Assembly: GCA_964456565.1 (NCBI GenBank)
Contig: CAYWBU010000001.1
Location: 22,827 to 86,826, forward strand
DNA from: an uncultured Bacteriovoracaceae bacterium
GTDB taxonomy: Bacteria; Desulfobacterota; Desulfomonilia; UBA1062
Reading direction: 5' to 3'
DNA length: 64,000 bases
Below are positions 1 to 64,000 of the stretch, in pieces (the first letter of the stretch is position 1; every line of letters begins with the position of its first letter). The position numbers and the translations under genes were made by a program. Under the pieces are notes generated by a model that saw only the letters and a list, made by a program, of their open reading frames with translations, was not told where the DNA came from and searched no databases.

Positions 1-1
1 G

Positions 2-658
2 CACGAGGCCAACCCCATGCTCGGACATCGCGGTTGCCGCTTGGGCGTGACCTTCCCGGAGATTTATGAAATGCAGGTGCGCGCCATTATTGAGGCCGCC
101 TGTGAAGTCAAGCAAAGCGGCGTGGATGTCAAGCCCGAAATCATGATTCCCCTGGTGGGACATGTCAAAGAGCTGGCCCTGCTCAAGGAGATGACTGTCA
201 GGGTGGCCGATGAAATCATGGTCGCTGAAGGCGTCAAGGTTGATTACATGGTTGGCACCATGATCGAACTGCCGCGGGCAGCCATCACGGCGGATGCCAT
301 TGCTCAGGAAGCCCAGTTCTTCTCCTTCGGCACCAATGACCTGACCCAGACCACCTTCGGTCTGTCGCGTGATGATGCCGGTAAATTCCTGCCCGATTAC
401 GCCGACAAAAAGATCCTGGAGAGGGATCCCTTTGCCGTCCTGGATCGCGATGGTGTCGGTCAGCTGGTTAAGATCGGTGTCGAGAAGGGCCGTGCCACCA
501 GGGCCGATCTCAAATGCGGTATCTGCGGCGAGCATGGCGGGGAACCTTCCTCAATTGAGTTCTGCAACAAGGTGGGACTCAACTATGTGAGCTGTTCTCC
601 TTACCGGGTGCCGGTTGCCCGGCTGGCAGCGGCACATGCGGCCCTGAAAGAGGGCTAG
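2..658 (+). CDS. ppdK: pyruvate phosphate dikinase, C-terminal PEP-utilising TIM-barrel domain (5'-truncated by window edge)
   Basis: Frame is open to the window edge. Motifs [10 protein letters not shown] and [17 protein letters not shown]...[18 protein letters not shown] match the PPDK C-terminus. Confidence 0.8.
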
Positions 659-1255
659 GTGTTCATAACCTTTGAAGGCGGTGACGGGGTGGGTAAAACC
701 ACCCAGTCCCGCCTTCTTTATGACTATCTGACCGCAAAGGGCATCGTCTGTCAGCTGATCCGTGAACCGGGCGGGACACCGTTGTCCGAGCGTATCCGGG
801 AAATCTTCATTGCCGAGGAGCGTGATTCGCGGACCGATTTGCTGCTGATCCTGGCGGCCCGTCGGGAGAACCTGGAAAAGATTATCAAACCGGCCCTGGC
901 CCGTGGCGAGACCGTGATAGCCGATCGTTTCATCGATTCAACGCTGGTATATCAGGGAATTGCCGGGGAATTGGGTTTGGAATATGTCGCCAAGGTTATG
1001 CAACTTGTGGCTGTGAATTTTAAGCCGGATCTGACCTTTGTGCTTGATGTGGCGCCGCAAAAGGCCACCGGACGCATAAAAAACCGCCATTCTGACCGGT
1101 TTGACAGGCGGGAAGATGAATACCACCGTACCGTCAGGGACGGCTTTGTGACCCTGGCCCGGGATGCGCGGCATGTGCTTGTTAATGCCGAGGACCCCAA
1201 ACAGGTTGTCCATGCGAGAATAATATCTGAAATATCGGCCCTAAATATTTTCTGA
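659..1255 (+). CDS. tmk: thymidylate (dTMP) kinase
   Basis: GTG start immediately after the ppdK stop. P-loop FEGGDGVGKTTQ and the DRF/DS motifs are typical of Tmk. Confidence 0.85.
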   Translation: MFITFEGGDGVGKTTQSRLLYDYLTAKGIVCQLIREPGGTPLSERIREIFIAEERDSRTDLLLILAARRENLEKIIKPALARGETVIADRFIDSTLVYQGIAGELGLEYVAKVMQLVAVNFKPDLTFVLDVAPQKATGRIKNRHSDRFDRREDEYHRTVRDGFVTLARDARHVLVNAEDPKQVVHARIISEISALNIF

Positions 1256-1535
1256 ACTTTTAACCTATTGAATATAAAATATATTTTTATCCTTGATCAA
1301 TCATTTTTAATGCGCTAGGGATAGCCTTATACTGTCATTTGAAGCTGGTCCATTTGCGTTTGGTTTAGCGAAAACTATCTGTAAGAGGAGAGTCAGATAG
1401 CTGCTTCTTGGATGGCAACCCCGGATAGTGAATGTTGTAACGTTGAATACCTCCTGCTGACCTTAACCCGGATTTTTTATGCATGTCTCCTCGATTTATT
1501 GGATCATGTACTGATTCGTCAGTATAACTGTTTGA

Positions 1536-3137
1536 TTGAGCCTGAAGGATGCTTTAGCCGGGAGTGGCGTGTTTATGAATGAGGCTTGCAACACTGCGAT
1601 GTTGCTTGAAAAATTGAGGGATCTTGAGCGGGAGAACACTGCGCTGAGGCGACGTGAGGAATATTACCGTGATCTGATCGACAATGCGGCTGACGGGATG
1701 TATGCAGTCGATCTCGACGGCTGTTTTAAACGAGTCAACGATGCCTTCCTGAAAGAAAGCGGCTATGCCCCGGACGAGGTGATCGGGCACAATTTTGCGG
1801 AAATCCTGCATCCGGAAGACCTTGCGCCCTTGCGTAGCGAATTGCCGGAGATCCTTAATGGTGAAGCGGTTACAGCTGAAGTGCGCTGCCGTCACAGAGA
1901 CGGTTTTTTCAGCTGGTTTTCCCTGGTGAACAGGGCCGTGCGCGAGGGTGCGGATATTTATATTTACGGAGTTGCACGCAATATCGATCGACGGGTGCGG
2001 GCCGATGAGGATCTGCGCCGAAGTGAAGAACGTTATCGCACCTTACTGGATAATATACCGGATGTTGTTTATGCGCTGGATTCGCAGTCCAGAATCGCCT
2101 CAGTTAATCTGCCTGCGATTATGAGGTATGGCTATCGCGCTGAAGACGTTATCTGCTTCATTTTTGATATCTTCGTCTATCCGGATGACCGGGGGCTGAC
2201 TGAGAAGATATTCCGGCAGTCGCTTGAGCAGCGCCAGACTTTTATCAGGGGACTTAAATTTCGTATTCGAACCAGGAATGGGGATATCGCCTGGGTTGAG
2301 GTTAACAGCCATAAACATTTTAATACGAATGGTTTGTATGTCCGCGAAGAGGGTGTGTTGCGTGATATTTCACGTAATAAACTGCTTGAGGAACAACTGG
2401 TGCGCTCCGAACGGATGGCAGCCACCGGACAGTTGGCGGCGTCCATTGCCCATGAGATAAATTCACCGCTGCAGGGAATCAAGTCCCTGCTGGATATGAT
2501 GAAGCGCCAGTATGATCATCTGGATGGAATGGATAAACAGCTGGACTTGATGGAAAAGGCCTTCGGCTCAATCGGAAACATTACCAGGAAACTGCTGGAT
2601 TTGAACCGCCCGGGACTGGGTGACAGACAGATAATGGACCTGAACAAGGTGGTTGTGGATGTTACCGCCCTCATGCGCAGCCATCTGCGCAGAAATCGCG
2701 TAAGGCTTGAGCTGCAGCTTGAACCGCAATTGCCCAGGATTGAGGCTTCTCCGCAGCAGATCAGTCAGGTGATTCTGAACCTGGTCAATAATTCCATGCA
2801 GGCACTTGAATCCGATAATGTCATGGCTGACGACAGCCACCGGGCCGGTATAGATGTCCGCACATATGGGGATAACGGACATGTTATAATCGAGGTTGCC
2901 GACAACGGACCCGGGATTGATCCGGATGAACTGGAAACGGTTTTTGATCTTTTTTATACCAGCAATAAATCTGATGGAATGGGAATAGGCCTGAGTCTTT
3001 GCCGCAGTATCATTGAGCAGAACGGCGGTTGGATCAAGGCCTGTAATCGCAGGACAGGTGGGGCAGTGTTCAAGTTTGCATTGCCGGTAGCAAGAGATGG
3101 AGGAATGCATGAGGCGTTACAGGATTTTACTGGTTGA
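1536..3137 (+). CDS. PAS-domain sensor histidine kinase (coiled coil, two PAS, HisKA, HATPase_c)
   Basis: H-box AASIAHEINSPLQ, followed by N/G1/G2 boxes (NLVNNSMQA, DNGPGI, GMGIGL). PAS-like segments lie upstream. Confidence 0.8.
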   Translation: MSLKDALAGSGVFMNEACNTAMLLEKLRDLERENTALRRREEYYRDLIDNAADGMYAVDLDGCFKRVNDAFLKESGYAPDEVIGHNFAEILHPEDLAPLRSELPEILNGEAVTAEVRCRHRDGFFSWFSLVNRAVREGADIYIYGVARNIDRRVRADEDLRRSEERYRTLLDNIPDVVYALDSQSRIASVNLPAIMRYGYRAEDVICFIFDIFVYPDDRGLTEKIFRQSLEQRQTFIRGLKFRIRTRNGDIAWVEVNSHKHFNTNGLYVREEGVLRDISRNKLLEEQLVRSERMAATGQLAASIAHEINSPLQGIKSLLDMMKRQYDHLDGMDKQLDLMEKAFGSIGNITRKLLDLNRPGLGDRQIMDLNKVVVDVTALMRSHLRRNRVRLELQLEPQLPRIEASPQQISQVILNLVNNSMQALESDNVMADDSHRAGIDVRTYGDNGHVIIEVADNGPGIDPDELETVFDLFYTSNKSDGMGIGLSLCRSIIEQNGGWIKACNRRTGGAVFKFALPVARDGGMHEALQDFTG

Positions 3138-3675
3138 TGATGAGCCCGTTATTTTGGCCGGTGTCGGAGCAGACCTGCTTTCACAGGGATATGATGTAAC
3201 CAGGGCCGAGGGCGGGGAGCAGGCCTGCCGGCTTCTGGACAGGGAAAGCTTCGACGTGGTGATCACCGACCTCATCATGGAGGAAGTCGGCGGAATGCAG
3301 GTGCTTGAAAAGGCCAAGGCCAAGGATTCCTCCTGTATGGTGATGATCCTGACGGGCTATGGCGACATGTCATCAGCCATAGATGCCCTGCGACTCTCGG
3401 CCGATGATTATCTCCTGAAACCCTGCGATCCCGAAGAAATGCATTTCAGGGTGGAGCGCTGTATCAAGGCCATTGAAATGCGGCGCCGGATCAAGACCTA
3501 TGAGAATATAATTGCGGTCTGCTGCGTCTGCGGCAAGATCCGTGATGATGTCGGCTGTGACCATGGCAAGGGCGACTGGCTTTCGGTTGAGCAGTACCTC
3601 TGGCGCCGCGCCATGGTTGCCCCGTCGTCGACATACTGTCCGGAATGTGCCCGGATGGCCGAGCAAAATCTTTGA
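3109..3675 (+). CDS. response regulator, REC domain plus C-terminal CxC...CPxC zinc-ribbon-like tail
   Basis: RILLVDDEP...VVITDLIMEE...ILTGYGD...LLKP form a REC domain. The tail is CCVCGKIRDDVGCDHGKGDWLSVEQYLW...YCPECAR. A GGAGG RBS sits in front of the ATG at 3109. The 5' end overlaps the 3' end of the kinase. Confidence 0.75.
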   Translation: MRRYRILLVDDEPVILAGVGADLLSQGYDVTRAEGGEQACRLLDRESFDVVITDLIMEEVGGMQVLEKAKAKDSSCMVMILTGYGDMSSAIDALRLSADDYLLKPCDPEEMHFRVERCIKAIEMRRRIKTYENIIAVCCVCGKIRDDVGCDHGKGDWLSVEQYLWRRAMVAPSSTYCPECARMAEQNL

Positions 3676-4806
3676 TCAGGCCTTAGGCTTAAGGCCTGAC
3701 CTGATCCAGTGACCAATAATCCTGAAAGGCCCCTGGAGTCCGCTGCCCATGAGTTGGGCGTAGCTTTTGCGCCCGCTGATGACGTCAATGTAGGCCGCGG
3801 CGATCTTGGGACTTGCCTCCAGGGCAGCAAATGATGGTGCGGGAAGGCCAGAAATGAAGCGCCCGAGGGTGGCGGCCTTTTTGAGGTCTCCCAGAAGATT
3901 GTTTGCGATTGCGCGCTCATAGGTTTGAGCCGGATTGGCGCCGGTGACAGCCTGTCCGGCGGCCGCGCCGCTGAACATCGCCTGATAAAGACCTTCGCCG
4001 GTAATGGGATCCACCAGGTGGGCGGCATCACCGCAGAACAGGACCCGTCCCTTTGTAAGCCGCTTGTTGCCGCTGAATACCGCCAGGGGAAATCCGTGGG
4101 CCGCACTGTAGGCCAGGTTTTCAATTTCCAGGAAGTTCCTGTAGTATGACCTGATCCGGCCGGCATGTCGGCGGCTGGTGCCGATCCCGACCGAGGCATG
4201 ATCCCCTTTGGGAAAGATCCAGCCGTAGCCGTCAGGGACAGAGCCGAAATTAAAGATGATGCTCTGGTCAATGCGTTCCCAGGGCACCACCGTTTCAAGA
4301 CAAAGGGCCTGGCAGTAGCGGTCATCGGGCAGCAGCTGGCGCCTCGCGATGCTGTTGGGTCCGTCAGCTGCGATAATCCAGGGGGCCTTGAGGACCTCGT
4401 TGGTTTTGCCACTGACGGTTTCAATCCTGCCGCTTTCCTGATCCACTGCAACAACCCTGGTGGAGTCGCGGAAAACAGCGCCGGCCGCGATGGCTGTCTG
4501 CAAAAGATGATAGTCTAGATCGCGCCTTTCGAACATGTACACACAGGGCTGCGGGCTGCTGGCCAGGCAGGTGCGTCCGGTATCCCTGAAGGAAATCCTG
4601 CACTGGGAGACCGCGTTCATTGAAAGTTTGAGGGTGCCTTGCGGCAGCAGCGGCAGGGCTTTGGCTGTCAGTCCGCCGGCGCACAACTTGTCCCGCGGAA
4701 AACTGGCCTTGTCCAGCAGCAGGACCTTGAGGCCCCGGCTGGCGGCGGTTCGGGCGGCGGTTGAGCCTGCCGGACCGGCCCCGATGACGATCAGATCGAA
4801 ATTCAT
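3676..4806 (-). CDS. geranylgeranyl reductase family FAD-dependent oxidoreductase
   Basis: N-terminal dinucleotide fold MNFDLIVIGAGPAGSTAA...LLLDK and a CAGGL motif. The ATG at 4806 is preferred over the upstream TTG. Confidence 0.7.
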   Translation of the reverse strand: MNFDLIVIGAGPAGSTAARTAASRGLKVLLLDKASFPRDKLCAGGLTAKALPLLPQGTLKLSMNAVSQCRISFRDTGRTCLASSPQPCVYMFERRDLDYHLLQTAIAAGAVFRDSTRVVAVDQESGRIETVSGKTNEVLKAPWIIAADGPNSIARRQLLPDDRYCQALCLETVVPWERIDQSIIFNFGSVPDGYGWIFPKGDHASVGIGTSRRHAGRIRSYYRNFLEIENLAYSAAHGFPLAVFSGNKRLTKGRVLFCGDAAHLVDPITGEGLYQAMFSGAAAGQAVTGANPAQTYERAIANNLLGDLKKAATLGRFISGLPAPSFAALEASPKIAAAYIDVISGRKSYAQLMGSGLQGPFRIIGHWIRSGLKPKA

Positions 4807-4973
4807 GATATGGCTGCTCCCCAATCCATATATGGCTCCTAAGCCAAATTCCGTCGCTGTGTCAACCGCCTGGGATATTTTTCGTTTACACGGATGGCGG
4901 ATAGATGTTATTCAGCTCACAGAAATTTTGCCTTATAAGATATTGAATTGGGGCACAGTTATGGAGGAGTTTC

Positions 4974-5423
4974 ATGTCGGACGGACTTGACGTAATTATC
5001 ATCGATGATGAAAAAAATGTGTGCGATGTGCTGGCTTCAATCGTGAAGAAATTTTATACATGGGGTGATGTCATTACCTTCAATGATGTCGACGATGCCA
5101 TTGCCTATTGCATCAGCAACAGCGAATCCATCTGTATTTTCATTCTGGATGTGTTTGTAGGACATGAGAACGGTTTTTATTTCCTGGATGCAATCGAGGA
5201 AAAATTTCCCTCGGCCCGTGAGGATACTATCATGGTGACCGGGAATGCCAGTGACCAGGTGGTGGATATGTGTGTAGCCTCAGGCGTCAATCATCTGCTG
5301 GAGAAACCGGTCAAACCCTATGCCCTGCAGCTGGCTGTCAGGTCCATTGTCACCAAATATCTCAACTTTGCCAAAAAACTGCTGCAGGATCCCGCCTTCG
5401 CGGAGAATGTATCAAAGTTCTGA
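4974..5423 (+). CDS. stand-alone receiver (CheY-like) domain protein
   Basis: VIIIDDE...IFILDVFVG...IMVTG...LLEKP retains the DD, D, T and K positions of a REC domain. Confidence 0.65.
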   Translation: MSDGLDVIIIDDEKNVCDVLASIVKKFYTWGDVITFNDVDDAIAYCISNSESICIFILDVFVGHENGFYFLDAIEEKFPSAREDTIMVTGNASDQVVDMCVASGVNHLLEKPVKPYALQLAVRSIVTKYLNFAKKLLQDPAFAENVSKF

Positions 5424-5425
5424 CG

Positions 5426-5449
5426 GGCCGGTGTTGACCGGCCTTTTTT
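5426..5449 (+). terminator. rho-independent terminator (GGCCGG-loop-CCGGCC followed by T6)
   Basis: GC hairpin followed by TTTTTT, 3 nt after the stop of the REC gene. Confidence 0.5.
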
Positions 5450-5512
5450 ACTGCCTATTTCTGCCGGCCTGTATTATAATTCTGGGATTGTTATGATTTA
5501 GGGGAGGTCGTA

Positions 5513-6886
5513 ATGCAGATTGTTGTCATCAACGGAAGTCCCAAGGGTGATCTCAGCGTGACAATGCAGTATGTACGCTATGCCGCCAAGCTGAATCCCG
5601 AGCACGATTTTCGGATAATCAATGTTGCGCAGAAAATAAAGAAACTTGATAAAAGCCGCCCGGCCCTTGATGAGGTGCTGGCCGCAGTGGAGAGGGCCGA
5701 TGCCCTGTGGTGGGCAACCCCCGTCTATGTCTGTCTGGTCCCCTCGCAACTGAAGCGGTTTATTGAACTGGTTTTTGAAAAAAATCTGGAACATGTTTTT
5801 AAAGGCAAGCCTGCCGCGGTGCTGACGACCTCGATCCATTTCTATGACCATACGGCCCACAATTATCTCAATGCCGTTTGTGATGATCTTGGAATGCTGT
5901 ATGCGGGCGGGTTTGCGGCCGACATGTACGATGTGCTGGAGGAGGCCGGACAGTCACAGCTCAAGCAGTTTACGGCGGCCTTTATTGATAAGGTTGGTAC
6001 CGGTCAGGCCTGTCCGCGTAATTTCAGCCCGCTTCCCGCGTGCGGGATAGACTATGCGCCGGGTGTGCCGGAGAGGCAGTCTGAGACAAAAGGGCGCCGG
6101 ATAGTGATCCTGAGTGATGCCCGTGCGGATGATAACCTGGCCCGCATGGTTGATTTCTTTGCAGGCTGCTTCAGTGAGGCCCCGCAAATCTTTAATATCA
6201 ATGAGCTCGATATGCGCGGCGGCTGCATGGGCTGCATCAAGTGCGGCTTTGATAATCGCTGTGCCTGGGAAGGTAAAGACGGCTTCATTGATTTCTATCG
6301 CAATACCCTGCTGCCGGCCGAGGCCGTCATCTTTGCCGGAAAGGTTCATGACCGTTTTTTGTCGGCCCGCTGGAAGATGTTTTTTGACCGGTCTTTTTTT
6401 AATACCCACACTCCGACCCTGGGCGGCAAGCAGCTGGGGTGTATAATCAGCGGCCCTTTGTCGCAGCTGGCTGATCTAAGGCAGATCATGCAGGCCTACG
6501 CCGAATGGCAGCAGACCGGCCACAACGGATTTGTCAGCGATGAATATGAAACTTCTGCCGAGATCGACCGGCAGCTGGTCTCCATGGCCGCCAGGGTAAC
6601 ATCAGGAATGGAATCCGGCTATGTCGCTCCGAGATCTTTTCTGGGAGTTGCCGGCCACAAGATCTTCCGGGATGATATCTGGGGACGCCTGAGGTTTGTC
6701 TTCCAGGCTGACCATCATTACTATGCGGAGCATGGAATGTATGACGATTTTCCCCAGAATGATGCCCGGGCCGCCAAGCTGAACAAGATGATGTTTGAGC
6801 TCACGGCCGACCCGGCTATGCGCGAGGCGGTGCGCAAGGCCATCAAGACTGAGATGATTAAACCCTATCGGAAGCTTTTTGCGTAG
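5513..6886 (+). CDS. tandem flavodoxin-fold NAD(P)H-dependent FMN reductase / iron-sulfur flavoprotein (Isf)-like protein
   Basis: First domain MQIVVINGSPKG. Second domain RIVILSDARADD with a compact CMGCIKCGFDNRC motif (CX2CX2CX5C), typical of Isf 4Fe-4S flavoproteins. Confidence 0.65.
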   Translation: MQIVVINGSPKGDLSVTMQYVRYAAKLNPEHDFRIINVAQKIKKLDKSRPALDEVLAAVERADALWWATPVYVCLVPSQLKRFIELVFEKNLEHVFKGKPAAVLTTSIHFYDHTAHNYLNAVCDDLGMLYAGGFAADMYDVLEEAGQSQLKQFTAAFIDKVGTGQACPRNFSPLPACGIDYAPGVPERQSETKGRRIVILSDARADDNLARMVDFFAGCFSEAPQIFNINELDMRGGCMGCIKCGFDNRCAWEGKDGFIDFYRNTLLPAEAVIFAGKVHDRFLSARWKMFFDRSFFNTHTPTLGGKQLGCIISGPLSQLADLRQIMQAYAEWQQTGHNGFVSDEYETSAEIDRQLVSMAARVTSGMESGYVAPRSFLGVAGHKIFRDDIWGRLRFVFQADHHYYAEHGMYDDFPQNDARAAKLNKMMFELTADPAMREAVRKAIKTEMIKPYRKLFA

Positions 6887-6900
6887 CAGCTCGGCTGCCT

Positions 6901-7575
6901 TCAGGCATCCGTCCCGGTGGGCCGCTGTTTCTTGTTGTGATCTTTTTCGTCGGGGAAGGCCTTGATTTCGGGCACACTCTTGTGATGGACTTCCGGGCGG
7001 CAGAATTTGTCGGGATACTTGCCTTTGATTTGGGCATAGAACCCCTTGAGCTTGTCCATGTCGGCATCAATGTCCCCGGTGGGTCTGATCAGCGGGCCAA
7101 TGCCGCCGGTCTTGCGGGAATAGTCGAGAAAACCGCAGACAATCGGAACGCCGGCACCATTGGCGATATGGTAGAAACCGGTCTTCCAGTAATGGGTGTC
7201 TCCCCGGGTGCCTTCGGGCGGTATTATGATAACCAGCTTTTCAGCCTTGTTGAATTCGTCGATGGTGGCATCCACCATGTTGTTTGATTTGCTGCGGTCG
7301 ACCGGGATGCCGCCCAGCCATTTCATTATGCCGCCAAAGGGGAAACGGAAGAGTTCCTTCTTGCCTACCCAGTAAACCCTGGCCCTCAGGACAAAGGCGT
7401 GGAACATCATAATCGGCATATCCCAGTTGGTTGTGTGCGGGGCCGCGATCATGACGCATTTGGGGTCGGAGGGCATTCCCCCTACGGTCTCCCAGCCGAA
7501 TAATTTTGTATAAGCCTTTGATATTCCGTAACAGATCTCCCGGATAACCGGGGTATCAAATATTGTTTTATGCAT
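6901..7575 (-). CDS. lysophospholipid (1-acyl-glycerol-3-phosphate) acyltransferase family protein
   Basis: HX4D motif PHTTNWD and PEGTR motif, as in the PlsC/LPLAT superfamily. Confidence 0.7.
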   Translation of the reverse strand: MHKTIFDTPVIREICYGISKAYTKLFGWETVGGMPSDPKCVMIAAPHTTNWDMPIMMFHAFVLRARVYWVGKKELFRFPFGGIMKWLGGIPVDRSKSNNMVDATIDEFNKAEKLVIIIPPEGTRGDTHYWKTGFYHIANGAGVPIVCGFLDYSRKTGGIGPLIRPTGDIDADMDKLKGFYAQIKGKYPDKFCRPEVHHKSVPEIKAFPDEKDHNKKQRPTGTDA

Positions 7576-7644
7576 AGCAAACCTCTTTTAACAGGATAAA
7601 ATAAAATAGCATATCAGCCGCTCAGTGAATGTGAAAGTTACGTA

Positions 7645-7682
7645 AAAAGTGAGAGTGAGAGGGGCCGGCTGCGGCCGGCCCC
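7645..7682 (-). terminator. rho-independent terminator downstream of htpG
   Basis: 9-bp GC stem (GGGGCCGGC/GCCGGCCCC) immediately after the htpG stop, followed by a T-run on the minus strand. Confidence 0.5.
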
Positions 7683-7688
7683 TCGGGC

Positions 7689-9617
7689 TCAGTCTGCTAT
7701 GCCGGCCATGAGATCGCCAATGAGTTTTGAAAATTTTGAAGGATTTTTAATACGGCCGCCTTCGGCTACCACGGCGGTGTCGAACACCAGCTGGATATAA
7801 TCCTGCAGGAGATCATCTTCGGCGCCTTTGGCGTCAAAGAGACTTTTAAGTTTGTTGATGAAGGGATGCGACATATTGAGCTCCAGGACCCGCTTGGTCT
7901 GCGGCATGGGTTGGCCGCTGGCCTTCAGGATCTTTTCCATGTAGGCGCTCATGTCATAAGTATCACCGGAGAGGCAGGCGATGGAATCCTTGAGGTGCGA
8001 TGAGGGGCGCACCTCCTTGATGCTGCCATCCAGGGTCTTCTGGATGGCGCCGAAAAGATCGGCGTAGTCCTTGGCCGTGTCCTCGGATTGGTTATCGATT
8101 TCCAGATCACCCTTTTCGGCGCTCTTGAATTTCTTGTCGCGGTATTCGGTCAGGGTCTGGACGACAAACTCATCCACCGGATCAGTCATCAGCAGGACCT
8201 CGTAGTCCTTATCCTTGAGTTTTTCCAGGTGCGGGCTGTTGATCAGGGTGGCGGCGTCCTCGCCGGTGATGTAGTAGATGGAATCCTGGTCGGACTTCAT
8301 GTTTGAAAAAGACGGTTCTAGGGAGACCAGGTTGCCGTCCGACTTGGTGGTGGGGTAGCGCAGCAGTTCCTTGAGTTTGTCGCGGTTGTCAAAATCGGTG
8401 GGGATGCCGGCTTTGACCATCTGACCGAATTCGCCGTAGAAGTTCTCATATTCATCGCTCTCCATCTTGCTGAGCATTTCAAAGACCTTCTTGACCAGGT
8501 TTTTGCGGATATTGCGTACCAGGCGGTCCTGCTGCAGGATTTCACGGCTGACATTCAGGTTGAGATCGGGGGCATCAACCACGCCCTGGATGAATCCCAG
8601 GTATTCGGGGATCAGTTCCTTGCAGTCATCCATGATGAAAACTTTTTTACAGTAAAGATGGATGCCATGTTTGCGGTCCGGTCTGAAGAGGTCGAAGGGA
8701 GCCTTGGACGGGATATAGAGCAGGGCGGTATACTCGGTGGCCCCTTCAAACTTCATGTGCAGGTGGGTGAGCGGCGGATTCCAGTCATGGCTGATGTGCT
8801 GATAGAATTCGCGGTACTCCTCGTCCGTGATCTCTTTTTTGTCGCGGGTCCAGATGGCCTTCATGGAATTGAGGGTCTCGGGCCCGGTTACCGTGCGGGT
8901 GGTTTCGCCGACGGGTTTGCCGTCTTCGTCCTTGATCAGCTCATCGTCAGGAATCGGTTCGGTTTTTTCCACATCCATGACAACCGGGTAACCCACAAAG
9001 TCGGAGTGCTGCTTTACAATGCGGCGCAGGGTCCATTCATCGGTAAAGTCCTGCTCGTCCTTGGCCGGTTTCTTGAGATGCAGGATCACGGATGTGCCCC
9101 GCCCCTGCCTGTCTGTATCTTCGATCGTATAGGTGCCGTCGCCTTTTGATTCCCACTTGGTTGCGGTGTCTTCACCGGCGGCACGGGTGATCAGGGTCAC
9201 GCTGTCGGCGACAATGAAGGCGCTGTAGAAACCCACTCCAAACTGGCCGATCAACTCCGGTGAAAGGGTGTTTTTCTTGGCGTTCTGCAGGGCCTCCATG
9301 AAGGCTGCCGTCCCGCTTTTGGCGATGGTCCCGATATTATCCAGGACCTCTTCCCGGGTCATACCGATACCGTTATCGCTGATTTCCAGGGTGCGCTTTT
9401 TTGCATCGGGAATGATCTTGATGCAGAAATCGGTGTCATCACCCAGAAGCCCGTTTTCGGTCTGTGATTTGAATCTGAGTTTGTCAATGGCATCCGATGC
9501 ATTGGATATCAATTCGCGCAGGAAGATCTCCTGATTGGAATAGAGCGAATTGATAATCAGTTTTAGCAGTTGCTGAACCTCGGTCTTGAATTCAAATGTC
9601 TCTTTTTTTGCGGCCAT
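7689..9617 (-). CDS. htpG: molecular chaperone HtpG (Hsp90)
   Basis: [41 protein letters not shown] is the classic HtpG N-terminus. AGGAG RBS in front of the ATG at 9617. Confidence 0.9.
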
Positions 9618-9666
9618 AACATCTCCTGTAAAATTTAAATCTTTTGTCGATTGAAAATCATGACAT

Positions 9667-9695
9667 TCATAGGACCTCAAGAAAAATTATTCAAG
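9667..9695 (-). promoter_or_regulatory. candidate sigma-32-type heat-shock promoter for htpG
   Basis: Minus strand reads CTTGAAT-N14-TCCTATGA, resembling CTTGAAA-N13-15-CCCCATNT. Weak match. Confidence 0.25.
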
Positions 9696-9795
9696 GGCGG
9701 GCATTGCTTTTCTTGGCGATAGCTTTGCAATGTTGCCATCTCAGGAACTGAAATTATTATTTTTTTATGAAATATTTTAAAAAGGATGCCTCCTG

Positions 9796-11148
9796 ATGAA
9801 AAAAGCCCGTGTACTTCTTGTTGATGACAGCCGCGCAATCAGAAACCGAATCATTGAAAAGCTTGCCAATCTGAATCTGGACATAACCCAGGCCGCCAAT
9901 GGCAGGGATGGGGTTGAGAAGGCCCTGAATGAAAATTATGACCTGATCCTGACCGATGTGGAGATGCCCCATCTGGATGGTTATTCACTGTGCAAGGTGG
10001 TCAAGAAAAACACGCAGACCAGAAGTGTTCCGGTTGTGATTCTCAGTTCACATGATACGGAAAAGGATGTTTTCAGAGGGTTCCAGGTCGGGGCGGCGGC
10101 CTATCTGTCCAAAACCGATATGGACGCCCAGCTTTGTGAGACGATCGAGCGTCTGCTGGCGCAGTCGGTCTTCAAGCGTAACAAGACCATCATGGTGGTG
10201 GATGATTCGATCTCAATCCGGGAACTGGTGACAGATGGACTGCGGGCGGCGGGATTCAAGGTTGTGGTGGCCCGCAGCGGCAAGGATGCCCTGTCGAAGA
10301 TGAAGAGGGGGATGCTGCCGGACCTGATCCTGTCGGATATAGAAATGCCGGATATGGATGGGCTGGATTTCTGTTCCAGGGTGCACCGCAATCCGCAGTG
10401 GACGCAGATCCCCTTTGTGGTCATGAGTGTGCACAGCGGGCGGGCCCTGATAAGAAATATGATGCAGCGAGGTGCGGACGGTTACATTGTCAAGCCTTTT
10501 GATCTGGAACAGCTGGTGGTCACGGTTGAACATTTCCTTTCCTATCAGTTTGACCTGCTGAAGAAAGACCGCGAACGGCTGGAATCCGAAAGACTGCATA
10601 TGCTGGCCAGCATAACCAGCATGACGGTTGCGCTTGAGGCGCGTGACCGCTATACCCGCGGGCACTCCGAGGCGGTTTCCTGCATTCTGACTAAAATGGC
10701 CACTGTTATGGGAATGTCGGATGAGGATATGGAAATTCTTACAATTGCGGGAAGGCTTCATGATATCGGCAAGATCGGGGTGCCGGATAATATTCTTCTG
10801 AAGCCTGGTAAACTGACTTATGCGGAGTTTGAGGTAATCAAGAAACACCCTCTGATAGGGGCCAATATTCTGGAATCCATCCCGACCCTGGAAAAGATTC
10901 TGCCCGTTATTATCCATCACCATGAGCGGATTGACGGCATGGGCTATCCTGAGGGACTCAAGGGCAAGAAGATTCCGCTATGGGCGCGGATGACATCCGT
11001 GGCGGACACCTATGATGCCCTTACCAGTGACCGTCCTTACCGCAAGGGCATGCCGGCCGAGAAGGCCTTGCAGATCATCACTGAAATTCAGGATGGTCAG
11101 CTTTGCCCGGATTGTGTGCAGGCCTTCCTGAAGATCATGCATCAGTAG
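9796..11148 (+). CDS. dual-receiver response regulator with HD-GYP phosphodiesterase output
   Basis: Two REC domains (LILTDVEMP, LILSDIEMP), then HDIGKIGVP...HHHERIDGMGYP (HD and GYP motifs). Confidence 0.85.
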   Translation: MKKARVLLVDDSRAIRNRIIEKLANLNLDITQAANGRDGVEKALNENYDLILTDVEMPHLDGYSLCKVVKKNTQTRSVPVVILSSHDTEKDVFRGFQVGAAAYLSKTDMDAQLCETIERLLAQSVFKRNKTIMVVDDSISIRELVTDGLRAAGFKVVVARSGKDALSKMKRGMLPDLILSDIEMPDMDGLDFCSRVHRNPQWTQIPFVVMSVHSGRALIRNMMQRGADGYIVKPFDLEQLVVTVEHFLSYQFDLLKKDRERLESERLHMLASITSMTVALEARDRYTRGHSEAVSCILTKMATVMGMSDEDMEILTIAGRLHDIGKIGVPDNILLKPGKLTYAEFEVIKKHPLIGANILESIPTLEKILPVIIHHHERIDGMGYPEGLKGKKIPLWARMTSVADTYDALTSDRPYRKGMPAEKALQIITEIQDGQLCPDCVQAFLKIMHQ

Positions 11149-11229
11149 GGATTGGTTTTTTGCCGGATCATAGGTCTGGAAATATTCCCCGATATATATT
11201 AAACCTCATGGCAGTTTCCAAATCTGACA

Positions 11230-11952
11230 GTGGAGCACGTTGTGGCGAAATCAAAGAAAATCTATGCGGTTGCCGCAGGTCGGCGGCCGGGGATATATGA
11301 TACCTGGTTCGGTCCGGAAGGGGCCCAGGTCCAGGTTGCCGGATATAAGGGGGCCCGGTACAAGGGGTTCGCTTCCAAAGGGGAGGCTCTGGCCTGGCTC
11401 GGTAATGCCCCGGTGGATGAAGTCGCTGTCGGTCCTGCGGCAGACGATGTGGGCCGTGTGATCATCCATACCGACGGCGGTTGCCTGAACAATCCCGGTC
11501 CCGGCGGATATGGGGCTGTGATCAGTATAGATGGCCATCGGAAGGAGATCTACGAGGGCTTTGTGCATACGACCAATAACCGGATGGAACTCAAGGCCTG
11601 CATCGAAGCCCTGAAGAGCGTTGATCCGGCCCTGCCGGTAGTGCTTTACAGCGATTCCAGTTATGTGGTGAACGGTGTCTCCAAAGGCTGGGCCCGTAAA
11701 TGGCGCAAGAACGGCTGGATCAAGAGCAACGGCCAGCCGGCGGAAAATTATGACCTGTGGCAGGAAATGCTGGCGGTGCTGAACGGCCGGCAGGTTGAAA
11801 TGCGCTGGGTCAAGGGGCATGCCGGTATTCCGGAAAATGAGCGCTGTGATGAACTGGCCGGCAATGCGGCCCGCCGGAGAGATCGCAGGATTGATGAGGC
11901 CTTTGAAAATCAGGCCACAACCATTCAGGCCCGCCTGGATATCACCCGCTGA
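11230..11952 (+). CDS. rnhA: ribonuclease HI with N-terminal hybrid-binding (RNase H1 N-terminal / viroplasmin-type) domain
   Basis: KKIYAVAAGRRPGIYDTWFGPEGAQVQVAGYKGARYKGFASKGEALAWL is the HBD fold motif. The catalytic core is IHTDGGCLNNPGPGGYGAV...NNRMEL...YSDS...KGH..ENERCDELA. Confidence 0.8.
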   Translation: MEHVVAKSKKIYAVAAGRRPGIYDTWFGPEGAQVQVAGYKGARYKGFASKGEALAWLGNAPVDEVAVGPAADDVGRVIIHTDGGCLNNPGPGGYGAVISIDGHRKEIYEGFVHTTNNRMELKACIEALKSVDPALPVVLYSDSSYVVNGVSKGWARKWRKNGWIKSNGQPAENYDLWQEMLAVLNGRQVEMRWVKGHAGIPENERCDELAGNAARRRDRRIDEAFENQATTIQARLDITR

Positions 11953-11955
11953 GCC

Positions 11956-13854
11956 ATGCCGCTGCTTTCGCTGAACAATGTCTCGATGGCCTTCAGCGGT
12001 CCGAATCTGCTGGAAGATGCGACCCTGCACATGGAAAAAGGGGAAAAGATCTGCCTGCTGGGGCGCAACGGGGCCGGCAAGACAACGATTCTGCGGCTGC
12101 TCAATGGTGAGGTGCAGCCTGACAGCGGAACCCTGACCCGTCTCAAAGGGGTGCGGGTCGCCATGCTGATGCAGGAAGTTCCGCAGGGCAGTGCCTCCAA
12201 GACTGTCTATGAAGTTGTGGCAGGCGGGCGGCAGGATCATTACACCCTTCTGTCACGGTATCACGGGGTGCTGGCGGAACTGGCATTGAGGCCCGAAGAC
12301 CGCGGCCTGCAGGACGAAACCGATCGACTGCAGTCCCAGATGGATGCTGCCGGCGCCTGGGATGCGGACAAACATGTCAATGACGTGATTACTGAGATGG
12401 GCCTGACGCCCACGGCAGATTTCCGGACACTTTCGGCCGGGATGAAGCGCCGGGGGTTGCTTGCCCGGGCGCTGGTGAGTGATCCGGACATCCTTTTGCT
12501 GGATGAGCCCACCAACCACCTCGATCTTGAGTCGATCCTGTGGCTTGAAAATTTTTTGCTGGAATATGACAAGACGGTTGTCTTTGTGACGCATGACCGT
12601 TCGCTGGTGCGCCGCCTTGCCACCCGGATAGTTGAGATCGATCGGGCCCGACTGGTATCCTATGCCTGCGGTTATGAAGGTTACCATGAGCGCCGGCAAG
12701 CCCTGCTGGACGCCGAAGAAAATGCCAACCGCCGCTTTGATTCCCAGCTTGAAGCTGAAGAACTCTGGATCCGCAAGGGAATCAAGGCCCGTCGTACCCG
12801 CAACGAAGGACGGGTGCGGGCCCTCGAACAGATGCGGGCGGAACGTCTGAAACGGCGCGAGAAGACTGGCAATGTCAGGCTTCGGATTCAGGAGGCCGAA
12901 AAAAGCGGCCGGCTGGTGGCGGAGGTCGTGGATGCGGCATTCTCATATGACAATAGAGACATATTTAAAGATTTTTCATTACTGCTGACGCGCGGTGACC
13001 GGCTTGGCATAATCGGACCCAATGGCTGCGGCAAGACGACCCTGCTGAAGGTTATTCTGGGGGAACTTCCGGTCAAGCGGGGTTCGGTGAGGCTGGGAAC
13101 CCGCATTGAAGTGGCCTATTTCGATCAGCTGCGGGACCTCATCGATGAAAATAAGACCCTGGTGGAGATTATTGGTGAAGGCAATGACCGGATTTTTATG
13201 AACGGCCAGGATTTGCACGTAATCAGCTATCTCAAAGATTTTCTGTTCACGCCGCAGCAGGCCAATGCGCCGGCCAAGATGCTCTCCGGCGGAGAAAAAA
13301 ACCGGCTGTTGCTGGCCCGGATGTTCACGCGGCCCTCCAATGTGATTGTTCTGGATGAGCCCACCAATGACCTGGATGTCGAAACCATGGAGCTCCTTGA
13401 AGAAAAGCTGCTGGAGTACGGCGGAACCGTAATTGTCGTCAGCCATGACCGGGATTTTCTCAACAATGTTGTGACCTCGATTCTGGCGTTTGAGGGTGAG
13501 CGGGCGGTCAATGAATATGTAGGCGGCTACGACGACTGGCTGCGCCAGCGTCGGGTAATGCCGCAGAATGCCGCACAGGGGGCATCCAGCCCTAAACCCG
13601 GCAGGACTAAAACCCGGCCCCGCAAACTTTCCAATCGTGAACGTCTTGAACTGCAGCATCTGCCCGAAACCATCGAGCAGCTGGAAGATGAAAAAGACCA
13701 GCTGACCCTTAAGCTGGGGGATCCTTCCTTCTACAAGAACAATGCGGCTGATGCCGGGGGTATTCAGGACAGGATCGACCAGATCGATCAGGATCTGGCG
13801 CAGGCCTATGTGCGCTGGGAGGAGCTTGAAGGTATTGAAGGCAGCAATAACTGA
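11956..13854 (+). CDS. uup: ABC-F family ATPase (Uup-like: two NBDs plus C-terminal coiled-coil)
   Basis: Two Walker A motifs (GRNGAGKTT, GPNGCGKTT) and two signature motifs (LSAGMKRR, LSGGEKNR), with a charged coiled-coil tail. Confidence 0.85.
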   Translation: MPLLSLNNVSMAFSGPNLLEDATLHMEKGEKICLLGRNGAGKTTILRLLNGEVQPDSGTLTRLKGVRVAMLMQEVPQGSASKTVYEVVAGGRQDHYTLLSRYHGVLAELALRPEDRGLQDETDRLQSQMDAAGAWDADKHVNDVITEMGLTPTADFRTLSAGMKRRGLLARALVSDPDILLLDEPTNHLDLESILWLENFLLEYDKTVVFVTHDRSLVRRLATRIVEIDRARLVSYACGYEGYHERRQALLDAEENANRRFDSQLEAEELWIRKGIKARRTRNEGRVRALEQMRAERLKRREKTGNVRLRIQEAEKSGRLVAEVVDAAFSYDNRDIFKDFSLLLTRGDRLGIIGPNGCGKTTLLKVILGELPVKRGSVRLGTRIEVAYFDQLRDLIDENKTLVEIIGEGNDRIFMNGQDLHVISYLKDFLFTPQQANAPAKMLSGGEKNRLLLARMFTRPSNVIVLDEPTNDLDVETMELLEEKLLEYGGTVIVVSHDRDFLNNVVTSILAFEGERAVNEYVGGYDDWLRQRRVMPQNAAQGASSPKPGRTKTRPRKLSNRERLELQHLPETIEQLEDEKDQLTLKLGDPSFYKNNAADAGGIQDRIDQIDQDLAQAYVRWEELEGIEGSNN

Positions 13855-14614
13855 GCTGATACTCGCCTTGCTGCTTTGCGGGTGTATCACGACGGTGAGT
13901 GACGGCGATCAGGTTGAAATTGCCCGCAGGATTTTTGCGAATGAATGCGGTGCCCGCCTTGAGCTGTTGACCGCCTGGAACCGTGGCGAAGATTTCGCTT
14001 CTCTGGGAATCGGCCATTTTATCTGGTATCCGGCCGGGCAGGAAGGGATCTATACCGAGACCTTCCCGGAGCTGACGGGTTTCATGCTGCAGCAGGGCAT
14101 TGCAGTGCCGGCCTGGCTGCAGGGAGACTGTCCCTGGCCCGACAGGGAGGCCTTCATGGCTGACATTGATTCTCCCGAAATGCTCCGTCTGCGCCTTTTT
14201 CTACAGGATACTATGGAATATCAGACCGCCTTCATGCTCAAACGCCTGGATCGGGCCCTGCCGGGGATGGTTGTTGCAGCCCCCTGGGGTGATAAACTGC
14301 CGGTACTCTGGCAGTTTATGCGAGTGCGTTTGTCGGCGGGAGGACACTACGCCCTGGTGGATTATGCGAATTTCAAGGGTGAGGGCACCTGTGCAACGGA
14401 ACGTTATGGTGGCTACGGCTGGGGGCTGTTGCAGGTCTTGAGCGGGATGCGGGGGGTCTGGCCCGGCGAGCAGGCCCTGCTGGATTTTGCCCGGTCCGCA
14501 GAGGAAGTGCTTGAAAGACGCGTCCAGCTGGCCCCGCCTGAACGCAAAGAGATTCGCTGGCTACCCGGCTGGAAGAGACGGATTGCAACCTATATCATCA
14601 GAGATTTTCCATGA
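13808..14614 (+). CDS. putative lipoprotein of unknown function
   Basis: Signal peptide ending ...LILALLLCGC, lipobox-like. The start is uncertain (ATG at 13808 inside the 3' end of uup). No recognisable domain. Confidence 0.45.
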   Translation: MCAGRSLKVLKAAITELILALLLCGCITTVSDGDQVEIARRIFANECGARLELLTAWNRGEDFASLGIGHFIWYPAGQEGIYTETFPELTGFMLQQGIAVPAWLQGDCPWPDREAFMADIDSPEMLRLRLFLQDTMEYQTAFMLKRLDRALPGMVVAAPWGDKLPVLWQFMRVRLSAGGHYALVDYANFKGEGTCATERYGGYGWGLLQVLSGMRGVWPGEQALLDFARSAEEVLERRVQLAPPERKEIRWLPGWKRRIATYIIRDFP

Positions 14615-15218
14615 TGTCCTGATCGGCGTCCTTGCCGGAATCCTTGCGGCTCTTGTAGGTCAGTTCATGTCTGATTTCCATGTCATCGCCCCAGAGTTTC
14701 ATCTCCAGATCGGTATATTCGGTGCGCCAGGAGACTTTGTATTCGAGGTCTCCCATGCTGAGTGCCAGTCCCCAGCTGGGTTTGCTGCTGCGGTATTGGG
14801 GATTGTGCCAGATCACCTCATCGCTCAGCGGTTCGCCATATTTTTTGGTGAGCAGATCCTTGAGCTTGGTGTAGGCCTCAATATAACCGGCTCGCTCCCA
14901 GTGTTTTTCCTGCAGGATGTAACGGCCGGCCACTAGGCTGTTATCAATGAAATCATAGACAATCATGGCCGAATAGCCTGCCAGGCTGCCGTCATAGACC
15001 AGTGATTTGTCATCCTTGACCTTCAGCTTGGATTTTTCGCGATGCTTGACCTTTCTCTTTGACATGCCCCATTCGCATTGCCGGAAGTCCTGACGATATT
15101 CCTTTTTTTTGAAGATTTTGGTCAGGCCGTCTGCAGATGGAGATTCTGGGTCATCCCCGGCATAGAGAGAGACTGTTGCGAACAAAACCAAAAGCAGCAG
15201 GATTGCAATTTTTTTCAT
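14598..15218 (-). CDS. secreted hypothetical protein
   Basis: MKKIAILLLLVLFATVSLYA signal peptide with an AGAGGTGG RBS. Its 3' end overlaps the 3' end of the convergent lipoprotein ORF. Confidence 0.5.
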   Translation of the reverse strand: MKKIAILLLLVLFATVSLYAGDDPESPSADGLTKIFKKKEYRQDFRQCEWGMSKRKVKHREKSKLKVKDDKSLVYDGSLAGYSAMIVYDFIDNSLVAGRYILQEKHWERAGYIEAYTKLKDLLTKKYGEPLSDEVIWHNPQYRSSKPSWGLALSMGDLEYKVSWRTEYTDLEMKLWGDDMEIRHELTYKSRKDSGKDADQDIMENL

Positions 15219-15437
15219 GATAACCACCTCTTTGATTATATTTGAGATCTAACATAACCCCGCCGGGATTAGCAAGCGGGTCCCCAATAAAAACAGATTG
15301 AAAATAAAATTTTGACTAAGCCGGGGGCATGGTATATTTTGAGGCATATTCTTGTAATGAATGTTATTCGATTCAGGAGACTTAGCGGTTGGGTATGGTG
15401 TAGGTCAGCCAGAAGTTGATGGCAGCCGGGAAATAGA

Positions 15438-18400
15438 ATGAATTTTGCGAAGAATACAGGTAGTCTGGGATGCGTATGGCCGATTGCGGCCTTGATTCTT
15501 TTGTTGGCAGGCCTTCCCGCATGGGCATCTGACACGCTCGTGATGGGTGACGACAGCTCAACCCTGCTGGTGGGAAAATATCTGGACATCCTGGAAGACC
15601 CCGACGATGATTTTTCCATTGAATATGTCGCTTCGCTGACAGAGCAGTGGCGCGGGAATGATCGGGACTATTTCAATCAGAGCCATTCTTCATCGGCCTT
15701 TTGGCTGCATCTGAGGGTGGACAGCCGCATAACGCAGAATCGCTACTGGTATCTGGAGGTTGACAATCCCATCCTGGACCGGATCGAGGTATATTATCCC
15801 GACGATGACGGTTCCTTCGCCAGAAAGATAACCGGGGACACGCTGCCCTATGCCAGCCGGGACACGAATGACCATACATTTTTTTTCAAGCTGGAAGCGG
15901 TGCCCGGGATAAGTGATTATTACATAAAGATCATGGATCGCGGCGGATTTTTCTTCAGGGTCAAGGCGCACACCGCTGATGGTTATGTGGCTAGCCGTAA
16001 AAAAGAGTTGCCGGTTTACTGGTTCTATTTCGGGCTGATGGCGGTCATGATTTTTTATAATTTTTTCCTGTACATCTCGACCCGTGAACGCAGCTATCTG
16101 TTTTTCCTGATATTTGTCGGAAATTTCCTGCTTTTTGAATTTGCCTACAGCGGATTTGCCTACCAGTATCTGTGGCCGAAATCCACCTGGTGGGCCAATC
16201 AGAGCATCATGATCTCCGCCAATTTTTTTCTGGTATTTTTCCCGCTGTTTTTTATGGCATATCTGAATACCCGTGAGTATTTCCCGCGGATTCACCGCTG
16301 GACACTGGCAACCTCCCTGCTGCCAGGCTTGGCCGCGTCAATCTATTCCATCGGTGGCCGCTATGCCATCACCGCTAATGTGATTCTTGTGCTTGCCATG
16401 TACAACCTGATTTTTTACTCCGGGGTTATCATTCACCTGGTCTTTGTGAGAAAGATCCGGCAGGCGGCTTATCTGCTGGCTTCGATGGTGGCCTTCATCG
16501 TAATGATCCCGTTTACCCTGCTGTTTGAATTTGATCTGGTGTCCTACAGTTTTTTGGCCAAATGGAGTACGGAGATCGGGTCGGCCATGGCGGTTGTTCT
16601 GATGTCGCTCGGCGTGGCCGACAAGGTCAACGAGATCAAGGATAATCTGATTGCCAGCAATGAAAACCTTTCTATTTTCAAGGGCTTTGCTGAGGCGTCG
16701 GGCCAGGGTTTGAGCATGGCCGATATGGAAGGCCGGATTGCCTATGCCAATTCGGCCATGTGCCGGATTTTTGATGTCAGGCGGCCGGATGAGATTGTCG
16801 GCCGCAACGTTACCGACTTCTATGATGACGCTTTCATCAACCGCTTGGCCACCGATATATCAATCAGGGTCCTGAACGAAGGCGAATGGACTGGGGAAAT
16901 GCAGGTCAAAACGGCGCATGGACGCCTGATTCCCTCGATCATAAATATCTTTCTGATCCGCGACCGGGATAACCGCCCCCTGTATTTTGCCAGTGTGCTG
17001 ACGGATATCTCCGAAAGAAAGCGGGCCGAGGAGGCCCTGCGTGAAAGTGAGGCCAAGTACCGGGAGCTGATTCAGAATTCCAACAGCATTATTATCCGGA
17101 TGACATCCTCGGGAGAGATCTCGTTCATGAATGATTATGCCCTGCGCTATTTCGGTTACGGAGAAGACGAGATCGTGGGCCGCAACGTCATCGGCAGCCT
17201 GATTGAGCCGGGGAGTGCCGCGGAAGATTTTTTCCACAAGATGATCACCGGAATAGCCGCCAACCCGGAAAATTATCTGTCTGCCGAAACCGAAAATATT
17301 CTCAAAAGCGGATCTCCGGTATGGGTGTCGTGGAACAACAAGGCCCTGTCGGATGAGAATGGCAAGATCATCGGTATTTTTTCCATCGGCAGTGATGTAA
17401 CCGAAAGGCGTCAGCTGGAAGACCAGTTGCGTCAGGCCCAGAAAATGGAATCCATCGGGACCCTTGCGGGCGGAATTGCCCATGATTTCAACAATATCCT
17501 GTCTCCCATCATTGGTTTCACCGAGATGACCATCGACCAGCTGCCGGCGGACAGCCGGGCCCGTTCAAACCTGGAAAAGGTGCTGAAGGCTGCTGACAGG
17601 GCCAAGGATATGGTGAAGCATATCCTGACTTTCAGTCGTCAGGGAGAACAGGAACACAAACCCGTCGAGATTCAGTACATCCTCAAAGAGGCCCTTAAAC
17701 TGCTGCGGGCGACCTTGCCGGCCACCATTGATATCCAGCAGGAGATCGACGACCACTGCGGACCGGTTCTGGCTGATCCGACCCAGGTGCATCAGGTCCT
17801 GATGAACCTTTGCACCAATGCCTACCATGCCATGCAGGACCATGGCGGAATCTTGAAGGTGGGCCTGAAAGAGGTCACCATCGCGGAGGAAGATCGGGAT
17901 ATGTTCCTGGAGCTGCGGCCGGGGGCCTATGTCAGGCTGGAGGTCTCCGATACGGGCTGCGGTATGGATGAATCTGTCCGCCAGCGGATTTTTGATCCTT
18001 ATTTTACCACCAAGGCCCCTGATCGTGGCACCGGCATGGGGTTGGCGGTGGTGCATGGAATCGTTAAAAGCCATGACGGCCAGATCATCGTCGACAGTGA
18101 GCCCGGGAAGGGGGCCTCTTTCTACGTCTATCTGCCGCGGATTGCGGCCTACGACAAACAGGTGGAAGAGGTTCGTCTGCCCCTGTATCCCAGAGGCAGG
18201 GAGCGGATCCTCCTGGTGGACGACGAGATGCACATTGTCGAGATGATGCAGCAGATGCTTGGAATGCTTGGCTACGAGGTTACGACCCGTCTGAGCAGCG
18301 CCGAAGCCCTGGAGCTGTTCCGGGGAGATCCCCAGGCCTTTGATCTGGTCATAACCGATCAGACCATGCCGGCCATGACCGGTGAAGAACTGACCCGGGA

Positions 18401-18563
18401 GATTATGGCTGTCAGGCCGGATATTCCGGTTATCCTGTGTACCGGATTCAGTGAAAACTTCACCGAGGAGGCCGCCCGTCAACTGGGGATTCGCGAATAT
18501 ATAATGAAACCGGTGGATATGAATATTATTTCGCACGGGGTGCGCCGGGCGCTGGATGGCTGA
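15438..18563 (+). CDS. hybrid sensor histidine kinase (7TMR-DISM extracellular and 7TM domains, two PAS, HisKA, HATPase_c, C-terminal REC)
   Basis: Signal peptide plus periplasmic domain, then about 7 TM helices. H-box GGIAHDFNNIL, ATPase boxes, and C-terminal RILLVDDE...LVITDQTMP...KP. Confidence 0.85.
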   Translation: MNFAKNTGSLGCVWPIAALILLLAGLPAWASDTLVMGDDSSTLLVGKYLDILEDPDDDFSIEYVASLTEQWRGNDRDYFNQSHSSSAFWLHLRVDSRITQNRYWYLEVDNPILDRIEVYYPDDDGSFARKITGDTLPYASRDTNDHTFFFKLEAVPGISDYYIKIMDRGGFFFRVKAHTADGYVASRKKELPVYWFYFGLMAVMIFYNFFLYISTRERSYLFFLIFVGNFLLFEFAYSGFAYQYLWPKSTWWANQSIMISANFFLVFFPLFFMAYLNTREYFPRIHRWTLATSLLPGLAASIYSIGGRYAITANVILVLAMYNLIFYSGVIIHLVFVRKIRQAAYLLASMVAFIVMIPFTLLFEFDLVSYSFLAKWSTEIGSAMAVVLMSLGVADKVNEIKDNLIASNENLSIFKGFAEASGQGLSMADMEGRIAYANSAMCRIFDVRRPDEIVGRNVTDFYDDAFINRLATDISIRVLNEGEWTGEMQVKTAHGRLIPSIINIFLIRDRDNRPLYFASVLTDISERKRAEEALRESEAKYRELIQNSNSIIIRMTSSGEISFMNDYALRYFGYGEDEIVGRNVIGSLIEPGSAAEDFFHKMITGIAANPENYLSAETENILKSGSPVWVSWNNKALSDENGKIIGIFSIGSDVTERRQLEDQLRQAQKMESIGTLAGGIAHDFNNILSPIIGFTEMTIDQLPADSRARSNLEKVLKAADRAKDMVKHILTFSRQGEQEHKPVEIQYILKEALKLLRATLPATIDIQQEIDDHCGPVLADPTQVHQVLMNLCTNAYHAMQDHGGILKVGLKEVTIAEEDRDMFLELRPGAYVRLEVSDTGCGMDESVRQRIFDPYFTTKAPDRGTGMGLAVVHGIVKSHDGQIIVDSEPGKGASFYVYLPRIAAYDKQVEEVRLPLYPRGRERILLVDDEMHIVEMMQQMLGMLGYEVTTRLSSAEALELFRGDPQAFDLVITDQTMPAMTGEELTREIMAVRPDIPVILCTGFSENFTEEAARQLGIREYIMKPVDMNIISHGVRRALDG

Positions 18564-18567
18564 AACA

Positions 18568-18942
18568 CTAAGGGTTGACGGCAGATCTGACTTTCTGGCC
18601 GATTTCGGCGGATATCTTTTGGGTTGATTCCAGCAGCTCCGTTTTGCGGTCGGGCTTGTTTCCAGCGGAACCAGGATCACCCCGGAACTTGAACACGTTT
18701 ACTGAGGGATTGATCACGATTGTTTCAAATTCTGCACCAGCAGGTTTCTTATCGGAGAAGACTAGGTAACCACTGCTGTCCAGCCACTTGTAGATAACCA
18801 CGCCTTGCTCCGCATGGTTTTTTGCAGTAACGGCTGTGTTTCCCGGGGATGGAGAATTGTTCTGATTCCCGGAGATCTGCAGCAGAATTATTGCCGTCAA
18901 GGCCAAAACCGCCACCAACAGGACCATCAGCGATTTTTTCAT
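18568..18942 (-). CDS. small secreted DUF4124-like protein
   Basis: Signal peptide followed by VIYKWLDSSGYLVFSDKKP, resembling the DUF4124 YKWxDxxGxxHFSD motif. Confidence 0.45.
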   Translation of the reverse strand: MKKSLMVLLVAVLALTAIILLQISGNQNNSPSPGNTAVTAKNHAEQGVVIYKWLDSSGYLVFSDKKPAGAEFETIVINPSVNVFKFRGDPGSAGNKPDRKTELLESTQKISAEIGQKVRSAVNP

Positions 18943-18989
18943 GATTAAATTATACAGATAATCAGCAGGTTAGCAAGTACTTGTGCAGA

Positions 18990-19970
18990 TCAATTCACCG
19001 GGATGCTGTCCGGCAGATATTTTTTGATAGCGCTGCTGGAGCGAATGGTGCCGTTTTTATGGATGACAATCCAGTCGATTCCGCGTTTCTGCAGGGCCGG
19101 AGCGAGTCGGTCGGGGCCTTTGACAAAGAGGGCCGTGGCCCAGGCGTCTGCCACAGCCCCTGAGGATGCGATGGCTGTGGCGCTGATATAGTCTGAAGGG
19201 GAGAATCCGGTAGCCGGATCAAGGATATGACAGTAGCGCTGCCCGTCGGCGACAAGGTATCTCTCATAGTCACCCGATGTGGCGATGGCCCGGTTTGAAA
19301 CCGGAATTGCCGCAATGATTCCTGCCCCGCGCGGATTCTTGATGCCGATCTTCCAGGACCGCTGCCCAAAGGCCGTGATATCTCCGCCGGCGTTGATGAG
19401 CCCGTTTCTGATGCCGGCTTCCTGCATGGCCTTTACGCCCATATCCGCAGCATAGCCTTTGGCAATGGCGCCCAGGTCGATCGTCAACCCGTCCGTCAGG
19501 CGGATGGTGCGGCCGTCTTCATCAAGGGTGATGCCGTCTTCCGCTGGGGAATTTTTCCAGTGCAGCAGCTCGGCTTCGGTGGGCAGGCGGTAGGCATGTG
19601 TGCCGGTGAAGCCCCAGGCATCCAGCACCGGACGCAGCGACAGCGACAAGGCTCCTCCGGAAGCCTCATGGATATCGAGCGCCTGGGTGATCAGTCCGTA
19701 GACTTCGACATCTTTCAATATTTTTTCCGTGTTAAGGATGCTGATCCGGGAGTTGTCATAACCGAACTGGTCATCAACGCGGTTGATTTCCTGCATGGCC
19801 TTGCGGATTGCGGCCGTGGTGAGCTCCTGAGCCCCTTCGGCCTTGATCTCCACAATGGTGTCCATGACAAAGGCCTCCATGGAATGACACTGTGGTTCGG
19901 GTTTGATCCTGAAGGCCAGGGCCGTTATGATCAGGATGGCAAGTGTGATATATCCTAGGTGTTTTTTCAT
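18990..19970 (-). CDS. apbE: FAD:protein FMN transferase (ApbE family), probable lipoprotein
   Basis: ApbE-like core (AIAKGYAAD...GGDI...ATSGDYER) with an N-terminal signal peptide. Confidence 0.7.
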   Translation of the reverse strand: MKKHLGYITLAILIITALAFRIKPEPQCHSMEAFVMDTIVEIKAEGAQELTTAAIRKAMQEINRVDDQFGYDNSRISILNTEKILKDVEVYGLITQALDIHEASGGALSLSLRPVLDAWGFTGTHAYRLPTEAELLHWKNSPAEDGITLDEDGRTIRLTDGLTIDLGAIAKGYAADMGVKAMQEAGIRNGLINAGGDITAFGQRSWKIGIKNPRGAGIIAAIPVSNRAIATSGDYERYLVADGQRYCHILDPATGFSPSDYISATAIASSGAVADAWATALFVKGPDRLAPALQKRGIDWIVIHKNGTIRSSSAIKKYLPDSIPVN

Positions 19971-20012
19971 GCTTTTTTATGGGGGCGGCGGGCGCCCCCT
20001 GATCTGATTCGA

Positions 20013-21931
<1,919 letters not shown>

Positions 21932-21954
<23 letters not shown>

Positions 21955-24412
21955 TCTCCTGTTCCATCTGCTTCATGGCGTCTTCATTGATGACGGCATA
22001 TTCCTCATCCAGCAGGCCCTTGGACCTGAATGTATCAAGGGCACCTTTATAGGTCGGCATGCACAGCGATTCGGCGCGGGTTATCTGTCCGCGTTTGTAC
22101 ATCCGGGACGCATAGCGGTTTATGATTTTCAGGATATCCTTGTTGTTCTTACGCGAAAGTTTTTTAACGTTCTGGGCCACCGCCAGATATGATTCCAGAT
22201 AATTTTCGATCAGCCCGGCAAACATCAGGGCATGGTCCTTCTTGTTCTTCCCGACCATGTAATTACCTTCGATCCGCAGGGCGATCCCGGTTTTGAGCAT
22301 GAATTTCATGGCCGTCTGGAAGGCCTCCATGTCCATGATAAATTCCTTTTCGAGGATCAGGGCCAGGGTCTGGACCTCTTTGACAAAAAGTTTTTCCTCG
22401 ATCCCGTCCGGATAGCGCACCAGCACATTGGCAATCAGCGCAGCGGGCACAAAGAAATTGAGTGTGGTATTTTTATAATATTCAAGGTGAATGCGTTTGT
22501 CGGCTTCAACCAGGTAGATATCGGCCTCATCATCGGCCTCCACCCGGTCGATGGTGACCAGGCCCTTGTCGATCATAAGTTTGATGGTGTCATCAAAGGC
22601 ATGGTCGTCATCGGTAAGCGAGGAGGCAATGTTGTAACCGCTCTGGCGAATATATTTGAGATAGAGCTTGAAGAAAGTGCGGGTGGCATTTTCATCCAGG
22701 GCCTCGGTGCGGGATATCAGAACCGATGAGAGGACTGCAAACGGCGTTGCAACCGTCTGCTTGTAGATGGAATCGATCAGTTTGCCGGCCAGATCGTCAT
22801 AGAGGTAATGGCGTTCATCCTGGTTCATCTGGGAGTAGTTCGGCCGGCCGCGCATGTAGCCGTTCAGAGAGATGGGAGGTGCAAAGCGGACATAGACCTT
22901 GCCGTAGCGGTTTTTGAGGATCTTGCCGGCCTTGAGCAGCTGCCAGAAATTTTCCTTCTCCTTTTCGGCCCCTTTCATCTCCCGGATGTAGGCCCCTTCT
23001 TCGACCACCGTATCATAGCCGACATAGACCGGGACAAAATGCACATCCCGGGTTATACCGGATTCCCAGCCCTGCACAATCATTGAGAGCAGTCCCTTTT
23101 TGGGCAGCATCAGCTTGCCGGAGCGGCTGCGGGTGCCTTCGATGAAAAATTCCATCGGGATCCTTTCTCCCAGGATGGTGCGGATATAGGCTGAGAAGGC
23201 CTGGGCATAGAGGGGGTCATTCTTGAAGGTGCGGCGCATGAAAAAGGCCCCGCCGCGGCGCAGGAGCCAGCCCATGGGGAAGAAGGCCAGATTGATGCCG
23301 GCGGCTATCAGCGGGATGCTCATCCAGTTATGAAAGAGACAGTATGACAGCACCAGATAATCGATATGGCTCTTGTGGCAGGGAACATATACGATCTAAC
23401 CCTTGCGGGCCACGTCCCTGACCATCTTGAGTCCTTCGTCGTCAACATCCATGCCGTCATAGATGTTGTCAAAGATCCATGTCAGCACGATATTCAGGAA
23501 ATTGACCGTTGACGGCTGCATGTCGGCCGCCACCTGGTTGAGCGCCTTTTCCACATTGCGGCTGATTTTATCCGGGGCCAGGCCGTTGTCGGTGGCATGT
23601 GACCGCATAAAGGTCTGCAGCACCGGGTCCTTGATGGTCTTCTGGATAATGAAATCGCGGCTGCGGAAGGGGGCCCCGGAGATATTGCTGCCGAGACTGG
23701 AGAGCCTGAAGAGCAGTTCGCGTCTTATTTCATGGGCAGTTTCCTCAATAAACTTCGACCAGCCCTGGGTGTGTTTGACCACCTCCATAAGGTTGATGGG
23801 TTCACCGTGCTCGATAAAACCCAGTTCCTCTTTTTTGAAGAGGGTCAGCAGTTTCTTGCCGGGCCTGAGCTGCATCTTTTCCTCATGTGAGGCCTTACGC
23901 ACCTTGATGGGCATGCGTGAATAAATCAGACGCTGCGGCAGGATGTAGATCGGCTTGTCGATCTCCTTCTGCAGTTTGAGCAACAGCAGGATGGGGTCCT
24001 GCTCGAAGTTTTCCGGTTTCTTGTCAATAAAGATCAGTGAGGCGGTCCGGTCCTGCTGCATATATTCGATGTATTGCCGGTGAATGTCCTCCCTGGCGGG
24101 CGGTGAAAAAAGATTCTTGACCATCGCCGGCAACCGGCGCACCGGTTCCAGCAGGGGGAACTGCTTGCCGAAAATCAATCCCGGAGCCGGCAGTTCGTCC
24201 TGCCTGAAGCGGTAGTTGAGCAACAGGGTGTCAATGGAGCTGCGGGAATTGAGGGCGTAGACGATATGACCCTTTTCCGAAAGCGAAACGGTTGATTCCC
24301 GATAGATGCCGGGAATATTCATATGTCCGAAAAGCCGGTGAAAGATCGGTCGCAAAAGCGGACCGTAAAATCCATTCAGCAGATAAGCCTCTGCAGCGCT
24401 GCCTTTTTTCAT
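21932..24412 (-). pseudogene. plsB: glycerol-3-phosphate 1-O-acyltransferase PlsB homologue, interrupted by one in-frame TAG at 23396-23398
   Basis: ORFs 23396..24412 and 21932..23353 are in the same frame. Translation through the TAG gives ...[27 protein letters not shown]..., where [10 protein letters not shown] is the PlsB HX4D catalytic motif. FIEGTRSRSGKL (block III) lies downstream. Confidence 0.75.
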
Positions 24413-24450
24413 GAGAAACCTTATAAAACATGGAGATTTAAAATCAAAGG

Positions 24451-26217
24451 TTAATTTTCGTCATGCAGAAAGGCGATGATTCTGGTGATGTCAGCTGAGC
24501 TCAGGCCGGGACAGTTCTGCAGGTCGCTCTGGCGGAGATCTTTGATGTCGCGATCGGGGGGGAGATGTTTGAGGATGCGGGCCGTCTTTTGGGGGCCGAT
24601 TCCGGGGATCTGCTGCAGGATCGAAGAAGTGGTCCGGGTTGAACGTACCCGGCGGTGATAGGTGATTGCGAAACGGTGGGCTTCATCCCTGATCTGCTGC
24701 ATGATCCGGAGTTCGGCACTGCGCGCCGGAAGATGGACGGCATCCTTGCGGCCCGGCAGGAAGAAGCGGTCGCTCTTGGAACCGCGTTCCTTGGCGATGG
24801 CCGCCAAGGGGATGTCGGTCCTTCCGATTTCCTTCATGATCCTAAGGCAGGCATTCAGCTGCCCCTTGCCGCCGTCGATCAGGATCAGGTCGGGGCGGGA
24901 GGCGTCGTTGCCGAAACGGCGGGCAAGCACTTCCCTGAGCATCGCAAAATCGTCCTGGCCTTTAACTTCTCTGATCTTGTAGCGCCGATAGAGGTTTTTA
25001 TCCGGCCGGCCGTCTATGAAAACCGTTCTGGACGCCACGGAATAGCGCCCCTGGATCGTGGAAATGTCGTAGCATTCGATGCGGTAGGGGATAGCCGGCA
25101 GGCGGAAGGCCCGGGCAAGGTTGTCAAGGGGGGAAGCTGTTTGATCGTCCGGCTTGCTGCGGGCATTCTGGTCGGCCAACTGCAGGCGTTTGAGCGGCAT
25201 TCCCCGCGTTGGTCTGGTTATGGTGACCCTTGATCCGCGCATGTCCGACAGAATTTCGGCCAGCAGGTCTTTTTCCCGGGGCAGCTGCGCGGTGTGGATT
25301 GCATGGGGAATGACGGTGTCGTTCAGGTAGAACTGCAGCATGAACTGCGCGATGAAATCGCCGGAATCGGAGCGTAGCGCAAACGTTTTACTTTCGCATA
25401 GATTGCCGCCGCTGAAGCGCATCACGCATACCTGCCAGCCAGCCTGACCGCGGTATGTACCGAAAATGTCCACATCAACAGCGGATGTGCCGGCAACCGT
25501 CTGCGGGACAAGGGTGGTCCTGATGGCCTGGATCTGGTCCCTGATGCGGGCGGCCTTCTCGTAATTCAGGGCGGCGGCTTCGATCTGCATACGTCTTTGC
25601 AGTTCGCGCTCTAGGTCCTTGTCTTGGCCCTGCAGGAAGCGGATCAGGTCGTTGATGGTCTGGCGATATTCATCCGCTGAGATCCTGCGGGTGCAGGGGG
25701 CCGGACAGAGTCCGATCTGATGGAACATGCAGGGGCGTGTACGGTTTTTAAAGGCGCTGTCCTTGCAGCGCCGGACCGGAAAGATCCGGCCCACGGCCGA
25801 AAGGGTCTTGCGGGTTGCCTGGGCAGAAGAATAGGGTCCCAAATAGGTTGATCCGTCCCGGCTTGTGCTGCGCGTGATATATATGCCTGGCCATTCATGT
25901 GAAGTGGTTATCTTGATGCTGACATAGGTCTTGTCATCTTTCAGGACAACATTATAACGCGGGCGATGCTGTTTTATGAGACGGTTTTCCAGCAGCAGGG
26001 CCTCCTTGTCATTGTGGGTTACAATGTAGTCGATCCTGGCGGTATGCCGTCGAATAAAGGTCACCGAGGGGCGGGTGTCCTGCCCGAGATAATCGTGAAC
26101 CCTGTTTTTAAGGTTGCAGGCCTTGCCAATATATATTATTTCGCCATTCGCGTCCCTGAACAGATAGACGCCGGGAGATCGGGGCAAATCATGCAAAAGA
26201 TCTTCGGAAAGCGGCAT
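24451..26217 (-). CDS. uvrC: excinuclease ABC subunit C
   Basis: N-terminal GIY-YIG (GVYLFRDANGEIIYIGKACNLKNRV) and C-terminal HhH. Confidence 0.9.
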   Translation of the reverse strand: MPLSEDLLHDLPRSPGVYLFRDANGEIIYIGKACNLKNRVHDYLGQDTRPSVTFIRRHTARIDYIVTHNDKEALLLENRLIKQHRPRYNVVLKDDKTYVSIKITTSHEWPGIYITRSTSRDGSTYLGPYSSAQATRKTLSAVGRIFPVRRCKDSAFKNRTRPCMFHQIGLCPAPCTRRISADEYRQTINDLIRFLQGQDKDLERELQRRMQIEAAALNYEKAARIRDQIQAIRTTLVPQTVAGTSAVDVDIFGTYRGQAGWQVCVMRFSGGNLCESKTFALRSDSGDFIAQFMLQFYLNDTVIPHAIHTAQLPREKDLLAEILSDMRGSRVTITRPTRGMPLKRLQLADQNARSKPDDQTASPLDNLARAFRLPAIPYRIECYDISTIQGRYSVASRTVFIDGRPDKNLYRRYKIREVKGQDDFAMLREVLARRFGNDASRPDLILIDGGKGQLNACLRIMKEIGRTDIPLAAIAKERGSKSDRFFLPGRKDAVHLPARSAELRIMQQIRDEAHRFAITYHRRVRSTRTTSSILQQIPGIGPQKTARILKHLPPDRDIKDLRQSDLQNCPGLSSADITRIIAFLHDEN

Positions 26218-26315
26218 GGGGACTACATAGCACGGGATGGATTTATAGGTAAAGTGCCCTTGACACTATAGAACATAATATATATAAGCGCAGGTAATGA
26301 GTTTTTGTTCATTTT

Positions 26316-26888
26316 TTGGGTGGTTGGATGATTTTGGTGTACGGCCTGGGGAACCCCGGGATTCAGTATGCGCATACGCGTCACAATATCGGGTTCATGG
26401 TCGTTGATGAGCTTTCCTCAAGGCTGGACGTTGCTATGGCAGGCGAAAAATTTGCCGTCAGATGGGGGAGGGGTGTCTTGAACGGGCATGAATTTGTTCT
26501 TGCCAAACCGCAGACTTATATGAACCGTAGCGGAGAGCCTTTCCGCAATCTTCCGGTTCAGCCTCAAAATTTGATTGTGGTCTATGATGACATGGATCTT
26601 CCCCTGGGCCAGATCAGGGTCAGGCAACGTGGTTCCGCCGGGGGCCACAAGGGGATGCAGTCCATCATTGATACATTGGAAACAACGGATTTCGTGCGGG
26701 TACGGTGCGGAATCGGCCGCAGTGATATAGCATCCGGGGTCACGGACTACGTTCTTGGAAATTTTGGCGAAGATGAAAAGCAGGTCCTGGAAGAAGAGCT
26801 GGACCTGGCGGCTGATGCTGTCATGACCTGCATTTTGGATGGTCCTCAAAGCGCAATGAACGTCTACAACAGGCGTACTAGAGAATAA
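26316..26888 (+). CDS. pth: peptidyl-tRNA hydrolase
   Basis: MILVYGLGNPGIQYAHTRHNIGF...GGHKG is canonical Pth. Confidence 0.9.
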   Translation: MGGWMILVYGLGNPGIQYAHTRHNIGFMVVDELSSRLDVAMAGEKFAVRWGRGVLNGHEFVLAKPQTYMNRSGEPFRNLPVQPQNLIVVYDDMDLPLGQIRVRQRGSAGGHKGMQSIIDTLETTDFVRVRCGIGRSDIASGVTDYVLGNFGEDEKQVLEEELDLAADAVMTCILDGPQSAMNVYNRRTRE

Positions 26889-26906
26889 TGTTTAAGGGAG
26901 GTTTTA

Positions 26907-28904
26907 ATGGAACAATGGGCTAGTTATGCATATTGGTTGGGGATATTGGGGCTGGTGATTGCCCTGTTGATGTATCTGTCCCTCAAGAAAAAAGATGCTG
27001 GTGATGAGAAGATGCAGGATCTCGCCCGCCAGATCCACGAAGGGGCCATGGTTTTCCTTAAACGGGAATATATGATCCTGGCCGTCTTCATTGCGGTGGT
27101 TTTTGTGCTGCTCTTCGTAGCACCTGATCTTGGAATGCAGACAGCTGTTGCCTATCTGGGTGGCGCCCTGTGCTCTATTCTGGCCGGCTTCTTCGGAATG
27201 TCGTCCGCTACTGCGGCTAACAGCAGAACATCTCAGGCCGCTGCCACCAAGGGTCTGGAAGCGGCTCTGAATGTCTCCTATTTCGGCGGTGGTGCCGTAA
27301 TGGGAATCTCGGTTGCCTCCCTGGGGATGCTGGGCCTGGGCCTTTTCTATACCTGGTTCAGCGGTGACAGCCTTGAGACCCTCAAAAATCTGAGCGGTTT
27401 CGGTATGGGTGCCTCTTCGGTTGCCCTGTTTGCCCGTGTGGGCGGCGGCATCTACACCAAGAGCGCCGATGTCGGATCAGACCTGGTTGGTAAGGTCGAG
27501 GCCGGAATTCCCGAGGACGATCCCCGTAACCCCGGTGTTATTGCTGACAACGTTGGTGACAACGTCGGTGATATTGCCGGTATGGGCGCTGACATCTTCG
27601 AGTCCTATGTCAACTCGATCATTGCCGCCATTGCCATTGCTCTGACCATGAGCCTGACCAATATGGACGGAACCCGTGAGGCCTATGTGGCCCTGCCGGT
27701 CATCCTGGTGATGATCGGTTTTGTGTGCTCGCTCGTGGGTGTTGCCTCGGTCAAAATTCTGGCCAAGGCCGGCCCGCAGAAGGCTCTGCGCTATTCCTCG
27801 ATTGTGGCTGCGATTCTGTTCCTGATCCTCTCCTATGTTGCCGTCGGCAAGCTTGGGGTCTCTATGGGATCCTTCTGGGCGGTCTTCTGGGGCATGCTGG
27901 CCGGAACCCTGATCGGACTGATCACCGAGTATTATACAGCCGCCAAACCCATCAGGGTGATTGCTGAGGCCTCGCAGACCGGACCTGCCACCAACATCAT
28001 CAGCGGTCTGGCGATCGGTATGGAGTCCACCGCACTGCCCATGATCATGATCGTTGTCGCCATCGGTTTTGCCTCCAAAGCTGCCGGCCTTTACGGTATC
28101 GGCCTGGCTGCGGTGGGCATGCTGGCAACGGTTGGTGCCACCATGAGTGTTGACGCCTATGGTCCGGTTGCCGACAATGCCGGCGGTATTTCCGAAATGG
28201 CCGGTCTGGGCAAAGATGTCCGCAAGATCACTGACGAGCTCGACTCGCTGGGCAACACCACTGCCGCCATCGGTAAGGGCTTTGCCATCGGATCCGCCGC
28301 CCTGACGGCCCTGGCTCTGTTCAGTGCCTATGGTCAGGCGGTTGGTCTTGATAAACTTGATCTTATAGAACCTCGGGTTGTCATGGGTCTGTTTTTAGGC
28401 GGGGTGATTCCCTTCTTTGTGGCTGCGCTGACCATGACTTCGGTTGGCAAGGCCGCTTACCAGATGGTTGAGGAGATCAGACGCCAGTTCCGCGAGATCC
28501 CCGGCATCATGGAGGGTACCGGCAAGCCTGATCCGGCCCGCTGTGTCGATATCGCCACCCGTTCGGCCCTCAAGGAAATGATCCTGCCCGGCGTGGTTGC
28601 CATTCTCTCGCCGATTCTGGTGGGCTTCCTGATTGGACCCGAGGCCCTGGGCGGTCTCCTGGCCGGCTCGGTGCTGACCGGTGCCATGATGGCCCTGTTT
28701 ATGGCCAACAGTGGTGGAGCCTGGGATAATGCCAAAAAGTTCATTGAAGAAGGTAACTTTGGCGGCAAGGGCACCGAGGCCCATGCTGCGGCGGTAATCG
28801 GCGATACGGTCGGCGACCCGTTCAAGGATACCTCAGGACCTTCGATGAACATCCTGATCAAGCTGATGAGTGTTATCGCGCTGGTTATTGCGCCGATGCT
28901 CTGA
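26907..28904 (+). CDS. hppA: membrane-bound H+(or Na+)-translocating pyrophosphatase, K+-dependent subtype
   Basis: Multi-TM protein with acidic PPi-binding motifs. [16 protein letters not shown] has Ala at the K+-dependence determinant position. Confidence 0.9.
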
Positions 28905-28928
28905 TTTTTTAAATAAGGAAATAAAAAA

Positions 28929-28951
28929 GGCCGCCGGGTTACCCGGCGGCC
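28929..28951. terminator. bidirectional rho-independent terminator between convergent hppA and the DUF374 gene
   Basis: AAAAAAGGCCGCCGGGT-T-ACCCGGCGGCCTTTTTT: perfect 11-bp GC stem flanked by an A-run and a T-run. Confidence 0.65.
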
Positions 28952-29673
28952 TTTTTTATTTTGCGGGGCAGATAATCCATAAAGTCATCAGGCACGGGCA
29001 GGTCGCGCGGATCGCCCTCACGGATGCCGTTCTTGACAAAATAACGCACCTGGTAGGTGAGCCGGTTGAGCCGCAGGTCGATCTCCTGCCGCAGTTCATC
29101 TGTTGCGGCATCGGACATTTCAGGGGCGACCAGGATGGGTTCACGGTCAAAGACCATGACGATTCGGGAAAACGGTTTGGCCAGGACGGTGCGGTCCCAT
29201 GAATTGAACTCCCAGCTGCGATCGGCCTCCATGGCGCAGAGCAGGATGGGGCTGCCGGTGCGCCCGGCAATGGTGGTTATGCCATGCTTGGATATATAGG
29301 GTGGCCCGGTGGGACCATCCGGAGTGATGACGCCGGGATAGCCGGATGCAAGGTGGTCGCAGAATTCATGGAGGGCCTCCTTGCCGCCGCGGCGCGATGA
29401 TCCGCGTTGGGGCCTGAACCCGTAGCGCTCAATCAGGGCGGTGATCATGTCGCCATCGCGCGAAGCCGAGATGATGCCGCCCATATTGCGATCGCGGAAA
29501 TGATAACTGGCAAAGGGAAAGATGCGGTGCCATGAGGTGTAGATGATGTCGCCGCGCTGGGTCAGGACTTCCTCTTCATTCTCCAGGCCGTAGACTTCAA
29601 TGCGGCAGCTGGCATAAATACTGCGCAGCAACACGTCGGCCGTCAGGGCTATGATTTTATTTTTTATCTCCAT
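28939..29673 (-). CDS. DUF374-type lysophospholipid acyltransferase-like protein
   Basis: About 240 aa with an LPLAT-like core (YTSWHRIFP...ISASRDGD). The C-terminal codons KKAAG lie inside the terminator stem. Confidence 0.55.
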
Positions 29674-29704
29674 CAGGTTTCTAAATCACAGGCCTGTGAA
29701 TCAA

Positions 29705-29731
29705 GTCAATAAATGAAAAGGCGACCCGTCG
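29705..29731 (-). terminator. rho-independent terminator downstream of the radical SAM gene
   Basis: AAAAGGCGACCC-GTCG-GGGTCGCCTTT hairpin, 38 nt after the radical SAM stop, followed by a T-rich stretch on the minus strand. Confidence 0.45.
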
Positions 29732-29768
29732 GGGTCGCCTTTGTTGCAGAGATGAAAAACAGTTGTTC

Positions 29769-31418
29769 TCAGACAGCCGCGTTACTGGGAATGTCCTTGG
29801 ATGTACCGGCGGAATCCACGGGCGTTTTTTCAGGTTTTTCTTCTGCCAGCTGGATGTGACGCTCCTTGTCGGTTCCGTAATTTTTATTGATGTATTCCAG
29901 TGACTCCAGCATGCTCCTGACGAAATTGGGATTCTTCTCGGCCCATTTCTGCATCTGTTCCAGAAACCTGGGCCGGTTGAGCTGGAATTCGATGCGGTCA
30001 ATGCCTTCGCCGTAGGCCTTTTTCTGGCTCCGCATACTGTTGATCTTGTGCTGGTACTGTTCCAGCCAGAGTTTGTCGGCAATCTTGGCGACACTGGCAG
30101 AGTAGCGGTCGATACCGTCCTTGATCTGCTGATTGGAGATGAGTTCCTCGGCCCCGGGTTCGGTCGGGCGGGCACCGAAACGGGTACAGGCGCTGCGCCA
30201 TACTTCCGGATTATCGATAATCATGCAGGGCCGGAGATAGTTGTCGGTATGGGGCTGGCTCATGCGGATATAGGTGAAAAACGGCGACTGCAGGGCCTCG
30301 ATCAGGCTGCAGTTGTGGATGTTGTGGGTGGCGTGATGGGCGAAGATGCAGGGCTCCACATCACCCTTGCTGTTGATGTGCAGATATCTGCGTCCGCCGG
30401 CAATGCAGCCGGAAAGCGCCGGCGCATCGGCCCAGAAATCCATGATGAAAAGGGGTTCCTGTTCGCGGTAGCGCTTGATGAATTCGCCGAATTCAACCCG
30501 CTGCTCAGCGGTTGGCATGAGGCTGAGGTCCGGCTGCGGACCTACGGGCATGAAGAGGAAATTCCAGCCGTAGACCACCCCCTGATTTTCCCAGAATTTA
30601 AGGAAATCACGGGAAACAAGGGTTTCAAAGTTTTTGGAAGTCAGAACCAGCGACATCCCGAAGAGCAGATTGCGCTGACGCATTTTGGCAACAGATTCGA
30701 GCACCTTGTCATAGGCGCCTTCACCGCGCATGAAATCGGTGTCTTCACGGGTCCCGTTGACACTGAAAGCCACGATTATATTGGCTGCATCTTCGATCCG
30801 GTCGGCAACCTCATCGGTGATCAGGGTGCCATTGGTGAATACCTGGAAGAGGCAGTCGTTGTGCTTCTTGGCCATGGCATAGATGTCATCAAATTTTACA
30901 AAAGGTTCGCCGCCCAGGATGGTGTAGAAGTAGACGCCGATCTGTTTGCCTTCGGCTATGATGCGGTCGAAGGTCTCAACGGACATATCGTCATCTTTTT
31001 TCTGGGAATATTCGGCGGCATAACAGCCGCGGCAATGCAGGTTGCAGCGCATTGTGGGGCTGATGAGGATGTTGTAGGGCGGGACAAAGCCATATTCATC
31101 GGCAAAGCTGTCGGCGGTCTGCATCCATTTGATGGCGCAGTTGCCGATGAAGTTACGGACAAAAACCCTGGCCTGCCTGGGGTTGCGGGAAAGCAGGTTG
31201 GCAAACCACTGTTTGGCGCCGGGATTCTGCTGCGTCCATGCCATAAAGCTCTGTAAAGGGCCGTCATCACCGTGGAAGATGTCCAGGGCGCTCAGACGCT
31301 TGAGGGCCTTGTCGATATTTTTTTGGGGATCTTTCTGCATGTAACGCACGATCCAATCAGCTGTTGTGACAATTGTGGCCTGAATTGATTTATTTTTGAT
31401 GGTATCCAGAATGCCCAT
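29769..31418 (-). CDS. radical SAM / SPASM-type enzyme with about 100-aa N-terminal extension and charged C-terminal tail
   Basis: CNLHCRGCYA (CX3CX2C), GGEPF, SVNG, and C-terminal CIAGG...VEPCIF...C auxiliary-cluster region. AGGAGG RBS in front of the ATG at 31418. Confidence 0.75.
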   Translation of the reverse strand: MGILDTIKNKSIQATIVTTADWIVRYMQKDPQKNIDKALKRLSALDIFHGDDGPLQSFMAWTQQNPGAKQWFANLLSRNPRQARVFVRNFIGNCAIKWMQTADSFADEYGFVPPYNILISPTMRCNLHCRGCYAAEYSQKKDDDMSVETFDRIIAEGKQIGVYFYTILGGEPFVKFDDIYAMAKKHNDCLFQVFTNGTLITDEVADRIEDAANIIVAFSVNGTREDTDFMRGEGAYDKVLESVAKMRQRNLLFGMSLVLTSKNFETLVSRDFLKFWENQGVVYGWNFLFMPVGPQPDLSLMPTAEQRVEFGEFIKRYREQEPLFIMDFWADAPALSGCIAGGRRYLHINSKGDVEPCIFAHHATHNIHNCSLIEALQSPFFTYIRMSQPHTDNYLRPCMIIDNPEVWRSACTRFGARPTEPGAEELISNQQIKDGIDRYSASVAKIADKLWLEQYQHKINSMRSQKKAYGEGIDRIEFQLNRPRFLEQMQKWAEKNPNFVRSMLESLEYINKNYGTDKERHIQLAEEKPEKTPVDSAGTSKDIPSNAAV

Positions 31419-31567
31419 GTGCGTAACCTCCTTGCTAGAGAAGTTTAGTAATCCCATAGACACCAATTTGCAAGCATTTTTTGTGCACTGCATAAAAGAT
31501 GTCCCGATAAAGTCTATCGTACAGGTATGAAAGGTGTCAGCTTTGCGCTTTTACGGAGCAGGCAGAT

Positions 31568-31807
31568 GTGCTAATGATTTTTGCCATGCTGGATAAAATA
31601 CCTTTTTTGCACAGAGATACTGCCTACAATATCATCATTGAAGATGACATCTCCTTTGATGCCCTGCATGCCCTGCTGGACAACCTTGGCGAACAGGGGG
31701 CCTTTGATGCGCAGGAGTGTAGCGCCGACCTCTATTATTTCACCTACGGCGGCATCAATTATACCGTGGGGGTTGACGGGCAGGATGTGTTGATTGTGAT
31801 TAAGTGA
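31568..31807 (+). CDS. small hypothetical protein, divergent from the radical SAM gene (start 31568 or 31586)
   Basis: 73-79 aa with an acidic N-terminal half and a Tyr/Gly-rich C-terminal segment (DLYYFTYGGINYTVGVDGQD). No recognisable domain. Confidence 0.35.
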   Translation: MLMIFAMLDKIPFLHRDTAYNIIIEDDISFDALHALLDNLGEQGAFDAQECSADLYYFTYGGINYTVGVDGQDVLIVIK

Positions 31808-31823
31808 TAATAATGAGCAGGAA

Positions 31824-32633
31824 ATGATTGATATCCATTTATGCCAGCCCGATGGCTGCAAGTCGTGCGGGGCATGCTGCGGGCTGTATAATTATGTTGA
31901 AAATTCCAGGCCGGCCCTGACCGAAAGGCTGCGGAACCGGACCCGGCTTTTTACCGGAGTCAGACGCGGGGACATTGAGCTTGACGCCTATCAGGAGGCC
32001 CTGCGGCACCGGGAAGATAACCGGCGGATCTATAAAACCATCTATACTTGCGAATTTGTGGGCTTTCTGGATGCCGATGAAAAACGGGTCGGCTGTATGC
32101 TGCACCCCATGGGCAATGATGGGATCGATCTGCGTGACCGAAGTTTTTACGGACAGGAAATCTGTGACGGGCATTTCTGTCCAAGCTACCAGAAGCTGGC
32201 ATCAAACGAGGCCCGGATCATGGTGGATGTTATCCAGGACTGGTATCTCTATGGCTGCGTGATAACCGACATCGATTTTGTCAGAGAGTTTTTCCGGATC
32301 GTGCAGGACTCTCTGGCCGAGACGCTCAAACCGCAGAAAGTTCTGGAATCAGAGCGGCTTGCCGCGATTATCCTGGAGTACTGCTCCCTGAAAACCAGCT
32401 GGCCCTATTGTGACAAGTCCCGCCCCCGTTTCGGTAAATATTTTTTTGTGGGTGAAGATTATGACATCGCCCGCATTGATTATGATAAAATTGGTGCAGA
32501 AAAGTCCCCATATGATAAAATTCTGTTGAGCCTGTCATCCATGTTTGATTCCGGCGCAGAGCTGGCGGCGGCAAATGCGGTGCTCACAGGGATTATTGAA
32601 AGGTTTGTCAGTGAATACAGAGAAATTGATTGA
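31824..32633 (+). CDS. YkgJ-family (CxxCxxCC) cysteine-cluster protein with C-terminal extension
   Basis: CKSCGACCG, then C...C...H..C and DGHFCP motifs as in UPF0153/YkgJ zinc- or iron-chelating domains. 16 nt after the small ORF. Confidence 0.55.
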   Translation: MIDIHLCQPDGCKSCGACCGLYNYVENSRPALTERLRNRTRLFTGVRRGDIELDAYQEALRHREDNRRIYKTIYTCEFVGFLDADEKRVGCMLHPMGNDGIDLRDRSFYGQEICDGHFCPSYQKLASNEARIMVDVIQDWYLYGCVITDIDFVREFFRIVQDSLAETLKPQKVLESERLAAIILEYCSLKTSWPYCDKSRPRFGKYFFVGEDYDIARIDYDKIGAEKSPYDKILLSLSSMFDSGAELAAANAVLTGIIERFVSEYREID

Positions 32634-33438
32634 TGATATTATCGGTCTGGCGCTGATGGAAGACGGCGCCGATGTGACATCCATGGCCATCTTCAGTCCT
32701 GAAGAGACAATCAGAAGTGTGCTGGTCGCCAAGGCGAGCGGAGTCATTGCCGGAGTGCGGATCGCCGAGCGGGTTTTTACGGCCGTCAATCAGCAGATTC
32801 ATATGGAAATCAGCAAAGATGACGGATCCGCCGTGAATCCCGGTGATGAGATTGCGGTGGTGACAGGTCCGGCCAGTGATGTGCTCAAGGCCGAGCGGGT
32901 TGCCCTCAATTTCATGCAGCGCATGTCGGGGATTGCTACCATCACGGCCGAATATGTCCGGCAGGTCAAAGGAACCGGTGCCCGGGTGCTGGATACCCGC
33001 AAGACCGTTCCGGGACTGCGGGTGCTTGATAAGATGGCCGTCCGGTCCGGTGGCGGACTGAATCACCGCATGGGGCTCTATGATATGGCCATGATCAAGG
33101 ATAACCATATTGATAATGCCGGTTCGATTGAAAGGGCGGTCGAGCTCCTCAGGCAGGCCAATCCGGATATCCCCCTGATCGTGGAGGCCCGTTCGATTGA
33201 TGACGTGCGGCGCCTGCTGGTCCTGAAAGTGGACCGGATCCTGCTCGATAATTTTGATACTGCGATGCTCAGGGAGGCGGTGGAGCTGGTTGCCGGTCGC
33301 ATTCCCCTGGAGGCGTCCGGCGGGATAAATCTGAAGACCATCCGGGGTGTGGCTGAAACCGGAGTCGATTATATCTCTGTTGGAGACCTGACCCACTCGG
33401 TCAAGGCCCTTGATATTTCAATGATTATTGGAGATTGA
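32611..33438 (+). CDS. nadC: nicotinate-nucleotide pyrophosphorylase (quinolinate phosphoribosyltransferase)
   Basis: LALMEDGADVTS...AGV...RVLDTRKT.PGLR..DK.AV..GGG.NHR..L.D...IKDNH. The start is ambiguous (GTG at 32611 or ATG at 32575) and overlaps the upstream gene. Confidence 0.8.
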   Translation: MNTEKLIDDIIGLALMEDGADVTSMAIFSPEETIRSVLVAKASGVIAGVRIAERVFTAVNQQIHMEISKDDGSAVNPGDEIAVVTGPASDVLKAERVALNFMQRMSGIATITAEYVRQVKGTGARVLDTRKTVPGLRVLDKMAVRSGGGLNHRMGLYDMAMIKDNHIDNAGSIERAVELLRQANPDIPLIVEARSIDDVRRLLVLKVDRILLDNFDTAMLREAVELVAGRIPLEASGGINLKTIRGVAETGVDYISVGDLTHSVKALDISMIIGD

Positions 33439-34475
33439 AAATGGACAAAAAGCAGGCCCGTGAAATTGTAATGCAGGCTAAGGCCGATCTGGGTGAGAGG
33501 CTGGTTATTCTGGGGCATCATTACCAGCACGATGATATCATTCAGGTGGTGGACTATGTCGGTGATTCACTTGAACTGGCACGTACCGTGCCCTATCTGG
33601 AACAGGCCGAGATTATTGTTTTCTGCGGTGTTTTCTTTATGGCTGAAACGGCCTCGATCCTGGCGCCGCAAAAGAGGGTGCTTATTCCCGACCGGAATGC
33701 CGGCTGTCCCATGGCGGACATGGCTCCCCTGGCCGAGGTGGCCCATGCCTGGGAATTCATCGCCGATGCTCCCGGCAGGACTGTTCCGGTGACCTATGTA
33801 AATTCCTCGGCCGAGATAAAGGCCTTCTGCGGTCGGCACGGCGGCACGGTATGCACCTCGGGCAATGCCGAAAAGGTCCTGAAATCCGTCATGCAGGAGG
33901 CCGACCGGGTCTTTTTCATGCCGGACAGGAATCTGGGCCGTAATACCGCCTGTAAGCTTGGCCTGGATGCCGCTGATATAGTCGAGTGGGATCCTGCGCA
34001 GACCTCCGGCGGACTCAGTGCCGATGACCTTGGCAGGGCCAGGATGGTCTTGTGGAAGGGCTGGTGTCCGGTGCACTGGCCGGCCTTGAGCGCTGATGAT
34101 GTGCGGGCAGTCCGCAGGGATCATCCCGGCATCCGCACCATTGTCCATCCCGAGGCCGATCCGGCAACAGTGGCCGAATGCGACCTCGCCGGCTCGACCG
34201 CTCAGATCCTGGAATTTGTCAAAGGACTCTCTCTGGGCGACAGAGTGGCGATCGGGACGGAATATAACATGGTTAACCGCATCGCTGATAATTTCCATGA
34301 GATTGTGCGCGTCCTGCCCATCCGCCAGGTTGAGTGCGATGGCATGGGCCGCATAACCCTTCCCAAACTGGCCGAATGCCTGCTGAATATCGATTCGGCC
34401 ACCAATGAGGTCAAGGTGGAAGATGGGGTTGCGGTTGAAGCCCTGCTGGCCCTTGACCGGATGCTGAGGATCTGA
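33435..34475 (+). CDS. nadA: quinolinate synthase
   Basis: ILGHHYQ...VDYVGDSLELAR...FCGVFFMAE motifs. ATGA overlap with nadC. Confidence 0.9.
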   Translation: MKMDKKQAREIVMQAKADLGERLVILGHHYQHDDIIQVVDYVGDSLELARTVPYLEQAEIIVFCGVFFMAETASILAPQKRVLIPDRNAGCPMADMAPLAEVAHAWEFIADAPGRTVPVTYVNSSAEIKAFCGRHGGTVCTSGNAEKVLKSVMQEADRVFFMPDRNLGRNTACKLGLDAADIVEWDPAQTSGGLSADDLGRARMVLWKGWCPVHWPALSADDVRAVRRDHPGIRTIVHPEADPATVAECDLAGSTAQILEFVKGLSLGDRVAIGTEYNMVNRIADNFHEIVRVLPIRQVECDGMGRITLPKLAECLLNIDSATNEVKVEDGVAVEALLALDRMLRI

Positions 34476-34477
34476 TC

Positions 34478-36124
34478 ATGCCCTCTAATATGCGTGAAAC
34501 CGACTGCCTTATTCTTGGAACCGGGATAGCCGGCAGCACCTGCGCCCTGGTGGCCGCCCGGGCCGGATTAAAGGTTACCATGGTCACCAAACGTTCGGAT
34601 CCGACCTACAACAACAGCAATCGGGCCCAGGGCGGAATCATCTACAAGGGCGAAAGCGACAGTGCCGAGCTGCTGGCCGCCGATATAATCAAGGCCGGCC
34701 GCAATGTGAATTCACGGGCCAGTGTTGAGTATCTGGCCGAGAACGGCCCCAGGGTTGTCAAGGAAATCCTGATCGATCAGCTCAAGGTCGGATTTACGCA
34801 TATCAGCGGAGCCGAAGAGGAGTCTTATGACCTGACCAGGGAGGGCGGCCATTCCATTAACCGGATTCTTTATGCCGCCGACCATACCGGGCAGGTGATC
34901 GAGCGCGCCCTGATCGATGAACTGCTCAAATATGAAAATGTTGAGATCATCACCCGGGCGACCGGCATTGACCTGATTACCCTGCAGCACCACTCCACCG
35001 ATGTTCAGGCCCACTATGAATTGAAGGACCGCTGTCTGGGAGCCTACGTCTTCATGCATGAGAGCAAGGAGGTTCAGACCATCAGGGCCCAGTATACGGT
35101 GCTGGCAACCGGTGGTCTCGGTGATCTCTATGTGCATTCCACCAATGAGAAGGGCACTGTCGGTGACGGGCTGGTAATGGCCCGGCGGGCCGGAGCCCGG
35201 GCCATCAACATGGAATATATGCAGTTCCATCCCACGACCCTGTATATCCCCGGTCAGCGGCGTTTCCTGATTTCGGAGGCCGTCCGGGGGGAGGGCGCCC
35301 GGCTCATGAATCTCAGGGGCGAATATTTCATGGAGAAGTACAACCCCAAGCTCAGGGATCTGGCACCCAGGGATGAGGTCACTGTGGCCATCTGGGAGGA
35401 GATGATCAATAACCAGGAAAAACATGTGCTGCTGGATGCGGCCAACCATGTCAAGGAAGACCTGGTGCAGCGTTTTCCCAGTATCTACCGTACCTGTCTC
35501 AACAACGGGATCGATATTACCAAAGAACCTATTCCGGTGGTGCCGGCCGCCCATTATTTCTGCGGGGGGGTCCATGTGGATACCCGCGGGCGTTCCACGC
35601 TCAACGGACTGTATGCCGTTGGCGAGGTTTCCTGCACCGGTCTGCATGGCGCCAACCGGCTGGCCTCGACATCCCTGCTGGCAGGACTTACCCGGGGATG
35701 TTCTGCGGCCCGTGACCTTACCGCGCGGATCAACTCCGGTGATACGGTGAATGTCGGCACATTGAAGGCTGTGCGCGACTGGATCACCACCGGGAATGTG
35801 GAAAACGAGGACCCGGCCCTGATTGCCCAGGACTGGATGCAGGTCAAGGCCACCATGTGGAATTATGTGGGAATCGTCAGGACTCTGCCGCGTCTGCGGC
35901 GGGCCATTGCCGATCTGCGCAACATGTATATCCGGATTGAGGATTTCTACCGGGAGACGCCGGTGTCCAAGGACATTATCAGCCTGTTCCATGGCACCCA
36001 GGCCGCCATTCTGGTTGCGGAAGCGGCTTTTCGAAATCCCAATTCGCTGGGATGCCACAATGTGCGCGCCGCGGCCCGTGATTCGAAAAAATCTTTTCCG
36101 GCCATGCGGTCATATAAATATTAG
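34478..36124 (+). CDS. nadB: L-aspartate oxidase
   Basis: DCLILGTGIAGSTCAL FAD fold, followed by fumarate reductase/succinate dehydrogenase flavoprotein-like motifs (HYFCGG, EVSCTGLHGANRLASTSL). Confidence 0.9.
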   Translation: MPSNMRETDCLILGTGIAGSTCALVAARAGLKVTMVTKRSDPTYNNSNRAQGGIIYKGESDSAELLAADIIKAGRNVNSRASVEYLAENGPRVVKEILIDQLKVGFTHISGAEEESYDLTREGGHSINRILYAADHTGQVIERALIDELLKYENVEIITRATGIDLITLQHHSTDVQAHYELKDRCLGAYVFMHESKEVQTIRAQYTVLATGGLGDLYVHSTNEKGTVGDGLVMARRAGARAINMEYMQFHPTTLYIPGQRRFLISEAVRGEGARLMNLRGEYFMEKYNPKLRDLAPRDEVTVAIWEEMINNQEKHVLLDAANHVKEDLVQRFPSIYRTCLNNGIDITKEPIPVVPAAHYFCGGVHVDTRGRSTLNGLYAVGEVSCTGLHGANRLASTSLLAGLTRGCSAARDLTARINSGDTVNVGTLKAVRDWITTGNVENEDPALIAQDWMQVKATMWNYVGIVRTLPRLRRAIADLRNMYIRIEDFYRETPVSKDIISLFHGTQAAILVAEAAFRNPNSLGCHNVRAAARDSKKSFPAMRSYKY

Positions 36125-36174
36125 AAAAAAACAGACAGAGCGGGCCTTCGTTAGGATTAAGAGCGTTAAATCCC

Positions 36175-36203
36175 TTGACAATCAGGTCAGATTTATTTAA
36201 TAG
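36175..36203 (+). promoter_or_regulatory. sigma-70-type promoter of the rplU operon
   Basis: TTGACA-N17-TAATAG, about 40 nt upstream of the rplU start. Confidence 0.45.
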
Positions 36204-36241
36204 CTCTGCATCTTTCATACAAATAGCAGTAGAGGTGTAGT

Positions 36242-36550
36242 ATGTACGCAGTGATCAGGACTGGTGGAAAACAGTATAAAGTTGAAGAAGGCGATAAGAT
36301 AAAAGTTGAAAAAATCGTTGCCGAGAAGGGTGATGATGTAGTTTTCGATGACGTCCTTTTCCTCGGAGGCGAGGACTATAAGCTGGGTGATCCCAATGTT
36401 GAAGGCGCCGCAGTAAAGGGACGGGTTGTGCGTCAGATGCGCGACAAAAAGATCATTGTCTTCAAGATGAAACGCAGAAAAAGTTATCATAAGAAACAGG
36501 GACACAGACAGAATCTCACCGAGGTTGAGATTACAAAGATCGAGGCTTAA
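36242..36550 (+). CDS. rplU: 50S ribosomal protein L21
   Basis: [18 protein letters not shown]. Confidence 0.95.
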
Positions 36551-36565
36551 CGAGGAGGATCTTCG

Positions 36566-36826
36566 ATGGCTCATAAGAAATCAGGTGGTACATCCAGAAA
36601 CGGAAGAGATACAGCCGGTAAACGGCTGGGAGTAAAAAAGTTTGACGGGCAGGCCGTTACTGCCGGAAGCATTATTGTGCGCCAGCGTGGTACCAAGATC
36701 CATCCCGGTGAAAATGTGGGCTGCGGCCGTGATTATACTCTTTTTGCTCTGAAAGACGGTGTTGTAAAGTTTGAAACCCTTTATAACAATAAAAAAAGGG
36801 TCAATATAATTTCTGACGCTGCTTAA
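36566..36826 (+). CDS. rpmA: 50S ribosomal protein L27
   Basis: [24 protein letters not shown]. Confidence 0.95.
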
Positions 36827-37842
36827 TGGACTTTATAGATGAGTCCAAGATCTATATAAAAGCGGGCAGCGGCGGAAAGGGCTGCTGCTCGTTTCGACGT
36901 GAAAAATTTGTTCCCAAAGGTGGCCCTGACGGCGGAGATGGCGGAAAAGGTGGCGATGTAATCATCCGGGCCGTCCGCAAAACCAACACCTTGCTGGATC
37001 AGCGGGTCCGGCCTCACCAGAAAGCCAAACGCGGCATCCACGGCATGGGGCGTAATCGTGCCGGAAAGTCAGGGGACGACTGTATCATTGATGTCCCGAT
37101 CGGGACTATCGTCAAAGATTTAGATACCGGCGAGATTCTTGCCGATCTCAAGCATGAAGGACAGAGTATTGTGGCGGCCCGCGGCGGGCATGGCGGCCGC
37201 GGCAATTCCCATTTTGTATCCTCAATAAATCAGGCCCCGACTCATTGTGAGCCCGGTGAAGCCGGCGAGGAGAAGACCCTGCTGCTGGAGCTCAAGCTGC
37301 TGGCGGATGTGGGGATTGTGGGTTACCCTAATGCCGGCAAATCAACCATGATATCGAGGGTTTCAAATGCAAGACCCAAAATTGCCGACTATCCCTTCAC
37401 TACGCTGACCCCCAATCTCGGGGTTGTCCGTCACCGTGAAAAAGATTTTGTGATTGCCGACATTCCCGGAATAATTGACGGGGCCCATGAAGGCGTCGGG
37501 CTGGGACTGCGGTTTTTGCGCCATATAGAACGTACGCGGATACTGGTCTTTGTGGTTGATATGTCACCGGATACCGGCCGGGATGAGCTGGTTGAACTGG
37601 AAAAACTGCAGGCCGAACTGCAGCAGTACTCTGCTGAGCTGGCACAGCGTAAACAGATTGTGGTCCTGAATAAATGTGATATAACCGAAGGCAGGACGAA
37701 AGCCCAAGAAATAATTGAAATTATAAAGGGCAGAGGTTATCCTTGTTTCATGGCCTCAACCTTCAGCGGTGAGGGGTTGAATGAAGTGCTTGATGAAATA
37801 GTAAGGGAACTCAATGACGGAGAATATCAGAGCATCGCTTAA
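36826..37842 (+). CDS. obgE: GTPase Obg/CgtA
   Basis: N-terminal Gly-rich Obg fold (GGKGG...GG.GG.G) and G-domain GYPNAGKST...DIPG...NKCD. TAATG overlap with rpmA. Confidence 0.9.
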   Translation: MDFIDESKIYIKAGSGGKGCCSFRREKFVPKGGPDGGDGGKGGDVIIRAVRKTNTLLDQRVRPHQKAKRGIHGMGRNRAGKSGDDCIIDVPIGTIVKDLDTGEILADLKHEGQSIVAARGGHGGRGNSHFVSSINQAPTHCEPGEAGEEKTLLLELKLLADVGIVGYPNAGKSTMISRVSNARPKIADYPFTTLTPNLGVVRHREKDFVIADIPGIIDGAHEGVGLGLRFLRHIERTRILVFVVDMSPDTGRDELVELEKLQAELQQYSAELAQRKQIVVLNKCDITEGRTKAQEIIEIIKGRGYPCFMASTFSGEGLNEVLDEIVRELNDGEYQSIA

Positions 37843-38956
37843 AGACTGCCGGCGTTTCATCGTAAAAATCGGTTCAAGTTCTCTCACCACAGAAAACGGG
37901 CTCAATTACAGGGTAATAGACCGTTTGTGCGACGAGCTGGCACTGCTCAAGGATAATGGACGTGAATTTGCCTTTGTGTCTTCCGGTGCAGTTGCCGCCG
38001 GAAGGGCCAAGGTTAATCTGAAAGACAGCCCTAAGGCGCTGGCCCGCACCCAGGCCATGGCGGCAATCGGGCAGGGAAGCCTGATCCGTGGATATCACAA
38101 CGCCTTCAAGCGCTACGGGCATATCGTGGCCCAGATCCTGATCACCCGTGACGACCTGGATGACCGTCAACGTTATCTCAACATCCGCAATACATTTACG
38201 GAGCTCTTCGAACTGGGAGTCATCCCGATAATCAATGAGAATGACACGGTCTCAGTGGATGAACTGCAGTTTTCCGATAATGACATGCTGACCGCCATGG
38301 TCGCTCCGCTGGTAAGTGCTCAGGCCATGATAATCCTGACCGATACCGATGGCGTATATGACATGGATCCGCGGACCGCCAGTACAGCCAAGAGGATCCC
38401 GGAGATTGCGGAGATCAAGCGTAAGGATCTGCAGGCCTTGAGCGCTGAAGCCGGTAACGTCGGCCGCGGCGGGATGCAGTCGAAACTCAAGGCGGCCTAC
38501 CATGCGGCGGCCCTCGGAATTCCCACTGTGGTGGCCTCGGCCTATCATCCCCAGGTGATCACGGCGATCCTGAATGGTGATGATGTGGGAACCCTGATTC
38601 ATCCGCGCCGGACCCGCAAAATGACCCAGAAAGATCACTGGATTGGCCTGGTGTCGCGTCCCAAGGGCAGGATTGTGGTTGATGCCGGTGCCGCCCGGAT
38701 GCTGTTGGAGCAGGGCAAGAGCCTGTTGCCTTGCGGGGTGGTGGCGACGGAGAAAAATTTCAAGAAAGGCGATCCGGTCGAGATAGCGGATGAGTCGGGC
38801 AATGTCCTAGCGGTGGGGCTTTCAAATTTTACTGCGGAAGAGGTTCTTAAAATCAAGGGGGCCAAAACCAGAGATGTGTGCCGGATCCTTGAATATGAAT
38901 GTTATGAGGAAATTGTTCACCGGAACAATATGACAATCAAAAAGGAGATGATCTGA
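37814..38956 (+). CDS. proB: glutamate 5-kinase (with PUA domain)
   Basis: RFIVKIGSSSLT...VSSGAVAAG amino-acid kinase fold and a C-terminal PUA domain. Confidence 0.9.
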   Translation: MTENIRASLKDCRRFIVKIGSSSLTTENGLNYRVIDRLCDELALLKDNGREFAFVSSGAVAAGRAKVNLKDSPKALARTQAMAAIGQGSLIRGYHNAFKRYGHIVAQILITRDDLDDRQRYLNIRNTFTELFELGVIPIINENDTVSVDELQFSDNDMLTAMVAPLVSAQAMIILTDTDGVYDMDPRTASTAKRIPEIAEIKRKDLQALSAEAGNVGRGGMQSKLKAAYHAAALGIPTVVASAYHPQVITAILNGDDVGTLIHPRRTRKMTQKDHWIGLVSRPKGRIVVDAGAARMLLEQGKSLLPCGVVATEKNFKKGDPVEIADESGNVLAVGLSNFTAEEVLKIKGAKTRDVCRILEYECYEEIVHRNNMTIKKEMI

Positions 38957-40209
38957 TGGGAGATGCCCGGGTCACTGAAGTGGCAGCAAAGGCCAAAAAG
39001 GCTTCACGGTCGCTGCTGGATATTTCCAGCGGCCTCAAGGATAAGGCGCTCAGGGATATGGCGGCGGCCCTGCGCGAACATAAGGCCGAACTGCAATCAG
39101 AAAACCTTAGAGATCTGGAAAATGCCCGTGAAAACGGTTTGAGTTCGGCCATGATCGACCGGTTGACCCTTTCAGATAAGGTTGTCGAAGGCATGGCGGT
39201 CGCCCTGGAGGAAATTGCCGAACTGCCGGATCCGGTCGGCAATATTTCGCAGATGACGAGGCGTCCCAATGGCCTGATGGTCGGGCGCATGCGGATTCCC
39301 TTGGGGGTGGTGGCCATGATCTATGAATCCCGGCCCAATGTTACCGCCGATGCAACCGGGCTGTCGCTTAAATCCGGGAACGCGGTTGTGCTGCGTGGCG
39401 GCAGCGAGGCCATCCATTCCAATCGGGTAATTGTGAAGGTGCTGAAAAAATCGCTGGCAGATTCAGGGCTTGATCCGGATGTGCTGGGTTTCATCGATAT
39501 CACCGACCGCAGTGCGGTAATGGATATGCTCAAACTGGAAGACTATATCGATGTGGTCATTCCCCGCGGTGGAGAAGGCTTGATCCGGGCGGTTGTGGAA
39601 AATTCACGAATACCGGTCCTGAAACATTACAAGGGTGTCTGCCATATCTTTGTGGACCGCGATGCGGACCTGGAAAAGGCCTACCGCATTTGCCACAATG
39701 CCAAGGTGCAGCGACCCGGGGTGTGCAATGCCATGGAAACCCTGCTGGTGGATGCCGAGATCGCTGGCAGGTTCCTGCCGGAGATGATCAGCCGTCTGCG
39801 GGAAAGCGGGGTTGAAGTACGCGGCTGTGAGAAAACCCGGGCCATTGTCAGCGATGTTGTTGCGGCAACGGATGAGGACTGGCCCAAAGAATATGTGGAC
39901 CTGATCCTGGCTGTCAAGGTGGTCAGTGATATGGATGCCGCAATCGAGCATATCGAGCGCTACAGCTCCGATCATACCGAGGCCATCATTACCGAAAACT
40001 ATGCGCGGGCCATGGCCTTTTTGCGCCAGGTTGACTCTTCCAGTGTCATGGTGAATGCCAGCACCAGATTTGCCGATGGCGGTGAATTCGGTCTGGGAGC
40101 CGAAGTGGGCATCAGCACCTCAAAAGTGCACGCCTATGGTCCCATGGGGATCGAGGGCCTCACAATCGAAAAATTTGTCTGCTTTGGAGACGGGCAGATC
40201 AGGGAATGA
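38956..40209 (+). CDS. proA: gamma-glutamyl phosphate reductase
   Basis: Aldehyde dehydrogenase-like, with the C.....N..ETLLV motif. ATGA overlap with proB. Confidence 0.9.
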   Translation: MGDARVTEVAAKAKKASRSLLDISSGLKDKALRDMAAALREHKAELQSENLRDLENARENGLSSAMIDRLTLSDKVVEGMAVALEEIAELPDPVGNISQMTRRPNGLMVGRMRIPLGVVAMIYESRPNVTADATGLSLKSGNAVVLRGGSEAIHSNRVIVKVLKKSLADSGLDPDVLGFIDITDRSAVMDMLKLEDYIDVVIPRGGEGLIRAVVENSRIPVLKHYKGVCHIFVDRDADLEKAYRICHNAKVQRPGVCNAMETLLVDAEIAGRFLPEMISRLRESGVEVRGCEKTRAIVSDVVAATDEDWPKEYVDLILAVKVVSDMDAAIEHIERYSSDHTEAIITENYARAMAFLRQVDSSSVMVNASTRFADGGEFGLGAEVGISTSKVHAYGPMGIEGLTIEKFVCFGDGQIRE

Positions 40210-40832
40210 AGCTGGGTATCCTGGGAGGAACCTTTAATCCGGTCCATCTGGGGCACCTGCGCGCAGCCGAGGATGTCCTTGAGCAGGCCGGGCTGGAGCG
40301 AATTGTTTTTATTCCATCCCACACACCCCCACATAAAGATCTGTCCGGCGGGATTGCCGGTGATCTGCGCTATCGCATGGTGGAACTGGCAATTCGCGAC
40401 AATCCGCGTTTCGCGGTATCCGACTTCGAGATAAAACGCACCGGTCCATCTTATTCCATCAATACCATCAGGCAGATCGCCTCCGAATACGGGTGTGTGC
40501 CGTATTTCATCATGGGGCTGGATGCCTTTGCTGAAATCAGAGACTGGTTTGCGGTCGAGGATGTCCTGGCGGAAACCAATCTGATCATCATGTCGCGACC
40601 GGGCTGTGACCGTCCGCAACTGGACCGGCTTTTAGATGGAATCGCCGATTACCGCCCGGCCGGCGGAAAATTTATAAATGGGCATGGCCGGGAACTTGTT
40701 TTTTTGGATGTAACCCCGCTGGCAATTTCATCCAGCGACATCCGCAGACGTTGCGCAGCCGGCAGCTCATTGAAATATCTGCTGCCTGCGGCCGTGCAGG
40801 ATTTAATCGAAAAGGAGAAGATTTACGGCTGA
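40206..40832 (+). CDS. nadD: nicotinate-nucleotide adenylyltransferase
   Basis: LGILGGTFNPVHLGHL (HxGH nucleotidyltransferase). Confidence 0.85.
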   Translation: MKLGILGGTFNPVHLGHLRAAEDVLEQAGLERIVFIPSHTPPHKDLSGGIAGDLRYRMVELAIRDNPRFAVSDFEIKRTGPSYSINTIRQIASEYGCVPYFIMGLDAFAEIRDWFAVEDVLAETNLIIMSRPGCDRPQLDRLLDGIADYRPAGGKFINGHGRELVFLDVTPLAISSSDIRRRCAAGSSLKYLLPAAVQDLIEKEKIYG

Positions 40833-41158
40833 TGGAAGATAAATCGCTTTGGCAGAGGATCGTGGATGCCCTGGATGAACGCAAGGTGGATGATCTGGTT
40901 GCGCTGGACGTCTCGGAGATGTGCTCATTTACAAGTTCGATTGTGATCTGTTCGGGAAAGTCGGATCGCCAGGTCAAATCACTGGCTGAACACCTGATCG
41001 AGAAAATCGGCAAACCCGCCGGCAAAGAAGGCATTGAACAGGGACGCTGGGCCCTGCTGGATTACATGGAAGTAGTCGTGCATATCTTTCAGGAAGATGA
41101 GCGCCGTTATTATGATATCGAAGGGATGTGGCTGAAGGCCAAAAGGCTGACCGGATGA
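40832..41158 (+). CDS. rsfS: ribosomal silencing factor RsfS (Iojap)
   Basis: RKVDDLVALDVSE...DYMEVVVHIF. TGATG overlap with nadD. Confidence 0.8.
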   Translation: MEDKSLWQRIVDALDERKVDDLVALDVSEMCSFTSSIVICSGKSDRQVKSLAEHLIEKIGKPAGKEGIEQGRWALLDYMEVVVHIFQEDERRYYDIEGMWLKAKRLTG

Positions 41159-41565
41159 AGGTTGTTTTCTGCTTTGAGGGCAAGACCTTCAAGGGCCCGT
41201 TTGAAGAACTGCTGGAGGATTTCAAGAAGCGTATCGGCCGTTACTGCCCGGTTGAGATTATCGAGGCCAAGCAGCTCAAACCCCAGAGTCGTCCCGGGAA
41301 ACATATTCTGCTTTCGCCGGAGGGCAGGTCGTTTACTTCGGAGGAGTTTGCCTCAAAATTAGAGGACTATAAAGATTCGGGCACCAAAAACCTGTTTTTC
41401 TATGTGGGCGGCCCGGAAGGTTTTTCCGCTGACTTCAAGACCCGGTCCGATGAGCTGATCTCTTTTTCGGCCATGACCTTCAATCACCAGCTATTCAGGG
41501 TAATGCTGTTGGAACAGGTCTACCGGGCCTTCACCATTATCAATGGCGAACCCTATCATAAATAG
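41155..41565 (+). CDS. rlmH: 23S rRNA (pseudouridine1915-N3)-methyltransferase RlmH (SPOUT)
   Basis: MKVV...GK......E.YKDSG..N..FYVGGPEGF...NHQL.RVMLLEQ.YRA. ATGA overlap with rsfS. Confidence 0.8.
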   Translation: MKVVFCFEGKTFKGPFEELLEDFKKRIGRYCPVEIIEAKQLKPQSRPGKHILLSPEGRSFTSEEFASKLEDYKDSGTKNLFFYVGGPEGFSADFKTRSDELISFSAMTFNHQLFRVMLLEQVYRAFTIINGEPYHK

Positions 41566-41588
41566 GATCACGATCGGATGCCAACCTG

Positions 41589-42341
41589 ATGACAGCCATC
41601 TATATATTCAAAAAGATCCTGGGCGGCCTGCTGATGCCGGTGCCGACCCTTGCCCTGCTGCTGGTGTTTACCGGCGCTTTCTGGTGGAAAATAATGCCGA
41701 AGGGGCTGCGGTTTTTCTGGGTTGTCTTCACCGGTGTTTTTATTGTCGGTGGGTACGGCTGGATATCGGACCCGTTGCTGTATTCCCTGGAGAACCGTTA
41801 TGCGGCAGTTGAAAATGCGGATCTTCAGGATATCGGCTGGATTATTGTCCTGGGTGGCGGGCATGGTAGCAGTGGCAATATTTTTTCCGACACGACTGAA
41901 GCAAGCCTTAAACGGGCCCTCGAAGGGATAAGGCTGGCAAGGATCTGTCCGCAGGCAAAGATCATTCTTTCCGGTGGCGGGCGTTCGGAACAGACTGATG
42001 CGGCAGCCATGTATCAGGCCCTGGATGCCGCCGGAATAGGGCTTTCCAGGATCATAATCGAAGATGAATCGCTCGACACCGCGCAGCAGGCCCGCATGAT
42101 AGCCACGATGGTCGCCCGGGAAAGGTGTCTGCTGGTGACGTCTGCCTTCCATATGCAACGGGCGATGCAGCTCTTTAGCGCGAGAAATGTAGCGGTTGTC
42201 GCGGCCCCCACGGATTACAGGGTGGTATCGCATGACTGGCTGGCGGATCCGCTGCCTTCGGCCGGTGGTTTTAGGAATGCGGAAATACTGCTGCACGAAT
42301 ACTGGGGGCTGCTGTGGGCCCGTTTGCGGGGTCAGATATAA
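41589..42341 (+). CDS. DUF218 (YdcF/ElyC/SanA-like) membrane protein
   Basis: N-terminal TM helices and a DUF218 core (ILSGGG...D...QAR.....TSAFHMQRA). Confidence 0.65.
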   Translation: MTAIYIFKKILGGLLMPVPTLALLLVFTGAFWWKIMPKGLRFFWVVFTGVFIVGGYGWISDPLLYSLENRYAAVENADLQDIGWIIVLGGGHGSSGNIFSDTTEASLKRALEGIRLARICPQAKIILSGGGRSEQTDAAAMYQALDAAGIGLSRIIIEDESLDTAQQARMIATMVARERCLLVTSAFHMQRAMQLFSARNVAVVAAPTDYRVVSHDWLADPLPSAGGFRNAEILLHEYWGLLWARLRGQI

Positions 42342-42368
42342 CGGTTTGGGAGATACAAGCGGAGGAGG

Positions 42369-42773
42369 TTGATGATGGATTTAACACAAAAAATTGCCGA
42401 GATGATCGCCGTCTATCCTGAAAAGGCGGCTCTGCCGTGTCCGGTGGCCCACTATATCGCAGCCTATCTGGGGATTGATCCCCTGGAGGTCGGGAAGGTT
42501 GCCACCCGGAATAAAATCAAACTTTACCAGTGCCAGTTGGGCCTGTTCGGTTATGGCCGTAAAGGAAAGACATCCTATAAAATCATCGGGCGCAAGGTGG
42601 AGACCGACGAGGCTGTGCTGGATCAGATTCGCAGCCGGGCCTGCGATGGTCGGATTGCATGTCTGGAGCTGTGGAGAATCGCTGACGAATGCGCTATAAA
42701 CCGGGCCGAGGCCGGCAATGCGGCTGATTATCTGGGACTGAAAATTACGCCCTGTCAGCTGGGAGCCTTTTGA
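42369..42773 (+). CDS. hypothetical protein with two internal repeats (CQLGxF motifs)
   Basis: About 40-aa repeat units ...PCPVAHYIAAYLGI...KLYQCQLGLF and ...IACLELWRIADECAI...KITPCQLGAF. No domain recognised. Confidence 0.4.
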   Translation: MMMDLTQKIAEMIAVYPEKAALPCPVAHYIAAYLGIDPLEVGKVATRNKIKLYQCQLGLFGYGRKGKTSYKIIGRKVETDEAVLDQIRSRACDGRIACLELWRIADECAINRAEAGNAADYLGLKITPCQLGAF

Positions 42774-43090
42774 TTGTCGGCTATGCAACCCCGGCTGGTT
42801 GGACTTGCCGCGATTGAATGGGGGGGGTAGGGCCGGCCTCAAAAATTGATTGATGCCGGGCCCTTGATACGGTATTAATTGGCATGCATTTAATATAGCG
42901 CTAATCCCTGGTTTTATTGTCATGGAATCCCTTTGTAATTATTGATCTGACCTGAAACAACTGAGAGTAGTGGTAATATGGGAGTGATTCTAATGCTGTC
43001 GAGGGTCATTTGCCGATAGAAAATATACCGGGAGCTTAGAAAATTTGAAATTTTGATCAAGTTTAACTCCGGAGAAGGTTTTGAGATTTT

Positions 43091-45034
43091 TTGCTTATGA
43101 AAAATGAACAGATGGATGTGTTGAAAGCTATCTTTGACAAGGCCCCCTTCGGCGCTTGCATTGTGGATCTCGACGGTGACATCACCTATGTCAATCAGAG
43201 TTTCAATACCGTTGTTGAATCCGGCAGCCGGACACTGGTAGGACGCCCGGTGCTGGATCTGGCCTCCGAGGTTATCCAGGATGACGCCCTGCTGAGCCGC
43301 ATAAGACGTCTGCTTGAAACAGCCGATCCGTTTGCGCTGATGATTGAAACCTGGAGCTCACCGCTGCTCAGGACTTCAAATTTCATAAATCTTTTTGGAT
43401 ACAGGGTTGATGGGGTCAATATCCTGATTGCCGATCTTATCGGCGGGGGTGACCGTTATACCAAGATCATCCAGGAAGCCCTCGATGCCATTATAATTAT
43501 CCGGGATGGGATTATCTCGTTTTCAAACAGTTCTTTTGCCAGCATGCTTGACATGAAGCCTGAAATGATTGTCGGCCGGGCTATTGCCGAGTTTCTGGAA
43601 GGGTCCGACAAGCAGGCCCTTGATGTGTTGAACGATGCGAAGGTCAAGGAACTTTCGTTGCAGATTTCGGTGCGCACGCCCAATGGGAAACGGGTGCTGG
43701 ACGGACGCTTTCATTCGGTGGAAGATCGTCCCGGGACGACCATTGCGATCCTGCGCGACATAACCGAGGATGTGGCGCTAGAAAGGCGTCTTCTGCGCCA
43801 GAATCAGGATCTGGCCGTAATCAATCTGATTTCGGAGGTCCTGAGTTCATCACTGCAGTTGAAGGAGGTGCTGGAAAGCACCCTCGGCAAGATATTGCAG
43901 GTGATGAATATCGAGACCGGCTGGATCTTCATCCTCAACGAGGAGACCCAGACCCTTAAATGTGTATACTCCTACGGCCTGCCGGATTATGTGATGCAGT
44001 CGCTGCGGGAGTTGCGGGTCGGCGAAGGGATTGCCGGCCGGGTGGCCGTCAGCTGGGAGCCGATCATCATTGAGAATGCCTCTGAAGACCCTCGGATCAA
44101 GTCACTGGCCTTCAAGGAACAGGGTATCAAATCTTTTGCATCGATTCCGCTCAAATCACGTACCCGTCTGATCGGTGTCATGAATATCGGGTCATTCGGA
44201 CAGCGGATTCTGTCGGTGGATGACAAGCGGCTGCTGCTTAATATCGGACTGCATATGGGGACTGTGATCGAGAACGTACTGCTGTTTGAGGAGGTCAAGC
44301 AGAAATCAGAGGAACTCAGCAATGCGCTTGATGTTATCGAACAGCGTAATGATGAGCTGAAAAATCTGATCGATACTGTTTCACATGACCTTAAGAATCC
44401 GCTGATTGCCGTCAACGGTTTTTGTAAACGCCTGCTAAAGTCGGCCGGCGACAAGCTTTCGGAAAGGGAGCTTGAATATGTCAAGGCCATCGATGAAAGC
44501 GGCCGGACAATGGAAAATTTTGTGCATAATCTGCTTTCGGTTTCGGCCGCTGAGCGCCAGAAGATTGAAAATGAAAACTTTGCAGTCAGCCAGTTGCTCG
44601 AGGAAATCGTGCGTCAGGTTGTGCCGCAACTGGATGCCAAGCGCGGCCGGATTGAAATTGCTGAGGATATGCCGGAGTTGACGGCCGACAAGACCCGCGT
44701 TATGCAGATTTTTTCAAACCTGATCACCAATGCGATCAAGTATTCACATCCGGAACGCCAGCCCCACATCAGAGTGGGCAGCCAACCCCATGATACGGGA
44801 CATCTGTTTTTTGTAAGGGATAACGGAATCGGCATCGGCCAGGAGTACATCGACAATGTCTTTGACATCTTTTTCCGGGCCTACGAGGATATTGCCGAAG
44901 GAACCGGCATCGGTCTTTCGATTGTAAAGAAGGCTGTCAAGGCAATGGGCGGCAGGATCTGGCTGGAATCAACCGAGGGGGAGGGCTCAACCTTCTATTT
45001 CACGATCCCCCAGGATAAAAGCGTTGATTCGTAA
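43091..45034 (+). CDS. PAS/GAF sensor histidine kinase
   Basis: PAS segments, a GAF-like segment, H-box VSHDLKNPL, and ATPase boxes NLITNAIKYS, DNGIGIG, GTGIGLS. Confidence 0.8.
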   Translation: MLMKNEQMDVLKAIFDKAPFGACIVDLDGDITYVNQSFNTVVESGSRTLVGRPVLDLASEVIQDDALLSRIRRLLETADPFALMIETWSSPLLRTSNFINLFGYRVDGVNILIADLIGGGDRYTKIIQEALDAIIIIRDGIISFSNSSFASMLDMKPEMIVGRAIAEFLEGSDKQALDVLNDAKVKELSLQISVRTPNGKRVLDGRFHSVEDRPGTTIAILRDITEDVALERRLLRQNQDLAVINLISEVLSSSLQLKEVLESTLGKILQVMNIETGWIFILNEETQTLKCVYSYGLPDYVMQSLRELRVGEGIAGRVAVSWEPIIIENASEDPRIKSLAFKEQGIKSFASIPLKSRTRLIGVMNIGSFGQRILSVDDKRLLLNIGLHMGTVIENVLLFEEVKQKSEELSNALDVIEQRNDELKNLIDTVSHDLKNPLIAVNGFCKRLLKSAGDKLSERELEYVKAIDESGRTMENFVHNLLSVSAAERQKIENENFAVSQLLEEIVRQVVPQLDAKRGRIEIAEDMPELTADKTRVMQIFSNLITNAIKYSHPERQPHIRVGSQPHDTGHLFFVRDNGIGIGQEYIDNVFDIFFRAYEDIAEGTGIGLSIVKKAVKAMGGRIWLESTEGEGSTFYFTIPQDKSVDS

Positions 45035-45085
45035 ACTGATGATGCTTGACATGGTTCCGGTCCCCATGTATAAACGCTTGAGTTT

Positions 45086-45160
45086 GGGCCGCTAGCTCAG
45101 CGGGAGAGCACTGCCTTCACACGGCAGGGGTCACTGGTTCAATCCCAGTGCGGCCCACCA
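45086..45160 (+). tRNA. tRNA-Val (anticodon CAC)
   Basis: Cloverleaf: acceptor GGGCCGC/GCGGCCC, D-arm GCTCAGCGGGAGAGC, anticodon stem CTGCC/GGCAG with loop TTCACAC, T-arm ACTGGTTCAATCCCAGT, 3' ACCA. Confidence 0.85.
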
Positions 45161-45178
45161 TTTTCAGCCCCACCTGGT

Positions 45179-46648
45179 TCAGATATTTGCCTGTGAGTCC
45201 AGATTTATCTGTCCGCGTTTCAGGTCTTTCGCGGCATGGATGATGATCTCGATATTAAATTTTTCCTGCAGCTGACAGAGATATTCTCGTTTGCTGTTGA
45301 GCAGGGCAAAGGCCACATCCTCGGGCAGTCCGGCAAAGACCTTGCGGATGCGGGAACGGTTGCGGGAGATGTAGACCTGGATCTCACGCAAGGCCATGAA
45401 AACACAGGACTCTATGGAGCGGATCAGACCGGTGCCGTCGCAGCACGGGCAGCTGACATGGCTTTTTTCGATCAGTGGCGGAGAGAGCCGTTCGCGTGAG
45501 ATCTCCATCAGTCCCAGCTGTGATATCTTGCAGATGATGATGTGGGCCCGATCGGCCTTGAGGGCATCTTTAATGGCCTTTTCAACCTGGCGGATATGAT
45601 CGCGGGAGCGCATGTCGATAAAGTCGATCACGATCAGACCTCCCAGATCTCGCAGGATCAGCTGCCGGGCAATTTCGGCCGTGGCTTCCATGTTGGTGGA
45701 GAAGGCCGTTTCCTCGATGTCCCTGCTGCCGGTTGACTGGCCGGAGTTGACATCAATGGTGACCATGGCTTCGGTCTGTTCAATCACCAGGGTGGCCCCT
45801 GATTTCAACTTAACTTCGCGGTTGTAGGTGGATTCGATCTGTCTTTCCAGATCATGTTTGTTCAGCAACGGTTTTATATCTTTATAATATTTTATTATCT
45901 TTTTACGCCGTGGCATGACACGCTGGATGAAGTCCTGAGCCCGTTTGAAGGTCTCTTCATCGTCCACCAGGATTTCTTTGATATCGGGGGTCAGATAGTC
46001 GCGAATGGAGCGGGTGACGATATCACCTTCGCGGTAGACAAGACCTGGCTCGCCCTGACTCTTGAGGTCTTTTTCTATGCCGCTCCAGAGCCGCATCAGG
46101 TAGTTCAGGTCCCGGTTGAGGTCGGATTTGGTGCGCCCCATGCCGGCAGTTCGCACAATTACCCCCATATGTTCCGGTACCTGGAGTTCCTTGATGATCT
46201 CTTTGATTTTCCTGCGATGTTCCTCTTTTTCAATTTTGCGGGATCTCCCGGCGAGGCTCTGGTTGGGAACCAGGACAAGATATTTCCCCGGCAGGGAAAG
46301 ATTGGTCGTCAGCAGGGCGCCTTTTTTGTTTTTTTCCTCACGACTGACCTGAACCGGCAGCTGCATACCCTTGTGAAGATATTTCAGGATATCCTTGCCC
46401 TTGGCCGCTTTAGGCAGGTAGGCGGGGTTGATGTCTGAAACCGGCAGGAAGCCGTTCTTGTCGCGGCCGTAATCAATAAATACGGCATTCAGACTGGCCT
46501 CCACCCGGGTGATCTTGCCCCGGTAGATATTGCCTTTGATCTGCTCCTTGAGCGAAGTCTCGATAAAGAGTCCGGTTAAGGTGTTATTTTCCACTACAGC
46601 CACTCTGACTTCGTCAGCATGGATGGCATTTATAAGCATTTTTTTCAT
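45179..46648 (-). CDS. rng: ribonuclease G (RNase E/G family)
   Basis: N-terminal S1 domain (GNIYRGKITRVEASLNAVFIDYG) and RNase E/G catalytic core (GGLIVIDFIDM). Confidence 0.85.
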   Translation of the reverse strand: MKKMLINAIHADEVRVAVVENNTLTGLFIETSLKEQIKGNIYRGKITRVEASLNAVFIDYGRDKNGFLPVSDINPAYLPKAAKGKDILKYLHKGMQLPVQVSREEKNKKGALLTTNLSLPGKYLVLVPNQSLAGRSRKIEKEEHRRKIKEIIKELQVPEHMGVIVRTAGMGRTKSDLNRDLNYLMRLWSGIEKDLKSQGEPGLVYREGDIVTRSIRDYLTPDIKEILVDDEETFKRAQDFIQRVMPRRKKIIKYYKDIKPLLNKHDLERQIESTYNREVKLKSGATLVIEQTEAMVTIDVNSGQSTGSRDIEETAFSTNMEATAEIARQLILRDLGGLIVIDFIDMRSRDHIRQVEKAIKDALKADRAHIIICKISQLGLMEISRERLSPPLIEKSHVSCPCCDGTGLIRSIESCVFMALREIQVYISRNRSRIRKVFAGLPEDVAFALLNSKREYLCQLQEKFNIEIIIHAAKDLKRGQINLDSQANI

Positions 46649-46671
46649 AGGATTGCCTGTCGCAAATCTCC

Positions 46672-47274
46672 TTATTCAATAAAATCCAGAGGTCCGAGTC
46701 CGGTCCGGACCACTTCAAAATTATCATCTTCCATGGAAAGCACGGTTGACGGAATATCCGGCAGGATTCCGCTGTCAACAATGGCGTCCACCATATGCCC
46801 GAAATCGTTTTCGATCATCAGCGGGTCGATATGCAACTGTTCGGTGGACATGGGAACGCTGGTGGTCAGGATGGGCTCGCCCACTTGTTTGAGAATGTCC
46901 AGACAGAACCAGTGGTCGGGAATACGGATGCCGATGGATTTGCGGTTTGACTGCAGAAGTTTGGGAACCAGGCGGGTTGCCGGCAGGATGAAGGTATAGG
47001 GACCGGGCACCAGACTCTTGATCAAGCGAAAAGACTCGTTGCTGACCTTGGCATACTCACCAATGGTGCTGATGTCCGGCAGCATGATGCTCTTGGGTTT
47101 CTGTGACTTCTTAATGGTCTGAATACGCTCAATGCCTTTCTTGTTCGAGATCATGCAACCCAGACCGTAAACCGTATCGGTGGGATATACGATAACGCCT
47201 CCCTGCTGCAGAATTTTGCAAACCTGATCCACAACCCTGGGCTTGGGGCGTTCCGGATCAATAATAACACGCAT
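46672..47274 (-). CDS. tsaC: L-threonylcarbamoyladenylate synthase (TsaC/YrdC family)
   Basis: GGVIVYPTDTVYGLGC...SIMLPDI. Confidence 0.8.
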   Translation of the reverse strand: MRVIIDPERPKPRVVDQVCKILQQGGVIVYPTDTVYGLGCMISNKKGIERIQTIKKSQKPKSIMLPDISTIGEYAKVSNESFRLIKSLVPGPYTFILPATRLVPKLLQSNRKSIGIRIPDHWFCLDILKQVGEPILTTSVPMSTEQLHIDPLMIENDFGHMVDAIVDSGILPDIPSTVLSMEDDNFEVVRTGLGPLDFIE

Positions 47275-47276
47275 AG

Positions 47277-48023
47277 CTATTCCTCTCTTATACAAAGACT
47301 ACGTCTATCTATGTTGCCCAGTGCAGCAAAAATAGAGCTCCTTATATCCGGGATATCATTTTCCAGCTCTTTAAGATATTTTTTTATCATATCCCGTTTG
47401 CTGTCGGCCCGAATCAGGCACCTGTTTTCCACCGGTGCAACCTCCAGATGCTCAAAATATTCAGATATCAGGGTTTCCGGGCAGTAGGCAAGCGGTCTGA
47501 TGATTCGGTTGCGGCCGTCGTTTGATATCCGGGACGGGGCCATTGCGCCGAGCTGTCCGGTATAAAAAGAACGCAGCAGAAAGGTTTCAACAATGTCATC
47601 GCGGTGATGGCCGAGGGCAATGGCGTTTGCGCCGGTGTCCTCGGCCTGGGCATAGAGGATCCCGCGCCGCAGCCGGGAGCAAAGGGCGCAGGCACTTTTG
47701 GCAGGATCGCGAATCTCATTAAGGATCCGGGCGAGGTCGGAATCGATAATTTCGATCTCAAGGTGCAGCTCTTTTTTTGACCAGGCCGCGATCTGGTCAA
47801 AGTTTTCCTCAAAACCGGTCGCCACATGGATCGGACGGATCTCAAAACTGACCGGAGCTGCCAGCCTGAGATCGTTGAGGATCTTGAGCATCACGATCGA
47901 GTCCTTGCCGCCGGAGATGGCCGCCATGATACTGTCGCCATCCCTGACCATGGCGAAATCCTGAATTGCACTGCCCACATGTTTACGCAGGCGCCGTTCA
48001 TAATAGCGTCGGGTATGTTCCAT
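47277..48023 (-). CDS. ttcA: tRNA 2-thiocytidine(32) synthetase TtcA (PP-loop ATPase)
   Basis: SGGKDS PP-loop plus a CALCSRLRRG Fe-S cysteine motif. Confidence 0.8.
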   Translation of the reverse strand: MEHTRRYYERRLRKHVGSAIQDFAMVRDGDSIMAAISGGKDSIVMLKILNDLRLAAPVSFEIRPIHVATGFEENFDQIAAWSKKELHLEIEIIDSDLARILNEIRDPAKSACALCSRLRRGILYAQAEDTGANAIALGHHRDDIVETFLLRSFYTGQLGAMAPSRISNDGRNRIIRPLAYCPETLISEYFEHLEVAPVENRCLIRADSKRDMIKKYLKELENDIPDIRSSIFAALGNIDRRSLCIREE

Positions 48024-48024
48024 G

Positions 48025-48945
48025 TCAGCTTTCCTTGAGCCACTGTGTCAGATGGTTCAGGGCTATGCCAGGTTCGGCCGCGATGACATCGGGTCGGTTT
48101 TTGTTGAGCCAGGTCAACTGTCTTTTGGCATAGTGGCGTGTATCACGTTTGATCTTCTCAAGTGCGTTTGCGAGGCTGATTTGGCCGCTCAGGTAGGCAA
48201 CCACATGTTTATAGGCGAGGGTCTTCATGGATTTGAGATCCACGCCGTAGCCCAGATCCAGCAGTTTTTCAGTTTCAGCAATCAGGCCGTTCTCCACCAT
48301 CATGTCGACCCGCTGATCGATGTCGCGGTAGAGCTGCTGCCGGTCGGGGATGATGGCGATGACTTTTGCCGGCTGCCGGACTTCCCGGAATCCGTGCTGG
48401 TTATGGATTTCACTGATGGTCCGGCCGGTCTGGAAAATCACCTCCAGGGCCCTTGTGATACGCACCGGGTCCCCGGGGTTGATCCGCTGGGCGGCCGCGG
48501 GATCGAGGCGTTCCAGGATCCGGTAGAGATATTCCAGCCCACGGGTGGAGATAAGAGCGTCGAAGGCCGTCCGCAGATCTGCCGATCCACCGGGAAGGGG
48601 GCTCAATCCGTAGCACATGGCCTTGATGTACAGGCCGGTGCCGCCCACTGTCAGGGGAAGATCGCCTTCCTGCTCAATCAGGGAGCGGGCCTCAGAGGCC
48701 TGCCTGACAAACTCGCCGGCATTAAACTCCTCATCCGGATCACAGATATCGATCAGGTGATGTCTTAGGCGACATTGCTCCAACCTTGTGGGTTTGGCCG
48801 TGGCAATGTCCATGTGACGGTAGACCTGCATCGAATCGGCCGAGATGACCTGTACCGGAAAATCTTTGGCGATTCTGAATGCAAGGCCGGTCTTGCCGCA
48901 GCAGGTGGGCCCGGTAATAACTGTCAGGGGCGTCTCCCGATCCAT
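48025..48945 (-). CDS. miaA: tRNA dimethylallyltransferase
   Basis: ITGPTCCGKTGLA...VISADSMQVYR..DIATAKP. Confidence 0.9.
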   Translation of the reverse strand: MDRETPLTVITGPTCCGKTGLAFRIAKDFPVQVISADSMQVYRHMDIATAKPTRLEQCRLRHHLIDICDPDEEFNAGEFVRQASEARSLIEQEGDLPLTVGGTGLYIKAMCYGLSPLPGGSADLRTAFDALISTRGLEYLYRILERLDPAAAQRINPGDPVRITRALEVIFQTGRTISEIHNQHGFREVRQPAKVIAIIPDRQQLYRDIDQRVDMMVENGLIAETEKLLDLGYGVDLKSMKTLAYKHVVAYLSGQISLANALEKIKRDTRHYAKRQLTWLNKNRPDVIAAEPGIALNHLTQWLKES

Positions 48946-50681
48946 TTCTCAATCTCGTAAAAATCTATTTTTTTATACAGTGGTCGGCCGTGGGGGCAGG
49001 TCTGGGGTGCTCCGGTGGCGTCCAACTCGTTCAGCAGGGTTTCAATCTCGGTCGCGGTCAGATCCTTGCCGGCCCGGATGCTTTTGTGGCAGGCCATTGT
49101 CGCCAGGATATCATCCCGATAATTGCTCCTGGGGATATTGCCCTCGAGCATCTCGTGGATAACCCGCATGATGATGGAGCGGATATTGCCGTTGGAAAGA
49201 CTGGCCGGAACTGAGCGTACAGCTGCTGCATCCGTGCCGAATTCATAGATGTCAAAGCCGAGCGTGTTCAAATACTGCATAATGTCATGCAGGACACTGT
49301 ACTCGATCCGGCTGAGTTCCAGGATGATGGGACTCAAAAGTGTCTGGACCGCCGGTTTGTTTTCGCCGAGACTCCGCCGGAGTTTTTCATAGTTGATGCG
49401 TTCATGGGCGGCATGCTGGTCCAGGATGTAGAGCGCCTCGGTATCTTCAAGCAGGATATAGGTTGATCTGAGGGTGCCGGCAATGTTCTTGGTACGATAA
49501 AAGTTAGCCGGTGCATCGGCAGCTGAGGTTGTAGTGTTGCCGGGCCAGATGCGTTCGGTATAGCGGGCCGGAGTATCGCTGACAATACTCGGGGCCGGAG
49601 TTGCAGACCGCGGTGGCATATCCGGAAACAGGGGCTGGCTCTCCTGTCTGGCAAAAATAGGCCGGCTCGGCATGTCCGGCGGATCGGGCTGCGGAGCCCC
49701 GGCAAGGGTCTCCTTGATGGAGCCGGCAATCAGGCCGAAGACCGCCGAAGAGTTTTTAAAGCGCACCTCGGCCTTGGCCGGATGGACATTGACATCCACA
49801 TCGGCCGAGTCCAGCTCCAGAAAGATCAGGGCCACCGGATATTTCCTGGTCATCAGCAGACCGCGATAGCCTTCAATTGCCGCGGCGGTCATGGTGTTAT
49901 CGCGGACGGCCCGGCCATTGACGAAAGGGTAGACGGCGGCTCGCGTAGGCCGCGAAATCTCAGGTTCAGCCAGGTAACCCCGGATCTTTGCTCCCGGGCG
50001 GATCTTTTCAAAATGGCGCATCTTATCGCGCAGATTCCGGCCGAGAATCATGGGAATGCGCTCCTCCATTGACATGCCCCGCGGAATATCAAAGAGGCTT
50101 CTGCCGTTGACGTTGAGCTTGAAGGCAATATCTTTGTTGAGCAGGCTGTAGCGTGAAATGATATCAACGATATTGCGCTGTTCGGTTGCCGTGGTCTTGA
50201 GAAATTTTTTGCGGGCCGGGGTGTTGAAGAAAAGGTCGCGGACTTCCACCACCGTACCGATCGGCAGGCCCTTGGCGCCTTTCTTGATGATCTGACCGCC
50301 TTCCATAATCAGAAAACTGCCGCTGGCGGAGGTTTTTTCACGGGTGAAAACCGAAGTGCGGCTGACGGAGATGATGCTCGGCAGGGCCTCACCCCGGAAA
50401 CCGAGGGTTGTAATGGCAAAGAGGTCCTCGGTTGTGCTGATCTTGCTGGTTGCATGCCGCAGCATGGCGGTTTCCAGCTGGTCACCGGCGATCCCGCAGC
50501 CGTTGTCGGTAACCCGGATCAGGTCGATCCCGCCGCCTTCAACCTCGACCGTGATGGCATCGGCACCGGCGTCGATGGCATTTTCAACCAGTTCCTTGAC
50601 AACCGAGGCCGGACGTTCAATTACCTCACCGGCGGCTATCTGGTTGACCAGATCTTGTGACAGTACCTTTATGCTGCTCAA
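48924..50681 (-). CDS. mutL: DNA mismatch repair protein MutL
   Basis: N-terminal GHKL ATPase (IAAGEVIERPASVVKELVENAIDAG...VTDNGCGI) and the MutL C-terminal dimerisation domain. Confidence 0.9.
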   Translation of the reverse strand: MSSIKVLSQDLVNQIAAGEVIERPASVVKELVENAIDAGADAITVEVEGGGIDLIRVTDNGCGIAGDQLETAMLRHATSKISTTEDLFAITTLGFRGEALPSIISVSRTSVFTREKTSASGSFLIMEGGQIIKKGAKGLPIGTVVEVRDLFFNTPARKKFLKTTATEQRNIVDIISRYSLLNKDIAFKLNVNGRSLFDIPRGMSMEERIPMILGRNLRDKMRHFEKIRPGAKIRGYLAEPEISRPTRAAVYPFVNGRAVRDNTMTAAAIEGYRGLLMTRKYPVALIFLELDSADVDVNVHPAKAEVRFKNSSAVFGLIAGSIKETLAGAPQPDPPDMPSRPIFARQESQPLFPDMPPRSATPAPSIVSDTPARYTERIWPGNTTTSAADAPANFYRTKNIAGTLRSTYILLEDTEALYILDQHAAHERINYEKLRRSLGENKPAVQTLLSPIILELSRIEYSVLHDIMQYLNTLGFDIYEFGTDAAAVRSVPASLSNGNIRSIIMRVIHEMLEGNIPRSNYRDDILATMACHKSIRAGKDLTATEIETLLNELDATGAPQTCPHGRPLYKKIDFYEIEKWIGRRP

Positions 50682-50683
50682 AA

Positions 50684-52051
50684 CTAGATCTCGAAGGACA
50701 TCTTGGCAACCTTGGCCGGCATCTGCATGCGGTCCTCAAAGCCCTCACGGCCCATCAGGCTGAAGGTGTTGATCTTGCCGAGCTCCACCCCGGGCTGATC
50801 AAAGGGATTGATGTTCAGCAGGTAGCCGGTGAAGGCCGTGGCCGCTTCAAAGAACATGAAAAGGGCCCCGATGGTGCGGGCATCAATCGTATCCAGGGCG
50901 ATGTGCCCGGTCATCCGCTGGTTGCTGATGAGGGCGGCCATGGTGCCTTTGGCCTCGGCATTTATGAGTTCGGACATATTTTTGCCACACAGGTAGGCGA
51001 CTTCGGGAATGTCATCCATAACCTGCGGCATCGTGATGTCGTTTCGGTAGTTTTTGACGGTCATGATATTGATGATTTTATCATAGGGGCCTTCCATGTA
51101 GAGCTGGACCTGGGAGTGCTGATCGGTTGCACCTAAGGCCTTGACCGGAGTCTGGCCGGTGTAGACGGAACGGCCGTCCAGGGAATTTTTCTTGCCGAGG
51201 CTTTCGGCCCACAGCTGGCGATACCAGTCCGCCATATCATAGAGGGCATTGGCATAGGGCATCAGAACTGAGATGTTGTGGCCCTTGACCATGGCCAGGT
51301 AATGACAGATACCGTAGAGATAGGGCGGATTTTCAAAGATGTCTTCTCTGAGGGCAATATCGGCCATTGCGGCGGCGCCGCTGAGCAGCTCATCGATATC
51401 AATACCGCACAGGGCCGCCGGAAGCAGGCCTACCGGAGTGAGGACGCTGAAGCGCCCGCCAATCTCAGGTGGGATTTCAAGGGTCCGGATACCTTCATTT
51501 CTGGCCAGTTTTCTGAGCACGCCCTTGACCGGATCGGTGACAAAGATCAGGTTGTCCTTATATTTGTTCCCCAGGGCCTTTTTCAGCAGATCGAGGACTA
51601 TCATGAACTGGGCGGCCGGTTCGGCGGTGGTCCCCGATTTGCTCACGATCAGGAACAGGGTCTCAGATACATTGATATGACTCAGCAGGCTGTGCATGTA
51701 TTCCGGGTCAACATTGTCCGGAAAGAACATGCGAGGCTCGCTGTGCAGGTTATGCAGCGGATCCTTGAGGGCACTGAAGGCCGTTTTGGGCCCCAGCGAT
51801 GACCCGCCGATGCCGATGTTGACGACATTCTTGAACTTGTGGCCGATTTCAGCCGCCGTCTGTTTGACTTTTTCGGCCACTTCACGCCCCAGTGGCAGGT
51901 CATAAAAGCCGATTTCGCCGGAAAGCCGTTTTTCCATAATGGTTTGATGGGCAGACTGGGTCTTGGGGGCAAGGGCCTCGATATCGCTGAGTGCGATGCC
52001 TTTATCCCCGATCAGATCAGTGGAATATCCCGAAAAATCGAATGTAATCAT
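50684..52051 (-). CDS. pgi: glucose-6-phosphate isomerase
   Basis: SIS-domain PGI motifs (IGIGGS.LG, VSKSGTT.E). Confidence 0.8.
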   Translation of the reverse strand: MITFDFSGYSTDLIGDKGIALSDIEALAPKTQSAHQTIMEKRLSGEIGFYDLPLGREVAEKVKQTAAEIGHKFKNVVNIGIGGSSLGPKTAFSALKDPLHNLHSEPRMFFPDNVDPEYMHSLLSHINVSETLFLIVSKSGTTAEPAAQFMIVLDLLKKALGNKYKDNLIFVTDPVKGVLRKLARNEGIRTLEIPPEIGGRFSVLTPVGLLPAALCGIDIDELLSGAAAMADIALREDIFENPPYLYGICHYLAMVKGHNISVLMPYANALYDMADWYRQLWAESLGKKNSLDGRSVYTGQTPVKALGATDQHSQVQLYMEGPYDKIINIMTVKNYRNDITMPQVMDDIPEVAYLCGKNMSELINAEAKGTMAALISNQRMTGHIALDTIDARTIGALFMFFEAATAFTGYLLNINPFDQPGVELGKINTFSLMGREGFEDRMQMPAKVAKMSFEI

Positions 52052-52172
52052 AACTGGCCCTCCATTAGAAATTCTTGTATTAAGAAAGTATAGTGATCAT
52101 AATTATAAGTCAACCTGTGAGAATGTTGGAAGATTGCATCATGATATAGGTGCATGAAATAAAGGAGGTCGT

Positions 52173-52682
52173 ATGTACAGAAAAATCGGATTACTGGTGG
52201 GAATCTTGATAGTGGGCCTGGGGTTCTGTGCAGCCAATGCCAAAATGCCGGCATATGATGCCCTTACCGGACTGCTGGTGGACATCAAGGGGTGGGAGGC
52301 AACTGCCGCCGAAGGCAGCCAGATGAATCATCCCATGACCGGCGAAATGGTTTCGGCAACCCGGGATTACTCCAAAGATGGCGCGACCTTTACGGCCAAC
52401 CTGATCGGCGGCGGACCGGCCCAGATGGCCATGATGCCTTTTGCCATGAATTTCAGCCTGGATTCATCGGATGAGATGGTCAAAAATGAAGACATTGACG
52501 GCTTTAAGGTCCACCGCCAGCACTATAAGTCGGACAAAGAGGGCTCTGTGGTAGTGGCCATTTCCGATACGGCTCCGGCAGCGGTTTTTGTGCTTAATTA
52601 CGAAGGACTGAGCGCTGAGGATGCCCTTGAAATGGTTAAAAAGTTTCCCTGGAAAAAAATGCAGAAGATTTTCTCCAATTAG
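52173..52682 (+). CDS. secreted hypothetical protein
   Basis: N-terminal signal peptide (LLVGILIVGLGFCAANA). No recognised domain. Confidence 0.45.
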   Translation: MYRKIGLLVGILIVGLGFCAANAKMPAYDALTGLLVDIKGWEATAAEGSQMNHPMTGEMVSATRDYSKDGATFTANLIGGGPAQMAMMPFAMNFSLDSSDEMVKNEDIDGFKVHRQHYKSDKEGSVVVAISDTAPAAVFVLNYEGLSAEDALEMVKKFPWKKMQKIFSN

Positions 52683-52891
52683 CTTTGGGTTATCCGTGAA
52701 TAGATTGTGAGGCTGCGGGCCGTTGAGCGGTTCTCCCGGATCAGCGGCTTGCAGTTGTCGAGAACTGGCTGTCATGGGATCATATATGATAGTCTGCTCA
52801 TATATGGTCATTGTGGACGGCTTGACATTTCCTATTGGTTCGGTCATAAACTCAATTGCTTCATCAAATAATAAGAAGGAAGTAGATTGAG

Positions 52892-53644
52892 ATGGCTCTT
52901 CTTGAAATAAAAAATCTGCATGTATCCGTTGCCGGAAATGAGATTCTGCGAGGAATCGATCTGACGGTGGAAGAGGGTAAAACCGTTGCGATTTTCGGCC
53001 CCAACGGATCCGGTAAATCGACATTAATGGGTGCCATAGCCGGTCTGCCCGGCTATGAAGTGAATGCGGGCGAAATATTTTTCAAGGGCCGCGAAATATC
53101 ACGACTCACGATTGATGAACGTTCAAAGATGGGGATAGGCCTTTCCTTTCAGAGTCCCCCCGCCATCAAGGGAGTAGGGCTGCGGACCCTGCTTAAAAGT
53201 CTCGGGGCCGATGAGGAGGCAATTGACAGTCACGCCGCCTCTCTCAATATGGCCGATTATCTGGAACGCGATGTGAATGTCGGTTTTTCCGGAGGTGAGC
53301 GCAAGCGCTCCGAGGTCCTGCAGCTGATGATTCAGAATCCCGATTTTCTGTTACTGGATGAGCCCGAGTCGGGAGTTGATATTGAGAATATATCAGTAAT
53401 ATCAGAGGCTTTAAGAACGCTGCTCGAAAAGGATAAGCCCATAAGCAAACGCACCCGATCGGCATTGATAATCACACATACCGGGTTTATTCTGGACTAT
53501 ATAATGGCAGATGTGGCCTATGTCATCATGAACGGGCACGTGCTCGGTTGCGGATCGGCAGCTGATATCTTCGAAGAAATCAAGAATCACGGCTATCGTG
53601 AATGCTCCAAATGTTTCGCTGAAAAATTCAAGGAAGTCTTATAA
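52892..53644 (+). CDS. sufC: Fe-S cluster assembly ATPase SufC
   Basis: LEIKNLHVSV...GPNGSGKSTL...LSGGE.KR.E.LQ....P.FLLLDEPESG.D. Confidence 0.9.
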   Translation: MALLEIKNLHVSVAGNEILRGIDLTVEEGKTVAIFGPNGSGKSTLMGAIAGLPGYEVNAGEIFFKGREISRLTIDERSKMGIGLSFQSPPAIKGVGLRTLLKSLGADEEAIDSHAASLNMADYLERDVNVGFSGGERKRSEVLQLMIQNPDFLLLDEPESGVDIENISVISEALRTLLEKDKPISKRTRSALIITHTGFILDYIMADVAYVIMNGHVLGCGSAADIFEEIKNHGYRECSKCFAEKFKEVL

Positions 53645-54726
53645 TGGAACTGCAGCAGTTTGAACTTGAAAAGATCGGATATGATTCCAGTATCGCCAGT
53701 TGCGGTAATTTTCTGGTGCTTGATCACGATGTAAAGAGCGCTTCGCATAATATAAAGGGGCTTGAGGTCCTGGCATTAGCGGAAGCCTTCAAAAAGTATC
53801 CCCATGTTGAAAAAGATCTGTATTTCAATATTGTTGAGCGCCATAAGAATGAATTTACCGAACTGGCTGCCAGCCGGGAGCCGGTGGGTTACTATGTGCG
53901 GGTTGAAAATGATGTGAAGATTGCAGATCCATTGCAGGCCGCTTTTCTGCTGGGGACGGCCGGCAGCACCCAGGTGCTGCACAACATTATCGAGGTTGGC
54001 GAGAATGCCAGCCTGCACATAGTAAACGGATGTTCATCGGCCTGCCATGCCGGCGGCGGGCGCCATATCGGAATCACTGAAACATATCTGGCAAAGGGGG
54101 CAACCCTGGGCTATACCATGCTTCACAACTGGGGCCCGGATGTTGAAGTCTATCCGGTGGGTGCGGCGGATGTCGGCGAAGATGCCCGTTACATATCTAA
54201 TTATGTGGCCATGAGCGGGGTAAAGAAAATTGTCAGCAATCCCGTGGCCCATGTTTCAGCCGGAGGCAGCGCCCAGTTTTATTCGATAATCTATTCCAGG
54301 GAAGATTCCTATTTTGACACCGGGTCGGTGGCCATGCTGAACGGTGACGGGGCCAGTGGTGAGATTGTCAGCCGGGTTGTGGCCGAGGCCGGCACCGTGA
54401 TCTCCCGCCAGAAGCTTTCCGGAAACGTCAAGGGCACCATCGGACACATGGAGTGCAGCGGCCTGCTGATAAATGAACGGGGCGTGATCCATTCAATCCC
54501 GGAACTGCGCGGGGCTCATCCGGATATCAATCTTTCCCATGAGGCGGCCGTCGGACGCATCTCCAAGGCGGAACTCAGCTATCTCATGGCCCGTGGGTTA
54601 ACTGAAGATCAGGCCAGAGCTTTGATAATACGCGGTTTTCTGGATATCAAGATCGAAGGATTGCCACCCAAGGTACAGGCCCTGATCGATGAAACGGTTG
54701 AGCGGTCTGTAGCCGGAGGGATATAG
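53644..54726 (+). CDS. sufD: SufB/SufD-family Fe-S assembly protein (short, SufD-like)
   Basis: 360 aa with the beta-helix SufBD core. ATGG overlap with sufC. Confidence 0.7.
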   Translation: MELQQFELEKIGYDSSIASCGNFLVLDHDVKSASHNIKGLEVLALAEAFKKYPHVEKDLYFNIVERHKNEFTELAASREPVGYYVRVENDVKIADPLQAAFLLGTAGSTQVLHNIIEVGENASLHIVNGCSSACHAGGGRHIGITETYLAKGATLGYTMLHNWGPDVEVYPVGAADVGEDARYISNYVAMSGVKKIVSNPVAHVSAGGSAQFYSIIYSREDSYFDTGSVAMLNGDGASGEIVSRVVAEAGTVISRQKLSGNVKGTIGHMECSGLLINERGVIHSIPELRGAHPDINLSHEAAVGRISKAELSYLMARGLTEDQARALIIRGFLDIKIEGLPPKVQALIDETVERSVAGGI

Positions 54727-56118
54727 GCACCCTTTGTATTTTCGTTATTTCGAGGTCATCCAAGCCTCCGGGATGTCTTACTTGAATCCAGGGGGCTTAA
54801 AACTCAAAATTTGAGCAGTTTTTTTTGAGGGATGCTTGAAAGGCCGGTTTTGTCTCAAACAGATCGTCAGGGTAGATAGGTTGAATATATCTAAAACCGA
54901 ATCCATCAGTAATTTAACATAACATATATTATCGGACCTAAATAATAAGAACCCTCCGGATCGAGGGGGGCTCATGTACGATAGTCGGCATTGATCTCAA
55001 CATATTTATAGGAGAAGTCCGTGGTCCATGCTGTAAAAGAGCCTGGGCCGTCACCGACACTGATGGAAATCTTGATGTCGTGCTGCTGCATGATTTTATG
55101 GGCGCGGTCTTCCGAATAATCGGGATGGCGTTCGCCAGCCAGCACAACCGGCTGATCACCAATATGCATTGAAATCCCGGCGGACTCGATGGCTATGCCG
55201 CTGTAGCCGACAGCCGCAATGATCCGACCCCAGTTGGGGTCCTCGCCGAAGATAGCAGTCTTTACCAGCGGTGATTTGGCGACTGCCATTGCCACGGTTT
55301 TGGCAGATTCAATGGTGGCAGCTCCATTGACTTCAATCTCGGCCAGCTTTGTTGCCCCCTCACCATCGCGCACCACCATTAAGGCCAGATCCCTGATTAC
55401 CGCATGGACCGCTGCATCAAGCTCATCCGGATTAACCTGGTGAACCTGACTGGCCATCAGGATCAGTGTGTCGTTGGTGGACATATCTCCATCAACGCTA
55501 ATGGCATTGAAGGTGTCCTTGACCGCGTTATCAAGAATCTGCTGCAATTGCTCGGGTGTCGCGACCGCATCGGTCATGACGATCGCCAGGGTCGTTGCCA
55601 TATTGGGGGCAATCATCCCCGATCCCTTGGCGACTCCCAGCACAGTGGCCTCGCCTACGGAGCGTTCAGACACCTTGGTGCAGGTATCCGTGGTAAGAAT
55701 GGCCTTGGCAAAAGAGTCAATATCATCACCCAGATTCCGGACAAGCTGCGGCACGGCAGCTTCGATTCTTTCAGCGGGCAGTCTCTCACCTATAACGCCG
55801 GTTGACATGGGGATGACCTCATCGGTTTCAATCCTGAGCTGGCGGGCGGCTGCCTGCATGGTGCGGCGGGCGTCCTGTATTCCGTTTTCACCGGTGCAGG
55901 CATTGGCATTGCCGGAGTTGATAAGGATGGCCCTGGCCTTGCCTTGCCGGACAATGTCCATGTCAATCAGGACCGGTGCGGCTTTGACGGCATTGGTTGT
56001 GAAAACCCCGGCCACGGCCGCCTCCTGTTCACAGTATATCAGCCCCAGATCAAGCCGGGTGCTTTCCGGCGATTTCACTCCGGCATTAATTGAAGAAAAT
56101 TTGAAAAAATCCGGCATA

Positions 56119-58752
<2,634 letters not shown>

Positions 58753-58807
58753 AGATACACAGCCTTTGATTCATATTTACTGAAATGTAAATAGAATACT
58801 GGGAGGC

Positions 58808-59737
58808 TTATTTCAACATGTATCTTTGTGGATTTACATGGATACCGTTAACCAGAACTTCATAATGGAGATGGGGCCCGGTTGATCGGCCGGTGTTGCC
58901 GATAAATGCAATTTTGTCGCCTTTAACGATCTGCTGGCCGACTTCGACATTTGAGGCTTTGAGATGACCGTAGCGGGTGACTATGCCGTAGCCATGATTG
59001 ATCACCAGGAAGTTGCCGTAGCCGCCATTCTTTTTGTAGGCGGTCACGATTCCGTCGGCCGGGGCAAAAATCGGGGTTCCCTGACGGGCTGCAATGTCAA
59101 TGCCCTTGTGAAAATGCCGCCGTCCTGTGAAAGGTGAATTGCGCCACCCGTAAGAAGAGGATACCCAGCCTCTGGAAGGCCAGATAGAAGGAGTATGCGC
59201 CATCAGTGACCGCTGGCGCTCCAGTTCGGTCAGCAACTCTCTGGATATCTGATTTTCAACGTCAATATCATCCTCGATCTGTTTGATATGGGAATGCAGT
59301 TTGCGGGTGATAATTTTTTCCGTCAGCACCTCGCTGTTCATGCTTTCAGAGATTGTGCCGCTGCCGGAGCCAACCTCACCGCCGCCGATGCCGACGATTT
59401 CTTCATGGGTTTCCAGATCGATCTTGGCTATTTCACTCAGATGGCGGTTGAAGCATCGCAGGTCATTCATCTCGGTGTCAAGCTTGACAACTTTGTCGGT
59501 GAGGACAGCGAGCTGCTTCTTCTGCTGCTTGTTGACCTGCTTTATGTTGTCGATTCTTGTGAGGTCCGCCCTCAGGGTGTACAGCCGGTACCCGGCAATA
59601 CCTGAAAAAACTGTGAGGCTGACAAAAAGAACGGCTGCCAAAATAAAAATCGATGATGAAACCGAAGTTTTTTTCATCGATTTGTTATCTTCTGATATTA
59701 ATAAAACTGTCCAACGTGATCTCATGCGACTTTTCAC
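58808..59737 (-). CDS. M23 family metallopeptidase with N-terminal coiled coil (EnvC-like)
   Basis: Signal/TM segment, coiled coil, then HKGIDIAA..GTPI.A...G.V........GYGN...I.HG.G..T.YGHL...GTGRSTGPHLHYEV. Confidence 0.8.
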   Translation of the reverse strand: MKSRMRSRWTVLLISEDNKSMKKTSVSSSIFILAAVLFVSLTVFSGIAGYRLYTLRADLTRIDNIKQVNKQQKKQLAVLTDKVVKLDTEMNDLRCFNRHLSEIAKIDLETHEEIVGIGGGEVGSGSGTISESMNSEVLTEKIITRKLHSHIKQIEDDIDVENQISRELLTELERQRSLMAHTPSIWPSRGWVSSSYGWRNSPFTGRRHFHKGIDIAARQGTPIFAPADGIVTAYKKNGGYGNFLVINHGYGIVTRYGHLKASNVEVGQQIVKGDKIAFIGNTGRSTGPHLHYEVLVNGIHVNPQRYMLK

Positions 59738-60073
59738 TCCGTACTATTCCGCGCTTCTTATATCCAGATTTGCGCTCAACATGCAAGCATCAGGGATGTT
59801 AGCTTGATATATAATGTAATTATCAGCAGATGCAATACATCGGGGAGCAGGGAAAGCCCCTTTCCATGCAGCCTTTTCGGCGCTGAAAAATTCTCCATTT
59901 ATGGGCTCAGACTTATGCATACCCATAATATCGGTTAGTTGCATATTAGGCTTTAGTTTCGGTAACATTTTTGACACTGAAGAGCCGGTTTGGGATGTTT
60001 GTTGAAATTCAACCAGAAGACCGGAGGATTGATGCGAAGAGTGCATCTCCCCGGAATAGATGACGAATTTGAT

Positions 60074-60541
60074 CTAATTGTCGGGGAGTTCATATATCAG
60101 GGCCGTTTCCCTGCAGTTCGGGAAATATTGGCATTTGATACAGTCCGCCCAGATTTTACTGGGCAGTTCATTTTTATCGATCAGGCTGAACCCAATGGCT
60201 TTGAAAAAATCCGGAACATAAGTCAGGGTAAAGATTTTCTTGATGCCCAGATCGGGAGCCTCGGCGATGCATTTTTCAACCAGGAGCCGTCCCATACCGT
60301 TGCCCTGCAGTTCATCGCGGACCGCAAGGGTGCGGATTTCCGCAAGGTTCTCCCAGGAAACCTGAAGGGCGCAGCAGCCATTTATGCGTTTCACATCCTC
60401 TTCATCCCTGATGACCCAGAAATCGCGGATAGAGGAGTAGACCGAATACAGCGATTTGGGCAGCATCAACTCCTTTTTCACAAAAGGGTCGATCAGATCC
60501 CTGATAAGCGGGGCATCATTTACATTGGGTTTAACGATCAT
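60074..60541 (-). CDS. GNAT family N-acetyltransferase
   Basis: Acetyl-CoA binding motif R..GNGMGRLLVE. 155 aa. Confidence 0.6.
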   Translation of the reverse strand: MIVKPNVNDAPLIRDLIDPFVKKELMLPKSLYSVYSSIRDFWVIRDEEDVKRINGCCALQVSWENLAEIRTLAVRDELQGNGMGRLLVEKCIAEAPDLGIKKIFTLTYVPDFFKAIGFSLIDKNELPSKIWADCIKCQYFPNCRETALIYELPDN

Positions 60542-60613
60542 ACTGTCACCTGAGATATTTTGAATAGAGATAGATCATTGTGACCTGCAAAAGTCAATCG
60601 GATTCTAATCGGA

Positions 60614-62263
60614 TCAGTTAAGACTAAGAAGTTCCCTGGCATGGTCCAAGACCGCCGGCGTTGGTTCGCTGCCGCCCATCATGCGGGCCAGCTCGCTTAC
60701 CCGGTCATCCTGGTCGATTATTCTGACACGGGAGACGGTCTGATTGTTTTCAACTGCTTTGGCGACATACAGGTGTGAATCAGCAAGAGCGGCAACCTGG
60801 TGCAGATGGGTCACCACAATGGTCTGTGATTTGCTGGTGAGGTCCTTCAGTCGACAGGCCACCATGTTGGCGGTCTGGCCGCTGATTCCGGCATCAATCT
60901 CGTCAAAGATCATGGTTGCACTGCGGTTTTCGTTCTGCTGGGTTTTGATGGCCAGCATGATCCGGCTCAGTTCGCCCCCGGACGCAATCTGGGAGAGCGG
61001 CTGCATATCATGGCCCACATTTGTTGAGATCATGAACTCTCCGCCCAGCATCTTTGTCGGCGATGCCTGTTCAGGATCTTCGGGAACAATTTTTTCGATA
61101 TCACCGGCTGCTATCTGCCTGATCCCCAGTTTGGTGCCCTGCATGCCGAGGTCATGCAGGTCGCGGTTGATTTTTTCTGCCATAATATCCCCTGCCGCCG
61201 AACGGCGCAGAATGAAATCATGCAGGACGGTTTTATAGTCACTGCAGGCCGCAGCGAGCCGCTGGCGGTATCTGCCAAGGTGAGCTGAACTGTCGTCGGC
61301 AATCTCCAGTTTCTGTCTGGTGGCCTCCAGCAGCCTGACAAGCCCGTCTTCGTCGGTAGCATATTTGCGTTTCAGCGCGCGGATTGTCTGCAGCCGCTCC
61401 TCCTGCTCGTCAATCCAGGCCTGATCGAAATCATAACTCTCATGGCGGTTTCTGAGCAGCAGGTAAAGCTCCTCGGCCGAGGCCTGAATGGTTTCAATCA
61501 GGTGCATGCCCTCATCAAGCCCGTTGTCGGCCTCTATCAGCTTTCGCAGGATACCCTCCGCTTGGGCGGCCTGATCAACAATGGAGCCGTTCTCGGCATA
61601 TACATACTGGATGGCATTCATGGTCCCGTTTTTTAATTCCGCCGCCCGTCTGGCAATTTCAAGTTCCTGCTCAATCCGGCTTTCCAAATCCGGTTCAATG
61701 GCGGCCAGCTCAAGCTCTTCGACTGAAAATCTAAGATTTTCAAGTTCGCTTATATTTTGATTGACTTCCTGTTCCGCGTGCCGGCAGTCGATGGCGGCCT
61801 GCCGGAAAAGTTCAAACTTCTCTTCAACCTCCCGGCGCTCAATGTCCGCGGTTTCTTCAAGGATACGCATATGTTCGCGGGGATTGAGCAGGTCCTGGTA
61901 CTGGTGCTGCCCATAGATATGGATCAGCTCCGCAGTCTTTGCACCGAGCTGATTCACGGTTACCAGATCTCCATTGATAAAACAGCGGTTGCGTCCGGAA
62001 GATGTAATTTCACGGCGTATAACCGTTTCGCCGTCAATGCCATTGGAAAACAGGGCTTCGATTACGCACTTGGGGCTTCCGGGGCTTAAGATCCCGGGGT
62101 TGGCCCTCGCCCCCATCAGCAGGGTCAATGCCCCGATAACCAATGATTTGCCGGCGCCGGTTTCACCGGTGATGCAGTTGAGACCCGGACTGAACTCGAT
62201 TGCGACCTCATCAAATATGGCCATGGAAGATATCTTCAGCAGTTCAATCATCTTTCCTGCCAT
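60614..62263 (-). CDS. recN: DNA repair protein RecN
   Basis: SMC-like protein with Walker A GETGAGKSL at the N-terminus, a long coiled coil, and signature SGGELSR with Walker B at the C-terminus. Confidence 0.9.
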   Translation of the reverse strand: MAGKMIELLKISSMAIFDEVAIEFSPGLNCITGETGAGKSLVIGALTLLMGARANPGILSPGSPKCVIEALFSNGIDGETVIRREITSSGRNRCFINGDLVTVNQLGAKTAELIHIYGQHQYQDLLNPREHMRILEETADIERREVEEKFELFRQAAIDCRHAEQEVNQNISELENLRFSVEELELAAIEPDLESRIEQELEIARRAAELKNGTMNAIQYVYAENGSIVDQAAQAEGILRKLIEADNGLDEGMHLIETIQASAEELYLLLRNRHESYDFDQAWIDEQEERLQTIRALKRKYATDEDGLVRLLEATRQKLEIADDSSAHLGRYRQRLAAACSDYKTVLHDFILRRSAAGDIMAEKINRDLHDLGMQGTKLGIRQIAAGDIEKIVPEDPEQASPTKMLGGEFMISTNVGHDMQPLSQIASGGELSRIMLAIKTQQNENRSATMIFDEIDAGISGQTANMVACRLKDLTSKSQTIVVTHLHQVAALADSHLYVAKAVENNQTVSRVRIIDQDDRVSELARMMGGSEPTPAVLDHARELLSLN

Positions 62264-63111
62264 TTGAGTTTGGAGCGCAGAACCTGGAAAAAATCGCGCT
62301 GCGGGAATCTGAGCATGATTGCTTTTTCAGTGCTGCTTTTTACCTTGAGTTTGTCACCGGCCTGCAGCGGGTGTCCCTGCTGACCATCCAGGGTGAGGTA
62401 AATGTCATCAGCATCCTTTATAATAATGGTTCCCTCCTGGCTGTCGGGCAGGACGATGCTCCGGTTGGAGAGCATATGCGGACAGATAGGTGTCATTATC
62501 ACGGCCCGCACCGCCGGATGGAGGATGGGGCCGCCGGCCGCCAGGTTGTAGGCCGTAGAACCGGTCGGGGTGGATACGATAAGTCCGTCAGCCCTGTAGC
62601 GGGTTATAAAGGTCGAATCTGTCCAGACTTCGATATCAAATATCCTAGCCAGGGCGGCCTTGGTGATCACCAGATCATTGAGTACGAGCTGGCATGCTAT
62701 GGTTTCTCCATCGCGGATCAAGGAGACCTCGAGCATGGCTCGTTCTTCGCGAATCAGTTCATTGTTCAGGATGGCCTCAAGCGCATCGTAAACCTCATCC
62801 TGGGTGATTTCCGTAAGAAAACCCAAGAAACCCATGTGGACCCCCAGGATCGGGATCTCCGAGGGCGTTGACATACGGATGCTGCGCAGAAGGGTTCCAT
62901 CCCCGCCGAGGACGACAATAAATTCAGAGCCGGTCCAGAGGTCGGCGGTACGGGCTGTCTGGATATGGTCGGCGATATGGTCTTCAAGCAGGCAGTCGAT
63001 GCCCTTGTCAACAATCCAGCTGTAGACCCTTGATGCCAGATCAAGTGCGTCGGAACTGTTTTCCTTACAAGCTATTCCAATTGCCATCATGCCACATATA
63101 CAGGCGCTCAA
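62248..63111 (-). CDS. nadK: NAD kinase
   Basis: GGDGT motif (VVLGGDGTLL), NE/D and DG..VSTP.GSTAYNLAAGGPI motifs. Confidence 0.85.
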   Translation of the reverse strand: MSACICGMMAIGIACKENSSDALDLASRVYSWIVDKGIDCLLEDHIADHIQTARTADLWTGSEFIVVLGGDGTLLRSIRMSTPSEIPILGVHMGFLGFLTEITQDEVYDALEAILNNELIREERAMLEVSLIRDGETIACQLVLNDLVITKAALARIFDIEVWTDSTFITRYRADGLIVSTPTGSTAYNLAAGGPILHPAVRAVIMTPICPHMLSNRSIVLPDSQEGTIIIKDADDIYLTLDGQQGHPLQAGDKLKVKSSTEKAIMLRFPQRDFFQVLRSKLKWQER

Positions 63112-63145
63112 GTCGACTTGTCCAGCTGAAATTCCCGGCCGTTTA

Positions 63146-64000
63146 TCAGCCTTTCTGCAGCAGGGATACGGATTCTATATGATATGTTTGGGGGAACATG
63201 TCGAATAGCCTGATATCCTTGATATGGTAGCCGTGATTACCGAGAGCCTTGAGATCTCTGGAAAGGGTTGCCGGATTACAGGAGACGTAGATAACCCTTT
63301 GAGCTCCTGTTGCAGCAATGCCGGGAGCCAGCCCTTTGGCCCCTTCCCGGGGCGGATCAAGAATGACCGTATCAAACTCTAATTTTTCGTTGGAAATCGA
63401 CTGCAAGGCCTTGCGTACATCAATGGGCATGAAGCGAATGCCGGTGGTCTGGTTTTTTCTGGCATTGGATTTGCCTTGGGCGGCAAGTCGACGATCCCTT
63501 TCAATGGCCGTAACTTCGGCACCTGAGGCTGCCAGCGGAATACCGATATTGCCGCTGCCGCTGTAGAGATCAAGGATTCTGGGTTCGCCTACGGCAAGGT
63601 CGATAATATGGTTGACCATGGCATTGTTGACATCCATGTTGGCCTGGATGAATCCACCCATTCCTGTAGACAGGGTCAATTTCCCGTGGGGGGTGTTTAT
63701 CTGGTAGCGACAGTAATCCTGGCCAAGGGAATAGGCTTTTTTGCGTTGGCCAGGATAGATGAAGGCCGCTCCGGCAATATCCAGTTCCTTATAGAGACTG
63801 TTTATGGTTTCAAAATCAGAACCATGGAGTGTCCCGCGGCAGCGGCCCATGACGAGAGTTTCATCAGCGGGACTATGGATATCCAGGGAATACAGCCCGC
63901 GAATAGGCCTCCATTTAAGTCGTTCCCGGATTTCCAAATAGATTGACTGAATTCTGGGGTTCATGACCGGACAGTGTTCCACATCGATCACGGTGTTGGT
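63146..64000 (-). CDS. RumA/TrmA-family RNA (uracil-5)-methyltransferase, C-terminal part (N-terminus beyond window edge)
   Basis: SAM fold LDLYSGSGNIG...DPPR.G...YVSCNP.TL.RD. The frame stays open to position 64000. Confidence 0.7.
   Translation of the reverse strand, partial: TNTVIDVEHCPVMNPRIQSIYLEIRERLKWRPIRGLYSLDIHSPADETLVMGRCRGTLHGSDFETINSLYKELDIAGAAFIYPGQRKKAYSLGQDYCRYQINTPHGKLTLSTGMGGFIQANMDVNNAMVNHIIDLAVGEPRILDLYSGSGNIGIPLAASGAEVTAIERDRRLAAQGKSNARKNQTTGIRFMPIDVRKALQSISNEKLEFDTVILDPPREGAKGLAPGIAATGAQRVIYVSCNPATLSRDLKALGNHGYHIKDIRLFDMFPQTYHIESVSLLQKG

Follow-up and report, generated by a model that had tools for sequence, protein, structure and literature searches.

The membrane-spanning lipids of bacteria, branched GDGTs included, are thought to depend on two enzymes, one of which is Mss (Tmari_0825/WP_004080829.1 and WP_129545148.1; Sahonero-Canavesi et al. 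2022, PMC13159169). Mss alone suffices for activity in E. coli, and a cluster-assisted mechanism analogous to that of the archaeal tetraether synthase, Tes, has been proposed for it. Besides a rubredoxin-type site, Tes contains three [4Fe-4S] clusters, and an auxiliary cluster is proposed to hold or relay the first radical in this enzyme. The GMGT synthase, Gms, is reported to carry a COG4001 domain along with two auxiliary SPASM clusters. Branched GDGTs serve as palaeotemperature and pH proxies, and their anaerobic source organisms are still debated. Here we describe a radical SAM gene and its neighbours in a stretch of 64,000 nucleotides from an uncultured bacterium (the window). It appears, and we are fairly confident of this, that the region consists of two independent units: a stand-alone radical SAM gene that by its sequence falls in the Mss family, and a divergent operon for NAD biosynthesis.

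The mss-like gene is located on the minus strand (29769..31418) and encodes 549 aa in the ORF list. Database entry P0001, likewise 549 aa long, has the same start, which also fits those of all homologues; an alternative ATG at 31493 has no comparable ribosome-binding site or homologue support. The strong ribosome-binding site and the hairpin terminator of the initial annotation can both be seen in the sequence, as can all its other features, the ORFs and motifs. The ribosome-binding site AAGGAGG is found 8 nt upstream of the ATG (31427..31433, minus strand). Directly 3' of the stop codon there is an intrinsic-terminator-like hairpin of 11 pairs, 7 of them G-C, followed by a T-run (29717..29742, minus strand), which implies that mss is monocistronic. 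A promoter scan gave counts no higher than those of shuffled sequence, and a search with Rfam showed neither a riboswitch nor any other RNA between the two divergent units, the sole match in the window being one tRNA.

The comparison with Mss was made through homologues listed in the AEM 2026 supplement. With WP_216440291.1 of Clostridium mobile the window protein shares 38% identity over 468 aa (E 2e-120), and with WP_090012020.1 of Clostridium sp. DSM 8431 it shares 37% (E 4e-120); these matches cover residues ~1-465. The operational cut-off for Mss is E <= 1e-50 together with at least 30% identity to Tmari_0825 or WP_129545148.1, and our values refer to the listed Clostridium homologues; the link to the assayed proteins of T. 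maritima (WP_004080829.1) and T. ethanolicus (WP_129545148.1) runs through the published homologue lists and block descriptions and not through a direct alignment.

The six conserved blocks of Mss, compared here with their published description in text, can all be followed in the window protein. Block I, CNxxCxGC, is found as C125-N126-L-H-C129-R-G131-C132; among 52 sequences C125 and C129 are invariant, and N126, G131 and C132 are conserved in at least 90%. The published text gives GGE with L/F/N for block II and a G-rich stretch with N, S and R for block III. The corresponding residues are G169 G170 E171 P172 F173, F191 and N196 (GGEPF...F...N), and N213 S219 G222 R231 G232 G234 (N, S, G, RG.G). 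Block IV, described as G, S, N, E, W, P, Q, R, fits G254 S256 N263 W285 P291 Q306 R307 (G.S..N..W..P..QR). Blocks V and VI are described as DF, Y/H/N between glycines, VEPC and P/C/F, and as three prolines with C, V and A. Here we find D327 F328, Y345 H347 N349 G352 and V354 E355 P356 C357 F359 (DF, Y.H.N..G, VEPC.F), followed by P389 P397 C398 P404 (P...PC...P).

Homologues were found in Dictyoglomus, Thermotogota, Chloroflexota, Actinomycetota, Coprothermobacterota, Caldisericota, Armatimonadota, Clostridia and deltaproteobacteria, and this spread agrees with the distribution over anaerobic phyla reported for Mss. A search seeded with the Dictyoglomus homologue had no Thermotoga protein among its best 120 matches. 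Judged by its sequence, the radical SAM protein belongs to the bacterial fatty-acid tail-coupling synthases of the Mss family. The enzyme is thus another member of a known family and not a new one, where the initial annotation could recognise none; the 37-38% identity to listed homologues places it.

In Pfam, Radical_SAM matches residues 119-263 (E 4e-21), and SPASM matches residues 338-398 weakly (23.3 bits against a cutoff of 21.5). The predicted architecture is an N-terminal helical domain (residues 1-109), a radical SAM barrel (~116-330) that holds the CX3CX2C cysteines C125/C129/C132, a twitch-like region (C338/C357/C398), C-terminal helices (425-513) and a disordered tail (535-549). The N-terminal extension of about 100 aa seen earlier is real, but it is not an add-on; it can be aligned from residue 1 with all Mss family members and is a domain of the whole family. 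An RRE had been considered for this part, and the AF2 model (pLDDT 91.8) instead shows residues 1-109 as five helices and no strands. No PqqD or RRE family in Pfam or NCBIfam matched the protein. In the same way the C-terminal tail of about 150 aa is present, but only its last 85 residues or so are specific to a clade. Beyond the radical SAM motif, C338, C357 and C398 are the only invariant cysteines, and because there are only these three, the C-terminal Fe-S region is twitch-like. Of the SPASM/twitch label, the twitch half can therefore be kept, and a full SPASM domain cannot. NCBIfam has no model that reaches its cutoff for this protein, the best being NirJ with 80 bits against 515, and no transmembrane helix was predicted.

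On the opposite strand, one operon begins 149-167 bp upstream of mss. Its first gene encodes a small protein, and the divergent ORF of 73-79 aa about 150 bp away is thus present as first described; orthologues favour 73 aa and place the start at ATG 31586 (31586..31807, plus strand), with the protein beginning MLDKIPFLHR. It is conserved along its whole length, with 55-63% identity. The second gene begins 16 nt further on, and the ORF list and the alignment give it as 31824..32633 on the plus strand, coding for a Cys/His-rich protein of 269 aa. Its end overlaps the start of nadC, probably a GTG with an overlap of ~23 nt. The gene for this quinolinate phosphoribosyltransferase (32611..33438, plus strand; TIGR00078, 297 bits against a cutoff of 198) is followed by nadA (33435..34475, plus strand) and nadB (34478..36124, plus strand), which completes the operon.

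Neither of the first two proteins matched anything in Pfam, NCBIfam or the PDB sequences. The larger one had been called YkgJ-type, and like YkgJ/UPF0153 (PF03692) the window protein does have an N-terminal C-x2-C-x2-C-C string (C12-x2-C15-x2-C18-C19). However, C12, the first cysteine of this string, is not conserved across the family, which differs from YkgJ in its set of invariant residues: H5, C7, C15, C18, C19, C76, C91, H94, C114, H117 and C119, that is eight cysteines and three histidines. No Pfam model, PF03692 included, matched the 34 aligned members at E up to 10, nor did any match 10 distant cluster representatives at E up to 1, and the protein resembles no solved fold.

The two units behave differently when genomes are compared. 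All 10 Desulfomonilia-type loci keep the operon of small ORF, Cys-rich gene and nadCAB intact, and three of these have no mss nearby; in L088, L089 and L090 the small ORF, the Cys-rich gene, nadC and nadA are kept in an operon with no Mss within 6 kb. In Syntrophia-type genomes, homologues of the Cys-rich protein adjoin hpt, again without mss. Seen from the other side, the small ORF and the Cys-rich gene lie upstream of mss in only 6 of ~64 assessable Mss loci. This adjacency is confined to the nearest relatives, in which the housekeeping neighbours are collinear as well, and it is absent in all more distant Mss loci. The neighbourhood proposed in the initial annotation, a triad with RiPP-like or cofactor-maturation function, is therefore not conserved across genomes, and the synteny pattern shows two of its members in a separate nadCAB operon. 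We conclude that the divergent operon is to be grouped with the de novo synthesis of NAD, and that the radical SAM enzyme has no partner in it.

Nor did other neighbours follow mss. Clustering of the genes around 80 Mss loci gave no partner common to the whole family; the recurring ones were local to lineages, namely TetR regulators, response regulators and a patatin-like gene. The acyltransferase-like DUF374 gene (PF04028; 28939..29673, minus strand) is found where it was first placed, with 80 bits against a cutoff of 26.8 and E 9e-23. It lies downstream of the mss terminator and has its own start, and it has no consistent linkage to mss. A functional pair of DUF374 and Mss was rejected, as the two are not linked across genomes, and because the same is true of the geranylgeranyl-reductase (GGR-like) homologue, neither gene can lend the support to a role in lipid chemistry that was once seen in them. 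Against the Mss reading, there was within the window no Ger/PlsA-like or other dedicated gene for membrane-spanning lipids. A plsB-like gene elsewhere in the window has an in-frame TAG at 23396. The ribosome-binding site and terminator of its own, together with neighbours that are rarely kept, imply that mss and the operon are independent of each other.

Could the enzyme still act on its neighbours? In a RiPP-like cassette the radical SAM/SPASM enzyme would modify the 73-aa product with the help of the Cys-rich protein. The divergent adjacency at 149-167 bp, found in the window and in six related loci, would fit with this, and the nearest solved structures are in fact the RiPP maturases SuiB and SkfB. 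Together with CteB and anSME these give the best solved matches for the barrel and the first half of SPASM (C-x18-C, including GX4C), but at only 15-18% identity and a query-normalised TM-score of ~0.43. In contrast to such maturases, the window protein has an all-helical N-terminal domain with no RRE and three conserved auxiliary cysteines in place of the full set of seven in SPASM, and it lacks a conserved precursor gene. The small ORF, conserved from end to end, has neither a leader/core layout nor a core rich in Cys, Ser or Thr. It always occurs with the Cys-rich gene and nadCAB, even in genomes that have Mss at another place or lack it at the locus, and it is missing from ~58 of the 64 assessable loci of the family. 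We find a RiPP-like cassette very improbable and reject it.

A related thought is that the radical SAM enzyme matures a cofactor or cluster, either in the Cys-rich metalloprotein or in NadA. NadA is a [4Fe-4S] enzyme, the Cys-rich protein has its eight invariant cysteines and three invariant histidines, and one intergenic region serves both divergent units. Against this, the Cys-rich family has no adjacent Mss in 10 examined loci (L081-L090), dozens of phyla have Mss but not the Cys-rich protein, and Mss needs no partner for its activity in E. coli. A maturation pair is hardly to be expected from such a distribution, and we keep to the reading of two separate units.

By analogy with the two characterised members of the family, we infer for the window protein the catalytic activity of Mss, a role for its auxiliary cluster and a lipid product. 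The [4Fe-4S] cluster bound by CX3CX2C would cleave SAM, and the resulting 5'-deoxyadenosyl radical would abstract hydrogen at the omega or omega-1 position of a fatty-acyl tail. After a second abstraction, on a tail of the opposite leaflet, the two tails would be coupled by a C-C bond into a membrane-spanning lipid of the (iso-)diabolic-acid type. The first radical is probably held or passed on by the one twitch-like auxiliary cluster (C338/C357/C398, perhaps together with H347 or H361). Of the helical parts, the N-terminal domain found throughout the family and the C-terminal helices that mark the clade most likely face the lipid or the membrane. The lipid-modifying enzyme that was initially offered as an alternative was thus right in kind, by Mss homology and blocks, but not in type, since a tetraether or ring synthase had been suggested and the protein groups with Mss instead of Tes or Grs. 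The family profile reached only E 4e-8 against the Tes structure 7TOL, over residues 88-229 in the radical SAM core, and Tes was absent from the top 50 Foldseek matches. A B12-dependent ring synthase of the Grs type was also rejected.

The window protein's clade has a longer C-terminal tail, common to Mesoaciditogales, other Thermotogota MAGs and deltaproteobacterial MAGs, and its substrate or regiochemistry could differ from that of the assayed Mss. It is conceivable that the clade is a functionally diverged Mss paralogue with a different radical lipid chemistry, for example coupling of ether-linked or already coupled chains, closure of a macrocycle, a Gms-like cross-bridge or reaction at a different carbon position. 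The distinct helical extension of ~85 aa points this way. Three MAGs each carry two long-tail paralogues, the second paralogue adjoins a patatin-like phospholipase gene in six loci, and one member of the clade no longer has the cysteines of CX3CX2C. Co-occurrence of bacterial Gms homologues with mss has also been reported. On the other hand, every one of the six Mss blocks is kept, as are the three auxiliary cysteines, identity to listed Mss homologues is 37-50% over the full shared length, and neither Pfam nor NCBIfam detected an extra domain equivalent to COG4001 of Gms. We consider such a divergence unlikely and prefer the tail coupling of Mss itself. The Mesoaciditogales are cultured members of this clade, and a search of the literature for diabolic acids in them gave nothing usable.

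A more far-reaching proposal, which we regard as rather doubtful, is that the region holds either a two-gene NAD-linked module of the 73-aa and 269-aa proteins, or a long-tail Mss clade that carries out a distinct tetraether step of the brGDGT type. The module may be translationally coupled to nadC-nadA-nadB in Desulfomonilia-type bacteria, and in Syntrophia-type genomes its Cys-rich member stands by itself beside hpt. It could be a metal- or Fe-S-dependent accessory of de novo NAD/nucleotide metabolism in strict anaerobes, and could for instance partner NadA or NadB in electron transfer or cluster supply. The brGDGT-type step, in a clade with paralogue pairs, may differ from the step of the assayed Mss.

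A further Mss carrier among the Thermodesulfobacteriota (Desulfomonilia-like) lengthens the list of candidate producers of membrane-spanning lipids. Mss homologues have been reported before in Desulfobacterota MAGs, which makes the present addition incremental. The analysis also flags the long-tail clade with its paralogue pairs and removes a false RiPP lead, and it ties the neighbouring small ORF and Cys-rich gene, of an uncharacterised family, to the nadCAB operon.

Among the described enzymes, Tes (GDGT-MAS, PDB 7TOL) resembles Mss in joining two lipid tails through a C(sp3)-C(sp3) bond by radical SAM chemistry. The window family conserves only three auxiliary cysteines, which sets it apart from Tes. 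The closest likeness is to Mss, with which the window protein has CNxxCxGC and the six blocks in common; the genes are alike in standing alone, in belonging to anaerobic hosts and in having a similar phyletic spread. It differs from the described Mss in belonging to a separate clade, with its C-terminal helices extended by ~85 aa.

The radical SAM gene of the window (mss, 29769..31418, minus strand, 549 aa) is, judging from its sequence, a new member of the known family of bacterial membrane-spanning lipid synthases (Mss). The database search returned about 3000 relatives at E <= 1e-10, with identities of 36-64% along almost the whole protein, from Thermodesulfobacteriota, 'Deltaproteobacteria', Thermotogota, Dictyoglomus, Chloroflexota, Actinomycetota, Coprothermobacterota, Caldisericota, Armatimonadota, Clostridium and a few archaea, and none of the NCBIfam models came near its cutoff for the protein. 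Expressed anaerobically in E. coli, Mss joins two fatty-acid tails to each other, giving diabolic or iso-diabolic acids. A preprint supplement describes six conserved blocks in Mss: CNxxCxGC; a GGE block; an N/S/G-rich block with R; one with G, S, N, W, P, Q and R; one with DF, Y-H-N and VEPC; and three prolines plus a Cys. All six are matched by invariant or near-invariant columns in our alignment of 52 sequences. Furthermore, two homologues listed in the AEM 2026 supplement, WP_216440291.1 (Clostridium mobile) and WP_090012020.1 (Clostridium sp. DSM 8431), proved by exact-sequence look-up to be the proteins of two of our Mss loci, L075 and L079. In BLASTP the window protein is 38% identical to the former (E 2e-120) and 37% to the latter (E 4e-120), both from residue 1 to about 465. 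It is the fit of the blocks, the accession match and the BLASTP hits that tie the protein to the family, an anchor made up of homologues and block descriptions in the literature and not of the two assayed enzymes themselves. Mss homologues in Desulfobacterota have been reported before, bioinformatically. The initial annotation had given a lipid-modifying radical SAM enzyme as its alternative, which was right in kind, but the blocks and the 37-38% identity to listed homologues point to Mss and not to the family it named.

The ORF listing and direct reading of the sequence bore out the layout that had been described. The radical SAM gene has its own ribosome-binding site, AAGGAGG, 8 nt from the ATG, and an 11-bp G+C-rich hairpin with a T-run 3' of the stop codon (29742..29717, minus strand), past which the DUF374 gene begins (28939..29673, minus strand, Pfam). 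Divergently, on the plus strand, lie the small ORF (73 aa, start 31586 as set by its orthologues, 149-167 bp from the radical SAM start) and, 16 nt after it, the Cys-rich ORF (31824..32633, 269 aa), whose 3' end overlaps nadC, followed by nadA and nadB. The remaining genes of the window are ordinary chromosomal housekeeping genes, among them uvrC, pth, hppA, obg, proB, proA, nadD, eno, secA, mutL, miaA and SufBD. Judged by the taxa named for its nearest homologues, the DNA comes from a Desulfomonilia-like member of the Thermodesulfobacteriota.

The neighbours had been proposed as partners of the enzyme in a RiPP-like or cofactor-maturation cassette. Of the 80 Mss loci that we compared, all from species-representative genomes, roughly 64 extend 1.2 kb or more upstream of the gene. 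In only 6 of these, the six closest relatives (60-64% identity), do the small ORF and the Cys-rich gene lie upstream of mss; nadC, nadA, hppA and pth are collinear there too, which implies plain vertical synteny. Clustering all neighbours of the 80 loci gave no family-wide partner gene. Conversely, three Desulfomonilia-type loci recovered via the Cys-rich protein (L088, L089 and L090) still have the operon that runs from the 73-aa ORF through the Cys-rich gene, nadC and nadA to nadB, and have no Mss within 6 kb; L089 retains DUF374 as well. In Syntrophia-type genomes hpt and a Zn-ribbon/DUF3426 gene come after the Cys-rich gene, and the small ORF, nadC and Mss are all absent beside it. Thus in the 'triad' a monocistronic mss stands next to a nadCAB operon that opens with the other two genes. 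We reject the cassette, as synteny separates the two units and the N-terminal domain of the enzyme is not an RRE (see below). In L089, at 3627-4355 and 4475-5722, the DUF374 gene adjoins the operon, and the slot of mss holds an unrelated 415-aa protein without a family match.

The small ORF shares 55-63% identity with its counterparts at nine other loci, and in a seven-sequence alignment 20 residues, distributed over its entire length, are invariant. Such conservation is what a small folded protein shows at the sequence level, not a leader/core peptide. The Cys-rich protein belongs to an orphan Cys/His-rich family of about 270 aa (the window and L081-L090); its YkgJ-type label holds for the shared CxxCxxCC motif and no further. 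A phosphoribosyltransferase gene lies directly downstream in every locus examined (the window and L081-L090), nadC with an overlapping start in the Desulfomonilia type and hpt in the Syntrophia type.

It was also possible to observe further Mss copies and lipid genes. Two Mss paralogues of the long-tail clade described below occur together in each of three MAGs (L002+L009, L003+L010, L001+L026). In the subclade of the window protein, the protein P0027 (L011, MAG Deltaproteobacteria SL3-B22.2) has lost the CX3CX2C cysteines ('MRNNLSPRGKTAD') and is a predicted pseudo-radical-SAM copy. At six loci, L013, L017 and L038 included, a subclade-B Mss copy is directly followed by a patatin-like phospholipase gene, which suggests a lipid-remodelling pair. 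In the window, a geranylgeranyl-reductase-like flavoprotein (3676..4824) and a PlsC-like acyltransferase (6901..7575), both on the minus strand, lie about 22-26 kb from mss, and a Pfam scan of the larger ORFs (about 50) found no PlsA/Ger-like ether-lipid gene. A plsB-like glycerol-3-phosphate acyltransferase gene (21932..24412, minus strand) is divided into two ORFs of the same frame by an in-frame TAG at 23396-23398 ('...VARKG*IVYVPCHKSHIDYL'), just ahead of the HX4D catalytic motif; candidate explanations are a pseudogene, recoding, and an error of assembly or sequencing. What remains of interest is the long-tail Mss clade with its paralogue pairs, and the orphan module of Cys-rich and 73-aa genes linked to nadCAB.

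The AF2 model of the radical SAM protein is confident (pLDDT 91.8) and shows a five-helix domain, the radical SAM barrel, a twitch-like segment and helices at 425-513, in that order. Residues 1-109, previously regarded as an unassigned extension, form the five-helix domain, which is kept throughout the family; it lacks any beta-sheet and is therefore not an RRE. Pfam recognises Radical_SAM (residues 119-263) and, marginally, SPASM (338-398). The proposed SPASM/twitch-like Cys region stands as a twitch-like segment, but its only cysteines invariant among the 52 sequences are C338, C357 (in GDVEPC, a GX4C motif) and C398; H347 is invariant as well, and H361 is kept in 50. The last 85 or so residues are restricted to the long-tail clade of Desulfomonilia/deltaproteobacterial sequences, Thermotogota MAGs and Mesoaciditogales. 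The highest 19-residue Kyte-Doolittle hydropathy is 1.19, and no part of the protein is predicted to cross the membrane.

On the model of the two assayed Mss enzymes and of the archaeal tetraether synthase Tes, reductive SAM cleavage at the C125/C129/C132 cluster would give a 5'-deoxyadenosyl radical, which would take a hydrogen from an acyl chain at its omega or omega-1 carbon. The single auxiliary cluster would probably hold or relay the first radical, a second SAM turnover would act on the second chain, and C-C bond formation would yield a membrane-spanning diacid lipid, of the iso-diabolic type if coupled at omega and of the diabolic type if at omega-1. Among solved structures, SuiB, SkfB and anSME are generic SPASM/twitch matches (15-18% identity, TM-score about 0.43). 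Tes (PDB 7TOL) matches the Mss family profile at E 4e-8 in the core region only, in line with the published description of Tes as no more than a remote relative.
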